A DNA stretch of 64,000 nucleotides from assembly GCA_965237685.1 (NCBI GenBank), contig CBDEGF010000004.1, forward strand, positions 3,743,496 to 3,807,495, written 5' to 3'. Both the position numbers and the translations under genes were made by a program. Each line of letters opens with the position of its first letter. Position 1 is the first letter of the stretch. The notes beneath the pieces were generated by a model. The model was given only the letters and a program-made list of their open reading frames with translations. It was not told where the DNA came from and did not search any database. Source of the DNA: Candidatus Marinacidobacterales bacterium (GTDB taxonomy: Bacteria > Acidobacteriota > Vicinamibacteria > Marinacidobacterales > SMYC01). Positions 1 to 64,000 of the stretch are shown piece by piece.

Positions 1-68
1 TGCCGATCAGCTGAAAGATGTCGGGAAGAGCGAAATCTTTCAGCGTTCCAGAAAGAGCCACGGTCGTC

Positions 69-605
69 CTATCCCTGAAGCGTTGGCCGTGACGTGAGAT
101 TGGCCAGAACGAGCACAACGAGCATGGCGGCCACCGTGAGCAGCGGGAACTGGGAGCCCACGCCAAGGATCGAGTCCGGCAACGGATACGGGAGAGAGGC
201 CGCAAGCCACTGGCTCACCCCCCAGATCCAGACCAGCAGGAAGAGCGAGCCGATGACCGGCATCCCCTCGGCCACCTGTCCGGCGCCGGGAGCCACGATG
301 GAGAGCCCACGGAAAACGAGGCTTCGCTTCGCCGCGCGGCGCTTGACCTCCTCTTGTTTCTCGTTACGCGCTTGTGCCGATACACCGCGCTTCATGTAGA
401 ACAGGTGATAGCACTGGGTGCACAGGCCTTTTCGTCCGGTGCCAATCTGACAGCGCCCACAAAAGGCGTTGCCGCATTTCAGACATCGCTGGGTTAGTTT
501 CCGGCCCGGGATCAGGACCTCGAGAGCTACGATGAGCCCGGCGAGAAGCAATCCGACCGCAAGGAAGCGCACTCCTTTACCGGCAACGAAGCCGAGTGGA
601 TTCAT
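69..605 (-). CDS. hypothetical membrane protein with N-terminal double CxxC zinc-ribbon (CLKC..CGRC..CTQC) and two predicted TM helices
   Basis: ORF 69..809. A plausible start (MNPLGF) at 605 gives 179 aa with TM segments and four Cys pairs. The upstream part of the ORF looks like non-coding read-through. Confidence 0.45.
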   Translation of the reverse strand: MNPLGFVAGKGVRFLAVGLLLAGLIVALEVLIPGRKLTQRCLKCGNAFCGRCQIGTGRKGLCTQCYHLFYMKRGVSAQARNEKQEEVKRRAAKRSLVFRGLSIVAPGAGQVAEGMPVIGSLFLLVWIWGVSQWLAASLPYPLPDSILGVGSQFPLLTVAAMLVVLVLANLTSRPTLQG

Positions 606-854
606 CGCCGCCGGACGCTCGTGCAACCCTTGTCGGCCTCGCGGCGAGCCCGCTCTCGCTCGGCGAACTGGAAATTCTCGGCGAAGGCCAGGCTCTTGTT
701 GTAGTGGGCCATCGCCAGGTTGGGGTTCGTGCCCAGGGCCTGGTTTCCTGCAGTCCGGCGAACTTGGCCCGAATGGCGTCGCTCTCGATACGATTGTCGG
801 CGACGACACGGAAGTCCCCGGTTCGCCTCTCGTGAGCGTTCACGCGATCGAGGC

Positions 855-1918
855 TCAGCCGGCGTCGAGGTCGTCCGGCCTCTCGAGAAGGATGTCGCGA
901 TACACGCTGGCGGAGCTCTCGTAGTCACCCAGGTTCTTGTACTGCGTGGCGAGAAGGAATTTCAGATCGCGATCGGCGGGAAAGTCCGCCATCCCCGCCC
1001 GAAGCATCGAGAGGTCGGAGGGATCGAAGGTGCCGTTCACGGACGAGGCCGAGGACTGGTAGAGGGGATTCACGATCGTGCGCGACCATCGCGAGTGGAG
1101 CTCGACGAACGCCGTCATCGAGATGACGGCGAGGAGACTCACCACGGAAACGACACGTTCTCCCAGTGACTGATAGCCGAAGGTCGCGGCGAGCCAGTAA
1201 GCGGCCAGCCATCCGAGGCCGGCCGTCACCATGAGGGGCAACAGCAGGACCGCCAGCGTGGCCGCCAGCACTCCCGTCGCGCTGACCCGAGCCCCCAATC
1301 GCTCGTAAAAGTCGTGCTGAACGAGAGAGCCGTATCGATAGAGCATCACGCCCGCCACTACGAACATGGTTCCGAACAACGTGATGAAGACACCCAGTAC
1401 AAGGTTCGCCAGCGCGAAGTCTCCATTCACGAGTGAGCGAAACGAGGCTAGGAAGCCCTCGAAGCGATAGCTGAGAGCAGAGAGAAACCCGAGCCCCCCT
1501 CCCTCGCTAGCGACCCGTGCCATCCCCCAGTTGGCAACGGGCAGCGTCGGGTCGAGCTCCAGCGCAAGACCAAAACTCGTCTCCGCCTCGGACAGGTGAC
1601 CGCCCGCGAGGTGGCGGGCGCCTTCCGTGGCGAAGAACAACGCGGCGTCGTGAAGCTGGAACGCGCCCCGCTCCACCCGCAAGCGCCGTATCTCGGCAAG
1701 GAGGCAATCGGCCGCGTCGATTCCGCCGCCGCTCTCGCATCGCGGTAGCGTGCGATGTGATAGTCGAAGGAGCTGAACAGCGAGACGGGCCCTGGGCTCT
1801 GGCCGTCGCCGTCGCCGGACTGGGCGGCGGCCGGAAGGACGACGACCAGCGAGAGCACAGCGACCAGGGCGATGCGCCGCCCACGCCCAGGATTCAGGCC
1901 AGTAACGATTGATGGCAC
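855..1918 (-). CDS. signal peptide + TPR-like + polytopic membrane protein; apparent frameshift near 1690-1720
   Basis: ORF 1448..1918 starts with a signal peptide (MPSIVTGLNPGRGRRIALVAVLSLVVVLPAAAQS). ORF 855..1682 continues with a TPR-like segment (LGLALELDPTLP) and at least four TM helices, in a different frame. Confidence 0.4.
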
Positions 1919-1928
1919 GACAGGACTT

Positions 1929-2408
1929 CTAGTATTTGATGAGATTCGCCTTCTTCATGAATCGCATGCGAAGGTCGTAGAGCACGTCGTCGAGGACTTT
2001 GGCCTCGTCTTCGGACAGGTTTCCCGCCGTCTTTGCGCCGAGAACTTCGAGAAAGCAGATCATAATCTGGGCACTCGCCAGGTCCTCCTTCGACTCGTCG
2101 CCGGAAGGGCTCGGCAGATCCCCCAAAGCCAGCAACGCCTGCGTCGCCAGCATGCTGACGAGATCAGGAAACCCGACCTCCCTGGTCTCGTTCGGCGCGG
2201 AAGCTACCGCCACCCTCGGTTCTCCCGCAGCGGGCTCGGGGATCGGCGGCGCCTGCGGCGCAGGCACCGGCTCCGTGGAGACGACGACCTCGGTATCTTC
2301 GTCGCGGAGCTCCCCGTCTGCGGTAAACGCTCTCCTGTCCGTGACTTTGAAGCCTCGTTCGTCTCGTTCGTCTTGTTCGTCTCGTTTGTCGTCGCCGTGT
2401 TTCGTCAT
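1929..2408 (-). CDS. DUF1844-like small acidic protein
   Basis: 159 aa. N-terminal KVTDRR, central LVSMLATQALLALG motif and an acidic tail match the DUF1844 pattern. ATG at rc(2406..2408). Confidence 0.5.
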   Translation of the reverse strand: MTKHGDDKRDEQDERDERGFKVTDRRAFTADGELRDEDTEVVVSTEPVPAPQAPPIPEPAAGEPRVAVASAPNETREVGFPDLVSMLATQALLALGDLPSPSGDESKEDLASAQIMICFLEVLGAKTAGNLSEDEAKVLDDVLYDLRMRFMKKANLIKY

Positions 2409-2748
2409 CGCTCACTCGGCTCGTTACCGGAGAGACTTCCGAGAGGCAACCTCAATGGGCGCCCGCTCGCGTCCTCCTGTCAGGCAGTTTCGGGTTACTT
2501 CCGTCGCTGTGAAGAAACCGGGGTTAGTTACTTACGATAGCATAGGCGTGGGCTGCTATCAATTCCCTCCGCCGTGCGTATCTCTTGTTGTCACACTGTT
2601 TACACCGACCGGACCGGCACCCTCGGCGGTATTTTGGGCCCGGCGCCAGAATCACCTCGGTGCGAGCCCGCGCTCGAGCGGTGTGCCCGGAGCGCCTCGA
2701 TCTATAATCCGACTGCGCTTGACGCCGGAAGGGAGCGGAGAACAACCG

Positions 2749-3525
2749 ATGGCACCCGGTCGGGATTTCGAGCGATTGGTCGATCTCATGGCAACACTGC
2801 GCGGTCCTGGTGGCTGCCCGTGGGATCGGGAGCAGACTATGGATACCCTCCGGCCGTACGTACTGGAGGAGGCTTACGAGCTGGTGGATGCGATCGACTC
2901 CGGCGAGGACGGGGCGATTCGCGAGGAGCTCGGAGACATGCTTCTGGAGGTGGTCTTCCTGGCGCAGATTGAGCGGGAACGGGATGCCTTCACGATGTCC
3001 GAGGTCGTGCAGGACATCAGCGACAAGCTCGTTCGCCGGCACCCACACGTGTTCGAGTCGCACCAAGCGGCAAACGCCGGCGAAGCGCTCGCCCATTGGG
3101 ACAAGATCAAGAAGAACGAGAAACCCGAAAGCGACTCCGTTCTGCAGGGTGTGCCGGCGGCACTTCCCGCTCTGGCACGTGCCCACAAACTGTCCTCCCG
3201 AGCGGCGAACGTCGGCTTCGACTGGAGCGCCGTTTCGGAGGTACAAGTCAAATTGAATGAAGAAATGCAGGAGCTCCTGGACGCGGTCGACTCCGGGCGA
3301 CAGGATTCGATCCACGAAGAAATGGGCGATGTCTTGTTCGCGCTCGCGAATTTGGCGCGACATCTGAAAATCGACGCGGAGCTCGCGCTCCACGACACGA
3401 ACCGGAAGTTCGTCGAGCGCTTCCGTTACATTGAAGAGCGGCTCACGGCTTCCGGGCGCAGCCTGGAAGAGGCGACGCTGGACGAGATGGAAGCGCTCTG
3501 GCAGGAAGCGAAAGAGAAAAGATAG
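2749..3525 (+). CDS. mazG: nucleoside triphosphate pyrophosphohydrolase MazG
   Basis: C-terminal 259 aa of ORF 1999..3525, starting MAPGRDFERLVDLMATLRGPGGCPWDREQT. Tandem MazG EExxE motifs: EEAYELVDAI, EELGDMLLEVVFLA, EEMQELLDAV, EEMGDVLFALANLA. The N-terminal extension of the ORF is GC-driven read-through. Confidence 0.85.
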   Translation: MAPGRDFERLVDLMATLRGPGGCPWDREQTMDTLRPYVLEEAYELVDAIDSGEDGAIREELGDMLLEVVFLAQIERERDAFTMSEVVQDISDKLVRRHPHVFESHQAANAGEALAHWDKIKKNEKPESDSVLQGVPAALPALARAHKLSSRAANVGFDWSAVSEVQVKLNEEMQELLDAVDSGRQDSIHEEMGDVLFALANLARHLKIDAELALHDTNRKFVERFRYIEERLTASGRSLEEATLDEMEALWQEAKEKR

Positions 3526-3565
3526 CGCAAAGCGCGCCGAGAAATCAGGTAACCGTAGCCAATCA

Positions 3566-3768
3566 AATCCGCAGAAGGGCTGACTCCGGAAATCTAACGC
3601 AGAGGCGCGGAGGCGCAGAGGCGGACCGCGCTCGGAAGTGTCCGGAAAAGTGGCGAAGACATCGCACGGAACCCCGGAAGAGTGGAACCCAGGAGCCAAG
3701 GAAAAGGATCACCGCATCCCATCGAATCCGCGAAGGGCTGACTCCGGAAATTTGACGCAAAGGCACAA
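3566..3768. repeat. two ~43-bp direct repeats (AATCCGCNGAAGGGCTGACTCCGGAAATYTNACGCA) in the mazG/comEC convergent intergenic region
   Basis: Copies at about 3573-3615 and 3725-3768, seen by eye. No coding potential. Confidence 0.5.
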
Positions 3769-3886
3769 AGATCGCGGAGTCCATGGAAGGATGCGCAAGT
3801 TCCCTGGTATGTTCGCAAGCGGAGGATCCGAGGATTTCTTTCCCTTGTTTTCTCTGCGACTCTGCGCCTCAGCGTTGAGAATTCCC

Positions 3887-6240
3887 CTAGCGGGCCGTGC
3901 GGGCGGTGCTCACATCCATCCTCCCCTCACGGTCGATGCGCACGGTGATCGCCCCGTCCCGATCGGTTCGCAGGATTTCGACGGCGCGCGTCCGCAATCG
4001 ATGGAGAACGCGGGGCGACGGCACCCGCCGCCAGCCGCCGGCTCGCGTCGAGACGAGTGCCACCCGTGGCCGAACGGCTTCCAGAAACTGGGGGAGCGTC
4101 GATGTCCGGCTCCCGTGATGTGCGACTTTGAGGACATCGGCGCGCAGGCTTTCGGAATCGGCCAGCATCGCGCGCTCGAGGGACGCTTCGGCATCCGCGG
4201 CAAGCAGCACCGTGACCCCACCGAAGCGCAGACGCAGGACGAGAGAGCGGTCGTTCGACGAAGCACCATCTCGCGCGCCAGCCGCAAGCACTCGAAGCTC
4301 CACTCCCGCCAGGCGAATCACTTCACCTTCCCGGAGACGCCGTATCGGAATCCTGCGCTCGCGCGCCAGGGCCCGAATCCTCCGGTAGGCGGGGCGGTCC
4401 CACGCGGGGCGGCCTTCCCACATCTCTCCGACCGACAGGCTTTCGAAGACGCGCGCGAGCCCTCCGACGTGGTCGTAGTCGCCATGGGTGAGGACCACCG
4501 CGTCCAGCCGCCTGATGCCGTGCTTCAAAAGGAAAGGAACGACCACCCGACGGCCGGCGTCCACGGTCGGTCCACCACCACTCCCTCCATCGACGAGCAG
4601 ACAGCCTTGTCCGAGGTAGCCTGAGCACGATCGCATCGCCGTGACCAACGTCCAGAACCGTCATCTCGAGGAGATCGGAGCGCTTTCCACCGGCAGAGAG
4701 CAGTACCGCGAAGAGCGCGAGGAGACCCGCGGTCGCACCGACGCGCTTGACCCCCGCGGTCACGCGCGCGGCGAGGAGAGTCACGAAGTAGAAGGCACAC
4801 CACCAGAGCCCGGGAGGCGACAGCCGAAGCGAGCCACCCGGAACGCGCACCGCGAGCTCGGAGAGCCAACCGAGCGCGAGAACCTCGGCATGGACCAGCC
4901 AGGCGACGAGCTCTCCCGCGACCGGAATCGTGGCGACGAGGACCAGCAGGAACCCGGTGACGATGGATCGCAGCAGCAAGCGGCATCGCAACGAGACCGG
5001 CCACGAGACCGATGGGGGTCAACCGCTGGAAGTGCCAGAGGAGCAGCGGCACGACTCCGAGCTGGGCCGACGCCGAGACAGCCAGCGGGGCAGCGAGAAA
5101 CGCGAAGGGCCCGAGCCACTCACCGAGGCGGTCTCGCATGGGCCGGAAGAACACGACAATGGATGCTGTTGCAGCGAACGTCAACTGGGCTCCAGCCTCG
5201 TAGAGCGTCGCGGGATTGTGAGCGAGAAGACAGAGGGCCGAGAGGCCGAGCGCGTTGGCGGTCGAGGCATCGATACTCAGGAGGCGGGTGATCACGAGAA
5301 CTGTTCCCATCAGAACCGCCCGCCAGACCGAGGGTCGACCACCGCAGAAGCCGGCATAGAGAGGGAGAACGACGAGCAGCACCGCGAGGGCGTACCGCTC
5401 GTCGCAACCGAGACGCCGCAAGAGGCCGTGGAACAGAAAGGCCAGAATGGCCACGTGCGCACCGCTGATGGCCATGACGTGAAACACGCCAGCGTCCTGA
5501 AAGAGCGCCTCGGTCCTCACGGGAAGTCCGGAGCGATCACCGGTGACGAGCGCCTTCACGACTCCCAGCGTCTCTTCCCGGCCGTCCACGCCGAGCTCCC
5601 GGCCGAGCCGGGATGCGACCCAGATGCGAGCGGGCGAGGTCCAGGCGCTCCAGGTCGCGGTTCTGGTGCGCTCGACGAGCAAGGCGCTCTTGATCGAGCC
5701 GGCCAGCCTGCGGTCGGACCAGGCCGAGCGGCGGTCGCCAGGATTCCGGAAGGACGATACAGGTACGACCCGCGCCCACAGCTCCAGGTGATCCCCGGTG
5801 GCCAGTCCGCGCAGACGCTCCAGGAACTCGCCCACGACACTCAATCGAAGTCGACCCGCGACGTCGATGCGCCTGTCGGGCAAGGCGATGGAATCGACAC
5901 GGAGATCCATCAGAACGCGATCGCGATAGAAGCGAGGCTCGTAGGCGAGGCGGCCCCGCACGAGACGGGGAGACACGAAGCGTCGGGGGCCGAGCTGGTC
6001 GTAGAGCCGCAGTAGCGGGTCCTTGTTGCGGCGATGCTCGATCTCACCGCCGGCGAACCCGAGAGCGCCAAAGGCAAGCAGGAGTGCCACCGAAGCGGAA
6101 CGCAGATGTCGGCGAGCGCAAAACAAAGCCAGCATCAGAGCGAGAGCCGCGACGGCGAGGCCCGCCGCGACGTCACCTCCGCCCGACAGGGAAACCCCGC
6201 ACACGAACGCCAGAGCGAGCACGGCCATCGGCGCCCTCAT
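3887..6240 (-). pseudogene. comEC: DNA internalisation competence protein ComEC/Rec2, split over three frames (frameshifts near 4995 and 4615)
   Basis: ORF 4525..6285 is the N-terminal polytopic Competence domain (GLVTGDRSGLP...VFHVMAISGAHVAILAF). ORF 4323..4991 is the middle, ending at the MBL motif LEMTVLDVGHGDAIVLRLP. ORF 3887..4648 is the metallo-beta-lactamase C-terminus (GQGCLLVDGG...HGDYDHVGGL...KVAHHGS). The 4615 shift lies between DAIVLRL and GQGCLLVDGG. Confidence 0.7.
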
Positions 6241-6349
6241 GGGCACTCCCATCCGGTGGAACGTGAGTTTCCGGCAAGCGTGCATGAAAAGGGAAGGTGT
6301 TGCGAGCTAGATTTGTCCTCCGAACCCGGAAAGGCAAAGGAGGTCAGAG

Positions 6350-6760
6350 ATGAAAGGAAAGAAGCAGGGAAACGCGCTTCCTATGCGTCTGAATCGAGGA
6401 GTTGAGCGTTTCGAGAGATGGCGAGCGACTCGGCAGAAGCGGAGAATCCCGGAAGCAATGTGGAAGGTTGCGGAGGGACTGGCGAGAGAGTTTGGAGTCC
6501 ATCGGACGTCGCGTGCCTTGAGGTTGAACTACGAAGAGCTGAAGAGGCGCTGGTCGGCATCGGCGGAAGGAGAAGGAAAACCGAGCGCCGAGGCGGAAGC
6601 TAGTTCGTTTGTTCCGCTGATGGGGCCTGGGCTGGTGGGCGGAGAAGGAGCGGCGGAGTACAAGGGTGTGGACGGCAAGTGGATGCGTGTGGAGTGGAAG
6701 GGAGCGAGTCCGGATCTGGCGGCGTTGAGCGAGAGCTTTTTCTTCGGGGGTGGGTCGTGA
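6350..6760 (+). CDS. tnpA: IS66 TnpA (orfA)
   Basis: 136 aa, HTH-like, with RBS aaggagg upstream. Typical IS66 orfA size, position, and overlap with tnpB. Confidence 0.75.
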   Translation: MKGKKQGNALPMRLNRGVERFERWRATRQKRRIPEAMWKVAEGLAREFGVHRTSRALRLNYEELKRRWSASAEGEGKPSAEAEASSFVPLMGPGLVGGEGAAEYKGVDGKWMRVEWKGASPDLAALSESFFFGGGS

Positions 6761-7113
6761 TCCAGGTAACGCCGCAGATGCGGATCTTGTTGGCGGTGGG
6801 TGCTGCGGACTTCCGCCGGGGGATCGACGGGTTGGCGCGGATGTGTCGGGAGGAGCTATCACGGGATCCGTTTAGCGGGACGGTGTTCGTGTTCTGCAAT
6901 CGACGACGGACATCGGTGAAACTGCTCGTCTACGACGGCCAAGGATTTTGGTTATGCCAAAAGCGTCTGTCGAAGGGACGTTTCCGTCACTGGCCTGAGG
7001 GAGGAAAGCATCAGAGCCTGGAAGCGCATGAGCTCGGGGTACTGTTGTCGGGGGGTGATCCCGCGGCAGCGAAAGGAGCGCCTCAGTGGCGGCGGGTGGC
7101 GGTGCCGGCGTGA
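6757..7113 (+). CDS. tnpB: IS66 TnpB (Orf2-like)
   Basis: GTG overlapping the tnpA stop (GTGA). MRILLAVGAADFRRGIDGLARMCRE...VFVFCNRRRTSVKLLVYDGQGFWLCQKRLSKGRFRHWP is the IS66 Orf2 signature. Confidence 0.8.
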   Translation: MIQVTPQMRILLAVGAADFRRGIDGLARMCREELSRDPFSGTVFVFCNRRRTSVKLLVYDGQGFWLCQKRLSKGRFRHWPEGGKHQSLEAHELGVLLSGGDPAAAKGAPQWRRVAVPA

Positions 7114-7184
7114 GGGTGAGGGAGAAACGAATCGGGGGTTAAAAGGGTTGCGTTCTAGGGAACGATCCGCTAAGCTGCCGTCTG

Positions 7185-8054
7185 ATGAGTGGGGTTCGGT
7201 ATCGCGGCCGGGAAGTGAGCGAAGCGGATATCGAGTTCATCCGCGAGCTCATCGCCGCCCATCCCAAGGAAAGCCGTCGTGCGCTGTCGTTGAAGCTGTG
7301 CGCGGCGTGGCAATGGGTGCAAGCGAACGGCGCACCGTGCGACGCGATCGCTCGAGGGCTTCTGCTCAGCCTTCACCGCTCGTCTCGAATCGAGCTTCCG
7401 GAGCCGCGGTACCGGTTCTCGAGGCCGTATCACCGCAACAAACCGAGTGTGGTGGAGCTCGACTCGACACCGCTCCGGGCACGTCTGTGCGCGCTTCAGC
7501 CTCTGGAGTTTCGTCAGGTGCGGCGCACGGAACAGGAGGCTGTGTTCAACGGGCTCATCGAGACCCACCACTACCTGGGCTACACGCAGCCGGTGGGGAC
7601 GCACCTGAAGTACCTGGTTTTGAGCCAAGGGCGTCCGGTGGCCTGCGTGTCGTTCTCGTCAGCACCACGCCACTTGGAGGCTCGGGACCGTTTCATCGGG
7701 TGGTCTGCTGAGGCCCGGCGGCGCAACATCCGCTTCATCGCCTATAACCCGCGGTTTTTGATCCTTCCGTGGATCTTCGTTCCACATTTGGCGTCGCACA
7801 TTCTGGGCCGCATGGTGCGAAAGCTTCCGATGGAGTGGGAACAGAGCTACGGCAATCCGGTGTTTTTTGTAGAGACCTTCGTGGACGTGTCTCGGTATCG
7901 AGGGACGTGCTACCGGGCGGCGAACTGGGTTGTTTTGGGCATGACGAAGGGTCTGGGCAAGGACAGCCGGTCGAAGCGTCCGAACCGCTCGCTGAAGCAA
8001 GTGCTGGGCTATCCGCTGACGAAGCGCTTTCGAGAAAAGCTCTCGAGCTATTAG
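7185..8054 (+). CDS. DUF4338-like passenger protein inside the IS66 element
   Basis: 289 aa. The C-terminal motif ETFVDVSRYRGTCYRAANWVVLGMTKGLGKD recalls the DUF4338 family. Sits between tnpB and tnpC, where canonical IS66 has no gene. Confidence 0.5.
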   Translation: MSGVRYRGREVSEADIEFIRELIAAHPKESRRALSLKLCAAWQWVQANGAPCDAIARGLLLSLHRSSRIELPEPRYRFSRPYHRNKPSVVELDSTPLRARLCALQPLEFRQVRRTEQEAVFNGLIETHHYLGYTQPVGTHLKYLVLSQGRPVACVSFSSAPRHLEARDRFIGWSAEARRRNIRFIAYNPRFLILPWIFVPHLASHILGRMVRKLPMEWEQSYGNPVFFVETFVDVSRYRGTCYRAANWVVLGMTKGLGKDSRSKRPNRSLKQVLGYPLTKRFREKLSSY

Positions 8055-8055
8055 A

Positions 8056-9720
8056 ATGCGGACTCCACCAACGATCGAGCTAACGATGGAAGATCTGGAA
8101 ACCCTGCTCAAGCGTGCGAAGGCTTCCTTAGCGGAAGAGGACTACGAGAAGCTGGAGCTTTTGCGCAACGCCTATTTGACGCTGACGGATTTCATCGAAG
8201 ACGACCGGATGACGATTCGGAAACTGCGAGAGATGTTGTTCGGTCGAAGCACGGAAAAGACGAGCAAGGTTGTTGCCGAAGTGGAGGGCGAAACTCCACA
8301 GCTTCGCGGCGGGGAGAGTGGCGGGCCGAGCGAGGGTGACGAGCCAGACAAGAGCACCAAGCGGCGCAAGGCCAAGGGTCATGGTCGCAACGGCGCGGAC
8401 GCCTACCAGGGCGCGGATCGGATCCGTATCGCTCGCGATGAGCTGAAGCACGGGCAGCGGTGCCCGGAGTGCGAGACGGGCAAGGTCTATGCGAAGAAGC
8501 CGAAGGTGCTCGTGCGCATCACCGGCGAGCCTCCTCTGAGAGCGACGCTGTATGAGCTCGAGCGATTCCGATGCAACCTCTGCGGCGAGACCTTCACAGC
8601 GAGCGCCCCTGATGGCGTGGGTGAGGAGAAGTACGATGCCACCTCCGCGGCCATGATTGGACTGCTGAGGTACGGGAGCGGGCTTCCCTTCAATCGCCTG
8701 GAAGGCCTGCAGGGGTCCATGGGCATTCCCCTGCCGGCCTCGACCCAGTGGGATATCTCCACGACGCTGCCATTGAGCTCGAGCCCGTCTTCGAGGAGCT
8801 GATCCGGCAAGCGGCCGCTGGCGATGTGTTCTACAACGATGACACGGGTGTGAAGGTTCTTTCCCTCATGAACGTGCCGCCCGAGCCAGAGGATGGCGTC
8901 GCCGCCGAGCGCACCGGGCTCTTTACCTCAGGGATCGTTTCCACGAAGCAGGGGCGGAGGATCGCGCTTTTCTTCACCGGGCGCAAGCACGCAGGCGAGA
9001 ACCTCAGCCACGTTACTCGCTCAACGGGCTTCGGAGCTCCCTCCGCCGATCCAGATGTGCGATGCGCTTTCACGCAATCTTCCCAAGGAGTTCGAAACCA
9101 TCCTCTCAAACTGCCTTACGCATGGCCGCAGGTACTTCGTGAAGGTTGTGGAGAACTTCCCGCAAGAGTGCCTCTACGTGATTGAGGTGCTTGCCGAAGT
9201 GTACCGAATCGATGCTCTCGCTCGCGAGCGAGGGCTCTCGCCCGAGAAACGATTGCGCTTGCATCAGGCCGAGAGCGAACCGATTCTCAAAGAGCTCAAG
9301 GCTTGGTTCAAGGCGCAGCTTGCCGACAAGAAGGTGGAACCGAACTCAGGTCTTGGCGAGGCCATCCGTTACATGCTCAAACACTGGGACAAGCTCACCC
9401 GATTCCTGAGGGTGCCAGGCGCACCCCTCGACAATAATCTGCGCGAACGCGCATTGAAGAAAGCCATTCTGCATCGGAAGAACTCCCTGTTCTACAAGAC
9501 GAAAAACGGCGCCCGGGTCGGAGACATCTTCCTCAGCTTCATCCACACCGCCGAGCTCAACGGCGTCGATCCCTTCCACTACCTCACCGAGCTCATTCGA
9601 CATCGCGGCGAAATCCACGCGAACCCCGCGGACTGGCTGCCCTGGAACTACCGAGACACACTCGCTCGCGGCTCCAAAAACGAGCAGACGCACGCACGTC
9701 CCAAAGAAATCAGACCCTAA
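8056..9720 (+). pseudogene. tnpC: IS66 TnpC transposase, split over three frames
   Basis: ORF 8056..8802 has the N-terminal zinc finger (CPECETGKVY...FRCNLCGETF). ORF 8748..9185 has the DDE core (FYNDDTGVKVL). ORF 8893..9720 is the C-terminus (NNLRERALKKAILHRKNSLFYKT...). Two frameshifts, near 8760 and 9010. Confidence 0.75.
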
Positions 9721-9742
9721 CGCACGCTTGCCGGAAACTCAC

Positions 9743-12191
9743 GGTCCTCGCGTCTCTCAACCACCCGAACATTGCCGGGATCCATGGGCTCGAGCAGCAC
9801 GACTCAACGCACTTCCTCGTCCTGGAACTCGTTCCCGGAGAGACGCTGGCAGAGCGAATCTCAAGAGGCCCCATACCCGTCGAAGAAACTCTCCAGATCG
9901 CCAGGCAGATCGCCGAGGCCCTGGAGGAGGCCCACGAGAAAGGCATCGTCCATCGGGACCTCAAGCCTGCCAACATCAAACTCACCCCGGACGACAAGGT
10001 CAAGGTCCTGGACTTCGGACTCGCCAAGGCATTCGTTGAGGAGATGCCCGAGGCGGATAGCTCGATGTCTCCCACGCTAACGAGAGATGCGACTCGGATG
10101 GGCGTGATTCTGGGGACGGCGGCGTACATGAGCCCCGAACAGGCGAAGGGAAAGCGGGTCGACAAGCGGACCGACATTTTCGCCTTTGGCGCCGTGCTGT
10201 ACGAGATGTTGACCGGAAAGAAAGCGTTCGCCGGGGAAGACGTCTCGGACGTATTGGCTTCGATCATGAAGCTGGAGCCCGATTGGAAGGCGGTTCCTTC
10301 TGATCTCGATCCGCGGATCCGGAACCTCTTGCGCCGGTGTCTCAGGAAGGATCGCAAGAACCGTCGCCAGTCCATCGGGGACGTCCGTGTGGAGATTCAG
10401 GAAATCGTAGCCGAGCCGAGCGAGTCGCCTGCAGTGTCTCGGCCGGCGGGTCAGCACCGGGAGATCTTCATCGGTGTAGCGGCGCTGATCCTAGGCATGC
10501 TGATCGCCGGCGTCGTTGTCTGGCGTGCGGCCGATCCCGCCGCGCTATCTCCCCTCCGCTTCACGATCACGACATCAGTTGAACTGGCCAGGGCCGGGGG
10601 ACCACTGCTGGCTTTGTCTGCTGACGGCAGGACCCTAGTCTATTCTGCTGTCCAGCGAGGCGCGCGGCAACTCTACTTGCGTCCAAGGGATCAGTTTGAG
10701 GCCTCGCCAATAGCCGGTACGGAAGGCGCGAGGATGCCGTTCCTGTCACCGGACGGACAGTGGATCGGCTTTAGCACGGCCAATGTTCTTAAGAAGGTTC
10801 TGATCGCCGGTGGTACACCCACTACGCTGTGTGCGTGCGGTTCCGGCCGATCAGCCGCTTGGGGACCGGATGACACGTCTTTTTCACTGACGCGTCGTCA
10901 AGGCTGTCAGCCATCTCTGCCGCTGGCGGCACTCCCCAACCAGTGACAACGCTAGAAGACGACGAGAGTCTCCATCGCGGCGTCAACGTTCTCCCGAACG
11001 GGCGTGCGATCCTGTTTGCCGCGCTGTCTGGCGGCGGACGCGAAACAGCCCGAATCGTAGCCCAGTCACTGGACACCGGCGAACGACGAGTGCTTCTCGA
11101 CGGGAGCCACCCACGCTATGCTCCAACAGGTCACCTCCTTTTCGCACGCAGCAACGCCCTGTGGGCCGTCCCCTTCGATGTCGATCGTCTTGCGGTGAGC
11201 GGAGAGCCGATTCCCGTAGTTGAGGGTGTCCGGCAGGAACCGGTCGGGGCGGTTCAGTACGAGATCGCTCAAGATGGCACCCTCGCGTACGCACCAAGCC
11301 TGGAGGACGCGATACCCCAGGATTCGCTCCTGTGGGTTGACCGCGAGGGTGAAGTCACACCCCTGACGGCGGATCAAGGTGTGTATCGAAGCCTGAGCGT
11401 CTCTCCCAATGGGGGAGAGATTGCTCTGCAGATTACAGGCGAGGATGGCAGCGACAACATCTGGCTGCTTGATATTGAGCGCGGTACACTCGTTCCTCAG
11501 ACGACCGGAAACACGCTCAACCGGAATCCGGTGTGGGCACCGGACGGAACCAGGATAGCGCTCAACGCCATGGCCGGACCTGGGGGCTATGACCTTTACT
11601 GGACTGCCCTGAGCGGCGGCGGGCTAGAGAACTTCCTCGAGCGAGACGGTACGCAGAGGCCTTCTTCCTGGTCCCGCGACGGGAGCTTGCTCGCCTTCGA
11701 GCATCTCGCTCCAGAGACGGGGAGCGATGTCTGGATCTTCTCCGTTTGCGGAGGGTACGGCATCGCCGTTCCTTGAGAACCGCGCGGCCGAATCGGGTGC
11801 AGTCTTCTCGCCGGGCGGTCACTGGATGGCCTATGTGTCGGATGATTCGGGTCGGGAAGAGATCTACGTCACATCCTTTCCCAACCCTGGCCGTCGAACA
11901 CGCGTATCCACGGCTGGGGGACACAGGCCACGCTGGGCAGCGAACGGCACGGAATTGTTCTATATGACCGAGAACGACGAAGTCATGGTGGTGTCTATTC
12001 TGACTGCGGAGTCGTTGAGAGTTGGGCAGCCGGAACGTCTTTTTCAACTGCCGGGCTTGGTGGATTACGATGCGCATCCCGATGGCAGGCGGTTCGTGGT
12101 GGTCCAGCGCGGCGCCTCCCCGGAGACCACCCAAATCAACGTTGTCCAGAACTGGTTCGAAGAGCTCAAGCGTCTCGTCCCCACCAACTAG
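9743..12191 (+). pseudogene. Ser/Thr protein kinase (N-terminally truncated at the IS66 right end) fused to a TolB-like beta-propeller; two internal frameshifts
   Basis: From 9735: LASLNHPNIAGIHG...HRDLKPANIKL..DFGLAK...YMSPEQ is a Hanks kinase lacking subdomains I-III. A TM segment and propeller follow in ORFs 10044..10946, 10943..11776 and 11727..12191, with the C-terminus NWFEELKRLVPTN. Confidence 0.65.
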
Positions 12192-12193
12192 CG

Positions 12194-12481
12194 TTGCTCC
12201 CCTCCATCAAGCCCATCCGCCCGGTCGAAGAGAAACACCCCTTCGACGACCCAGAGTGGATCTTCGAGCTGAAGCACGATGGCTTCCGGGCTCTCGCCTA
12301 CATCGAGAACGGAGAGTGCCGCCTCGTGTCCCGAAACGACTACACCTTCCCTCACTGGCCGGGTCTCGGGCGATGGCTCGCAGAAAACCTAGGCGCTGAA
12401 AGCGCCATCCTCGACGGCGAGCTGGTCTGTCTCGATGACGGGGGCCGCTCGCAGTTCTACGACCTCTACTCTCGAAGGTAG
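12194..12481 (+). pseudogene. ATP-dependent DNA ligase N-terminal fragment (adenylation motif I KHDG)
   Basis: FDDPEWIFELKHDGFRALAYIENGECRLVSRNDYTF is the ligase KxDG motif region. Stops after 95 aa. A probable C-terminal remnant (GEIKVRNPSYSQKEGRKELFEARW) lies at about 13430-13535. Confidence 0.55.
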
Positions 12482-12558
12482 GAGGCCGCGGCCAAGCTCA
12501 AGGCGGGGACGGAACAATCGCCAAGCAGCGATTCCTTCGGTATCCTGGATCTAGCTTT

Positions 12559-13077
12559 ATGCTCACCGAATCAGAGGAAGCCCGCCTCGAACTCATTCTC
12601 AAGGCGTACGAAGCTGAGTACAAGGAACACGTTGACAACTGGCGCCTTATCGAAACCAAGTCGCAGGGCACAGCCGCTGTCGCAGGAGTCTTTCTCGCGG
12701 CCGCATTCGCGTACGTGCGCACATTGGAGCCGGAAGACATGTCTCGTCTCGAGACCTACGCGCTCATTGGCACCGTCGCACTGCTTGTGGCAACAGTAGT
12801 AAGAGCTATCGCCGCATTACGCGTTACTCAGGTTGAGGCACCCCCTTCTGGTGACGAAATCGATAGAGTAGTCACGGCTTACAACGAACTTGATGAAAAA
12901 CAACGAGGTGAACGCCTGGACGACCTCTACGGGACGCAGCTCAAAGTTTGGAAGCATGCAAACGAGACACTCCATGAGGCGAACTCGAAGAAAGCGGAGC
13001 TGCTCGCCGACGCACAGACTTTGCTCACGATTGCAGCAATAGCTGCCGCGCTCCTCACGGTTCTCATAGTCTTGTAG
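12559..13077 (+). CDS. hypothetical 172-aa protein with three predicted TM helices and a central coiled coil; possibly SLATT-like
   Basis: Local GC drops to about 52%. TM segments AAVAGVFLAAAFAYV, YALIGTVALLVATVVRAIAAL and LLTIAAIAAALLTVLIVL. No recognisable catalytic motif. Confidence 0.45.
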   Translation: MLTESEEARLELILKAYEAEYKEHVDNWRLIETKSQGTAAVAGVFLAAAFAYVRTLEPEDMSRLETYALIGTVALLVATVVRAIAALRVTQVEAPPSGDEIDRVVTAYNELDEKQRGERLDDLYGTQLKVWKHANETLHEANSKKAELLADAQTLLTIAAIAAALLTVLIVL

Positions 13078-13305
13078 GTGAAGGATACAAGAGTGAAAGA
13101 AGACTTGAGACCGATTTGCATGCAGCCTCACTGCAAGAATCCGGCCGATCAGCGAGATCTCTTTTGTGAAGAACACACTCTATTGGCGATGCGAGAAGCA
13201 GAGGACGAAAGGGAAAACTATGAAGAAGAAGACGAAGAAGAAGATACCGAAGAAGAAGCGGCCGAAGAAACCGGGCAAGAAGAAGAGACGGACGAAAATC
13301 GTTAA
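13078..13305 (+). CDS. small (75 aa) protein with a Cx4C..Cx2H zinc-ribbon-like motif and a strongly acidic E/D tail
   Basis: GTG immediately after the upstream stop (TAGGTG). ICMQPHCKNPADQRDLFCEEH followed by EDERENYEEEDEEEDTEEEAAEETGQEEETDE. Same low-GC block. Confidence 0.35.
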   Translation: MKDTRVKEDLRPICMQPHCKNPADQRDLFCEEHTLLAMREAEDERENYEEEDEEEDTEEEAAEETGQEEETDENR

Positions 13306-13694
13306 GAAGAAGCGACGCTAGGACCGTCATGCTCTGGCCTGGATGAACGTTCAGGCTGTTCCTTGCCCCAGACGACCAGGACGCGATCGAGTCGCTCGCC
13401 CTCGTCGGCTGTCCACTCGAGTCTCGTAGGGGAGATCAAGGTCCGGAATCCGAGCTACAGCCAGAAGGAAGGCCGCAAGGAGCTGTTCGAGGCGCGGTGG
13501 AACAAGGCCCCTGAGCAGCGGAAGTTGTCTTCATAGCACGGCGACCGAAGCCGCCGTAATTCAGGCGCTAAGGCCCGCGATTGGCGGGTGAAGACACCTC
13601 CGCCACATGGGATTCTACCCCCTCCTGCTCGTCGAGGCCCCGCGGCGCTAGCCAGCCTGTCCGGCTACAATCCTTTCACGCTCGGAGGCCGTTC

Positions 13695-14115
13695 ATGTCC
13701 CTCAGCCCCGGTCAGAAACTCTCCCAGTACGAGATTGGCGAGCTCCTCGGCAAAGGTGGTATAGGCGAGGTGTATCGGGCGAAGGATACGAAGCTCGGGC
13801 GGGATGTGGCGATCAAAGTCCTGCCTGACCTCTTCGCGGACGATCCTGAACGCCTGGCCCGCTTCCAGCGTGAAGCCAAAGTCCTCGCCTCGCTGAACCA
13901 CCCCAACATCGCGGCCATCTACGGGCTCGAAGAGAGCGGCGACACGCGGGCGCTGGAGCTGGTCGAAGGGCCGACGCTGGCTGACCGGATCGCGCTGGGG
14001 GCAATCCCGCTGGACGAAGCCCTCCCGATCGCCAGGCAGATCGCCGAAGCCCTCGAAGCCGCGCATGAGCAGGGCATCATCCACCGTGACCTCAAGCCGG
14101 CTAACGTGAAGGTCA
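13695..14115 (+). pseudogene. Ser/Thr protein kinase N-terminal fragment (paralog of the 9743 kinase), truncated after subdomain VIb
   Basis: MSLSPGQKLSQYEIGELLGKGGIGEVYRAKDTKLGRDVAIKVL...HRDLKPANVKV, then the frame decays. GxGxxG and VAIK are present; DFG and APE are absent. Confidence 0.7.
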
Positions 14116-14125
14116 GAGACACGCG

Positions 14126-14449
14126 ACACCCTCCGCACCGTCCCTCTTGCTTCCCGAATAGCTGGTGCCGGTGTGTCCGGTAGCTCGGGAGCTTTCCGAG
14201 GTCCGTGCGCTTCGGCACGTCCTCTCGGTGGTTAACGTCGTAGAACATCTTGAACGCTTCGCGCAGCCGTGTCTTGACCAGTGTGGCCGCGAGCTCGGAT
14301 AGGTCGATCCCTACCCATTGCCGCCCGAGAGTTTCGGCGCTCACACAGGCGGTAGCGCAGCCGGCGAACGGGTCGAGTACAACGTCGCCAGCGTTCGAAC
14401 TAGCCTTGATGATCCGGTCCAGAAGCGCGAGGGGCTTCTGGGTCGGGTA
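14126..14449 (-). pseudogene. C-terminal fragment of an N6/N4 DNA methyltransferase (motif I region)
   Basis: YPTQKPLALLDRIIKASSNAGDVVLDPFAGCATACVSAETLGRQWVGIDL matches the conserved HPTQKP...DPF.GSGTT block of beta-class amino-MTases. It abuts the kinase truncation point on the opposite strand. Confidence 0.55.
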
Positions 14450-14514
14450 GCCAACACGCTCTCTGCCTCCGTCACCGCCGTCACGAGGTCTGGTCTCGGC
14501 TCTGGCCATCGACG

Positions 14515-15109
14515 GTGACGGGAAGGCGAAGCTACCGGAACACTCACGCTCTGTTTCGCGACCTTTCGAAGCGGATGAGTTTCGGACGTCTTCCCCTGAT
14601 CGTCACGGATGGATTCGAATTCTACCAGAAGGTCATCCGTCGCTTCTTCGGGCCAGCGTGTCTTTACGGCCAGGTCCTCAAGACGCGCAGGAACGATCGT
14701 ATCATCAAGGTCGAACGGAGAGCGCTGCACGGAGCCGCGTGGCGATTCGAAGACGCGCTTCAATAACTCCGAGGACTCCTCAACATTGAACACATCGTTC
14801 ATCGAGCGGTTAAATCTGACCATCCGGCAAAGCTCGGCATACCTTTCGAGACGAACGCTTTCCCACGCTCGCTCGACGGAGAGGCTCGATGAGCACTTGG
14901 AGTTGCTCCGTTGCTATTACAACTTCGTCCGACCGCACGGAACTCTGAAGTTCGGACGTGAGATCCGAACTCCGGCCATGCAAGCCGGTCTGACCACGCG
15001 ACGGCTCACCTTTCGAGACATCTTCTTGGCGACGACGATTCCTTTGTGGTCGCGGATCGAGGTTTTCCTGCTCACTGGGGGCGCGCAACCCGGTCTCTTC
15101 CGCACCTGA
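14515..15109 (+). pseudogene. IS1-family transposase (InsB-like) fragment in two frames
   Basis: PLIVTDGFEFYQK and IERLNLTIRQSSAYLSRRTLSHARSTERLDEHLELLRCYYNFVRPH resemble IS1 InsB. The ~70-bp terminal sequence at 15050-15120 recurs at 34297-34340 and 34600-34690. Confidence 0.55.
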
Positions 15110-15437
15110 ACCACTGCCCGCAGCCGCGTAGCAACACTTGATGGCGGAAGCACCGTAAAATGCTATTGCAACACAGGCCTTTGAGGTTCACGGGCCCGAC
15201 CCGCTGGCGCACTACTGATCGACTGGAGAGATTGGAGGGGTATACGATGATGCGGTCACTGCTTCTCGGCGCGTTGCTCGTATCACCCACGCTTTGCAAC
15301 GGCACCCGTTTTCTACGCCCTTGTGGGCGCGCGGTGCTCTTTCCCGTTCGGTCCCGGCAAAGTCGCTTTCAGTGGCCCTCTTTTGATACTCTTGGAGCCA
15401 GTGCTGAGCGTGGAAACGACATCGAAAAGGAGGTCGA

Positions 15438-16742
15438 ATGAGTGCTATATTGAACCGATGGTGTTGCCGGATTTTTATTCTCACATTTGCCGTTTGCCTG
15501 TTCCCCCGGTTATCACTGGCAACTGAAGGGCTGGACAGTGGGGACACCGCGTGGGTCATCGTCTCTTCCACGCTGGTGCTGATGATGACGTTGCCGGGGC
15601 TGCTCTTGTTTTATGCTGGTCTCGTCCGCTCGGTCAACGTAATTTCCACGTCAATCCATTGTTACGCGATTGCATGCCTCGCGTCGGTACTATGGTTCGC
15701 TGTCGGTTACAGCCTAGCGTTCGGAGACGGAGGGTAGGCCAACGCCTGGATCGGCGGGCTGGAAAAAGCGTTTCTCGCCGGTGTCGGTGCCGATGCCTTA
15801 GTCGGAACGATCCCGGAGTCGGTCTTCTTCACGTTTCAGATGACATTCATCATCATTACGCTCGGCTTGATCGCAGGTGCCTACGCGGAACGGATCAAGT
15901 TCGCCCATGTGATGCTGTTTAGCGGCTTATGGGGGATTCTAGTTTACTCGCCGGTGACCCATTGGATATGGGGCGGAGGTTTTCTGGCAACGCGCGGCGT
16001 GCTCGATTTCGCGGGTGGGCTTGTCGTTCATACCACGGCCGGCGTTTCGGCGATCGTGATCGCCTTGATGCTGGGTAAACGGCGCCGTTTTCCGGATAAG
16101 CTAACGCCGCCCCATAATCCCATCTTGACCGTGATCGGCGCTTCACTGCTTTGGGTCGGCTGGTCTGGATTCAACGCTGGAAGCGCGTTGGCAGCGAACG
16201 GCAACGCGGGCCTAGCCTTAGTGGCGACCCTTATTGCGGCCGCCGTCGCTTCTCTCGTGTGGATGGCTCTGGAATGGTGCCACTCCGGCAAGCCCAGTCT
16301 AATCGCAACGGCAACCGGCACCATAGCGGGACTCGCCACGGTGACGCCGGCAGCGGGTTACGTAGCGCCTGCCGGGGGCCTTGTTTGCGGGATACTGGGC
16401 GGTATCCTTTGCTACTATGCGACCCGGTTTGTCCTGGGCCGATTATTAGTGGACGATTCCCTGGATGTATTTGCCGTCCACGGCGTGGGCGGAATACTCG
16501 GCACGCTCCTGGTGGCGGTGCTGGGCGCCGAGACGTTTGGCGGATTGGGCCTCGAAAACGGCATCGCTTCTCAGTTTATCTCTCAAGCGACGGGAGTTGT
16601 GGCGGTGGTCGTATGGTCGGTGCTGGCAACCTGGTTGATCGTTCTCCTGACGCGTGCGATGGTCGGACTCAGGGTCAGTGAGAAGGAGGAAGCCGAAGGT
16701 CTCGATTTCGAGTCCCACGGAGAGCGCGGCTACACCTCGTAG
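15438..16742 (+). CDS. amt: ammonium transporter Amt, interrupted by an in-frame TAG at 15735-15737
   Basis: ORFs 15438..15737 and 15840..16742 are in the same frame. The N-terminus DTAWVIVSSTLVLMMTLPGLLLFYAGLVR and YSLAFGDGG-*-ANAWIGGL...FQMTFIIITLGLIAGAYAERIKF are canonical Amt. RBS aaaaggagg upstream. Confidence 0.8.
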
Positions 16743-17089
16743 TGGGACCGGTGGGGGACAGCATAAAACAAGGGTGGACTTGCACATTGGGAGGGTAAGC
16801 CGCAATGGCTATGTTGCAATCGGCCCGGTTGTCGCTCTCGAGCGGCAGACCTGTCGTCGCCTATATCGCATGGACGGGTGGAACTAGGGAAGGTGCAACT
16901 CTTTCAAGCGAGCGGGAAGTCGACTATGTCCGTCTGCGTCCGCATCCGGCCGATTTCGCTCTTCACTACGACATCTAGGACGGAGCAAGTAGCCAGTAGC
17001 CGAAAAGTCATCGGCGGGGGCACGCCTTGGCACGTTCGTTTAACACAATAGGTTCGTTTGGACTGCGAATCGAGAGGAGAAATGTGTCC

Positions 17090-17968
17090 ATGTTCGAGAA
17101 GTTAAGGCTATACCTAGTGAGTTTTTCTTTGATCCTGGGTTCTCTGAGTATCGTCCCTGCGGCTCCGGCGCAAGACTCGATATACTCGTTCGGTGGCGAT
17201 GCGGCATTTGCGAGCAAGTACATCTGGCGGGGTCAGAGGCTGACGAACGACTGGAGTCTCCAGCCGGCCGCGACGGTGGGTATCGGCAACTTCTCGTTCA
17301 ATGCGTGGGGGAGCTTGGATATCACGGCGGTGAACGAAGGGGATGCGCTTCCCATACCCGAGAATCCGTTCGCGCCTGATGGTGCAAGCGGCTTGAAGGG
17401 TAAGTTTTCAGAGATCGACTACACGTTCTCCTACTCTCATTCGCTCGAGTCCGTTTCTATCGATGGAGGAGTCATCTTCTATACTTTTCACGAGCGGTCC
17501 GCCTCGCTGCCCTCGACCACTGAAGTATACGCGGGCGTGACGTTCGACAACATTATGCTGGCGCCCTCGGGAACGTTTTACATCGACGTCAATGAAACCG
17601 GACAGGATGGGGGACGCACGGGTTTCTACTTCCTGCTCGCCGCCGGGCATTCCTTCGCCACGAATAGCGATGTGGTCTCGGCCATCGACCTCTCCGCTTC
17701 GTTATCCCTGGCCAATAGCGGTTTCGGTGAGTACTACTATGGCGCGTCCGAAACGGGCATTCACGATTTCAACCTGACGGTGAGTGTTCCGTTCACACTG
17801 AACGATGAGTGGTCGGCGAGCGCCTTTGTTTCTTACAGCGCCCTGCTCGGGGAGTTCCGCTATCTCCAGTATCTAGATCCCCGAGATGTTTACAAGGGTA
17901 CGGCAGGCGATCCCAAAAACTCAGCCGATACACTCTGGGGCGGAGTCGCCTTTAGTCTAGCCTTCTAG
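17090..17968 (+). CDS. outer-membrane beta-barrel (porin-like) protein
   Basis: Signal peptide MFEKLRLYLVSFSLILGSLSIVPAAPAQD, alternating beta-strand pattern, C-terminal aromatic (AFSLAF). Positioned downstream of amt. Confidence 0.5.
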   Translation: MFEKLRLYLVSFSLILGSLSIVPAAPAQDSIYSFGGDAAFASKYIWRGQRLTNDWSLQPAATVGIGNFSFNAWGSLDITAVNEGDALPIPENPFAPDGASGLKGKFSEIDYTFSYSHSLESVSIDGGVIFYTFHERSASLPSTTEVYAGVTFDNIMLAPSGTFYIDVNETGQDGGRTGFYFLLAAGHSFATNSDVVSAIDLSASLSLANSGFGEYYYGASETGIHDFNLTVSVPFTLNDEWSASAFVSYSALLGEFRYLQYLDPRDVYKGTAGDPKNSADTLWGGVAFSLAF

Positions 17969-17986
17969 TGCATAGTATCGTAAGTC

Positions 17987-18472
17987 ATGTTAATATTGCC
18001 ATGGTACTTTCCCAGGAGGAAACCCGTGGCCAATCGCTCCCGCGTCATCGCTTTGAGCGTCAATGACCTCAAAGAGCTCGAACGTTTAGTGCGTGCATCC
18101 TCTACGCCGGCCGGTCTGAGCCGTCGCGCTAGGGCTATTCTACTCATGTCCGAAGGCCTTTCCGGCGTTGAGGTCGCAGACAAGACCGGATATACCGACG
18201 TCCAAGTGAGTCGGATTCGGCGGCGCTTCGCGGAAGAAGGGATGGCTGGATTGCACGAGCGGGCACGCTCCGGCCGCCCCCCCTTCGATTACACTGCGCA
18301 AACGCGCTCAAGTTGTGGCCAAGACGCTGAAAAAACCCAAGCCCGGTATCACCCACTGGACAACACGCGACATGGCTCGAGAAGTCGGCATCTCTCATAG
18401 CTCGGTTCAACGCATCTGGAACGCTCACGCACTACAGCCCCATCGTGTCCAAACCTTCAAGTTCACGACCGC
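17987..18472 (+). pseudogene. IS630-family transposase N-terminal (HTH) fragment, frameshifted
   Basis: RARAILLMSEGLSGVEVADKTGYTDVQVSRIRRRFAEEGMAGLHERARSGRPP, then in the second frame VAKTLKKPKPGITHWTTRDMAREVGISHSSVQRIWNAHALQPHRVQTFKF. Stops before the DDE domain. Confidence 0.6.
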
Positions 18473-18698
18473 GCGGCGCGTCAGTCTGACGGCGGACTGG
18501 TACGCGGATGACTACTGGCTGGTGGACGCCTATGTCCGTTTCTCAGGCGAGGCGTTGAGCGAGCTGCTGCGGTCGACGGAATTCTCGATCGTGGCGAACA
18601 ATCTGCTCGACAAAGCCTACCTCTCCGCCATCACGGAGAACGCCACCTGGCTCGGCGCGCCGCGGACGATCTCGATGACCGCGACCATCTCGTTCTGA
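18473..18698 (+). pseudogene. TonB-dependent receptor C-terminal fragment fused in-frame to the IS630 fragment
   Basis: LTADWYADDYWLVDAYVRFSGEALSELLRSTEFSIVANNLLDKAYLSAITENATWLGAPRTISMTATISF is a TonB-dependent receptor C-terminal beta-barrel with a terminal aromatic residue. Confidence 0.55.
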
Positions 18699-18745
18699 CG
18701 GTTCGTCGACGGCAGACCCCAGCCTGCTGCCACGCCGGTACGTGC

Positions 18746-20188
18746 TTCGCGGTCCCCGTCCTGTGCCAAAACTCGGCCCTTTTGAAATAGGCCATAAATC
18801 AGCAACTTAGTGTCTGTGTTTGCGACCGGGCCAAGGGCCGTGGGCTTTACAATCGTCTTGGGCGGGCGGGTCGTCACCATGCAGATGACCACCTAGTCGA
18901 GAGCGAATATCGAAGCGTGTTCCTGAAGCTGTTTCCACGCTACGCCGGTCGAGCCCGCCGAGGGGCTACCGTCGCCGGCGACCATCTACGCGGCACGGCA
19001 GTAGTAGTTGAGAATGCCCCCAAGTCGCTCTCGCGACACGATGGGGCCAGTGTCATTCGCGCTTGCCGGCAGAGGTGTGAGGAGCTCGTTGCCGAGACCT
19101 TGGTGGTTCCGTTCTGTGTGATAGTGCACTACGTATTCGGTTACCGCTGTGCGCAGGTGTCGCTCACTGAGAGGTACGAAGCGGTCGAGACACTCTCGAC
19201 GTATGGAGAGAACGAATCTTTCCGCATATGCGTTCAGATTCGGACTATTAGCGGGAAGGCGAAGGGGCTTCACGCCTGAATCTCTCAACAGCCCACGTAC
19301 CGCCTCGGTGAATAGCGGGTCCCGGTCGTGGATGAGGTATCGCTTGCCAAGGAGGAAACCATCCCACATTGTCAGTGAGGTTTCTTGCCACCTGCTTCAT
19401 CCACTCCCCGTTGGGGTCCGACGTTATCCCACCGATGCACACGCAGCGAGTGGCGATATCGATGACAAACAGGACATGGTAGCGGACGAGCCCGAACGGG
19501 TTCACAACCTCGACGGTGAACAGGTCTGTCGCAGCGATGGCGCCCCAATGAGCCTTGATGAAGGTGCTCCACGACATGCTCTTGCCCCGCTCCGGGGCAG
19601 GCGCGATACCGTGCTCGGCGAGGATCCTCTTGATAGTGTTGCGTCCGAGTTCATGTCCTAGGTTCTTGAGTGCGCCTCGCAGGCGCGTATATCCCCACGT
19701 CGGGTTCTCCTGCGCCACGCGCACAATGAGCTCACGGATGTCCTTCGCCGTCGGAGGTCGGCCTGGGCTCCGGTTCTTGCTGCCATCGTACTTGGCTGCG
19801 ATGAGGCAGCGGTACCAACGCAGAAGCGTAGCGGGTGTGGCAACGGACGCAATCTGGGCCAGCGCCTCGCGGCCCAAAGCCTGGGCCTTGACCGCGAGCC
19901 TGCGCCGGTCGTCGTCCGAGAGACTGAGACGCTTGCCCCGAAGCCCGGCTCGGAGCACACGGTTCTCCTCTTGCTGGTAGTCGATCACATCCTGCTGCTG
20001 GCGGTTGACCCAGCCAGCTAGAACGAGCAGTAGGAATTGCACGTGGTACGTCATCATGGATCTGAAGATAACACCCCCGGGCCAGACGATTGTAAAGCCT
20101 ACGGCCCTTGGCACCGGCGCAAACACAGACACTAAGCTGCTGATTTATGGCCTATTTCAAAAGGGCCGAGTTTTGGCACAGGACGGGG
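18746..20188 (-). mobile_element. IS481-family element, copy 1 (1.44 kb), with ~100-bp imperfect terminal inverted repeats
   Basis: Ends CCGTCCTGTGCCAAAACTCGGCCCTTTTGAAATAGGCCATAAATCAGCARCTTAGTGTCTGTGTTTGCG... at 18746 and its reverse complement at 20188. The transposase 18986..20132 carries a frameshift near 19370. Confidence 0.75.
18986..20132 (-). pseudogene. IS481-family transposase (HTH + rve integrase core), frameshifted
   Basis: ORF 19248..20132 (MSVFAP...NLTD) and ORF 18986..19369 ([17 protein letters not shown]...[12 protein letters not shown]...ERNHQGLGN). Together they equal the full-length protein seen at 51505. Confidence 0.7.
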
Positions 20189-20409
20189 TGTCGATGGGAA
20201 GAGTGGTAAGGATAGACGGGTCGCGGCAGCAAGAGGACTAACGGTGCTTCTGCCATCAAGTGTTGCTAGGCCGCGTTTGAATGCTGGTGTCAGTTGGCCT
20301 GTTCTATGTCGACGAACGCCATAAATTAATGATGTCGGCGTGCACACGAAGATGTCTCTGAACGTCAGGCACCCGCGCGGCCCGCAGTCGTGGCCGGTTC
20401 ACTGGGCTA

Positions 20410-20705
20410 GCCACGCGCTGAAGCGCTCGTTCATCGCGTCCATGTGGTCGCTCCCACCACAACCAGTCACTCTGCAGGACGCGCACGGTATTGTCAGGGT
20501 ACGTTGGCATATGGGGGTTCATGTCGACACCGGCCTCAACGTGCGTTCCGAGCAAAGGTAAGCTCGACCGGCGCGCGGGGCTGTAAGCAATGTAGCCGCT
20601 GACGGCTGCCATCGACTCCGCAGTTGTGGCGAACCGGACGAACTCTAGTGCAGTCTTGAGGTTCCGCGTTCCTGCGACGATGCCTAGCTGGCCTGTGTCT
20701 AGCAC
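20410..20705 (-). pseudogene. solute-binding protein C-terminal fragment
   Basis: LGIVAGTRNLKTALEFVRFATTAESMAAVSGYIAYSPARRS resembles the C-terminus of family-1 extracellular solute-binding proteins. N-terminus absent. Confidence 0.35.
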
Positions 20706-20865
20706 TTGACCATCCCAACGATCACGAAAGGTTGTCTCTCGATCCCCTGCGCGAGCATCTCACCCGCATCGGCGGCCGTCGCGGAGCACACCCCCAGTCG
20801 CTCTCGCGACACGATGGGGCCACCAGCGTCATTCGCGGTCCTGCTCACCTTGATGGCCTTGGGCG

Positions 20866-23475
20866 TTAGAAGTTGAGGAGGGCCTTCACGCCCAAGGTTC
20901 GCGGTGGGTTGGTCAGGAAGAAGATCCGGGCGCGGGTTCCGCGCTCGCGGTCGAACGACAGCAGAGCCCGCTCGTCGGTCAGGTTGTTGATGTACAACGA
21001 CACGTCCCACTTCTCGCGACGAACGCCGATGCGCAGGTTGAGGAAGTTGTAGGCCGGCAGCTTGGGATCGTATGTGAAGGTATCCTGCGTAAGCGGGGCA
21101 CCGATGGTGTTGGCTCCGAAAGAGAGCAGGTCCAACGTGCCGAGGTCCTGGTCGCCGACTTGGGTAAAGCGGTCGCCGACGTGCTGGTAAGTAGCGGTCA
21201 CGTAGGGCACCGACTCCCCCGTCTGCCACTGGTAGGTGGCTGCGGCGGCAAGCTGGAACTGGGGCACGGTCGGCAGCCGCCGCCCCTCCACGATTCCCGT
21301 TGCCGAGGTCGGCTCCACGGTGGACTGCAGTTTCGAATCGTTGATGCTCGTGGAGATGGCAAAGTCGAAATTGCTGCTCGGCGCGAGCTCGAAATCCAAC
21401 TCGACACCGGTGCTGCGGGAGTCGGGGACGTTGAAGATGAGGCGGGAGGAACAGGATCCGGCGGTCACCGTCGCCTGGAGGTCGCTGATGTCCATGTAGT
21501 ACACGGCCACGTTCACGGAACCGCGGTTGTTCAGAAGCCTGGACTTGGTGCCGACCTCGTAGTTCCAGGTCGTCTCGTCCTCCCAGTTCTCCCGGCCGCC
21601 GAAAGTGGCGAGGTCCTCGGGAGTGCACAAAGGCACGTTGAGCGGGTCGTTGATGCCGCCGAGCCGGAAGCCCTTCGAGACTTGGCCGTTGAGGATGGTC
21701 TGGTCACTCAGATCGTAGCTGAGAATCACGCGCGGCGCCACGCCGTTGGCTGTGGTGGAGCCGGGCTGCGACACCAGGGAGACACCGTTGTTGTCGTTAC
21801 CGAAGATACCGTCGAAGATCTGCTCCTTGTCCTCCGAGAAACGGTAGAAGCGCAGGCCGCCGGTGAGGCGGAACCGGTCGGTTATGGACACGGTCGCTTC
21901 ACCGAAGAGCGCGAACTGGTTGAGCTTGTAGCCGAGGTCTGAGAAGAACAGGCTGTCCTTCGGCGCCCGCAGTCCTTGCGTGGGGATCCCGGTCAGATCC
22001 TCGAAGCCGGTCACCGGCAGGTTCTGGCCGTAGTCGCGGTCGGTGTAGCTGTAGAAGCCGCCGCCCACCCACTGGACGCGGTCGCTGTCGCCCGACAGGC
22101 GTAGCTCCTGCGTGAAGACGTTCGCGACGGTGGCGTCAAACAGCGGCGTGTCGAGGGTGTAGACCTCCTCCGGCAGGCCGATGCTCCCGCCCGTGATGCT
22201 GGCGCCCAGCGCGGTGGTGTCGCGGAGCACCAGAACGTCGCGATAGATATAGGAGGTGATCGAAGTGAGCACGACATTGCCGAAGTCGTAATGGAAATTC
22301 ACGTCGGCGAGCACGAAGTCATCGGTGAAGTCTTCCTGGAGCTGGACGAACTGCTCGCGCTCACCAAACGTGACGGCGGGCCGGGTGGTGGTGAACGGGT
22401 TCGCCAGGATGTTGAACTCGTCGACGCGGTTCCAGCCGTCCGTCTCCATCCTCTGATAGATGATGCGCGGGGTGATCGCGAACTGATCGTTGGGTGCTAT
22501 CGTGACTGCTACCCGCCCCCCGTAGCGTTTGCCGGTGTTGACGTTGTCATCGATGCTGAGGTCCGGCCGAACCTCGCCGATGAAGCCGGGGACCCGGGTG
22601 TAGTAACCCACGACGCGGACGGCAGCGGTGTCGCTGATGGGCGCGTTGAAGCCCAACTTGACGTTGCCTCCCGGGCTACCAGTATTCGTCACGCCACCGC
22701 CAAACTCGGCAAACCCTTCGGTCACACCCAGCTCCGGGTAGTTGCTGATGTAACGGACCGTTCCCGAGAGGGAGCCGGAGCCGAACAGCGTTCCCTGCGG
22801 GCCCCGCAGCACCTCGATGCGGTTCACGTCGAACAGGTCGAGGTCGGGCGTGAACAGTGAGAGGGAGATCACGGACTCGTCCAGGTACACACCGACCTGT
22901 TCCTTGACCCCCGGCTGATCGCGCACGATCTGGCCGGCGGAGATACCTCGCATCGCGACCTGGCTCTGGCCGGGGCCCAGGCTTTGTACGGTGAACCCGG
23001 CTACGTTGGCAGCCACGTCTTCGATGGTCTGAGCGCCCCGGTCGCGCAGGACATCCTCGGTCGGTGCCGCCACCGAAAACGGAACGTCGTGCACCAACTC
23101 CTCGCGCTTGAGGGAGGTGACTGTGACCTGTTCCGCGAACGGCGCGACCGCGAGGATGACGTCCACGGTCAGGATTGTGCCGGCTTCAAGGGTGAGGTCC
23201 CTTCGGGTGTGCTCGGCAAAGCCCTGGAGCGTTACTGTCAAGGAGTAGATGCCGGGGGCCAGGCTAATGGAGTAGCTGCCGTCGCTCGAGGTTGTGGCCG
23301 CACGTCGGGCGTTGGTTGCCTGGTTAGTGATCGTAACCGCAGCGCCCGGCACGAGAGCACCGAGTGTATCGCTCACTTTGCCTGTGATACGTCCCTCCGA
23401 AGACTGGGAGTAGCCGGGCAGGCCGTACAGCACGGCAGCCAGTACCACGAAGCTAAGAAACGAAAAGCGGCCCAT
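20866..23475 (-). CDS. TonB-dependent receptor with N-terminal carboxypeptidase-regulatory-like domain
   Basis: Signal peptide MGRFSFLSFVVLAAVLYGLPGYSQS, GRITGKVSD..GALVPGAAVTIT (CarboxypepD_reg), plug and barrel, C-terminus RTLGVKALLNF. Confidence 0.8.
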   Translation of the reverse strand: MGRFSFLSFVVLAAVLYGLPGYSQSSEGRITGKVSDTLGALVPGAAVTITNQATNARRAATTSSDGSYSISLAPGIYSLTVTLQGFAEHTRRDLTLEAGTILTVDVILAVAPFAEQVTVTSLKREELVHDVPFSVAAPTEDVLRDRGAQTIEDVAANVAGFTVQSLGPGQSQVAMRGISAGQIVRDQPGVKEQVGVYLDESVISLSLFTPDLDLFDVNRIEVLRGPQGTLFGSGSLSGTVRYISNYPELGVTEGFAEFGGGVTNTGSPGGNVKLGFNAPISDTAAVRVVGYYTRVPGFIGEVRPDLSIDDNVNTGKRYGGRVAVTIAPNDQFAITPRIIYQRMETDGWNRVDEFNILANPFTTTRPAVTFGEREQFVQLQEDFTDDFVLADVNFHYDFGNVVLTSITSYIYRDVLVLRDTTALGASITGGSIGLPEEVYTLDTPLFDATVANVFTQELRLSGDSDRVQWVGGGFYSYTDRDYGQNLPVTGFEDLTGIPTQGLRAPKDSLFFSDLGYKLNQFALFGEATVSITDRFRLTGGLRFYRFSEDKEQIFDGIFGNDNNGVSLVSQPGSTTANGVAPRVILSYDLSDQTILNGQVSKGFRLGGINDPLNVPLCTPEDLATFGGRENWEDETTWNYEVGTKSRLLNNRGSVNVAVYYMDISDLQATVTAGSCSSRLIFNVPDSRSTGVELDFELAPSSNFDFAISTSINDSKLQSTVEPTSATGIVEGRRLPTVPQFQLAAAATYQWQTGESVPYVTATYQHVGDRFTQVGDQDLGTLDLLSFGANTIGAPLTQDTFTYDPKLPAYNFLNLRIGVRREKWDVSLYINNLTDERALLSFDRERGTRARIFFLTNPPRTLGVKALLNF

Positions 23476-23487
23476 ACCTGATGTTAC

Positions 23488-24230
23488 CCCGTCCTGTGCC
23501 AAAACTCGGCCCTTTTGAAATAGATCATAAATCAGTAGCTTAGTGCCCGCGCAAAAATAACTTCACATTTTCGATGGGAACAAGGTGTAGTTCCATGCCG
23601 GCGAGGTTTTTGGTCTGGAAAGACAGAGAGCGTCCATGTCGGCCTGTAGGACTCGCTCACCGGTCTCGTATTTCTTTCTGACGAAAGCGAGCTCGGACCC
23701 GCAATCCGGAGGAGGTCTTCGTGGTTCGGATGTAGTGGAGAGCCGTCTGGAAGCTGACAAGCGGCTTCCCGGCCCAGTTCTTGCTGATTTCTGAGAAGAC
23801 TCGATGTTCGATGGGGTTCCATGTGGACGCTCCCGGCGGATAGTGGCAGACGGTGACCTCCAGGCGCCTCTAGTCCGAAACGTCCTGACGCGCCGGTCTT
23901 GAGTTCGTTTGTATTTTTGGACACGACGCGAGTGGGATCGGTGGTACAGCCAGACCGCGTGGATGATGATTTCGGGCGGAAATCGATATCCGCGGTAGCT
24001 CGGCGTGTCCCTTTTCATCCGCCCAGTCTGTCAGACGCCAGCCCAATTTGACAGCAATGGCACCGCCCGCGTGGGCGGAGGTCATCGGGGAGTGACCGAA
24101 ATCGTTCGTTCACTCGAAAGTACCCAGGTGCGTGGCGGCCGCCACGGTCGGATGACTTTCCGTAGCGTGCTGACGCGCGATACTGCCGTGCCGCTCGCTG
24201 GTCCGACAGAAATCCTTTAGAGTATTTACG
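23488..24230. other. IS debris: solo IS481-family end (23488-23560), inverted end of the second IS481-type (about 23875-23940), IS6-like N-terminal transposase fragment (rc 23940-24018), and a shared repeat (24040-24125)
   Basis: Sequence identity to ends defined elsewhere in the window. Confidence 0.5.
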
Positions 24231-24319
24231 TAACGTCTACTGGGCGAGACTTCACGGGCCGGGATCTGTTGGGGCCGCATCGCCTCCCGTAGACCACGCC
24301 ATCGATCGGAGAACGACAC

Positions 24320-25735
24320 ATGTCAGAGCCGCGCGGCCATTGGAGTTCGAGCACCGGCTTAATTCTCGCCGCGACCGGGAGCGCTATCGGCCTCGGCAAC
24401 CTGTGGAAGTTCCCGTTCGTCACGTGGGAGAACAACGGCGGGGCCTTCGTCCTCGTGTACCTCGTGTGCATCGCCGCCGTGGGCCTGCCCATCATGATGG
24501 CCGAACTGCTGATCGGGCGAGCGACGCAGAAGAGCGTGGTCGGGGCGCTCAAGCAGGCCATCGGGCCGGCGTGGGGCATCGTTGGCCTCTGGGGCGTGCT
24601 CTGCGGCTTTCTGCTGCTCAGCTACTACACGGTGATTGCGGGCTGGTCGCTCTTCTACTTCGCCAAGTCCGCGGGCTGGTCGGTCGGTGGATTCCCGGCG
24701 GGCGCCTCGATGGGCGAGCTGTTCGGTGCGCAGGCGGCCAATGGCGGCCTGCAGCTTGGCTTGTCTCTCGGGTTCAGTATCGCCACGGTCTCGGTCGTCT
24801 ACTTCGGCGTCCAAAAGGGCATCGAGCGCATCGCGCGTGTCTTTCTGCCGATTCTCTTCGGGATCCTCGTCTTGCTGCTCGTCTCCGCCTTGGAGATGGC
24901 CGGGGCCGGTGAGGCGCTCCGCTTCATCTTCCTGCCGCGCTTCGGCGAGTTGGATGGGGGGAGCGTCCTCGAGGCGCTCGGCCACGCGTTCTTCACGCTC
25001 TCGCTCGGCATGGGCGCGATGGTGACGTACGGCTCGTACATCGCAAAGCATCAGTCGATCGTGAAAGCCTCGGCGATCATCGTCGTGCTCGATACGCTGA
25101 TCGCACTCGTGGCCACGGTGATCATGTTCTCGGTGATCTTCAGCGTGCCGGGTATGGATGAGCAGGTCAGCGGCACGGGCACTGTGGGGATGCTCTTCAT
25201 CTCGCTGCCGCAGCTGTTCTTCACCGAGGTCCCGTTCGGGGCATTCCTGGGGCCACTCTTCTACGTGCTGGTGGCCCTCGCGGCGCTCACCTCGACGATG
25301 TCGCTACTGGAAGTGGTCGCTGCCTACGTGATCGACGAACACCACATGCCGCGGGCCACGGCGACGCTGCTGTGTGGCGGTGCGGTGTTTGCCTTCACGG
25401 TCCTCGCCGCGTTGTCGTTCGGTGGTGTCGGCGCGATCACCGAGCTCCAACTCGGCGGCGCGCTCGGCCAGATGCTCTTCGGCGGCAAGACGAGCTGGTT
25501 CGGCATGGTCGACCACTTCGTGTCGAACTGGATGCTCCCGACCGGGGGATTTGCGATCACGATCGCGGCGGGCTGGTTCCTGACGCGCAAGTACACCGAG
25601 CGGGAGCTCGTGGATGGCTCAGAACCCAGGTGGTTCAACTATGGAGCGTGGCGGTTCTTCATTCAGTTCGTGTCGCCGCTGGCCGTGGCGGCGATCATCA
25701 TCGCGGTGCTGTTCTTCGGGGTGGACTTCAGCTAG
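24320..25735 (+). CDS. sodium-dependent transporter, neurotransmitter:sodium symporter (SNF) family
   Basis: 471 aa. N-terminus WSSSTGLILAATGSAIGLGNLWKFPFVTWENNGGAFVLVYL is the SNF signature. About 12 TM helices. Confidence 0.85.
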   Translation: MSEPRGHWSSSTGLILAATGSAIGLGNLWKFPFVTWENNGGAFVLVYLVCIAAVGLPIMMAELLIGRATQKSVVGALKQAIGPAWGIVGLWGVLCGFLLLSYYTVIAGWSLFYFAKSAGWSVGGFPAGASMGELFGAQAANGGLQLGLSLGFSIATVSVVYFGVQKGIERIARVFLPILFGILVLLLVSALEMAGAGEALRFIFLPRFGELDGGSVLEALGHAFFTLSLGMGAMVTYGSYIAKHQSIVKASAIIVVLDTLIALVATVIMFSVIFSVPGMDEQVSGTGTVGMLFISLPQLFFTEVPFGAFLGPLFYVLVALAALTSTMSLLEVVAAYVIDEHHMPRATATLLCGGAVFAFTVLAALSFGGVGAITELQLGGALGQMLFGGKTSWFGMVDHFVSNWMLPTGGFAITIAAGWFLTRKYTERELVDGSEPRWFNYGAWRFFIQFVSPLAVAAIIIAVLFFGVDFS

Positions 25736-25937
25736 GGCTAGGCAACACCTGATTTTCCGGTATTGACCACGTTGGCCGCTGGCTGTTGTGATCCGCAAAA
25801 AAGAAAACCGGCCAGAAGCAGCCGACTATGGTAGGTCTAACCCGCGCAATCAACGCCGGATCGACTTTTTGCGGAGCACAGCCCTCACTTGCCTCGGATT
25901 TTGTATCAACCAGGATCCGGCAAGGCTTGAGAGCATC

Positions 25938-27370
25938 CCGTCCTGTGCCAAAACTCGGCCCTTTTGAAATAGGCCATAAATCAGCAACTTAGTGTCTGTG
26001 TTTGCGACCGGGCCAAGGGCCGTGGGCTTTACAATCGTCTTAGGCGGGCGGGTCGTCACCATGCAGATGACCACCTAGTCGAGAGCGAATATCGAAGCAT
26101 GTTCCTGAAGCTGTTTCCACGCTACGCCGGTCGAGCCCGCCGAGGGGCTACCGTCGCCGGCGACCATCTACGCGGCACGGCAGTAGTAGTTGAGAATGCC
26201 CCCAAGTCGCTCTCGCGACACGATGGGGCCAGTGTCATTCGCGCTTGCCGGCAGAGGGTGTGAGGAGCTCGTTGCCGAGACCTTGGTGGTTCCGTTCTGT
26301 GTGATAGTGCACTACGTATTCGGTTACCGCTGTGCGCAGGTGTCGCTCACTGAGAGGTACGAAGCGGTCGAGACACTCTCGACGTATGGAGAGAACGAAT
26401 CTTTCCGCATATGCGTTCAGATTCGGACTATTGGCGGGAAGGCGCAGGGGCTTCACGCCTGAATCTCTCAAGAGCCCACGTACCGCCTCGGTGAATAGTG
26501 GGTCCCGGTCGTGGATGAGGTATCGCTTGCCAAGGAGGAAACCATCCCACATGTCAGTGAGGTTTCTTGCCACCTGCTTCATCCACTCCCCGTTGGGGTC
26601 CGACGTTATCCCACCGATGCACACGCAGCGAGTGGCGATATCGATGACAAACAGGACATGGTAGCGGACGAGCCCGAACGGGTTCACAACCTCGACGGTG
26701 AACAGGTCTGTCGCAGCGATGGCGCCCCAATGAGCCTTGATGAAGGTGCTCCACGACATGCTCTTGCCCCGCTCCGGGGCAGGCGCGATACCGTGCTCGG
26801 CGAGGATCCTCTTGATAGTGTTGCGTCCGAGTTCATGTCCTAGGTTCTTGAGTGCGCCTCGCAGGCGCGTATATCCCCACGTCGGGTTCTCCTGCGCCAC
26901 GCGCACAATGAGCTCACGGATGTTCTTCGCCGTCGGAGGTCGGCCTGGACTCCGGTTCTTGCTGCCATCGTACTTGGCTGCGATGAGGCAGCGGTACCAA
27001 CGCAGAAGCGTAGCGGGTGTGGCAACGGACGCAATCTGGGCCAGCGCCTCGCGGCCCAAAGCCTGGGCCTTGACGGCGAGCCTGCGCCGCTCGTCGTCCG
27101 AGAGCCTGAGACGCTTGCCCCGAAGCCCGGCTCGGAGCACACGGTTCTCCTCTTGCTGGTAGTCGATCACATCCTGCTGCTGGCGGTTGACCCAGCCAGC
27201 TAGAACGAGCAGTAGGAATTGCACGTGGTACGTCATCATGGATCTGAAGATAACACCCTCGGGCCAGACGATTGTAAAGCCTACGGCCCTTGGTCCGGTC
27301 GCAAACACAGACACTAAGCTGCTGATTTATGGTCTATTTCAAAAGGGCCGAGTTTTGGCACAGGACGGGG
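25938..27370 (-). mobile_element. IS481-family element, copy 2
   Basis: Same 100-bp ends. Transposase 26235..27314 (359 aa) has a 1-bp C insertion near the 3' end relative to copies 1 and 4 (acaccctctgcc vs acacctctgcc). Confidence 0.75.
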
Positions 27371-27372
27371 TT

Positions 27373-27483
27373 TATGGCACGGGAACTGCTAAGGGGTGGA
27401 GGCGGGAGTAGGCTGCCAGCGGTCGGGTAGAAGCTCGTGGATGCGTTTTTGTGGCCATCCGTCGGCGAGCTTGCGGAGCACGT
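27373..27483 (-). other. 111-bp fragment identical to the 3' end of the IS66 tnpC at 39400-39525, inverted, wedged between the IS481-family end and an IS21 remnant
   Basis: Direct sequence comparison of 27373-27483 with the reverse complement of 39410-39525. Confidence 0.7.
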
Positions 27484-28597
27484 CAGTGAGGTACGGGAAT
27501 CAACCGGACGTACGAAGAGCTGGCGACGCATTACGGTGCGGTTGTGGTCCCGGCTCGGGTGTTCAAGCCGAAAGACAAAGCGAAGGTGGAGTCGGCAGTG
27601 CAGGTGGCGCAGCGCTGGATCCTGGCGGTGCTTCGTCATCGCACGTTCTTCAGCCTGGCGGAACTGAACGAAGCCATCTGGGAGAAGTTAGAGGTCCTGA
27701 ATGCGCGTCCGATGCAGAAGCTCGGTGTGAGTCGGCGGGAGTTGTACGAAAGGCTAGACCGGCCCGTACTGAAACCGCTACCGCAGGAGAGCTACGAGTT
27801 ATCGACGTGGAAGCGGTGCAGAGTGAACATCGACTACCACGTGGAGGTGGAGAACAACTTGTACAGCGTTCCCTATCAGCTCATTCACGAGAAAGTCGAG
27901 GCACGGGTGACGGCCTCGGTGGTGGAGGTCCTGTTCAAGGGAAAGCGCGTCGCGTCGCATCCCCGCAAGAAAGGAAAGGGGCACTACTCCACGAACCCGG
28001 AGCATATGCCACGTTCGCATCGGGAGCACCTGGAGTGGACGCCGTCGCGGCTGCTCCACTGGGCGGAGCAGTCAGGTCGCGCCACGGGAAGGCTGGTTGC
28101 GGGGATTCTAGAGAGTCGGCCTCACCCGGAACAGGGATTTCGCTCTTGCCTGGGAGTCATGCGACTAGGCAGCCGCTGGGGCAGTGAGCGTCTCGAGGCC
28201 GCTTGCGCACGAGCGGAAGCTTTGAGCTCTTACAGCTATCGCACGGTGAAAAACATTCTCTCGGCTGGTCTGGATCGTGTGGTGCTCGAATCGGACGCCG
28301 AAGCGCTGCGCCAAAGGCATCTGACAACGCCGATGCATGAGCGAGCGAGGGACCACAGCGTCGATGCGATAAAAACGGGTGAAACCGCCAAACCCGGGGT
28401 ACCAGACGATGCGGCGCCAAAACGACGCGCGAGAATGCCTCAGGAAGCGTCTTCTCGAGCCAGGCCATACCCCAGCAACCCCCGAAACCAGCCCCACATC
28501 GCCCGGGGTTCGGCCGCGGCAGGTCGCTGCCTACGGGAGCGGGAAGGTCGCTTCGCGTCTTTCCTTACGCCCGCTCCCTCCGGCACCGACCTGCCGC
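27484..28597 (+). mobile_element. internally deleted IS21 copy: istA middle joined at a GCG microhomology to the IS21 right-end region; istA 3' end and all of istB are missing
   Basis: 27484 onward is identical to 40441 onward of the complete IS21. At about 28300, ...[11 protein letters not shown] runs straight into the sequence found after istB in the complete copy (42040...). Continues after the ISKra4-like insertion at 30074..30243. Confidence 0.7.
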
Positions 28598-30073
28598 GGG
28601 CGCAACCTTTTCGTGATCTTGATCATTTTTCTACTAGAAATGTTCTCTTGACATAAAAGGAAAAATGAGGTGTCCTTCACAATCCTAAATAAAGAAAACG
28701 GTCGCAGCTAAGCGGCCGATGGAGGGACACCTCAATGAAAAGCAGTATCACGCGGGAGGAGTTTAGTAAAGAAGTAAGTCGTCTATCCGAGGAGTTCGCG
28801 GAGCAAGTGTGGCAGGCGGTCGTGGAAGCGGAAGCTGATGTCGAACGGTGTGACGAGTGGATGCGGGTCAAGGGCAGCGAATACCTGCGTGAGGTACTGG
28901 GCAAGGCGCTCAGCCAACGCTCGGAACGACTCGGTGTGTCAGGCGCATGCGAATGCGGCGCGTCGATGGAGTTTCGACAACATCGAGCGTTCCGGGTGCA
29001 CACGGTACTGGCGGGTCGGGATGTGGAGCTGAGTGTGGTTTACGCTCAGTGCTGTGAGTGTCGTCAAGGCAAGTATCCGCTGCTGGAAGAGATGCGGGTG
29101 GACCAGGAGGGATTCACGCAAGCCTTACAAGAGTTGTCGCTGTTGGCAGGAGTGATCGAACCCTACCGCTCGGCGGGCGAGCAATTGCTGCGAAAGTTCA
29201 CCGGGGTGGTCGTGAGCTCCGAGAAGATTCAAAGCTTGGTAGGCGCCGATGGGAAAAAGGCGGAGGGTTTTTCGAAAGAGCCTGCGAACGAGGTGGAAGC
29301 TGGAACGGGCAGACGCCATAAGGGACCGCTGTACATAGGGATAGACGGCGGGATGGTATTCGTGGACGGCCGCTGGCAGGAAGTCAAGCTAGGCTGCCTT
29401 TATACCGAGCAAGGGCGTGTGCAGAGCAAGCTCGGACGCGGAGAGTTGACCGAACGACAGGTCGTAGGGGTTCGAGGTAGCCCCGAAGCACTCGGCGAGG
29501 TTTTGTGGCCTCGCTCTTGCTCAATGGGGGCGGAGTCTCGCAAGGTCGTCATCCTGGGTGACGGTGCGCCGTGGATTTGGAATCTTGCGGAGGAGCTGTT
29601 CACCGATCGAGTCGAGATCCTTGATTGGTATCACGCCGACGAGAATATCAGCCCTGTGGCACGGGTGGTTTTCGGCGAAGGCACCGACGAAGCCGCACAG
29701 TGGCGCAAATCGCAACTCGACCGTCTATACGAAGACGCCGTGGATGAGGTGATCGAGGGTTTGCGGTTTCTGAAAAAGCGTCATCGTTCCAAAGACGAAG
29801 AGATCGACAAGCTCACCGGCTACCTCGAGAGAAACGGGCATCGAATGAAATACAGAACGTTTCGACAAAGCGGCTACTACATCGGCAGCGGTGCCGTGGA
29901 AAGTGCCGTGAGCCACGTTATGCAACAAAGGATGAAGCGAGTCGGGATGAGATGGCACGCCGCTGGGGCCGATGCAATGCTCGCACTGCGCTGTGTCTTC
30001 CGAAGCACGGGCGCCTGGGATTCGTTCTGGAACTATCGAAAACAGGTCGCATGAACGGAAGTCGATTGCGCCC
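28598..30073 (+). mobile_element. ISKra4-like (ISNCY-family) IS, 1476 bp, with 10-bp inverted repeats GGGCGCAAYC and 8-bp target duplication CCTGCCGC
   Basis: Target duplication at 28590-28597 and 30074-30081. Left end gggcgcaacc; right end gattgcgccc. Lower GC. Inserted into the IS21 right-end region. Confidence 0.7.
28735..30054 (+). CDS. ISKra4-family transposase
   Basis: 439 aa. ILDWYHADENI and C-terminal GYYIGSGAVESAVSHVMQQRMKRVGMRWHAAGADAMLALRCVFRSTGAWDSFW are hallmarks of ISKra4-group transposases. Confidence 0.7.
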   Translation: MKSSITREEFSKEVSRLSEEFAEQVWQAVVEAEADVERCDEWMRVKGSEYLREVLGKALSQRSERLGVSGACECGASMEFRQHRAFRVHTVLAGRDVELSVVYAQCCECRQGKYPLLEEMRVDQEGFTQALQELSLLAGVIEPYRSAGEQLLRKFTGVVVSSEKIQSLVGADGKKAEGFSKEPANEVEAGTGRRHKGPLYIGIDGGMVFVDGRWQEVKLGCLYTEQGRVQSKLGRGELTERQVVGVRGSPEALGEVLWPRSCSMGAESRKVVILGDGAPWIWNLAEELFTDRVEILDWYHADENISPVARVVFGEGTDEAAQWRKSQLDRLYEDAVDEVIEGLRFLKKRHRSKDEEIDKLTGYLERNGHRMKYRTFRQSGYYIGSGAVESAVSHVMQQRMKRVGMRWHAAGADAMLALRCVFRSTGAWDSFWNYRKQVA

Positions 30074-30319
30074 CCTGCCGCCCCTTGCTACACAACACGC
30101 AGTAAGATAGGTTCACGTTTTCAATCAGTGGAAAGGAGGTCACCCAACACTTCATCGCTTCGATGAGCGTTCGGCTTCACCGGATTCGCTGTTCAGCTTG
30201 CTCTGGATTCGGCGTTCACGATGGCTGGAATACGCAGCAACCGCGCGGAAAATCTCACTCGTCTCTGCAGTGCCACAATTGGCCAGACTGGGTGGCGGAT
30301 GGTGCAGTCTGGAGCTATC

Positions 30320-30545
30320 CGGTCTTCACTGGAAACCACCAAAACAGGGAATTAACAGGGAATTTGGGCCATTTTTGTGCTGATTGGGCTGTTCTCTCAC
30401 GTGCTAACCTTCCAGGTTTCAAATAGTTAGCAGGCAATTCCCTGTTCTGCAAGAACAGGGAATTTGAGATGTTCGATCAGGGAATCGCTCTGGGACGAAC
30501 AGGCAATTGAGATGACCGATCAGGGAAGTGCCACGAGCAGCACAG
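30320..30545. repeat. non-coding block of short direct and inverted CAGGGAAT/AACAGGGAATTT repeats ending in an IS481-family terminus remnant (gcacaggacggg)
   Basis: aacagggaattaacagggaattt ... aattccctgttctgcaagaacagggaatttgag ... gatcagggaa x2. Resembles the multi-repeat end of an IS21-like element. Confidence 0.4.
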
Positions 30546-30552
30546 GACGGGT

Positions 30553-31668
30553 TCAATTCGAGCACACAAGCGGCGCCTCATACTCTAGCGCGAGCAGCCG
30601 GAAGTAGTTCTCGCCGAGGGCGATGTTCCGGAAGGCAGCGTCGCTCAGATGGCGATTGATGCGACTCGTGACCTCCAGCTCCCTTCGGTAGACGTCGAGA
30701 GCCTTGTCCCGCGACGCCAGGAAGTCCGTTCCAGGTAGAATCCGGTCGGAGTAGGCGTTCAGGAAAGGCACATACACCGCCCGATCTTCGGGGGTCGCGA
30801 AGTAGGCGTCGTCAATCACCCGCCAGGACAGGTCCAGCATCAGGTTCGAATAGCGTTCCAGCATCGACATCATCAGCTCAACGTGCCAAGCGGCGTCCAT
30901 GGTGGTGAGCTCACGCGACAGTCCCATGTGGACCCAGACGATCGCGTTCTCGGGATACAGGCGCAGCACCTCCTCCATCAGCGGCAGGTATCGGGTCGGG
31001 GCGTCGTCGTTTCCTAGGTCTGCATGGATGGCGAGCGGCATGCCGCGCGCCCGCAACGCCTCCATGAAGGGAGCCCAGTCGCTGATGGTGGCTGGCGGGA
31101 CCGGCTCGTGCCCGCTGTCGAACAGCGCCTGCTTCACGAGGTTGACTTCACCCATCCACGTGAAGGCGCCGGGGTATTCTTGCTCCAGGAGTTGCATCCC
31201 GGAGAGGACCGACGCAGGCTGCGACAGGTCCGGGAACGTCATCGAGAGCGTCAGGTGAGTGTCAGCCGGTGCCTTCGTCATGTAGTTGGCGGCGTTGACG
31301 AAGTCGTTCTTCAGCGTCGGCGTCACCGGCGTGCCGGGGCAGTCCAGGTAGTAGGTGCAGGAGGAGGTTACTGGGAGCATCTGGCCGATGCCATAGACGT
31401 TGGCGAACAAGACACCGGTCTCCTCGAAGTACTGCAGGACTTCCTCGAACGGGATGGCGGGGCCGCCGAACGGACGGAAGTGCACGTGGGTGTCGACCAC
31501 TGAGGTCTGAGGCTGCACGGAGCGGTCGTAGCACGGAGCGTCGCCGCTTCGGAACATCTCCAGCGTCAGCCCCGGGGATGCGTCGATGGTCGTCGCGCTC
31601 TGCCAAGTGCAGCCGATGGCACCTGACAGGCTCAGTGTCATGAGCAACAGAAGAGGGCTTTGGTGCAT
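30553..31668 (-). CDS. secreted metal-dependent amidohydrolase (TIM-barrel, amidohydrolase-2-like)
   Basis: Signal or lipoprotein peptide MHQSPLLLLMTLSLSGAIGC. VVDTHVHF metal-binding start motif; ...AIHADLGNDD...VWVHMG... Confidence 0.55.
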   Translation of the reverse strand: MHQSPLLLLMTLSLSGAIGCTWQSATTIDASPGLTLEMFRSGDAPCYDRSVQPQTSVVDTHVHFRPFGGPAIPFEEVLQYFEETGVLFANVYGIGQMLPVTSSCTYYLDCPGTPVTPTLKNDFVNAANYMTKAPADTHLTLSMTFPDLSQPASVLSGMQLLEQEYPGAFTWMGEVNLVKQALFDSGHEPVPPATISDWAPFMEALRARGMPLAIHADLGNDDAPTRYLPLMEEVLRLYPENAIVWVHMGLSRELTTMDAAWHVELMMSMLERYSNLMLDLSWRVIDDAYFATPEDRAVYVPFLNAYSDRILPGTDFLASRDKALDVYRRELEVTSRINRHLSDAAFRNIALGENYFRLLALEYEAPLVCSN

Positions 31669-31952
31669 GGACTCAAGAAGTATAATGTGATGGCTTTGAA
31701 AACAGTACGTCAAGTGTGCGCGATGACATCCTTTATTGGGCGCGATGGCGTTCGTCGGCACATGCAGGTCAACTAACATAGCATTCAAAGGCCTCCAACG
31801 CCCCGCAGCACCGGTGTCGAGTTTGATTTCGAGCTCGCGCCGACCCGCAATTTCGACTTTGCCATTTCACGAGCTTCAACAACTCCCAGATGCAATCCAC
31901 CGTGCAGCCAACCTCGGCAACGAGAATCCTGGAGGGGCGGCGGCTACCGATC

Positions 31953-32940
31953 CCGTCCTGTGCCAAAACTCGGCCCTTTTGAAATAGGCCATAAATCAGC
32001 AGCTTAGTGTCTGTGTTTGCGCCGGGGCCAAGGGCCGTAGGCTTTACAATCGTCTGGCCCGAGGGTGTTATCTTCAGATCCATGATGACGTACCACGTGC
32101 AATTCCTACTGCTCGTTCTAGCTGGCTGGGTCAACCGCCAGCAGCAGGATGTGATCGACTACCAGCAAGAGGAGAACCGTGTGCTCCGAGCCGGGCTTCG
32201 GGGCAAGCGTCTCAGTCTCTCGGACGACGAGCGGCGCAGGCTCGCCGTCAAGGCCCAGGCTTTGGGCCGCGAGGCGCTGGCCCAGATTGCGTCCGTTGCC
32301 ACACCCGCTACGCTTCTGCGCTGGTACCGCCACCTCATCGCAGCCAAGTACGATGGCAGCAAGAACCGGAGTCCAGGCCGACCTCCGACGGCGAAGGACA
32401 TCCGTGAGCTCATTGTGCGCGTGGCGCGGGAGAACCCGACGTGGGGATATACGCGCCTGCGAGGCGCACTCAAGAACCTAGGACATGAACTCGGACGCAA
32501 CACTATCAAGAGGATCCTCGCCGAGCACGGTATCGCTCCTGCGCCGGAGCGGGGCAGGAGCATGTCGTGGAGCACCTTCATCAAGGCTCATTGGGGCGCC
32601 ATCGCTGCGACAGACCTGTTCACCGTCGAGGTTGTGAACCCGTTCGGGCTCGTCCGCTACCATGTCCTGTTTGTCATCGATATCGCCACTCGCTGCGTGT
32701 GCATCGGTGGGATAACGTCGGACCCCAACGGGGAGTGGATGAAGCAGGTGGCAAGAAACCTCACTGACATGTGGGATGGTTTCCTCCTTGGCAAGCGATA
32801 CCTCATCCACGACCGGGACCCGCTATTCACCGAGGCGGTACGTGGGCTGTTGAGAGATTCAGGCGTGAAGCCCCTTCGCCTTCCCGCTAATAGTCCGAAT
32901 CTGAACGCATATGCGGAAAGATTCGTTCTCTCCATACGTG
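31953..32940 (+). mobile_element. IS481-family element, copy 3, 3'-truncated at about 32940 where an IS256-family remnant begins
   Basis: Left 100-bp end plus transposase ORF 32007..33014, identical to copy 4 up to ...[18 protein letters not shown]. Confidence 0.7.
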
Positions 32941-33016
32941 GAGAGTGTCTCGACCGCTTCGTACCTCTCATTCTTCCCTTCCAACAGAGGCTGCGACGAT
33001 ACCCATCCAACTGATG

Positions 33017-34120
33017 GCGTACCGGTACTATGAGAACGCTCCGGCAACGACGAAGGAGAAGGGACGACGCAACGGGTATGAGTCGCATCGGGTCCTCACG
33101 GGCGAGGGAGCGGTAACGGTGCAAGTGCCGCAGGTACGAGAAACAGAGAAGGTGTTTCAGTCAAAGATTCTCGACGCCTACGTGAGCCGGACCGAGAAAC
33201 TCGATGAACTGATCGCGCGGATGTACGTCCACGGGATGTCGACGCGTGACATTGAGGCGACGTTCGCGGACGTGCTGAGCGGCACGGGTGTCTCGAAGTC
33301 GGTGGTGAGCCGGGTCACACGGTGTCTGTCGGAGGATTTCGAGGCGTTTCGAAAACGGGATCTCTCGAACGAGAAGCTGTTGTATCTCGAGCTCGACGGC
33401 ACGTACCTGCGCTACCACCAAGGAGCGGAGAGGAAAGAGCCCATCCTCGTTGCGACCGGCTATCGCGCTGATGGGACGCGAGTTCTTCTTCATATCGGTG
33501 TCGGCAACCGAGAATCCTACGAGAACTGGAAGGGGTTCTTGCAGGAGATGGTGGCCCGAGGAATGAGGGAGCCGTTGCTCATCGTGACGGACGGGAATCC
33601 TGGAGTGCTCAAAGCGATCGCAGAGGTCTTCCCTCGAAGCCTCAAGCAACGTTGCCAGAAGCACCGCCTCGAGAACATCCTGGGCAAGGCTCCGAAGGAA
33701 GTGCGCGACGAACTCAAGGCGGCCATCCTTGAGTCGTTCCATGCGAACAGCTACGAGCAAGGGCTGAAGAAGGGTCGGGAGGTGATCGCTCGGTACCGTC
33801 AACGATTCCCGAGCGCGATGAAGTGCATGGAAGAGACCCTCGAAGCGTGTCTTCAGGCGCTACGCCTTCCTGCGGCGCATCACAAAAGGCTTCGCACGTC
33901 GAATCTACTTGAGCGCACGTTCGGAGAGCACAAACGTCGCACAAAGGTCATTCCTCACTTCTTCACCGAGGAGGCCGCGATGAAACTCTCGTTCGCTGTG
34001 CTCTTGGCCGTCGCAAACAAATGGCGCGGCGTGAGGATGGATGTCTTCGCCGCTAGGAAAGTCGAGGAGCTTCGCAACGAGCTTCTCCCGCAAGGCACGT
34101 CGGAGGAATCAGCAGCTTAA
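33017..34120 (+). CDS. IS256-family (Mutator-like) transposase, N-terminally truncated
   Basis: RNGYESHRVLTGEGAVTVQVPQVRE, DGTYLRY, LLIVTDGNPGVLKAI and CQKHRLENIL are IS256 transposase motifs. About 70 N-terminal residues are missing. Confidence 0.7.
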   Translation, partial: AYRYYENAPATTKEKGRRNGYESHRVLTGEGAVTVQVPQVRETEKVFQSKILDAYVSRTEKLDELIARMYVHGMSTRDIEATFADVLSGTGVSKSVVSRVTRCLSEDFEAFRKRDLSNEKLLYLELDGTYLRYHQGAERKEPILVATGYRADGTRVLLHIGVGNRESYENWKGFLQEMVARGMREPLLIVTDGNPGVLKAIAEVFPRSLKQRCQKHRLENILGKAPKEVRDELKAAILESFHANSYEQGLKKGREVIARYRQRFPSAMKCMEETLEACLQALRLPAAHHKRLRTSNLLERTFGEHKRRTKVIPHFFTEEAAMKLSFAVLLAVANKWRGVRMDVFAARKVEELRNELLPQGTSEESAA

Positions 34121-34277
34121 CCGAGCGCGGGGAACCGTACGGAGATTTGACAGGAAAATTAAGACTTGACCCCCAAGACGCTCCTCACTGAGGCCGTAGA
34201 TATGTTTGCAGTCTGACCCACTCGTCACCGATTTGGACGAGCAGCTCTGAGGAAGACTTTTTTGAGAAAGGTGTTGA

Positions 34278-34700
34278 TTGAGGAGTCCAGATATGTTGCT
34301 ACGTGGCTGCGGGCAGTGGTACAGGTGCGGAAGAGACCGGGTTGCGCGCCCCAGTGAGCAGGAAAACCTCGATCCGCGACCACAGATGAAGCAGGTGGCA
34401 AGAAACCTCGCTGACATGTGGGATGGTTTCCTTCTTGGCAAACGGTTGTGCTCCGCAAAAAGTCGATCCAGCGGTACGTGATCTTCTATTTTGCGGATCA
34501 CACCGGTGTGGGCGCTGCGAAACGACTGGATGAGATAAGGGCCGAGTTTTGGCACAGGACGGGGTGGTGACCGAAGGCCCGGTGCGCGGGGCTTGAGTTC
34601 GTTTGTGGCGCGCAACCCGGTCTCTTCCTGTACCACCGCCCGCAGCCACGTAGCAACATTTGATAGCGGAAGCACGCAGCTGCATCAACCGAAACGCAAT
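34278..34700. other. junkyard: inverted pair of IS1-like ends (34297-34340, 34600-34690) flanking IS481-family transposase and end fragments
   Basis: Matches to 15050-15120, to the transposase segment [19 protein letters not shown], and to the GCCGAGTTTTGGCACAGGACGGGG end. Confidence 0.5.
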
Positions 34701-34962
34701 GGTCGAAGGGTGCTTCCGCCATTAAGTGTTGGTAAGATGACGCTAAGACTTTACGCTGCATTAAATCACAGCCAAAATAGCGCTCGCGACCTTCGCCGCG
34801 CGCAAATGGAGCGTAAGCGATTTTTTTGCAAAGGGATACGTACACATCACCAACAGCAAACAGCGCAAGCACCGTGCCATGGCGGCATTCTTGCACACGT
34901 GAGCGTGGTTTGCCTATAGTGCTGTCGCGTGCTCCATACCGCGCTAGGAGGAAAACATCTAA

Positions 34963-35679
34963 ATGAGCAAAGATAACTGGAGTGATCTTGCGTCGGCGCT
35001 CAACTCCAAGCTAAAACTGCAAGCCACACCTATTGCCATCACCTTTTCCAACGACTTCCAAGGAGTTCCGCCATTCGAGGGACCGACCCCGGCGCCGATG
35101 CCCGATGGGCGGACTGGCAAGGTCCCTGCGGGCTGCGTTTTCTGGATGAAGGCAACGGACCGTACGTTCAGCACCGTCGCCGAAGATCACGGCAATTGCA
35201 GTGTCGGAAGCTTGACGCACGGCCTCAAGACAATGGACGAAGTAGCCGGCAATAGCGACGTGGCTGCGCTCCTAGATAGCGGATGGGTCACGATGGATGT
35301 CGTCCCTCAAATCCCGGTGGTCAAGACCAAGTACCGCTACATTACCTACGGACCGCTCGTGGAGAGCTCGGATCCGGACGTGGTCGTCGTTCGCCTCAAC
35401 GCAACACAACTTATGGTCCTTCATGACGCAATCCCCGGTCTTCGCTTCGAGGGAAAACCCCAGTGTCACATCGTCGCCATCGCCAAGGAGCAAGGTGAAA
35501 TCGCGGCCAGTGTCGGGTGCATGCTAAGCCGGATCCGTACAGGGATGTCACCCAGCGAAGTGACGTGCGCGATCCCGGCCTCCAAGCTGGGCGACGTCAT
35601 CGAGGCGCTCGATTCCACTTGCGTGGCGGACGGCAAGGTGGCGACGTACGCTGCAGAAGATGGGAAGCGATTCGCCTAG
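34963..35679 (+). CDS. hypothetical protein, possibly DUF169-like
   Basis: 238 aa, no signal peptide. Cys-containing motifs (GCVFWMK, GNCSVGS, PQCHIVAIAKEQGEIAASVGC). The family assignment is tentative. Confidence 0.35.
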   Translation: MSKDNWSDLASALNSKLKLQATPIAITFSNDFQGVPPFEGPTPAPMPDGRTGKVPAGCVFWMKATDRTFSTVAEDHGNCSVGSLTHGLKTMDEVAGNSDVAALLDSGWVTMDVVPQIPVVKTKYRYITYGPLVESSDPDVVVVRLNATQLMVLHDAIPGLRFEGKPQCHIVAIAKEQGEIAASVGCMLSRIRTGMSPSEVTCAIPASKLGDVIEALDSTCVADGKVATYAAEDGKRFA

Positions 35680-35716
35680 GACCCTAAGTCGGTCAAACCC
35701 CGTGAGGTCAAAATAC

Positions 35717-36578
35717 TCATGCGCGTCGTGTCCAAAAATACAAACGAACTCAAGACCGGCTTGCCGGGACGTTTCGGAATAGACGTGTCTACGCTTGGTT
35801 CGCAGCACTTGAATGACCGGGTTGATTTCTCCGGGATTGCAGGCTAGCGTAATCTTTAAACAGACAGCGAGGAGAGGAGAGACAAATGCAGCCACTTTAC
35901 GATCCCGAGGGTGTTCGGCCCATGTGGGAGGAGCTTGCCCAATGCGGGGTCGAGCCCGTGCAAACAAGAGAGAACGTTGACGAGGCCTTGAAGAGGCCTG
36001 GGACAACGCTCGTGGTGGTGAACTCGGTTTGTGGATGTGCTGCCGGCTCGGCGCGCCCGGGTGTGACTCGCGCCCTGCAACACAGCACAATTCCCGATCA
36101 CCTCACGACGGTCTTCGCCGGCGTGGACCGTGAGGCCACGGAGCGCGCCAGAGAGCACATGGTCGGCGTTGCTCCGAGCTCACCTTCGGTGGCTCTTTTC
36201 AAAGACGGCGAGCTCGTGCACATGCTTGAGCGACGGCATATAGAGATGATGAACGACGAGATGGTGGCGCAGAACCTGACCGAGGCTTTCGACAAGTACT
36301 GCTCTCGACAGGGACCGTCCGTCCTCAGAGAAGAGTACGAGAAGGTGGTGCACGCCCGGCAGTGTGGCTCCTCGGTGCCGCTGTTCGATCCCCTCTCAAA
36401 CCACTAGCAGGCGCTCTTCTCCCCGGCAAAGTCCAGTCCCGTCTCGCCCTCGGCGGCCGTTCCCCGCCCGTGGCGCGCCCCACCACCCATCAGGCCAGCC
36501 GTGCGCACCCCCGGCAAAATCATCCCAGAACGTCCCGGCGCGTGGGTCTTGAGTGCGTTTGTGTTTTTGGACACGACG
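35717..36578 (+). mobile_element. MITE-like element bounded by inverted copies of the ~75-bp terminus of the second IS481-type IS, carrying a bacilliredoxin gene instead of a transposase
   Basis: 35717-35790 matches the 45790-45870 left end (TCGTGTCCAAAAAYACAAACGAACTCAAGACCGGC..GCCGGGACGTTTCGGAATAGACG). 36525-36578 is the same terminus inverted. Confidence 0.55.
35886..36407 (+). CDS. bacilliredoxin (YphP/YqiW, DUF1094 family; BrxA/BrxB-type)
   Basis: GTTLVVVNSVCGCAAGSARPGVTRAL...TVFAGVDREATERAREHMVGVAPSSPSVALFKDGELVHMLERRHIE...NLTEAFDKYC matches B. subtilis YphP almost motif by motif, including the CGC redox motif. Confidence 0.8.
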   Translation: MQPLYDPEGVRPMWEELAQCGVEPVQTRENVDEALKRPGTTLVVVNSVCGCAAGSARPGVTRALQHSTIPDHLTTVFAGVDREATERAREHMVGVAPSSPSVALFKDGELVHMLERRHIEMMNDEMVAQNLTEAFDKYCSRQGPSVLREEYEKVVHARQCGSSVPLFDPLSNH

Positions 36579-36690
36579 GGACTAGGACTCTACATCGTAA
36601 GCGTCCGCTCCCACCATGTTCCCGATACGTCGCTCCCGAGGCATCCTTTGTGTGCTCGCCACTGGAGGCGGGGGACGAAGGAGGCAAGAG

Positions 36691-37056
36691 ATGTCGAAGC
36701 GAAGGACAGCGGGGATATCGAAAGTGATAGGGAAGCGGCGCTGGGCAGAGGCGGATGCGCGGAATGTTGTGTCGTCATGGCAGCGTAGTGGGAAGCGTGT
36801 CTCGGAGTTCGCCAGGGAGTACGGGTTGACCTCCCAGCGGCTGGTTCGGTGGTCGGAGCGACTGCAAGGCGGGTCGAGGGGGAGTGTACGGTTTCATCCG
36901 GTTCGCCTGGTGGGAGGCGAGCGAGAAGGCGAGCGAGGAGGCGAGAGGGACGCGATCGAGGTGGTGTTGTTGGACGGCAGGCGCGTACGAGTGCGTGAGG
37001 GGTTCTCATCTGAGGAGCTGGGTCGGGTGCTCGAAGTTCTAGAAGGTCGAGCGTGA
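36691..37056 (+). CDS. tnpA: IS66 TnpA (orfA)
   Basis: [61 protein letters not shown] gaaggagg upstream. Confidence 0.75.
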
Positions 37057-37439
37057 TGTGGATGCTCCCATCGTCTGTGAGGATCTACGTTGCGGCGGAG
37101 CCGATGGACCTGCGTCGCGGCTTTGACGGGCTGGCTGCAGCGACGCGGAGTGTGATCGGTCAATCGCCCCTGAGCGGTCATCTGTTCGTGTTTCTGAATC
37201 GGCGTCAGAATCGTGTGAAGATCCTCGCTTGGGATCGGACGGGGTACGTTTTGCTGTACAAGAGGCTGGAGCGAGGGACCTTTGAACTGCCGACGTCACC
37301 GCGTCCGGGTGATAGGCACGTTGAGTTGGACTCTGGCGAGCTGGGACTGATGCTGGAGGGGTTGGACCTTCGTGGCGCTCGACGCCGGAAGCGATGGTAT
37401 CAGCGAGCTGAGGAGAAGAGAGTCGCCCTTCACGGTTGA
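37053..37439 (+). CDS. tnpB: IS66 TnpB (Orf2-like)
   Basis: [69 protein letters not shown]. Overlaps the tnpA stop. Confidence 0.8.
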
Positions 37440-37516
37440 AGGGCTGATTTTCTTCCCAAGAACGCAGCAGGGACTTGACTTTCTTGCTTTTTGCGATTAG
37501 TCTTAATCTTCTATAT

Positions 37517-37837
37517 ATGACTAAGACGCGACTACTGCAACGGCTTCAAACCCTCGGCGAGAACGCTGTACCGGGCACGCTTACGGAGGTCATGCTTCGC
37601 TGTGGTAAAACCGCCTGCGGGTGCCGAACCGACCCGAATCGTCTCCATGGTCCCCACCTGTACCTGAAGTTTCGCAACGAGGAGGGTCGGTCGACATCGC
37701 TGTACATCCCGCGAAGCCACGAACGGGAAGTTCGTCGTGGAGTCGAGGCCTGGTCGAAGATGCGAGAGGCGGTGGCTCAGTTGGGCAATCAGAATCGCAA
37801 GGGGCTAGCGAAACAGCTGCGTCAAAAGCGTAAGTAG
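37517..37837 (+). CDS. small Cys-rich ORF (106 aa; CGKTACGC...HGPHLYLKFRNEEGRSTSLYIP) between tnpB and tnpC
   Basis: ATG at 37517. Its stop overlaps the tnpC GTG by one base (TAGTG). Occupies the same slot as the DUF4338 ORF in the other IS66 copy. Confidence 0.4.
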   Translation: MTKTRLLQRLQTLGENAVPGTLTEVMLRCGKTACGCRTDPNRLHGPHLYLKFRNEEGRSTSLYIPRSHEREVRRGVEAWSKMREAVAQLGNQNRKGLAKQLRQKRK

Positions 37838-39503
37838 TGAACACGAGCTCCGAATCGACCCAGTCGCGCCGAGAGGGCGCTGGCAGTACGAGGGCGCCCA
37901 ACGCTCTGGGGCAGATTCGGGATTCGGCCCGAAGTCTAGCAAGCGAGGGCAAGACGGAGGAAGCGTTCGACCTGCTGGTCTCGGCGCTGGATGCGGTGTT
38001 GCGCAAATCGAGAGAGCTGGAGCTGATGGTGTTGAAGCTTCAGAGGGAACGAGTAGGCAAGCGCTCCGAGAAGGTGGACCCCGGACAGCTCCAGCTGATG
38101 TTCGAGCAGCTGATGAGCCAAAGCGGTGGTGAAGAGCTGGAGTCGGAGCTCGACCCACAAACCGAGGCTCGGGAAGACGCGGAGCTGGAACAGCAGATCG
38201 AAGAAGCGAAAAAGACTCGGCCACGAGGCAAGGGCAACAAACCGCGCCGCGAAACAATCCGAACGGACGGGATCGAACGCCAGGTTCACTTGCGCGAGAT
38301 ACCTGAAGAGGAGCGGGGCTGCTCTCGATGCGGCAAACTCAAGAAGCCTCTCGGTAAAGACGTCCGACGGAGGCTCGAGTACGTGCCGGGGCACTTCATC
38401 GAGCATGAGTACCATCTGGAGAAGTACGCCTGCGGGAAGTGCCGGGAAGGCGTCACGAGAGCCGAGGGCCCGGCCCCGGTGATCGAGCGGAGCAGCGCTG
38501 ACGCCTCGCTTTTAGCTCATGTGGTGGTGAGCAAGTACGTAGACCACGTTCCCCTTCACCGTTTGCATCGTATCTACGCCCGTAGCGGCGCGGGGATTGC
38601 GGTCTCCACGATGTCGGATTGGGTGGGCGAGGTGGCAAACCTTGTGGAGCCGCTTGTGGACCAGTTGGAGAAGCGGGTCCTGAAGGCCGATGTCATCCGA
38701 ACCGATGCCACCGGAGTGAAAGTGCTCGATCCGCAAAGCCCGGAGAACATCGAGCGAGGCACGATGTGGTGCTACATGGGCGACGACCGAGACGTGGTGT
38801 TTCGCTACGCGCCGACGGGCGAAGGAGCGACGGGTCCGTGGGAGTTTTTGGCGGGCCGCACGGGATACGTGCAGGCCGACGCCGCGAGCGTGTTCGATCG
38901 CGTGTTTAACGGCACGGTGGCCTCCGCGGAAGAAGTCGGTGCTGGGCGCATGCACGACGAAGGCTGGTTGCCCTCAAAGACATGGACTGCCGCGTCGCCT
39001 ACCCGCTCAAGCTGATCGCAAGGATGTATCGCATCGAACGCCTGGCCGATGCGAGGGAGCTGTCGGTCGACGAGCGGACGCTACTTCGCAAGGAGCGCTC
39101 GGCGTCGGTACTCGAGAAGCTGAAACGGTGGTTTGTGCTGACGCATCGAAGCGAACCGCCCAGCTCGGACCTTGCCATGGCCACGGGTTACCCACTCAAC
39201 CACTGGACCGCTCTCACTCGCTTCGTCGACGATGGACGCTTAAGCCTTGACAATAATATCTGTGAGCAACAAATGAGGGCCATCGCACTCGGTCGACGCA
39301 ACTATCTCTTCTGCGGTTCTCACGACGCCGCGCGACGCACCGCCGTTCTCTACAGCCTCATGCGCACCTGCGCACAGCACAACGTCCCGCCTCTCCCGTA
39401 CCTCACTGACGTGCTCCGCAAGCTCGCCGACGGATGGCCACAAAAACGCATCCACGAGCTTCTACCCGACCGCTGGCAGCCTACTCCCGCCTCCACCCCA
39501 TAG
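37837..39503 (+). pseudogene. tnpC: IS66 TnpC transposase with a single -1 frameshift near 38960
   Basis: ORF 37837..39015 carries the Zn finger CSRCGK...CGKCREG and DDE core. ORF 38982..39503 carries CWAHARR...NNICEQQMRAIALGRRNYLFCGS. At the junction ggtgctgg reads as if a T is missing from an expected ggttgctgg (EEVG/CWAHAR). Confidence 0.75.
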
Positions 39504-39762
39504 CAGTTCCCGTGCCATAAACCCCCTATTCCGGGGCGAATGCTGCGTATTCCGGGGCATCGTGAACGCAGATTCCAGCCGAAGGTGAACATCCATTCCA
39601 AAGCATCGTGAACACGGATTCCGGGGATCGTGAACATGGATTCCGGGGAAGGTGAACACGGATTCCAGGCAACGTGAACGCCGGTTCCGGCATCGCGAAC
39701 GCTCATCGATAGCACGTTTCAAGGCACTCTAGGTCGTACCCGGAAGGAGGACGATCTAGGAA

Positions 39763-41320
39763 ATGGCAGCTAAGAGGTTATCGATGAGAAAAATACGAGA
39801 GGTTCTAAGGTTAAAGTACGAGCTGGGTTTTACTCACCGCACGATCGCAAAGGCACTTCGCGTGGCGGTTGGAACGGTGAGTGAGTACCTGGCCAAGGCG
39901 AAGAAGGGTGGTCTGAGCTGGCCGCTCCCGGAGGAGCTGAGCGACGGGGAGCTGGAGGCAGGGCTGTTTCCGCCGCCGGGCTCGTCTGGCGCACGGCCGG
40001 GTCTGGACTATGCCCACATCCACGAGGAGCTGAGGCGTCACCGAGAGCTGACGTTGCTGCAGCTGTGGGTGGAGTACGCGGAGAATAAGCCGGGAGCGTA
40101 CGGCTACAGCCGTTATTGCGAGCTGTACGGTCAGTGGAAGAAGAAGCTGAACCCGACGATGCGTCAACGGCATCGAGCAGGCGAGAAGACATTCGTCGAT
40201 TTTTCGGGGGAAGAAGCCTCACATCGTCGATCCGAAAACGGGAGAGCTCGTCGAAATGGAACTGTTCGTCGGGACGTTGGGCGCGAGCAGTTACACCTAC
40301 GTCGAAGCGACACTGAACCAGTCGCTGGAATCGTGGGCGAAGGCCCATAAGGGGATGTCGGATTACTTCGGTGGCAGTACGGAGATCTGGGTTCCGGACA
40401 ACTTGAAGAGCGGCGTGGATTTGGTGGACCGTTACGAGCCAGGGATCAACCGGACGTACGAAGAGCTGGCGACGCATTACGGTGCGGTTGTGGTCCCGGC
40501 TCGGGTGTTCAAGCCGAAAGACAAAGCGAAGGTGGAGTCGGCAGTGCAGGTGGCGCAGCGCTGGATCCTGGCGGTGCTTCGTCATCGCACGTTCTTCAGC
40601 CTGGCGGAACTGAACGAAGCCATCTGGGAGAAGTTAGAGGTCCTGAATGCGCGTCCGATGCAGAAGCTCGGTGTGAGTCGGCGGGAGTTGTACGAAAGGC
40701 TAGACCGGCCCGTACTGAAACCGCTACCGCAGGAGAGCTACGAGTTATCGACGTGGAAGCGGTGCAGAGTGAACATCGACTACCACGTGGAGGTGGAGAA
40801 CAACTTGTACAGCGTTCCCTATCAGCTCATTCACGAGAAAGTCGAGGCACGGGTGACGGCCTCGGTGGTGGAGGTCCTGTTCAAGGGAAAGCGCGTCGCG
40901 TCGCATCCCCGCAAGAAAGGAAAGGGGCACTACTCCACGAACCCGGAGCATATGCCACGTTCGCATCGGGAGCACCTGGAGTGGACGCCGTCGCGGCTGC
41001 TCCACTGGGCGGAGCAGTCAGGTCGCGCCACGGGAAGGCTGGTTGCGGGGATTCTAGAGAGTCGGCCTCACCCGGAGCAGGGATTTCGCTCTTGCCTGGG
41101 AGTCATGCGACTAGGCAGCCGCTGGGGCAGTGAGCGTCTCGAGGCCGCTTGCGCACGAGCGGAAGCTTTGAGCTCTTACAGCTATCGCACGGTGAAAAAC
41201 ATTCTCTCGGCTGGTCTGGATCGTGTGGTGCTCGAATCGGACGCCGAAGCGAAACCGCGAGAGGAGCACGAGAACATCCGAGGCGCGGATCACTACGAAG
41301 GAGGAGAGTCCCGATGCTGA
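39763..41320 (+). pseudogene. istA: IS21 IstA transposase, +1 frameshift in a G-run at about 40213
   Basis: ORF 39763..40350 is the HTH N-terminus. ORF 40256..41320 is the DDE core. tcgggggaagaag has one G too many relative to the frame that restores the DDE-core frame (...FSGKKPHIVDPKTGELVEMELFVGTLG). Confidence 0.75.
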
Positions 41321-42072
41321 CACCCGGAACGATAGAAAAGATGAACGCCATGAAGTTGTTCGGCTTGGTGTCCGCGTTCGAAACCCAGTTGAGCTCGAGC
41401 GAATACAAGGAGCTGAGCTTCGAGGAACGTGTGGGACTCCTGGTCGATGCCGAGTGGACCGCCCGCGAACAGCGTAAGCTTTCTCGACGACTGCGAGCGG
41501 CAAAGCTCCGCTATCCGGCATGTTTGGAGAACGTGAACTTCCAAGCGCCTCGAGGCTTAAACCGCGAACAGATCTTGAGCCTGGGCAACTGCCGCTTTGT
41601 CGGTGAGCGCCATAACCTGCTCATCACCGGCCCGACGGGGATTGGCAAATCGTTCTTGGCTTGCGCCTTCGTGGAGCGGGCCTGTCGTCGCCGCTTCACC
41701 GGATGCTACGTGCGAGCACCGCGCTTGCTCCACGAGCTCGCGGTCGCTCGTGGTGATGGTTCCTACGCCCGGCTTTTGACGAAACTCGCCAAGCTGGACT
41801 TACTGGCTATCGATGATTGGCTGCTTCACCCGCTGAAAGAATCGGAGAGACGGGATCTAATGGAGGTCATCGAAGACCGCGCCGAGCGTGGCTCCACACT
41901 CATCGCGACCCAGATTCCGCTCAAGCAGTGGCACGAAGCGATTGGCGACCCAAACCAGGCAGACGCTATCTGCGATCGCATTCTCCACAGCGCGCACCGC
42001 ATCACTCTCAAAGGAGCTTCTCTGAGAAAGACCAAGGCTGCGCCAAAGGCATCTGACAACGCCGATGCATGA
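41314..42072 (+). CDS. istB: IS21 IstB ATP-binding helper
   Basis: ATGCTGA overlap with the istA stop. Walker A LLITGPTGIGKSFLACA, Walker B DLLAIDDW. Confidence 0.85.
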   Translation: MLTPGTIEKMNAMKLFGLVSAFETQLSSSEYKELSFEERVGLLVDAEWTAREQRKLSRRLRAAKLRYPACLENVNFQAPRGLNREQILSLGNCRFVGERHNLLITGPTGIGKSFLACAFVERACRRRFTGCYVRAPRLLHELAVARGDGSYARLLTKLAKLDLLAIDDWLLHPLKESERRDLMEVIEDRAERGSTLIATQIPLKQWHEAIGDPNQADAICDRILHSAHRITLKGASLRKTKAAPKASDNADA

Positions 42073-43149
42073 GCGAGCGAGGGACCACAGCGTCGATGCG
42101 ATAAAAACGGGTGAAACCGCCAAACCCGGGGTACCAGACGATGCGGCGCCAAAACGACGCGCGAGAATGCCTCAGGAAGCGTCTTCTCGAGCCAGGCCAT
42201 ACCCCAGCAACCCCCGAAACCAGCCCCACATCGCCCGGGGTTCGGCCGCGGCAGGTCGCTGCCTACGGGAGCGGGAAGGTCGCTTCGCGTCTTTCCTTAC
42301 GCCCGCTCCCTCCGGCACCGACCTGCCGCCCCTTGCTACACAACACGCAGGTAAGATAGGTTCACGTTTTCAATCAGTGGAAAGGAGGTCACCCAACACT
42401 TCATCGCTTCGATGAGCGTTCGGCTTCACCGGATTCGCTGTTCAGCTTGCTCTGGATTCGGCGTTCACGATGGCTGGAATACGCACGAATGCGTCATGGG
42501 GACACCAGACGCATACTCTACATCGCCCGGGAATTAGCCGAGTACCACGGTTGGAAGTTGCAGATGCACGATGAGTTCGGCAGCGTCCGCGAAGGGCGGC
42601 TAAACAAGTTTGTACTCGACTTGGGGTAGAGATGGGGCCACGAGAATAGAATCGTTGAGGCGTTCCAGTGCAACGAGATCGAAAAGATCCTTTTGATCGA
42701 CGACGCGTACGATCCTCCAGTACTCGATGAGTCCTGCGGCGCGAAATACCCTCGATTCTGCGCGGATTCCAAGGGCGTCTAACCTGCTGATTTGTGGTCT
42801 ATTTCAAAAGGGCCGAGTTTTGGCACAGGACGGGGTCTTCCAGTTCCATCGCGACTCCTTCCGCTGAACTGGAATACGTATCCGACCGCAATGGCCGATT
42901 TCAAGCGGCCTTTGGGAAGGTGCAAACTGCTGACCTGCTGGGCGTTCGAGTTTTTTGACCAGACGGCCGAGTTTTGGCACAGGACGGGGGAGGAACGGCG
43001 AGCTGCTGGCGAAGAGCGACATTCTCGAGAGCCAGCTCGCGACGAGCCTTGAAGGCAGAGACGAGAGCGCGAACAAACGACGAAATCATACCGGCATGGT
43101 CCCGGCAGACCGGAGACTAATCAAGTTCGGTGCGCGCGGATGAATAAAT

Positions 43150-43690
43150 AGAAGGCACACCCTCCGATAATAGTCCGAATCTGAACGCCTACGCGGAAAG
43201 ATTCGTTCTCTCCAATACGTCGAGAGTGTCTCGACCGTTTCGTCCCTCTCAGTGAGAGACACCTGCGGACAGCGGTAACCGAATACGTTGTGCACTATCA
43301 CACCGAACGGAACCACCAAGGCATCGGCTACGAGCTCATCACACCTCTGCCTGCAAGCGTGAAGGACGCTGGCCCCGTCGTGTCGCGAGAGCGACTTGGA
43401 GGCATTCTCAACTACTACTACCGTGCGGCATAGATTGTCGTCGGCGACGGTCGCCCCTCGGTGGGCTCGGCCGGCGTAGTGTGGAAACACAGCTTCAGGA
43501 ACGCGCTTTGGATATTCGCTCTCGACCAGGTGGTTGTCTGCATGGTGACGACCCGCCCGCCCAAGACGATTGTAGAACCTACAGCCCTTGGCACGGTCGC
43601 AAACACAAACACTAAACTGCTGATTTATCGTCTATTTCAAATGGGCCGAGTTTTGGCACAGGACGGGATTCACGGCGGCGCATACGATTG
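43150..43690 (+). mobile_element. 3' fragment of the IS481-family element (5'-truncated, degenerate)
   Basis: Begins inside the transposase ([12 protein letters not shown]...) and ends with the right 100-bp terminus at 43690. Frameshifted. Confidence 0.6.
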
Positions 43691-43722
43691 TTTACTCCAG
43701 CCCAGCTGGTGCAACTCATTTA

Positions 43723-44540
43723 TCAGCCATTGGTGCGCCAATTCGGCGGCAGGGCGGCCATTAAATATGTGCAAACCAGACATGCTGACGATCGGGCAAG
43801 CGTTGTTCCGGATTCTGGTCGAATATGACTCAGGTTCCTCTGTTCATCTTTCCAATAGGACCATACGTCGAATTCGTCTTCCGGCCCCAGATCGAACGCG
43901 ACCGAGGACTGTTCGCCAACCGGAAGGGACTTGGTGCGTAAATTCAGGCCAGGGCCACAATTCGTTGCGTCTGGTTCACGGGACGGTGTCAACCGACCCT
44001 CCAGTCTGACCGGCAGAAGCTGGTTCAACCGAAGCCTGTTACGAAATGCGCCAAACCATTTATCGACCATCGTCTTGTAGATGCGCAACGCCGCCGAGTA
44101 AACCGCGATCGTTCGCTCGAGCAGTCGTTCATCACTATAGAGATCCCACACCCAACGGCCACTGTCCGTCAGCAAGTCTGCGGACGGCCACGGGTCGGCA
44201 ATAAGGCGGTCGCCACGGTCGACCAGTGTCGACAAATGACGTTTTACGAGCGTTACTTCATAATTTGAAAACTTGGCCGTTCCAACACTGACACTCATCC
44301 GGCGCCCCATCGGGTCGTCGACGGCACGGTTGATTGCATTGACAACGCTGAGTACCTCACGGAGATTGATTGGCGTCGGATCCAGGCTTCCTGATCGCTT
44401 CACTGCAAGGGCCAGAACCCACGCGAGTTCCCGAACTGCGTCATTTGACTCCAACGCAAACCACTTGGATTTCAAGGACTCGGACAGAGAATCGGCCAGA
44501 TAACCTTTCGTGGTCGACCACGGGGTGGCGGAGAGCTCGA
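43723..44540 (-). CDS. hypothetical protein fragment (N-terminus missing), lower GC
   Basis: About 270 aa of non-repetitive sequence (…NLREVLSVVNAINRAVDDPMGRRMSVSVGTAKFSNYEVTLVKRHLSTLVDRGDRLIADPW…YSAALRIYKTMVDKWFGAFRNRLRLNQLLP…). No match I can name. Its 5' side abuts the truncation point of the receptor fragment. Confidence 0.35.
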
Positions 44541-44559
44541 TGCCGCTCGTGTCGATGCC

Positions 44560-45709
44560 TTCAGGTAGGCGAACGTGTTGTTCCGCCGCGTCTGCCAGCC
44601 CGGCCGGTAGAACTGGTTCAGGTATGGGACGCCGGGCCACTCGCCGACCAGGCGGTCCCACCGCGGGTTGGCCTGGAAGTCGGCATCGCTGTAGAGCCGC
44701 TGGTAGGTGTCCTCGTGGATGCTGTCGTACGAGATGTAGCTGGTGAGATCGAGACGCCCGTGCGACGAGACCAGCTTGGCGGCGACGTGCTCCCGCTCGT
44801 TCCGCGCCGCACCCTGCACCCAGTCGGTCGCCTCCTGGCGGACCGCGGCGATCCAGGCGCGGGTCTCACGGCCGAACAGCGGCCCGGTATCGACCCGCAT
44901 GGAGAACCGCTTGCCGTCGTTCTCGCCGATGGTGGTCGACGCGGTGTAGGTCCGCTCCGCCGCCGGATCGTCCGTGATGAAGTTGAAGGTGCCGCCCAGC
45001 GCTTCGACCGACCGGGAGACGATGTCAGCCGTCCCCTGCGACACCTCGACACCTCCAAGGTTCATCGGGTCGATGAACCGATTCGCCTTAGAGCCGCTCC
45101 AGTAGTCGGACGTGCCGTTCGGGAATCCGTCGATGGTGGTGCCGATCTGCGCTTCGTTGATGGTCACCTGGAAGCCGCGCACGGCGACGTTGCTCGACCA
45201 GTCATCGAAGCCGTACGCGTCCCCCTCCTGGATGGATACTCCGGGGAGGTTGTCCACCATCGACGTGACGCTGGTGATGTTTGACTGCTGCAGCATCATC
45301 GGTTCGGCGACGACGTTGCGCGCAAAGATCTGGGGCTCCTCGGCGATGACGCTGACCGTTTCGAGCAGGCGGGCGATCTGCAGCGTGATCGAGACCGATG
45401 CGGTGGCGCCCGCCTGGACGGAGACCGGGGCTTCCGCCGTTTCGAAGCCCTGCAGCACCGCCGTGACGACATAGTCACCTGCCGCCAGACCGGCGGCGGT
45501 GTAGGCGCCGTCCACGCCGGTGACGTGTTCCTGGCGCACGCCGGGACCCGCCACCGTCACAACGACGCTGGGCAACGGGCTGCCGTTCGCGTCGACGACC
45601 GCGCCTTCAATCGATCCGGTCGTCTGGGCGGCGGCCCGCGCAGCCGGTAACGAGAGCAGCAGGACGGCGACGGCGAGCGGTACAGCGATGGGCGTGTGTC
45701 GCTTCATGG
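44560..45709 (-). pseudogene. TonB-dependent receptor N-terminal fragment (signal peptide, CarboxypepD_reg, plug), truncated at about 44560
   Basis: MKRHTPIAVPLAVAVLLLSLPAARAAAQTTGSIEGAVVDANGSPLPSVVVTVAG...VSVIAEEPQIF...NLPGVS.... After NTFAYLKA the frame decays. Confidence 0.65.
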
Positions 45710-45789
45710 CAACTCTCATAAGACTAGCGTCCCCCTCTCCACCTACTGTCACCGAACGGCGCTTCGAGATTTTACATCTATTACGGGTG

Positions 45790-47000
45790 GATTGCTGCGC
45801 GGTCACGTCGTGTCCAAAAACACAAACGAACTCAAGACCGGCTCGCCGGGACGTTTCGGAATAGACGTATCTACGCTTGATTGGCCAATGGGAGCTAGAA
45901 TCCTCGGTCATGAGCACGCCGATCCAGCCCTTGACATTGTTGGTCATCACCATCGCTGGTTGGATCCAGCGTGACCAACAGGCCGCTATGGTCTACTTGC
46001 TCGAGGAGAACAAAGTCCTCAAAGCTCGGCTTTGCGGGAGGAAGCTTCGTCTCACAGACGACGAGCGACGTCGGCTCGCGGTAAAGGGTAAGGCGCTTGG
46101 CCGGAAACTCTTGGCAGAAGTCGCCGGTATCGTCACACCGGAAACCCTGCTGGCTTGGCACCGAAGGCTGATTGCGCGGAAGTGGGACTACAGCGAGCGG
46201 CGGAAACAGCCCGGACGGCCCCGGGTCATGGCCGAGATTAGCAAGCTTGTCGTAGGGATGGCGAAGTCGAATCCGAGGTGGGGGTATACACGCATTCGCG
46301 GCGCCCTCTCGAATCTCGGCCATACGGTAGCCAGGAGCACCATCGCCAATATTCTGCGAGAACATGGCATCGAGCCCGCGCCGGAGCGAAGTGAGCGAAC
46401 GCCATGGCGCACGTTTCTCGCCGCCCATTGGGAAACCGTTGCTGCGACCGACTTCTTCACCGTCGAGGTCGCCACAGTTCGCAGGCTCGTGACCTACTAT
46501 GTGCTGGTCGTCATCGAGCTGTCTTCGCGAAAAGTGCACATTGCCGGAATAACTCCCGGGCCAGATGGCCCGTTCATGATGCAGGTCGGTCGGAATCTCA
46601 CCGACCCATTCGACGGCTTTCTGCGCGGCAAGCGATTCCTCATCCTGGACCGCGACCAGAAGTTCACCACGGAGTTTCGCGATTTGCTCGAGCACGCCGG
46701 AACGGACGTCATTCGGCTGCCGCACCGTTCGCCGAATCTGAACGCTTATGTCGAAAGGTTTGTTTTGTCGATCAAGAGCGAGTGCTTGGAGCGGATGATC
46801 TTCTTCAGTGAGCAATCGCTGCGCCGTGCCGTCGCTGAGTTCATCCATCATTATCACGGAGAGCGCAACCATCAAGGGCTCGGGAACGCGTTGCTCGAAG
46901 CGGAAGAATGCGTCGGCAGTCCTCACGGGAAGGTGCGATGTCGTAAGCGATTGGGCGGTTTGCTCAGCTATTACCACCGCGACGCCGCATAGGAGTTCGG
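45790..47000 (+). mobile_element. second IS481-type element, about 65% identical transposase to the multicopy one; right end not identifiable
   Basis: Left terminus at 45790-45870 is shared with 35717, 23875 (inverted), 36525 (inverted) and 60405 (inverted). Transposase 45910..46992. Confidence 0.6.
45910..46992 (+). CDS. IS481-family transposase (HTH + rve)
   Basis: MSTPIQPLTLLVITIAGWIQRDQQAAMVYLLEENKVLKARL...NPRWGYTRIRGAL...LILDRDQKFT...SPNLNAYVERF...ERNHQGLGN. The ORF also offers a TTG at 45877. Confidence 0.75.
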   Translation: MSTPIQPLTLLVITIAGWIQRDQQAAMVYLLEENKVLKARLCGRKLRLTDDERRRLAVKGKALGRKLLAEVAGIVTPETLLAWHRRLIARKWDYSERRKQPGRPRVMAEISKLVVGMAKSNPRWGYTRIRGALSNLGHTVARSTIANILREHGIEPAPERSERTPWRTFLAAHWETVAATDFFTVEVATVRRLVTYYVLVVIELSSRKVHIAGITPGPDGPFMMQVGRNLTDPFDGFLRGKRFLILDRDQKFTTEFRDLLEHAGTDVIRLPHRSPNLNAYVERFVLSIKSECLERMIFFSEQSLRRAVAEFIHHYHGERNHQGLGNALLEAEECVGSPHGKVRCRKRLGGLLSYYHRDAA

Positions 47001-47462
47001 GCGCGCCAGTTGGACGGAACGGCTGGTCTGCAGGAGAGGTCTGCTCGGGGTCGCCTATCGCAGAGCCAGTACCGCGTCGGCTGGTCTCCGCGAGTTTTGA
47101 GAACGCCTCTAGGATTCGACCTTGCCGCTCCGTTCGCGTTTTCGGACAGGACGCCCAAACCTCCGGATTTGCCGGTCGCAGCCTGGATCAACCCGCCGCC
47201 AAACAACGAGACGCTCGAGATTGGCTCAGGAGCGACGTTGGAGTCATCGGACGACCTGGAGGTACCCTCGGGTTGCGTCACTTACAGGGATCCTTCCGGA
47301 CCCCATCTCGACTCCTCCGCGACCGACGCCCGGCTCGCGCGGTGCAGAACTGAGCAGCAAATCCGACTGGAGCCTGATCCGGCGCTCGATTCGGATGGCG
47401 CCCTCATGCGCCCCGAAACACGAGCGGGAGCTCACTAAATGCAGAGACTTTGTGTCTCAAAA

Positions 47463-48165
47463 TCATTGACACATTCCGCAACGCCGCCCTCGGGTCGAAG
47501 CTATGTAGCGATTGCGCTTGCCTCCGATCGTGATCCGTCGACCGCATCGCACTATCAAGAGGAGATAAAGCGTGGGGATGAGGAGCATGTAAAGAGCGTT
47601 ATCGGGACGGACGAAAAACGCTCCGTAAGCACTGAACGCGCGCAAGAGAGCCCGTTTCATCGTAGGTGCCCGCGCTACAAGCGCGAGCGCACACAGCAAC
47701 ACGCTGTTGGCGGCGAAAGAGAGCATCGGATCCATCCCCGAGCTCGCGTGGTAGAGAAACGCTTCATTGAAAACGAGTATCGGAACCACGAGCACGCCGA
47801 CCACTAGCGGGCTTCTCAGTAGCTCGCTCTTGGCGTGGAGTGCGCCCGCGACCGCCACTAGAACCAGTGTAAGTCCGCCGAAGACGGCGGACTTACACGT
47901 GAGAAGCGTCCCTCCGGCGGCTATCTGGAAAGAGGGCGCGTGCCCCAGCCACCAAGAAAGCATGGGCAATGCTGGTGCACCCGTACGTTCGTGGTCCGTC
48001 GGGGTTCCAAGCGAACCCATTTCCGGCCAGAATATTGTCGGCGTAGCGCAGAAACATATAGGCATCGTCGACCCTGGTGCTCTCGGCCGCGAGCATCCGA
48101 TACGCGTAAAACCCGACCATCCCCACCATCAGCAGCGGAATGACGAGCGTGGGCGTGCACCTCAT
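47463..48165 (-). pseudogene. N-terminal about 230 aa of a polytopic membrane glycosyltransferase-like (GT-C/ArnT-like) protein, frameshifted and C-terminally truncated
   Basis: ORF 47893..48165 (DDAYMFLRYADNILAGNGFAWNPDGPRTYGCTS) and ORF 47463..48065 (about four TM helices) are in different frames. Far shorter than GT-C enzymes. Confidence 0.4.
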
Positions 48166-48346
48166 CGTCGTCCGACCGGGATTCGCTCCGAGGTGGGCAC
48201 CGCTTCTGCAAGCAGGGACGAATCCATATGTTTCAAAAGGACTTGCTATACCACTCGCGCACCCTGGGGGTGGAGCCGCTGGATTGGCCGTTTGCAGCGT
48301 AAACGTTATAAAGTGCAGCTTCCGTCGAAGCGTAAGGAGGTTTTCC

Positions 48347-49003
48347 CTGAGCCCGAGTGTTGCGGTCGCTATTCTCTGCTACAACGAAGCAACCACCATC
48401 GCCAAAATCGTACGTGACTTCCGCCGGGTCCTTCCCCAAGGGGAGATTTGCGTTTTCGACAACGCTTCCACAGACGAAACGGCCGAACGAGCCCGAGAGG
48501 CCGGTGCTCGAGTTGTCGCGGAACCGAGACGCGGCAAAGGCTTCGTCGTGCAACGGGTCTTCGAGATCGTGGATGCTGACATCTGTGTCCTCGTCGACGG
48601 CGACGACACCTATCTCGCCGAGGATCTCGACACGCTGCTCGCGCCCATTCTTGCGGGCGAAGCCGACATGGTCGTGGGAAACCGTCTTGCAAACGCTTCA
48701 GCCGAAGCACTCACCGGGTTCCGGCGTTTCGGCAACCGGTTCTTCATCGGATTGGTGAATCTCTTGACGCGAACAACGCTCCATGACGTGCTCTGCGGCT
48801 ACCGGGCCATGAATCGCCTATTCCGCAAGGCGGTGCAGCTGCAGAGTAGCGGCTTCGAGATCGAGCTGACGTTACGCGCGGTGCGGGAAGGTATGGCGAT
48901 CCGGGAAGTTCCGATCGGCTACCGCGAGCGTCCCACAGGCAGCTACTCGAAGCTGAGCCCGGTGAAAGACGGCTTGCGTATACTGTGGGTGATCACAGCG
49001 TAG
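48347..49003 (+). CDS. family-2 glycosyltransferase (dolichyl-phosphate/polyprenyl-phosphate sugar transferase-like)
   Basis: VAVAILCYNEATTIAKIV...VFDNASTDET...VLVDGDDTY...VVGNR. A start is missing: the only in-frame candidate 7 nt after RBS aaggagg (48334-48340) is CTG at 48347, so the true start is uncertain. Confidence 0.65.
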   Translation: MSPSVAVAILCYNEATTIAKIVRDFRRVLPQGEICVFDNASTDETAERAREAGARVVAEPRRGKGFVVQRVFEIVDADICVLVDGDDTYLAEDLDTLLAPILAGEADMVVGNRLANASAEALTGFRRFGNRFFIGLVNLLTRTTLHDVLCGYRAMNRLFRKAVQLQSSGFEIELTLRAVREGMAIREVPIGYRERPTGSYSKLSPVKDGLRILWVITA

Positions 49004-49131
49004 CTCATTGGACTCCAAGAGCGTCCCCGGGAGTCGGCACGGAGCAACAACGCTCGCATCGACTAGCGCTCATCGCTTCCTTTCGTCGCCGAAGACGATC
49101 GGGATGCACCTTCGACTAGAATGAGCTAGGC

Positions 49132-51348
49132 GTGTCGACGGGACGATTTAACAACGTGAGCGCAGCTTCTATCTGGGAGCACCTCGCGTTTTTTCTGGGC
49201 TATCTCACTATTGCAGTGGTGCTCCTCGCACCCATGAGCTTGTCCCCGGCGAACCGCCTCGCCGACGACGGGGACTCGTTACAAGGCCTGTGGATTATCT
49301 GGTGGGGATCGAGCCACCTTTTTCCCGAGCTGGGACAACTCTTCGACGCCAACTCCTACTACCCTCACCCGCTCGGACTAGCCTATTCCGAACCGATGCT
49401 CACCGAGGCGATCCTCGTTTGGCCGCTGTTCGAGGCGATCTCGAATCGGGTGCTCGCCATCAACGTCCTGACTTTCCTGAGCCTCGCGTCGGCTGCGTTC
49501 GCATGTCACTTGCTCGTTCGAGAGCTGACCGAAAGCCGTATGGCCGCGTTTGTGGCCGCTCTGTTCTACGCGTTCAACTCCTACGTGCTCTCCCACCTCG
49601 CGCAGCTTCAGCTCGTCTCGGTTCAATGGATCCCGTTGGCGCTATTCTTCCTTCATCGCTCGTGCACCCGGAGCCAGGCGCGCTACGCGCTCGCGTTCGC
49701 GGCGACGATCACCCTCCTCGGTTTGTCGAGCTTCTACTACCTCGCTTTTTTCTCTATTGCGCTCGCGATCGTGTTACCAGCGTACTTGTCCTCATGCCGT
49801 GCCTGGCGGCACCTTCGCCAACTCGGCCTCCTGGCCGCGGGCGGGCTCGTGAGCGCCATCATCGTTTTCGTGGTGGCGTCGCGCTACCAAGAGCTCTTCG
49901 AGCGATACGGTTTTACCGGCGAGCCAGCCACTCTCGACCTTTGGGCGTTTTTCGAGCCGCCTCCGGGAAGTCTTCTCTTCGACGACCTCGCCCCGTACCG
50001 TCTCACGTCCTACTTTCTAGGTTATGTCGCGGTCGGGCTCGGCATCTGGGGTGTCTTTAGTCTGATACGCGACCGCAAGACGGCGACGAGTGGAGCCCCA
50101 CTCATCGTCTGGCTCGCCTTCGCACTGACCGGAATTCTCGCTTTTTTCCTCGCCGCTGGTCCTCACCTATGGATTCAGGGGCGGTATGTCGGGGTCGGCC
50201 CGTTCGAGCTTCTCCGAATGGCCGCTCCGTTCGAAAGATTGAGAGAGCCGGCACGGATGGCGGTTCTGGTCTACTTGGCGCTCGCAGTGTTCCTCGGACG
50301 AGGCGTCGCCCAACTCTTCGGCCGATTGTCGAGACAGAAGCAAGTCGTCTGCGCTTTGCTCGTCGGCGGACTCGTCGTGGCGGAGCAATGGTCTCCGCGT
50401 CGAACTCAGGGTATGGAGATCCCCACTGGAGACGCGCTACCATCGGCGTACGAGTGGCTCCGTGATTACCCCGAGGCCGGAGCGGTGGCCGAGCTTCCGG
50501 TCCGTCGGTTCCACGAGATTCGAAAAACGTCGCTCGAAGCCTATTTCTCTACGTTCCATGAACGTCCCATCCTGTTCTCGAAGCCGAGCTTCTATCCGCC
50601 GGCGATGGAGCTATTGCAGTGGGAGCTCCGGGATTTCCCCGATGAACGCTCTTTGCACTTGCTGCGGGCGCTCGATGTCCGACTCGCGCTCGTCCATCCC
50701 AAACGCTGGGAAACGAACCGAAGGTTTCGAATGCGCCGCCTCGACCGCTTTGGCGACGCCATGACACTCCTGAGCACGTTCGAAGATCGAAGCGACCCAT
50801 TGTGGGCCCACTACCAGCTCGGGGGCGAACGTCTATATCGGGTAGCATCGGAGGGGGAAGGACGAGACGACCTCGGACTCCCGCGCGAGTGCCACTGCCG
50901 GGAGATCGACCGGAGCACGTTTCGCCTCGAAGCCAATGGCGTGACCTCTCCGGAGCTAGCGATCGACGGAGACCGCCTCACCAAATGGACCACCGGTGAG
51001 GGACAGAGAGAGGGGCATTTTTTCGAGATCGCCTTCGATCGGCCGCAGCGTCCCGTGCGCGTCGAGATCGAGGTGGCGTTCCCCTACGGGGAGTTCGCGC
51101 GCAATCTGGAGATGAACGGCTACCGCGGCCAACGCGGCTACCGGGTAACACAGATCGAGGATCTCCCTTACAAAGCGGCGTTGATGCGACAGCTGGTCGA
51201 GCGACCGACCGAAGCACGGCTTCGCTACGATCTCGAGCCCATGCCGATGGAGCGCTTGCGTCTGTTCATCCACCGGACCGAGAGAGGTACGATTGGCTGG
51301 AGTATTCCCGAGATCCACGTGTACGAGCAGAGGGAAACGGCGCGTTGA
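49132..51348 (+). CDS. large polytopic membrane protein (about 13 TM, YfhO/GT-C-like) with C-terminal discoidin/galactose-binding-like domain
   Basis: 738 aa, GTG start. N-terminal about 420 aa are hydrophobic. The C-terminus (LAIDGDRLTKWTTGEGQREGHFFEIAFDRPQRPVRVEIE) looks like an F5/8 type C fold. Confidence 0.55.
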   Translation: MSTGRFNNVSAASIWEHLAFFLGYLTIAVVLLAPMSLSPANRLADDGDSLQGLWIIWWGSSHLFPELGQLFDANSYYPHPLGLAYSEPMLTEAILVWPLFEAISNRVLAINVLTFLSLASAAFACHLLVRELTESRMAAFVAALFYAFNSYVLSHLAQLQLVSVQWIPLALFFLHRSCTRSQARYALAFAATITLLGLSSFYYLAFFSIALAIVLPAYLSSCRAWRHLRQLGLLAAGGLVSAIIVFVVASRYQELFERYGFTGEPATLDLWAFFEPPPGSLLFDDLAPYRLTSYFLGYVAVGLGIWGVFSLIRDRKTATSGAPLIVWLAFALTGILAFFLAAGPHLWIQGRYVGVGPFELLRMAAPFERLREPARMAVLVYLALAVFLGRGVAQLFGRLSRQKQVVCALLVGGLVVAEQWSPRRTQGMEIPTGDALPSAYEWLRDYPEAGAVAELPVRRFHEIRKTSLEAYFSTFHERPILFSKPSFYPPAMELLQWELRDFPDERSLHLLRALDVRLALVHPKRWETNRRFRMRRLDRFGDAMTLLSTFEDRSDPLWAHYQLGGERLYRVASEGEGRDDLGLPRECHCREIDRSTFRLEANGVTSPELAIDGDRLTKWTTGEGQREGHFFEIAFDRPQRPVRVEIEVAFPYGEFARNLEMNGYRGQRGYRVTQIEDLPYKAALMRQLVERPTEARLRYDLEPMPMERLRLFIHRTERGTIGWSIPEIHVYEQRETAR

Positions 51349-51442
51349 CTACGTTTATCTAATCGTCGCGCCCACGTCTTGGAGAATCGCTTCCGTCCTT
51401 GAGACCATGTCGTCCCAACCGAAGTTAGCGGCACGCGCTCTG

Positions 51443-52626
51443 GCACTATCGCGTCCTGTGCCAAAACTCGGCCCTTTTGAAATAGGCCATAAATCAGCAG
51501 CTTAGTGTCTGTGTTTGCGCCGGGGCCAAGGGCCGTAGGCTTTACAATCGTCTGGCCCGAGGGTGTTATCTTCAGATCCATGATGACGTACCACGTGCAA
51601 TTCCTACTGCTCGTTCTAGCTGGCTGGGTCAACCGCCAGCAGCAGGATGTGATCGACTACCAGCAAGAGGAGAACCGTGTGCTCCGAGCCGGGCTTCGGG
51701 GCAAGCGTCTCAGTCTCTCGGACGACGAGCGGCGCAGGCTCGCGGTCAAGGCCCAGGCTTTGGGCCGCGAGGCGCTGGCCCAGATTGCGTCCGTTGCCAC
51801 ACCCGCTACGCTTCTGCGCTGGTACCGCCACCTCATCGCAGCCAAGTACGATGGCAGCAAGAACCGGAGTCCAGGCCGACCTCCGACGGCGAAGGACATC
51901 CGTGAGCTCATTGTGCGCGTGGCGCGGGAGAACCCGACGTGGGGATATACGCGCCTGCGAGGCGCACTCAAGAACCTAGGACATGAACTCGGACGCAACA
52001 CTATCAAGAGGATCCTCGCCGAGCACGGTATCGCTCCTGCGCCGGAGCGGGGCAGGAGCATGTCGTGGAGCACCTTCATCAAGGCTCATTGGGGCGCCAT
52101 CGCTGCGACAGACCTGTTCACCGTCGAGGTTGTGAACCCGTTCGGGCTCGTCCGCTACCATGTCCTGTTTGTCATCGATATCGCCACTCGCTGCGTGTGC
52201 ATCGGTGGGATAACGTCGGACCCCAACGGGGAGTGGATGAAGCAGGTGGCAAGAAACCTCACTGACATGTGGGATGGTTTCCTCCTTGGCAAGCGATACC
52301 TCATCCACGACCGGGACCCGCTATTCACCGAGGCGGTACGTGGGCTGTTGAGAGATTCAGGCGTGAAGCCCCTTCGCCTTCCCGCTAATAGTCCGAATCT
52401 GAACGCATATGCGGAAAGATTCGTTCTCTCCATACGTCGAGAGTGTCTCGACCGCTTCGTACCTCTCAGTGAGCGACACCTGCGCACAGCGGTAACCGAA
52501 TACGTAGTGCACTATCACACAGAACGGAACCACCAAGGTCTCGGCAACGAGCTCCTCACACCTCTGCCGGCAAGCGCGAATGACGCTGGCCCCATCGTGT
52601 CGCGAGAGCGACTTGGGGGCATTCTC
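51443..52626 (+). mobile_element. IS481-family element, copy 4, 3'-truncated at 52626 where an IS630 remnant begins
   Basis: Transposase 51505..52665. Identical to other copies up to ...GGILNYYC, then diverges (HDEQIRCP*) at the junction. Confidence 0.75.
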
Positions 52627-53480
52627 AACTACTACTGCCACGATGAGCAGATCCGTTGTCCATAATCCAGAATACTCGTCTGGCGTGTCGATAAGGGGTT
52701 CGCTTCATAATCATCTCGACGAGCCGATCGAAGGGTGCAATTCCATTGTTGGGTTCGCATCGGCCAAAGATCTTCATTCGGTGAACATCCACTGCGGCCA
52801 GGTACGCCCAGGCTCCGAGCCTTTCATACTCATGTTCTACTTTCATCGCCGACCCAGGGCGAGTCGGTATGGTCTCATGACGTCGATGGCGTGCTTGAAT
52901 GCTCGTTTTTTCGTCCGCACAGATCACGAATTCGTCTTCTCTGAGGGGCCGTCGCCTCCAACGCCGTTCGTACAAGTCAAGTATGGGCCCGGCTTTCGCG
53001 GCGAAGTTCGGATCCCTAGGGAAGACCCAAGAGCGATGTTGCCAGGGTCGGATGGCGTCCTCACTGAGCCAGCGCCAGATGGTGGTATTGCTGACGGACG
53101 CCACAAGCCCCGATTGACGCACATGGTCGGCGAGTTCGGAAGTGCTCCACCGCGACAGAGGTACTCCCAGTGTTGAGGGTAATTCGCAAGCGATGGCCTT
53201 GACCTCAACGACTACCTCTGGGGGGAAAAACCCGGGGACGCCCCAAGCGTTCCCGATCTTCCAGACCGGAAAGACGTTGGTCGAAGAACCTTTTGCGCCA
53301 CATGCTTACCACCTCACGTCGCGTGTTGAGGCGTTGCGCAATCTCGTCGTTGGCGAGACCCTGGGCGGCCAACAGAATCATTCGTGCACGGAGTACATGA
53401 AAATACGGCAACGTTATATTTCCGTGCCCTCCGCTGGAGCTCCAACTTCTCTTTTGGGCTCAATCGTATTTTATATGGGC
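52627..53480 (-). mobile_element. IS630-family remnant: HTH ORF (53205..53411) and DDE ORF (52625..53122) in different frames, 3'-truncated
   Basis: WVFPRDPNFAAKAGPILDLY...FVICADEKTSIQA...[11 protein letters not shown] is the DDE_3/IS630 pattern. ARMILLAAQGLANDEIAQRLNTRREVVSMWRKRF is the HTH. AT-rich left end, then an IS481-family end fragment at 53583-53637. Confidence 0.65.
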
Positions 53481-53774
53481 TGTGTCGAGGCATACTTGAT
53501 GCTCCGTTTCGCTGAGTATGTAGTCATCGCCTCGATATTGCAAATTAAATATACGTTAGTGTATTTAAGAAACCGCCTACTAAGTTGCTGATTTATGGCC
53601 TATTTCAAAAGGGCGAGTTTTGGCACAGGACGGGGTCAAAGCTAGCAGCTAGCGGGCTGACGCATCGTGCCAACGTGTCTTTGACCCCTCTAGGCAATCA
53701 TAGTAGTATGTTTTCTGCTCGTTCGGGCTTCTGCACCACGCAGCTTGGCGGTTAGTGACCCTCGAATCGAGGTC

Positions 53775-53869
53775 GGAGAGGTGCTGGAGTGGCTGATCAG
53801 GGCTGCCTGCTAAGCAGTTACACGGGTGATGAGCTTGTGTCGAGGGTTCGAATCCCTCCCTCTCCGCCA
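53775..53869 (+). tRNA. tRNA-Ser (anticodon GCT), type II with long variable arm
   Basis: Acceptor GGAGAGG/CCTCTCC. Anticodon arm GCTGC-CTGCTAA-GCAGT with U33 and GCT at 34-36. Long variable arm. T-arm GAGGG-TTCGAAT-CCCTC. Discriminator G plus encoded CCA (53867-53869). Folded by eye. Confidence 0.75.
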
Positions 53870-54160
53870 CCTAGTCTTGCCAATTGTGGCACTGCAGAGA
53901 CGCGTGAGAATTTCCGCGCGGTTGGCGGGGTTTTGCAAGGGTAGGTGGCACCAGAGACGCGCTAGAAGGGGTGAACTGGCCTCATTTTCGGGATTCGTCT
54001 CTAATCTCGATTTTCGAGTGCCAAGTTTGCGCCAAATAGGGGAGCGGGCGCTGACTGGGCCGAATGGTGGCGGAAAAAAGGCCACCTGAGAGGCCCGAAT
54101 CGAGGCCGGGGCTACCGTGGCGTAACTGGCATAGCAAGTTCTGGTCCAGTTGCGGCCTGG
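53860..54160 (+). repeat. about 290-bp direct repeat, copy A, starting at the 3' end of tRNA-Ser; copy B at 59500..59790 (about 90% identical); partial third copy at 30243-30310 (inverted, cut by IS21)
   Basis: CCAATTGTGGCACTGCAGAGACGNGTGAGANTTTCCGCGCNGTTGGCGGGGTTTTGCANGGGTAGGTG...CGAGGCCGGGGNTACCGTGGCGTA...GTTCTGGTCCAG is shared. The tRNA end tctccgccacc| parallels catccgccaccc| at the start of copy B. Confidence 0.65.
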
Positions 54161-54169
54161 GCCTCCTTT

Positions 54170-54491
54170 ATGTCCATCATTCCTCAGGCCTGGGTCCAGG
54201 TCCTTCGCCCGGGAGCATGGCATCCCGTTTCTGGACGTTTCCCTGAGCACTTGAAGGAGGCCAAAGTATTGATTGAAAGGTGGCGGCGAGAGTTCAATCG
54301 CTTCAGACCCCACAGCTCGTTAGGTTACCGACCGCCAGCTGACCGAGCTGCACCTTCAAAACACGCTTCTCCTCCTGCAGATACTCAAGGACCTTCTGCT
54401 GCTCCTGATTCAGCCAACCGGCCAGGAACGAAACCAGGGAGATTGGTGGCAAGACAAATGGGCTCATCGCAAGCATCTTAGCCGAAGTCAC
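54170..54491. other. convergent IS fragments: IS3/IS481-type transposase C-terminus (+, LKEAKVLIERWRREFNRFRPHSSLGYRPPA) and an IS481-type N-terminus (-, LAGWLNQEQQKVLEYLQEEKRVLK)
   Basis: Short motif-level matches only; both truncated. Confidence 0.4.
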
Positions 54492-54604
54492 TTACCGCTG
54501 CCGAAGATGACCAGCTGAGTTCTTGCACCATAAGGGTCACCTCATCCGAGCTCAAGCCTCTCAGCCGAAAAGAATCCCACACCTCGCATGCAGCCACCTT
54601 CCAT

Positions 54605-55944
54605 TCATTCATCGTCTATCTGAAATAGATCATCTTCTGGCTTACCCTCGGCCCGTCGCTTGACGGCCTTCTCAAACGCTGTCACCGCTCTCAATTGTTC
54701 AGTTGAGAGCGCTTCCCTGTCGATACTAGCGACCGCTCCCTGTATTGCCTCAATTGAAACGAATGACTCGATTTGGGATAGCTTAATGTACCAGTGAGTC
54801 TGGTACACGTGGTCGTCTATGCCATGGCTGCGGTCCTGCAATAGGAACCGCTCCAGGAGTTCCGCGACACCCTCGGATGTGCGGATCCGCTCTTCACAGA
54901 ATTGCTTCGGCTGGTCTGAGTCCCCCGCCCATTCGTGCCACTTGTAGAGAATCGATATAAAGTGGCGAGAGCGAATGAATGTCCCGTCAGCTGCGGCACG
55001 CCTGATCTTTTCGACACACAGCGCTTTCAGCTTCTCCATCGCGTCAGGATCCAAGAAGCGTTCAGCTGGCTCCTCTATTTGTCGCTCCAACTCGAACGAT
55101 ACGATATGCATCGGTAGGGCCAATCCCTCCGTCTCTGTGACGGCGTCGACGATTACGTCCGTGCGCTCTGCTTCGGTGAACGCGTCCTGCTTGAGGTACC
55201 AGTACACGATCCGTCTAGCATGCATGTGAGCCGATATCTCGAACATTCCGTCTTGGTCGTCGGGAATGTCCTCGCTGATATCAAACAGGGCCGTAACGAA
55301 TGCCCTTGCATGCCGGGATCGATTTTTTGTTTATAGGCTTCGAGGCGTTCCAACGTGACCTTCAGGAGGCCATCTGCCGCGAGCCGTTGGAGGGCTGTCC
55401 GAAACGCAGTCCGGTCGTGTGTCGCCACTAGGAGGTTCACGATCTCCGTCTCGGAAATCTCACCCTCTGGTGTGGTGAGCACGAAGTACCGATCGAAGAT
55501 GTCGTCCGAGCACACTCGGAGGTCGAGTTCCCAACTCTCGTCGAGCGTCGAATCTGTGGAGGGAAATAGCTGCTTGACTATCTCTTTTACCTGCGCCTCA
55601 CGACCTTGCGAGGCGGCACTGACGATCGTACGCACAGCCTCGCGTGCTTGGTCGTTCTCGTGCCGCTCCGTGAGCGCTGCTTTGTTCTCGCGAATGAAGC
55701 GGTGAACTGCAGGCTCGAACATCCGGAGAGTCTCAAGAGCAATAAGATCTATCGGGTTGACTTCGAAAGCCTGCTGGCTCCGAAAGACTGCAACGTGGAA
55801 AGAGAGCGTTGACAGAAACCGTTTGACGGCGCGCAGTGTCTGAAAATACGGCTTGAGCCCGCCGAAAAAGAGATTGCCCCATCGAGTCTGGTCGAAGCGC
55901 CGAGCAACTTCGACATCAGCCATGAGCTCGTTTAGGCTGCTCAA
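54605..55944 (-). CDS. hypothetical protein of about 445 aa, split over two frames near 55230
   Basis: ORF 55153..55944 (TTG start; ATG at 55923) and ORF 54605..55246 read as one continuous soluble protein (…LEAYKQKID / EISAHMHARRIVYWYLKQ…). No P-loop or other motif I can name. Upstream in-frame stop at 56044. Confidence 0.4.
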
Positions 55945-56041
55945 AAGGACGCGTCGGATCTTGATTGGCTCGATGGCGGGAATGTCGAACGGTGCCTGGA
56001 TCCCGTCTCCGTGGGTAACCCACGGGGGTGTGCTGTTGCCG

Positions 56042-56848
56042 ATGTATCAGTCCGAGGCCTTATGGATAGGACTCGACGGGACCTGGGTCGATAAGCACGG
56101 CACCGAGTACCCGTTCGCGGTGAAAGTCGCTGCGGGAAAGATCGACGCGGTCACGGGCAAGACATGGACGAACGACCTTGGCGCGAGCCCGCAAAACTAC
56201 ATGGTCGTCCCGGAACAGCCGTGGCTCGATGGCTTCTGTGTCGACAAGGGCATCATTCGGCAATTCGTGGCAATGCCACTGGGTGGTGGATACACAGCCG
56301 AGGAACAGGTGACCGGGAAGGCTGAGTATGGTGGGCTCCAAATCCTCGTACATCCCATGCGACGAGACGCGTTCGAGCGCCGATTCCCAGAGCGCCCCGC
56401 CGGAGGGTATGCGCGCGAATCAGAGGGCCACGTTTGCTTCAGCCCCCCGAGCGCTGACATGGGGCTGGCCCCGGGTGGGCGGATGAATCAGGAGATATTC
56501 GAGGACCCCTTCGGCATCGACGAGTGGGATAGAACCGCAGGCAGTCGCTGCTACGTGCACATGGCCAACTCACTGGTGTGGGAAGCGATCACCGGAGAGA
56601 AGCCTCCCACACCCCCGCCGACCGCGAAGACCTATACGGACAATGGACTGTCTTGGTTCGACTACTACGCGGAGGGAAGCAAAGCGCTCGACGGCGCCGA
56701 GGAGCTCAAGCGACTCAAGAGCGTCCTTGAGATGGGGAATCAAAAAGGCGACACGCCCCTCCCGGAGAACGAATCCGTCACGCCGGACCGGGTGATACGG
56801 TATCGCGGCGGCCGGGCCAAGAGACAGGTACGTGACGGAGCGTTTTAA
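56042..56848 (+). CDS. hypothetical protein (269 aa), divergent from the 54605..55944 gene
   Basis: ATG at 56042 after a 100-bp divergent intergenic gap. High GC3 and non-repetitive composition (…EQPWLDGFCVDKGIIRQFVAMPLGGGYTAEEQVTGKAEYGGLQILVHPMRRDAFERRF…). No recognisable family. Confidence 0.4.
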   Translation: MYQSEALWIGLDGTWVDKHGTEYPFAVKVAAGKIDAVTGKTWTNDLGASPQNYMVVPEQPWLDGFCVDKGIIRQFVAMPLGGGYTAEEQVTGKAEYGGLQILVHPMRRDAFERRFPERPAGGYARESEGHVCFSPPSADMGLAPGGRMNQEIFEDPFGIDEWDRTAGSRCYVHMANSLVWEAITGEKPPTPPPTAKTYTDNGLSWFDYYAEGSKALDGAEELKRLKSVLEMGNQKGDTPLPENESVTPDRVIRYRGGRAKRQVRDGAF

Positions 56849-57664
56849 CGGCCACTCCCCGATATCCAGTCACTGGCATCCCTGATCCCAGCTGGATAGA
56901 AAACGCAATTTGGGATACGCGCAGGACTCACAGCCAAACTTGACAACGGGCTCAGTCGTACCAACGTTGAGCCGACCTCTGAGCCGGTGCCACCTCCAGA
57001 GACTACCGCGTTTCATTCATTCGGGGTGGCCGTCAGATCGTGGAAAACTTGACAGCAATGGCACCGCCCGCGTGGGCGGAGGTCATCGGGGAGTGACCGA
57101 AATCGTTCGTTCACTCGAAAGTACCCGCACCGGCCCTGGGACGTAGTCTGGAAGCAGCCCGGCCCATGCGGAGCACGGCGATCTGCGCGAGGGTGTGAGA
57201 CTTCGATGAGCCGCGTCCGCCACGCGCCGATTTGTACCGCGCCGACCGGAGGAACGGCTTAGCCCACCTTGGGCTCGTCGCCCGGCCCAGGCCCGGGGCC
57301 GTCGGTTGCGCCGCCCTCGGCCGAATCGACTGGGTCGACGATTGCAATTTCGAATCGCTCCTTTAGCTCGCCCGAGTGCTCGATCCAACGCGCAAAGCCC
57401 TTCGCTCTCCGTTCGAGCCACCACAATGCGCCCTTAATCTCCGGGGTACGGTGCTCCATAGTAACTTCTGTTTATTTTCGTTCCGTCAAGAATCTTGCGA
57501 ACGTGCTTTGGCGTCGAGACAAAGCTCGTGCTGGGCGATTCACCGAAATCCGTCGACCGAACACTGAAACACTGTCATATTTGCCCCCGCAGATCTGGGC
57601 GCTCCAGGGTCCCGCCCGAGATGCCCCGCCGTCATACATCTCCTGCAGAAACAGCAACAACAGT

Positions 57665-58348
57665 TCAACCTATGCCGATCTGCTCGGGCGGGTTCGCGAT
57701 GATCTCCCGCAGCCTTGCCGCAGTCAGGTCGATCTCGTTCCTAAGTTTTTTCCTCACCACATTTTTTTTGGCGACTTTGAATTCTTCCTCTAGCTTCTCA
57801 AGTTTCGCCAGCAATTCTTGCTCTTGCGCGACCCAAAGATCGTAGACGACGTTCTCCTCCTTCGTCATAGGACCGACGATGCGCGCGGTGCCGACCCGCA
57901 GGTCGAGCTTGATATCATCGGGATGCGGCAGGAGCGGCTCGGCATCGGTGATGCCGAGCCGTTCACGGCGCTTGAGTTCCTCTTCCCCAGCGATTTTGTG
58001 GTCCATAGCTACTTGGACGAACTTGTCGCATATCTCCATCTTCTCTCGCTCGATCGAGGTCAGCATCTCGGTAAAGAGCCGTTGGGCGCGAGGCTTGCCC
58101 TTGGCGGCCTCGACGGCCAGTGAGCGGATGATTACCTGTGCAGTCGGCAGCGTAACGGTGCGGTCTCCGTCGCGGACGGTGATCGTGCGATAGGCTTCTT
58201 CGAGCACGATGGCCTTCAGCCGCTCTTCAGGCCGCACGGGCTTGCGGGACTTCGCGCCCTTCGGTCGGCCGCGCGGATTCCCGGACTGGCCCTTCTTGAA
58301 GCGGTGCGCCGTTGGTGGCTTGCCATAGCCGACCTCGTCCTGTGCCAA
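57665..58348 (-). CDS. DUF5681-like protein
   Basis: N-terminus MAQDEVGYGKPPTAHRFKKGQSGNPRGRPKGAKSRK is the characteristic DUF5681 opening, a family typically seen on plasmids, phages and ICEs. Coiled-coil C-terminus. Confidence 0.55.
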   Translation of the reverse strand: MAQDEVGYGKPPTAHRFKKGQSGNPRGRPKGAKSRKPVRPEERLKAIVLEEAYRTITVRDGDRTVTLPTAQVIIRSLAVEAAKGKPRAQRLFTEMLTSIEREKMEICDKFVQVAMDHKIAGEEELKRRERLGITDAEPLLPHPDDIKLDLRVGTARIVGPMTKEENVVYDLWVAQEQELLAKLEKLEEEFKVAKKNVVRKKLRNEIDLTAARLREIIANPPEQIGIG

Positions 58349-58802
58349 AACTCGGCCCTTTTGAAATAGGCCATAAATCAGCAGCTTAGCGACTGGGCCA
58401 AGGGCCCCTAGGCTTTACAGTTACCCCACCCGCGGTCGACCTTCGAGAGCCGCGCCGTTTCACCGGACGGCAGAGGACGGCGAGCTGCTGCCGAAGAGCG
58501 ACATTGTCAAGAGCCAGTTCGCGACGAGCCTTGAAGGCGGAGATGAGAGCGCGAACAAACGACGAAATCAAGCAGGTATGGTGCCGGCAGACCGGAGACT
58601 AATCAAGTTCGGGGCGCCCGGATGAATAAATAGAAGGTACAGGCCCTCACTGCGCTCGAGCAACTCCACGGTGAGTTAGAAGAGCGGAACCAATCCGCAG
58701 CTGGCAGCCTGGAGGAAGGCCTCGAGGAGACGCTGACGAGATCTGTCCTTTACTTTGTCTATTCATGAGTCTCAAGTCCTCGCCTACTCGCTCCAACGGA
58801 CC

Positions 58803-59372
58803 CTAGTTCCCGAGCTCGTCAGAAGGTGGGACAGCAACTGGTCGAGCATCATGCCCCTCCCCCGCACTCTCCACAGCGCTTGCGGATTCATCGGGCCGTG
58901 GCGATAGTGCTCGCGAGGGTGCAGACGGCGCCTCTTTCTCCGGGGAAGATTCCTTGGCTTCGTCATAAGGAAGTCTGGGAGCCTTTGGTACATACGGCAC
59001 GAGACCTTCCATCACTTGACGATAGAAGCGTTCCACACCGTCCGCAATACCAGCGAGGACATGTACACCGGTCCGCCCACGTTTGGCCGCCAAGCCCTTA
59101 GTCCAGCTGAGTATAAAGACACGAGGCTGCGCGTCTCCGGGGATCGCCACTCGATCAGAACTCACCATGAGCGGCATGTGCCCGTCTTGAAGGGCGTCAA
59201 CCAACGCTTCTGAGTACAGCCCCCGTTTGTTCCAATCCACACGCACGCGCAACCCGTGGGGGAGGTCGTCGGTGCCAAGCTGCCGCAGCAGCCAGGTAAG
59301 CCGAGTCTTCGTTCTGCCTTCCCTCGGCGCCGGAAAACTGACCGAGAACCGTACCACCTTCCCCTGCAGCAT
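58803..59372 (-). CDS. hypothetical protein (about 190 aa) with P/S/E-rich C-terminal tail
   Basis: Probable start MLQGKVVRFSVSFPAPREGRTKTRLTWLLRQL... inside ORF 58803..59531. The ORF's 5' part overlaps repeat B. Confidence 0.35.
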   Translation of the reverse strand: MLQGKVVRFSVSFPAPREGRTKTRLTWLLRQLGTDDLPHGLRVRVDWNKRGLYSEALVDALQDGHMPLMVSSDRVAIPGDAQPRVFILSWTKGLAAKRGRTGVHVLAGIADGVERFYRQVMEGLVPYVPKAPRLPYDEAKESSPEKEAPSAPSRALSPRPDESASAVESAGEGHDARPVAVPPSDELGN

Positions 59373-59499
59373 CAACTCATCAGGGCTTCTCTGAGTTTTC
59401 GCTACATTGCCCCAACCACGCGCACGGCCAAAAGTTCGATCCTGACTCCCAAAATTGCCAAAATACCTTTTGCCGAGACCGGATGGCTCGAGACTGCAC

Positions 59500-59790
59500 C
59501 ATCCGCCACCCAGTCTGGCCAATTGTGGCACTGCAGAGACGGGTGAGATTTTCCGCGCAGTTGGCGGGGTTTTGCAGGGGTAGGTGTCACCAGAGACGCG
59601 CTAGAAGAGCTGAACTGGCCTCATTTTCGGTTTTGGTCTCTAATCTCGATTTTCGAGTGCCACGTTTGCGCCCAAATAGGAGAACGGGCGCTGACCGGGC
59701 CGTGCGGCAGCGGAAAAGAGGCCACCCGAGAGGTCCAAAATCGAGGCCGGGGTTACCGTGGCGTAGCGGGCTAGCACGTTCTGGTCCAGG
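59500..59790 (+). repeat. about 290-bp direct repeat, copy B
   Basis: See copy A. Followed at 59800-59880 by a segment shared with 25880-25935. Confidence 0.65.
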
Positions 59791-60778
59791 TGTGCCTGAG
59801 CTTCATTGATGCCCTCACTTGCCTCGGATTTTGTATCAACAAGGATCCGGCAAGGCTTGAGAGCATCCCGTCCATCGTCGCTCTCCGGCCCGTTGTTGGT
59901 CGGCCTTTCTTAGGAAATCAGCCCTTCTGTCCAAATTGCAAGATTTTCCGCAACCCTCGGCTCAGGCCCGTTCGGCGCAAAGGAAACGCTTGCTAATGAC
60001 CACGCTGGAGCAGGAAGCCGCTGCCATTCCTACCACGCCAACCCGGTTCCGCATCGCCGCAGTTCCTCTCGGCGCCGCTCGTAGTCCCTCATAACCCGTC
60101 TCCGACGGCCTGCCAGTAGCCACGGCCGTAGCCGCGGCGTAGCGGACTAGCAACGTTGTGGCATCGTCGGGTCGACCGGTACGGAAGCCGATTGCGGCAG
60201 GTCTAAACCGCGCAATCAACGCCGGACCGACTTTTTGCGGAGCACAGGTGGAAATACTGCACGCTGTCGCCGCCTGGCCACCGACGCAATGACGTGCTGA
60301 ATAAAGAACGCGTTGTGCGCCGCAAGAAGCTAGGTGATCGGTGTCCTCATGACCGAGGATTCTAGCTTCCATTGACAAACCAAGCCTAAACACCTCTAAT
60401 CCGAAACGTCCCGGCGCGTCGGTCTTGAGTTCGTTTGTATTTTTGGACACGATGCCGTCAGGCAGTGGAAAACTTGACAGTACCGGCGTGACTGGCAAGC
60501 GCGTCGTGTCCTATCTTTCCCCAGGCCTGGATCCAGGTCTTCGCTCTGGGGGCGTGGCATCCCGTTGCTGCACGGTGTCATGCCGATGGCATCGGCTTGC
60601 TCCCGCAACGTCAACTAGTAAGAAACTCAGGGTGTAACGTTTGGGGGCAGTGACGTCAAAACCGAGCTTCCTCAGGCGTCGTGTTGAGCCGGTGCCACCT
60701 CCAGAGACTACCGCGTTTCATTCATTCGGGGTGGCCGTCAGGCCGTGGAAAACTTGACACTACCCCTCCATCGTCGCA

Positions 60779-62833
60779 CTAATCGACCCCCAGACTCTTG
60801 AACGCCGCATCTCCTGGATCCGAGTAGAAGCTGGTCTGAAATTTTGAAAACAATTCTCCAGGAATGGTCGGGATGTCCCCGACGCTCGCCATAGGAAGCA
60901 GGATTCTCTTCGCGCCGGCGTCAAATGCGACCTGAAGTGACCCGGCGAGATTTTCGACCGGAACGATGCTCCCACCGAGGCTCATACTCCCCAGCACGAC
61001 CATTTGTGATTGAACCGACTTACCGAGGATGCCGGAACAAAGAGCCACAAATGTTGCAAGCGTCATTGCCGCAGTCGGTCCTGTGTTTTGAAGTTCGACC
61101 ACATGCAAGTGAAAGTTGTGATCACCGGGTTTTACTGAGGCACTGACCGAAGAGGCATTAGCTTTGAAATAGTCGAAACCGACCTTAATACTTTCCTTTG
61201 CTGTGATATTGGACCCCACGCCGGATAATGTAAGCTTGCCGTTTCCGGCGGTGACCTGGGTCTCGATCCGGTAGACACCGAGGTGCCCACTACTACCAGT
61301 TGCGACGGTGTGAAGTACGCCAGGGTTGAGCGGGCTGTCAGGTATGAGGGCACCCCCTCCCTGCTCAGGAACGCTGATAAACCGTTCCTCCATCGGCTCC
61401 GGGGCGATGTAGGAAAAGTGGACATCATAAAACTCCATCCCACCAATCTTCTTTAACTGCTCTTTTACCCTTCGCCGTGTCTCGAGAGCGTATTCCAGGC
61501 AGCGCCGCACGGCTTCCTCATCGTACTCTTCGTTCGGGTACAGAAGCTTAAGCAGGCCAGAGACAGTGTGCCTGACCGCGATGGTGTCCCGCTGATTCAG
61601 ATCTCGGCCTAGCTTGAAGTATTTGTTGACCGCATCGCCGAAGTTCCGCTTGCGCATCTCGCGCAGGAACTCAGCCAGATAATCGACGATCAGCCCATAC
61701 TGGTTCGTGAAGAATTCCGGCCGCATCTTCGGGATCTCCCAGCCTGGAATATAGGCGTGGAAGCGGTCGAAGAATGCGGAGTCGATCATGGCCTCTGGAA
61801 ATGGAGCCAAGAGATGGCTTGTCTTGACCAACGTGTCTACAGGCTGGTTGATGTTGCCGACGAAGACCATCGACGCATAGGCGTTCACCTGGTCGCGACC
61901 TCGGGCGAACGATCCAGACGCCATATAGTCCTTCATGATCTGAACGCCAGCATTGTCCTTGAAGCTGATTCCGGCGACCTCGTCGAATGCCACTACATCC
62001 CAGAGCCCGACCAGCCCAACGGTTCGGCTGGCCAGGTTGTAAAACAGGTTCGCAACGGTAGTCTGCCCCCCGGAGACAAGGATGCTATTCGGACTGATTT
62101 CCTTATAGATATAGCTCTTTCCGGTTCCCCTCGGACCCAACGCGCAGACGTTGTAGTTGTTCTCCACCAGCGGTACTAGACGGCACAGCAGGTGCCACTT
62201 CGTGCGCTCATCGAACTGCGTTGGCTCATACCCGCAGGAACGCAACAACACATCAATCCACTGTGCCTCGGTAAACTGACGCCTCCCGGCGAACAGTTCG
62301 TCCATGTCCATGTTCGGCATCTGGATTGGATTGAGCTCATCGACAATGAAAGGCGACCCCTTTTGCCCCTCCTCATAAAAATATTGCGTCGTAATGATCG
62401 ACCAAATCCCGCCAACCAGTAACTTCTCGTATTTTCGGACTGTCTCCGTACCGATTCCGACGCCCTTCGTTCCCAGGTTCGACAAAAGCGCCTCGTAGAC
62501 ATCTCGTTTTTCATTCAGCGTGACCGTCACCTTATCGATAACCTTCAAACTGCCCCGCTCGCGGATGGTGGATTTCACCCTTTCTGCCTCGTCCGGCCGC
62601 ACGTAGTTCTCGGAGAGGATGCGCTTCACGGTAGCCAGACCGTCCTCGATCACGACTGGGTCATTGGAGGCACAGTAGTTACCAAGCAGGTACTCGAGGA
62701 CATAGACGGGAACGTTCGCGCCTTCCTTGACCAACTTGGTCAGGTCCTTGCGCACGACACGCCCCGTGAAATGCGCATTGAGCAGATCGTCGAGGCTGGG
62801 ATCGGTTGCGGCAGTCTCAGAAGTCGAAGTCAT
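60779..62833 (-). CDS. brxL: BREX system Lon protease-like protein BrxL
   Basis: 684 aa. The N-terminus FTGRVVRKDLTKLVKEGANVPVYVLEYLLGNYCASNDPVVIEDGLATVKRILSENYVRPDEAERVKSTIRERGSLKVIDKVTVTLNEKRDVYEA is the conserved BrxL opening. P-loop ALGPRGTGKSY. C-terminal Lon-like domain (…VVELQNTGPTAAMTLATFVALCSGILGK…VVLGSMSLGGSIVPVENLAGSLQVAFDAGAKRILLP). Confidence 0.85.
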   Translation of the reverse strand: MTSTSETAATDPSLDDLLNAHFTGRVVRKDLTKLVKEGANVPVYVLEYLLGNYCASNDPVVIEDGLATVKRILSENYVRPDEAERVKSTIRERGSLKVIDKVTVTLNEKRDVYEALLSNLGTKGVGIGTETVRKYEKLLVGGIWSIITTQYFYEEGQKGSPFIVDELNPIQMPNMDMDELFAGRRQFTEAQWIDVLLRSCGYEPTQFDERTKWHLLCRLVPLVENNYNVCALGPRGTGKSYIYKEISPNSILVSGGQTTVANLFYNLASRTVGLVGLWDVVAFDEVAGISFKDNAGVQIMKDYMASGSFARGRDQVNAYASMVFVGNINQPVDTLVKTSHLLAPFPEAMIDSAFFDRFHAYIPGWEIPKMRPEFFTNQYGLIVDYLAEFLREMRKRNFGDAVNKYFKLGRDLNQRDTIAVRHTVSGLLKLLYPNEEYDEEAVRRCLEYALETRRRVKEQLKKIGGMEFYDVHFSYIAPEPMEERFISVPEQGGGALIPDSPLNPGVLHTVATGSSGHLGVYRIETQVTAGNGKLTLSGVGSNITAKESIKVGFDYFKANASSVSASVKPGDHNFHLHVVELQNTGPTAAMTLATFVALCSGILGKSVQSQMVVLGSMSLGGSIVPVENLAGSLQVAFDAGAKRILLPMASVGDIPTIPGELFSKFQTSFYSDPGDAAFKSLGVD

Positions 62834-62874
62834 CGATAATTGCTCTGTCGATAATAACGTCTAGGCTCGCCTGC

Positions 62875-63423
62875 TCAATGCCGGTGTCGGCATCCCGGAG
62901 AACCAGCCTGTATGGCGTACGTTTGTCGTATGGTCTGTCTCGCAGGGTGGGGTAAGTTCGTGGATGCTGAGCTACCCGAGAAGTGGGCTATCGATGGCAT
63001 CCAGAACCAGTACGCATTCTTCGACCGACGGGTAGCTGGACAAGTTTGGGCAGTACGCATCTGATCCGTGGATCTTGGTGGCAAGAAGTCCAGGACGAAG
63101 GAGTCATTGGCGCTCGCATGACGGAGCAGTTGCAGCACTGCGTCGGCTACGTCACCCTCCGAGTCCTGACGAACGGTGACCGGATCAAGGTCTAATTTCC
63201 CGATCCTTCCAGCCGAGACCATGCTGAGAATGTGTCGCTGCGCCTCAATGTGCCCTGGCTGGGAAGGACGCAGCGCATTCTGCATCACACTCAGCGCAAT
63301 AAGGGTGTTTTGTGGCACCCGTATCGGGGAGAGCTCAGCTTCGATAAGTGGCAACAATTTGAAGTGCGCGGCGTTCAGAATGGCCGTGACATCCGCATTG
63401 AGCCGCCACTTTTGACTTGGCAC
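62875..63423 (-). pseudogene. disrupted ORF immediately upstream of brxL; possible C-terminal remnant of the preceding BREX gene (pglZ)
   Basis: 182-aa ORF whose last about 30 aa look out of frame. A separate 57-aa frame (...RLVLRDADTGIEQASLDVIIDRAIIDDFDF*) ends in a TGA that overlaps the brxL ATG by 20 nt, typical operon coupling. No long minus-strand ORF between 62834 and 64000. Confidence 0.3.
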
Positions 63424-63482
63424 TACTGGTAGTGAACCGGTGATCCTGCCTCCGAACCGTTGGTTGACAGGACAGGGATAGC

Positions 63483-63971
63483 ATGCGGATTGTGGGTACC
63501 GTTGACCTGCTTAGCTGGCTCAGAGACACTGGGAAAATGTCGCCCGCTGATTTCGCGCAAGCGCTCAATGATATGCGGGCAGCAGACGTACGGTTCGTTG
63601 CGTTCGATGCGGACGAACTTGTTGCCGCGTTACGCGAGGCTCCGATTGAAAACGGCACACTGGTTGAGACTAAAACTCTACGTGTGCTGCGACAGTACTA
63701 CGCACGGTGTTTGCTCGAAGCGGATATACTCCGTCCTCCGCCGGGGGACAAGGAAGCGCTCAACACAGCAACAGAGTGGCATTTCCTCTTTGGCTGTGGC
63801 CTCGCTGTTGTGAAAGCCATGGTCAAGGTCTGGGAAATTGGCCCAAGCGATCGTGCGGTCGAGCAAGCCGAGTGGCTGCTAAACAACATGTATACGGACG
63901 TCGCGGTTTTCATGGGACTGCCGCACCACGGACAGAAGCCAAAGATGCATATCTTGCGAGCGCGTCGCTGA
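63483..63971 (+). CDS. hypothetical protein (162 aa)
   Basis: ATG at 63483 and coherent composition (MRIVGTVDLLSWLRDTGKMSPADFAQALNDMRAADVRFVAFDADELVAALREAPIENGTLVETKTLRVLRQYYARCLLEADIL...). The antisense ORFs here look spurious. Confidence 0.4.
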   Translation: MRIVGTVDLLSWLRDTGKMSPADFAQALNDMRAADVRFVAFDADELVAALREAPIENGTLVETKTLRVLRQYYARCLLEADILRPPPGDKEALNTATEWHFLFGCGLAVVKAMVKVWEIGPSDRAVEQAEWLLNNMYTDVAVFMGLPHHGQKPKMHILRARR

Positions 63972-64000
63972 CAAATTTGATCGTGGGCTCAATGCGCCTG

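Follow-up and report, generated by a model that had tools for sequence, protein, structure and literature searches.

The brxL gene considered here occupies positions 60779..62833 on the minus strand of the window, the 64,000-nucleotide stretch of DNA that was analysed. It is an intact open reading frame of 684 codons, uninterrupted by stop codons or frameshifts, and its product combines a BrxL_N domain, an MCM-like AAA+ ATPase and an inactive Lon-like C-terminal domain. Membership of the BrxL family is established over the full length of the protein and above curated cutoffs: residues 13-683 cover positions 3-674 of the 675-position TIGR02653 profile at 1160.6 bits (cutoff 628.25); the Pfam domains BrxL_N (PF20442), BrxL_ATPase (PF13337) and Lon_C (PF05362) score 161.9, 482.1 and 57.4 bits, respectively; and PADLOC assigns PDLC02506 at 1114.8 bits. 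The full-length brxL described in a first, sequence-only reading of this DNA thus stands. The core ATPase motifs are whole, with Walker A (GPRGTGKS) at residues 233-240 and the Walker B glutamate at E285 (VAFDEVAG), the equivalent of E280 in Acinetobacter BrxL. Comparison with 96 full-length homologs finds six residues that occur in no other sequence. The substitutions E231A and H241Y flank Walker A; they are absent from all 95 other full-length close homologs and from 8EMC, the solved Acinetobacter BrxL having E and H at these positions.

Ordinarily brxL is the last gene of its operon and directly follows an overlapping pglZ. In the window, the 1.2 kb upstream of brxL consists instead of four pieces whose orientation alternates. 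The first is a 3' remnant of pglZ (62817..62948, minus strand): the last 43 codons and the stop codon, identical (100%, tblastn) to PglZ residues 829-871; its 17-nt overlap with the brxL start is precisely that of intact operons. A 57-residue frame had been singled out here as the probable 3' end of a former upstream gene; its last 43 residues are indeed the PglZ C-terminus, but the frame is a 56-residue stop-to-stop stretch with no ATG, and it overlaps brxL by 17 nt rather than 20. Abutting this remnant, and inverted relative to it, lies an 87-bp internal pglZ fragment (62948..63034, plus strand; residues ~433-462 of 871), which matches positions 8731-8817 of the sister contig L008 at 100% identity in reverse orientation. 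A promoter-like element, TTGAGC-16-TATTAT, is found 18 nt 5' of the brxL ATG, within the retained pglZ remnant; in a promoter and terminator scan around brxL, matches were no commoner than the chance rate.

The two remaining pieces come from a gene of a giant HTH/double-PIN family of PF24407-containing proteins, ~1,700-2,200 amino acids long. Fragment 1 (63036..63471, minus strand) corresponds to residues ~848-998 of P0262 (tblastn: 48% identity over 151 amino acids, E 2e-38) and is 85% identical in nucleotide sequence to L013 8951-9386. Fragment 2, inverted relative to it (plus strand, 63469..64000 and past the window to ~64549), corresponds to residues ~1166-1478 of P0262 and carries near 63900 a frameshift, possibly a long-read sequencing error at the contig coverage of 9.43x, through which P0126 reads. 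L098 is 99.1% identical to fragment 2 at the nucleotide level and continues upstream where the window breaks. The two open reading frames reported earlier for this interval both exist. The body of the 182-residue minus-strand ORF (62875..63423) is fragment 1; the 162-residue plus-strand ORF (63483..63971), which had been taken for a plausible gene, is the first reading frame of fragment 2, truncated on the 5' side, disrupted by the frameshift on the 3' side and equivalent to residues ~1166-1306 of the family. Membership of this family calls for the PF24407 HTH, followed by a conserved region of ~300 residues, in one long ORF. Neither the HTH nor the N-terminal 847 residues are represented in the window fragments, which point in opposite directions, are frameshifted and by themselves match nothing in Pfam. 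They are gene remnants, and no member gene of the family is present.

Beyond the window edge the contig runs through the remainder of this pseudogene into tRNA-Gln (~1 kb past the window end) and hemY-like, hemE-like, TPR and two-component genes, and the gene calls there include neither pglZ nor any other BREX gene; the proposal that brxL stands without a BREX operon around it is borne out where an adjoining pglZ might have overturned it. Type 1 BREX is characterised by phage restriction and by m6A methylation, dependent on PglX, at a non-palindromic motif of 6 bp, and its six genes, brxA, brxB, brxC, pglX, pglZ and brxL, are not found together at this locus. A tblastn search with the sister BrxA, BrxB, BrxC, PglX and PglZ proteins over the 64-kb window and ~8 kb beyond it, ~72 kb of a 4-Mb genome, returned only the two pglZ scraps and one marginal BrxA match. 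The latter, at ~34.7 kb, extends over 30 residues at 60% identity in the N-terminal extension of one sister's 300-residue BrxA call; copies of a multi-copy IS1-like element surround it, and it was rejected as a BREX remnant. A 272-residue gene beside brxA in the sisters, with matches at 14.5-15.2 kb and 34.3-34.9 kb, was likewise rejected as a marker of the cassette edge because it carries an IS1-like transposase C-terminal signature and is multi-copy.

What the locus once held is indicated by the sister contigs. Complete brxA-brxB-brxC-pglX-pglZ-brxL operons, that is, type 1 operons, are present in L008-L011 and L096/L097, and also in L005; in the sister cassettes brxL is followed by a non-coding tail of ~1.4 kb and then by a large serine recombinase gene. 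These intact cassettes, which are flanked by IS copies, surround BrxL copies of 93-98% amino acid identity; in some low-coverage sister contigs pglX or pglZ is split, possibly through error. Over 2,439 bp (L001 9886-12324), made up of the final 132 nt of pglZ, the brxL gene and a further 269 nt in the tail, the window is 98.1-98.3% identical to the intact sisters. Homology to the sister operons (blastn) sets in at window 62948 (L001 9886), and the 98% colinear block thus starts 115 nt 5' of the brxL ATG, abutting the inverted 87-bp pglZ piece.

Downstream, the cassette can be followed further. The non-coding tail (60510..60778, minus strand) lies directly 3' of brxL, belongs to the 2,439-bp block and is colinear with the sisters; colinearity with L008-L011 is then interrupted by an insertion of ~696 bp (59814..60509, unstranded), made of dispersed repeats with further copies elsewhere in the window, and the tail resumes at 59378..59813 (minus strand; 90% identical to the sisters). 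In place of the intact Resolvase and Recombinase gene found downstream of brxL in L008 and L010 there is a remnant of ~100 nt (57468..57566, plus strand) encoding 33 residues and matching recombinase residues 439-469 (tblastn 64% identity, E 2e-4; blastn 86% over 56 nt). A second, diverged copy of the cassette tail (53863..54237, minus strand; 86.5%) abuts the 3' end of tRNA-Ser(GCT) (53775..53869, plus strand), which with tRNA-Gln brackets a brxL segment of ~11 kb; Rfam finds nothing besides these two tRNAs in the 22-kb locus. A 45-bp direct repeat bracketing the segment was considered as an attachment site and set aside as a dispersed hairpin-type repeat because it recurs a third time, at window 30294-30326. 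Several intact ORFs of no assigned function are also present downstream, beside a solo IS end. The description of this side as pure IS debris is therefore right only in part: the cassette's own tail, dispersed repeats, the solo IS end and the recombinase remnant are accompanied there by these intact ORFs. Searches of the neighbouring ORFs against Pfam, NCBIfam, PADLOC and PHROGs gave nothing but DUF5681/phrog_26239 for a 227-residue ORF, and no candidate partner gene flanks brxL. The suggestion that brxL works in a non-canonical partnership finds no counterpart in neighbours that are gene fragments upstream and, downstream, ORFs that match no defence family.

The window brxL is very probably what is left of a type 1 BREX cassette lost in a local rearrangement, with no new role. 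The earlier view that BREX was erased by rearrangement, leaving brxL intact, is upheld by the 98% identical sister DNA that carries the whole operon where the window retains only scraps of pglZ. Since the sisters hold the full cassette and a giant gene nearby, the window locus can be read as a collapsed copy of that neighbourhood, with the qualification that the sister contigs sit at other chromosomal sites and the ancestral arrangement is reconstructed from them. The ancestor would have been a mobile type 1 BREX cassette with, as in at least one sister, a giant HTH/double-PIN gene upstream in divergent orientation. That sister is L097, where the family member is a 593-residue ORF related at the protein-family level only; a nucleotide search with the window fragments over the 9 kb upstream of brxA in L096/L097 gave no match. 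The comparison shows that in the window's genome one complex event, or a few, took out the whole stretch between the interior of the giant gene and pglZ codon 828, with it 10.9 kb or more of coding DNA from BREX, and that two short pieces of the lost interval were kept, each inverted, with their left-to-right order unchanged. Most of the recombinase gene was lost separately, and repeats were inserted into the cassette tail.

How the DNA was lost is best judged from the three junctions (J1-J3) at window 62948, 63035 and 63470, which lie within 523 bp of one another. It had been proposed that insertion sequences erased the system, by deletion or inversion between IS copies or by adjacent deletions during transposition, and the surroundings give that proposal a basis: one IS inverted-repeat core occurs 11 times in the window, which also contains several further transposase fragments, IS copies flank the sister cassettes, a solo IS end and repeat insertions lie downstream of brxL, and the brxL of L094 has itself received an insertion with a target-site duplication. 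At the junctions themselves, however, none of the three coincides with an IS end or repeat; each joins unique sequence to unique sequence through 1-3 nt of microhomology. Moreover, the pieces are inverted yet in order, a result that one IS-mediated inversion or deletion does not yield, and on the same geometry, two kept pieces each inverted in unchanged order, the idea that the scar arose by one inversion together with a deletion was rejected. The IS proposal is therefore unlikely for this scar, full of IS copies as the genome is; we infer that the junctions are better accounted for by microhomology-mediated template switching, or by illegitimate recombination in series, than by IS transposition.

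That the patchwork might be an artefact, a chimeric consensus from a mixed-strain long-read metagenome whose real genome carries an intact BREX, deserves consideration at 9.43x coverage, the more so as the same metagenome contains a second BREX-bearing contig (L003) and split pglX or pglZ genes in several low-coverage sister contigs may be errors. Identical BrxL and 162-residue proteins are nevertheless recorded on two contigs, of 646 kb and 4.0 Mb; housekeeping genes are colinear on both sides in the contig; three precise junctions within 523 bp, accompanied by kept pieces of 100% identity, are atypical of consensus error; L098 independently bears out the giant-gene sequence as far as the breakpoint, at 99.1% identity; and independent decay states occur in other samples. 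An artefact is accordingly improbable in the extreme.

With the locus read as the relic of a lost cassette, there remains the question of why brxL is intact. Over its first 1,491 nt it is 99.5% identical to copies in intact operons, so the loss of its BREX partners appears to be recent; if it is, the intactness of the ORF probably reflects too little time to decay and not selection. Pairwise dN/dS against the sisters is 0.11-0.17, a value indicating that purifying selection acted through most of the history of brxL and pooling the time before and after the deletion. Of the private changes that lie outside an imported recombination tract, five are non-synonymous and two synonymous, a ratio that agrees with neutrality and would be unlikely at omega 0.12 (p = 0.02, exploratory); these changes and the unique residues are weak hints that constraint on brxL may have relaxed.

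Among metagenomic loci, a full pglZ lies upstream of brxL in 65 of 66 (63 abutting, 2 at ~500 nt), and brxL is an orphan in none or one. One locus (L058) is no more than a possible second orphan, because an ORF with an HExxH motif occupies its 668 nt of upstream sequence. A decayed version of the same cassette is seen in L094/L095, whose truncated brxL is interrupted by an insertion of 1,041 bp accompanied by an 8-bp duplication; it is an independent, later state of decay. A synteny scan of reference genomes with the hemY-like flanking gene gave one match, 31% identical, in a Planctomycetaceae MAG, and no syntenic site.

BrxL is an ATP-dependent DNA-binding AAA+ ring, hexameric or heptameric on DNA, and deletion of brxL or mutation of Walker B (E280, essential for restriction in the Acinetobacter protein) abolishes restriction, an effect described only within the full operon (PMC10164562); the Lon domain is inactive (PMC12839542). 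A single transcript that begins 5' of pglZ covers both pglZ and brxL in Salmonella, where premature termination within pglZ reduces brxL transcription (PMC9009780). By this precedent the orphan gene would be without the region that holds the pglZ-brxL promoter in studied systems, and its translational coupling to pglZ would be gone. Because a full BREX system is the only setting in which BrxL is known to work, the orphan most likely contributes no longer to phage defence, and any protein still made would be a ring that binds DNA in an ATP-dependent manner but has no partners left. One might argue that the gene has been retained for a function, in trans with a BREX or BREX-like system elsewhere or alone on prophage and host transcription, pointing to its intact ORF and Walker motifs, its low overall dN/dS, the promoter-like site just upstream, the change in host and prophage transcription brought about by over-expression of a C-terminal fragment of Salmonella BrxL alone (PMC9009780) and the differing requirement for BrxL among BREX systems (PMC12839542). 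Against this, no BREX partner was found within 72 kb, the adjoining sequences comprise pseudogene fragments and ORFs that match no defence family, orphans are rare, the other partner-less copies seen are all broken, near-identity to intact-operon copies explains intactness with no appeal to selection, the unique substitutions flank Walker A, and a standalone role is not reported in the cited BREX literature. Retention for function is thus very doubtful. Still less credible is the bolder notion that a lone BrxL ring would be useful by itself, binding DNA and dampening or sensing prophages or mobile elements, or serve as a spare part re-arming brxL-less BREX cassettes, with E231A and H241Y then adaptive to partner-free activity.

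The locus is taken as an ordinary relic of defence-system decay, probably a recent one. It carries little weight beyond annotation, as a clean, base-by-base example of BREX cassette decay seen next to intact and more degraded versions of a 98% identical cassette in other metagenomes. It cautions that a lone brxL match is not to be counted as a defence system. Two by-products may be of more use: a BrxL allele, rare and 'isolated' by nature, whose residues next to the ATP site are unusual and which could be tested for function, and the uncharacterised giant HTH/double-PIN family, which adjoins BREX and other defence genes.

Set beside known systems, the window protein shares the three-part architecture and length of Acinetobacter sp. 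BrxL (PDB 8EMC/8EMH): residues 3-679 of 8EMC align with 8-684 of the window protein end to end and gap-free (1109 bits), and both Walker motifs are conserved. Its Lon-like domain lacks the context of the Lon catalytic serine, as does the 'inactive LonP' of PMC12839542. The difference from the type 1 Acinetobacter system is that neither pglZ nor any other BREX gene precedes brxL here. Whereas the intact sister cassettes comprise six BREX genes, a gene for a 553-residue serine recombinase and a DUF2924 gene, the window retains only brxL, two scraps of pglZ and a 33-codon recombinase remnant. Partial BREX loci are present in natural populations, Ca. Regnicoccus frigidus having truncated pglX and brxL and a variable pglZ-brxL (PMC9716671); like this population and L094/L095, the window exemplifies partial BREX sets arising by deletion, insertion and truncation. 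In those two cases brxL was truncated or lost along with pglZ, whereas in the window brxL alone survives intact.

The gene that remains at this locus is a complete brxL. It occupies 60779-62833 on the minus strand as a 684-codon ORF whose product matches the BrxL equivalog profile TIGR02653 from end to end (1160.6 bits, cutoff 628; residues 13-683 correspond to profile positions 3-674/675), matches BrxL_N, BrxL_ATPase and Lon_C in Pfam, and is also labeled BrxL by PADLOC; the sequence-only reading had rightly called it full-length. Residues 8-684 align without a gap with residues 3-679 of the solved Acinetobacter BrxL (8EMC), and both the Walker A motif (GPRGTGKS, 233-240) and the Walker B glutamate (E285, the counterpart of Acinetobacter E280) are kept. 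The identical protein is on record on two contigs, of 646 kb and 4.0 Mb.

BrxL homologs number in the thousands, the best 120 being 92-98% identical, and the close full-length relatives with fetched context (L002-L005 and L008-L011) all lie in canonical type 1 operons in which the pglZ stop overlaps the brxL start by 17 nt. The whole cassette and its upstream flank, reached through a BrxC query (P0141) in two sister loci (L096 and L097), has the order brxA-brxB-brxC-pglX-pglZ-brxL, followed by a ~1.4 kb non-coding tail, the gene of a 553-aa large serine recombinase and a DUF2924 gene; judging by its outer flanks, which vary between genomes, the cassette is mobile. In three sisters pglX is called as two ORFs (L002 3812-10017, L003 3709-7402, L004 2675-6282), with pglZ also split in L002, which may be real methyltransferase inactivation, as reported for BREX elsewhere, or error in low-coverage long-read contigs. 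Among 66 metagenomic brxL loci (72-85% amino acid identity, each reaching 600 nt or more upstream), pglZ abuts brxL in 63; two have a small inserted gene and then a full pglZ, and in the last (L058) an ORF with an HExxH motif fills the available 668 nt. A truly orphan brxL is thus rare (0-1 in 66).

An ordinary operon cut by the window edge would continue with an intact pglZ and the other BREX genes just past that edge. The fetched locus L001, spanning 10 kb either side of brxL (subtracting a window coordinate from 72834 gives the L001 coordinate), has there instead the remainder of a pseudogene, tRNA-Gln (L001 7771-7844), a hemY-like oxidase gene, hemE, and genes for a TPR protein and a sigma-54 response regulator and kinase, with no pglZ or other BREX gene. 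Across the 64-kb window and L001 (~72 kb of genome), tblastn with BrxA, BrxB, BrxC, PglX and PglZ of sister cassettes yielded, beyond scraps of pglZ, one marginal match only, to 30 residues of a BrxA N-terminal extension at ~34.7 kb, inside IS-related sequence. Truncation by the window edge alone thus does not account for the missing operon.

The window shares with its sisters a 2,439-bp block of 98.1-98.3% identity (blastn; L001 9886-12324) that begins just 115 nt before the ATG of brxL, and the 1.2 kb upstream of brxL consists of four pieces joined in alternating orientation. The first (62817-62948, minus strand) is the 3' end of pglZ, its last 43 codons and stop, with 100% amino acid identity; it is the short frame earlier said to end 20 nt over the brxL start, which exists but overlaps by 17 nt. 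The second (62948-63034, plus strand) is an inverted, 100% identical 87-bp internal piece of pglZ (~residues 433-462). The third (63036-63471, minus strand) corresponds to residues 848-998 of P0262, a giant HTH/double-PIN-family protein (E 2e-38; 85% nucleotide identity to L013 8951-9386), and forms the body of the 182-aa ORF seen previously, whose "scrambled end" arises where the frame runs on into the pglZ scraps. The fourth (63469-~64549, plus strand) corresponds to P0262 residues 1166-1478, with a frameshift near 63900. The plus-strand ORF at 63483-63971 does exist but is not the plausible gene it was taken for: it is a 162-aa fragment of the giant gene, frameshifted and broken upstream, because the related protein P0126, from another contig, reads uninterrupted across the frameshift, and L098, 99.1% identical to the fourth piece, carries on upstream past the break, which makes that breakpoint real.

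The giant proteins are mostly 1,700-2,200 aa long (880 matches at E ≤ 1e-3 and 52 at E ≤ 1e-30 in a sensitive search), carry PF24407, "HTH upstream of double PIN", at ~residue 800, and were not found in PADLOC. Family loci (window 63036-64000, on to ~64549; L097 199-1980; L013 6764-12958; L012 6912-7820) adjoin BREX in L097, GmrSD and OLD-like genes in L012 and a SIR2+DUF4020 gene in L013; the giant protein may be an uncharacterised conflict-system protein. In L097, where BREX is intact, the strand opposite brxA has, 5.7 kb upstream of that gene, a 593-aa ORF truncated by the end of the contig; this ORF aligns to P0262 residues 114-690 (48% identity, E 2e-178). One sister therefore has a giant-family member upstream of BREX and in divergent orientation to it. 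The window keeps this relative orientation, the C-terminal part of the giant gene being directed away from brxL.

Compared with that sister, the window locus reads as a collapsed version of the giant gene and BREX neighborhood. The loss takes in giant-gene residues 1-1165 apart from 848-998, the genes in between, and everything from brxA to pglZ codon 828; its BREX share comes to 10.9 kb (L096 8702-19649). Erasure of BREX with brxL left behind, one of the two explanations offered at the outset, is supported by sisters that carry the full cassette and a window that has only pglZ scraps and brxL; its attribution to IS elements is not, for the three junctions (62948, 63035 and 63470) share 1-3 nt of microhomology and none coincides with an IS end. 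One inversion plus one deletion is ruled out as the origin of the scar, since each of the two internal pieces that survive is inverted, yet their left-to-right order is still the ancestral one. Repeated template switching, or a minimum of three separate illegitimate recombination events, could have produced it.

Downstream, the cassette tail runs on for 269 nt, is interrupted by ~696 bp of dispersed repeats (59814-60509) and resumes at 90% identity (59378-59813). An ORF of 242 aa comes next, followed by a solo IS inverted repeat, a DUF5681/phrog_26239 gene and what remains of the serine recombinase gene, 33 codons at 57468-57566. Further out lie a duplicated 75-bp tail piece, three ORFs, a second copy of the tail, diverged and adjoining tRNA-Ser, and a complete IS. 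"Pure IS debris" thus describes this region only in part. The other initial explanation, a non-canonical partnership of brxL, is unsupported: none of these ORFs has a defence-family match in profile searches that included Pfam and PADLOC, and none is found again beside brxL in sisters.

The DUF5681 gene (57665-58348, minus strand; PF18932/phrog_26239, a phage-associated family) is intact, encodes 227 aa and starts inside the solo inverted repeat. The second tail copy (53863-54237, 86.5% identical) abuts the tRNA-Ser 3' end and the 75-bp piece (56980-57054) lies 3.7 kb from brxL; together they may be an old integration flank. The genome is unusually IS-rich: one IS with an rve_3 transposase, whose ends are shared with sister contigs, has 11 inverted-repeat core copies in 64 kb (18776, 20139, 23509, 25958, 27321, 31973, 42786, 43619, 51471, 53587 and 58355; complete copy 51452-53614), and IS1-like and other transposase fragments also occur. 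An intergenic ~45-bp repeat with a 7-bp inverted repeat (CGGATGG...CCATCCG; 59475-59507, 30294-30326 and L001 7895-7939) probably represents a dispersed element of the hairpin or terminator type.

BrxL is an ATP-dependent AAA+ ring encircling DNA, and an operon complete in all other respects loses restriction when brxL is deleted or carries E280Q (PMC10164562); the protein, whose Lon domain is inactive, is seen as a helicase-like accessory of PglZ-centred machinery (PMC12839542). In Salmonella a single transcript that starts upstream of pglZ covers both pglZ and brxL, and brxL transcription drops when termination occurs prematurely within pglZ (PMC9009780). The region upstream of pglZ and the pglZ-brxL translational coupling are both missing here, and the sole minus-strand promoter-like match (62878-62851) is at chance level. 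An over-expressed C-terminal fragment of Salmonella BrxL alone changed host and prophage transcription (PMC9009780), an observation that leaves some small room for activity of a lone BrxL.

The intactness of brxL needs no selective explanation, because it is near-identical to copies in intact operons. Pairwise dN/dS against sisters is 0.11-0.17. Private substitutions cluster, 22 of 29 falling within codons 498-588 (p = 3e-14), which marks these 273 nt (61070-61342) as an imported recombination tract, by its look a gene conversion from an unsampled allele. The tract is 91% identical to sisters, against 98-99.5% for the remainder of the gene and 99.1-99.5% for nt 1-1491, and its nearest match, at 93.8%, is the broken brxL of L094/L095. 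The private changes outside the tract, 5 non-synonymous and 2 synonymous, fit neutrality and are unlikely at an omega of 0.12 (p = 0.02, a post hoc value from tiny numbers). Six residues are unique to this BrxL among 96 full-length homologs (median homolog 0, maximum 11), two of which, E231A and H241Y, flank Walker A, where Acinetobacter BrxL has E and H. These private changes and unique residues are at most hints of relaxed constraint on the orphan.

Other states of decay are found in L094 (8537-11521) and L095 (8518-11521), whose copies of this cassette are 98% identical: the first 122 nt of brxL are missing, an insertion of 1,041 bp bordered by an 8-bp duplication divides what is left of the gene, and upstream there is an inverted pglX-like gene but no pglZ. 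The window locus is one stage of a common erosion process; partial BREX loci also occur in an Antarctic cyanobacterial population (PMC9716671). By these sequence comparisons, the orphan brxL encodes a protein already known and stands in a situation of a known kind, as a relic left by the turnover of defence islands.
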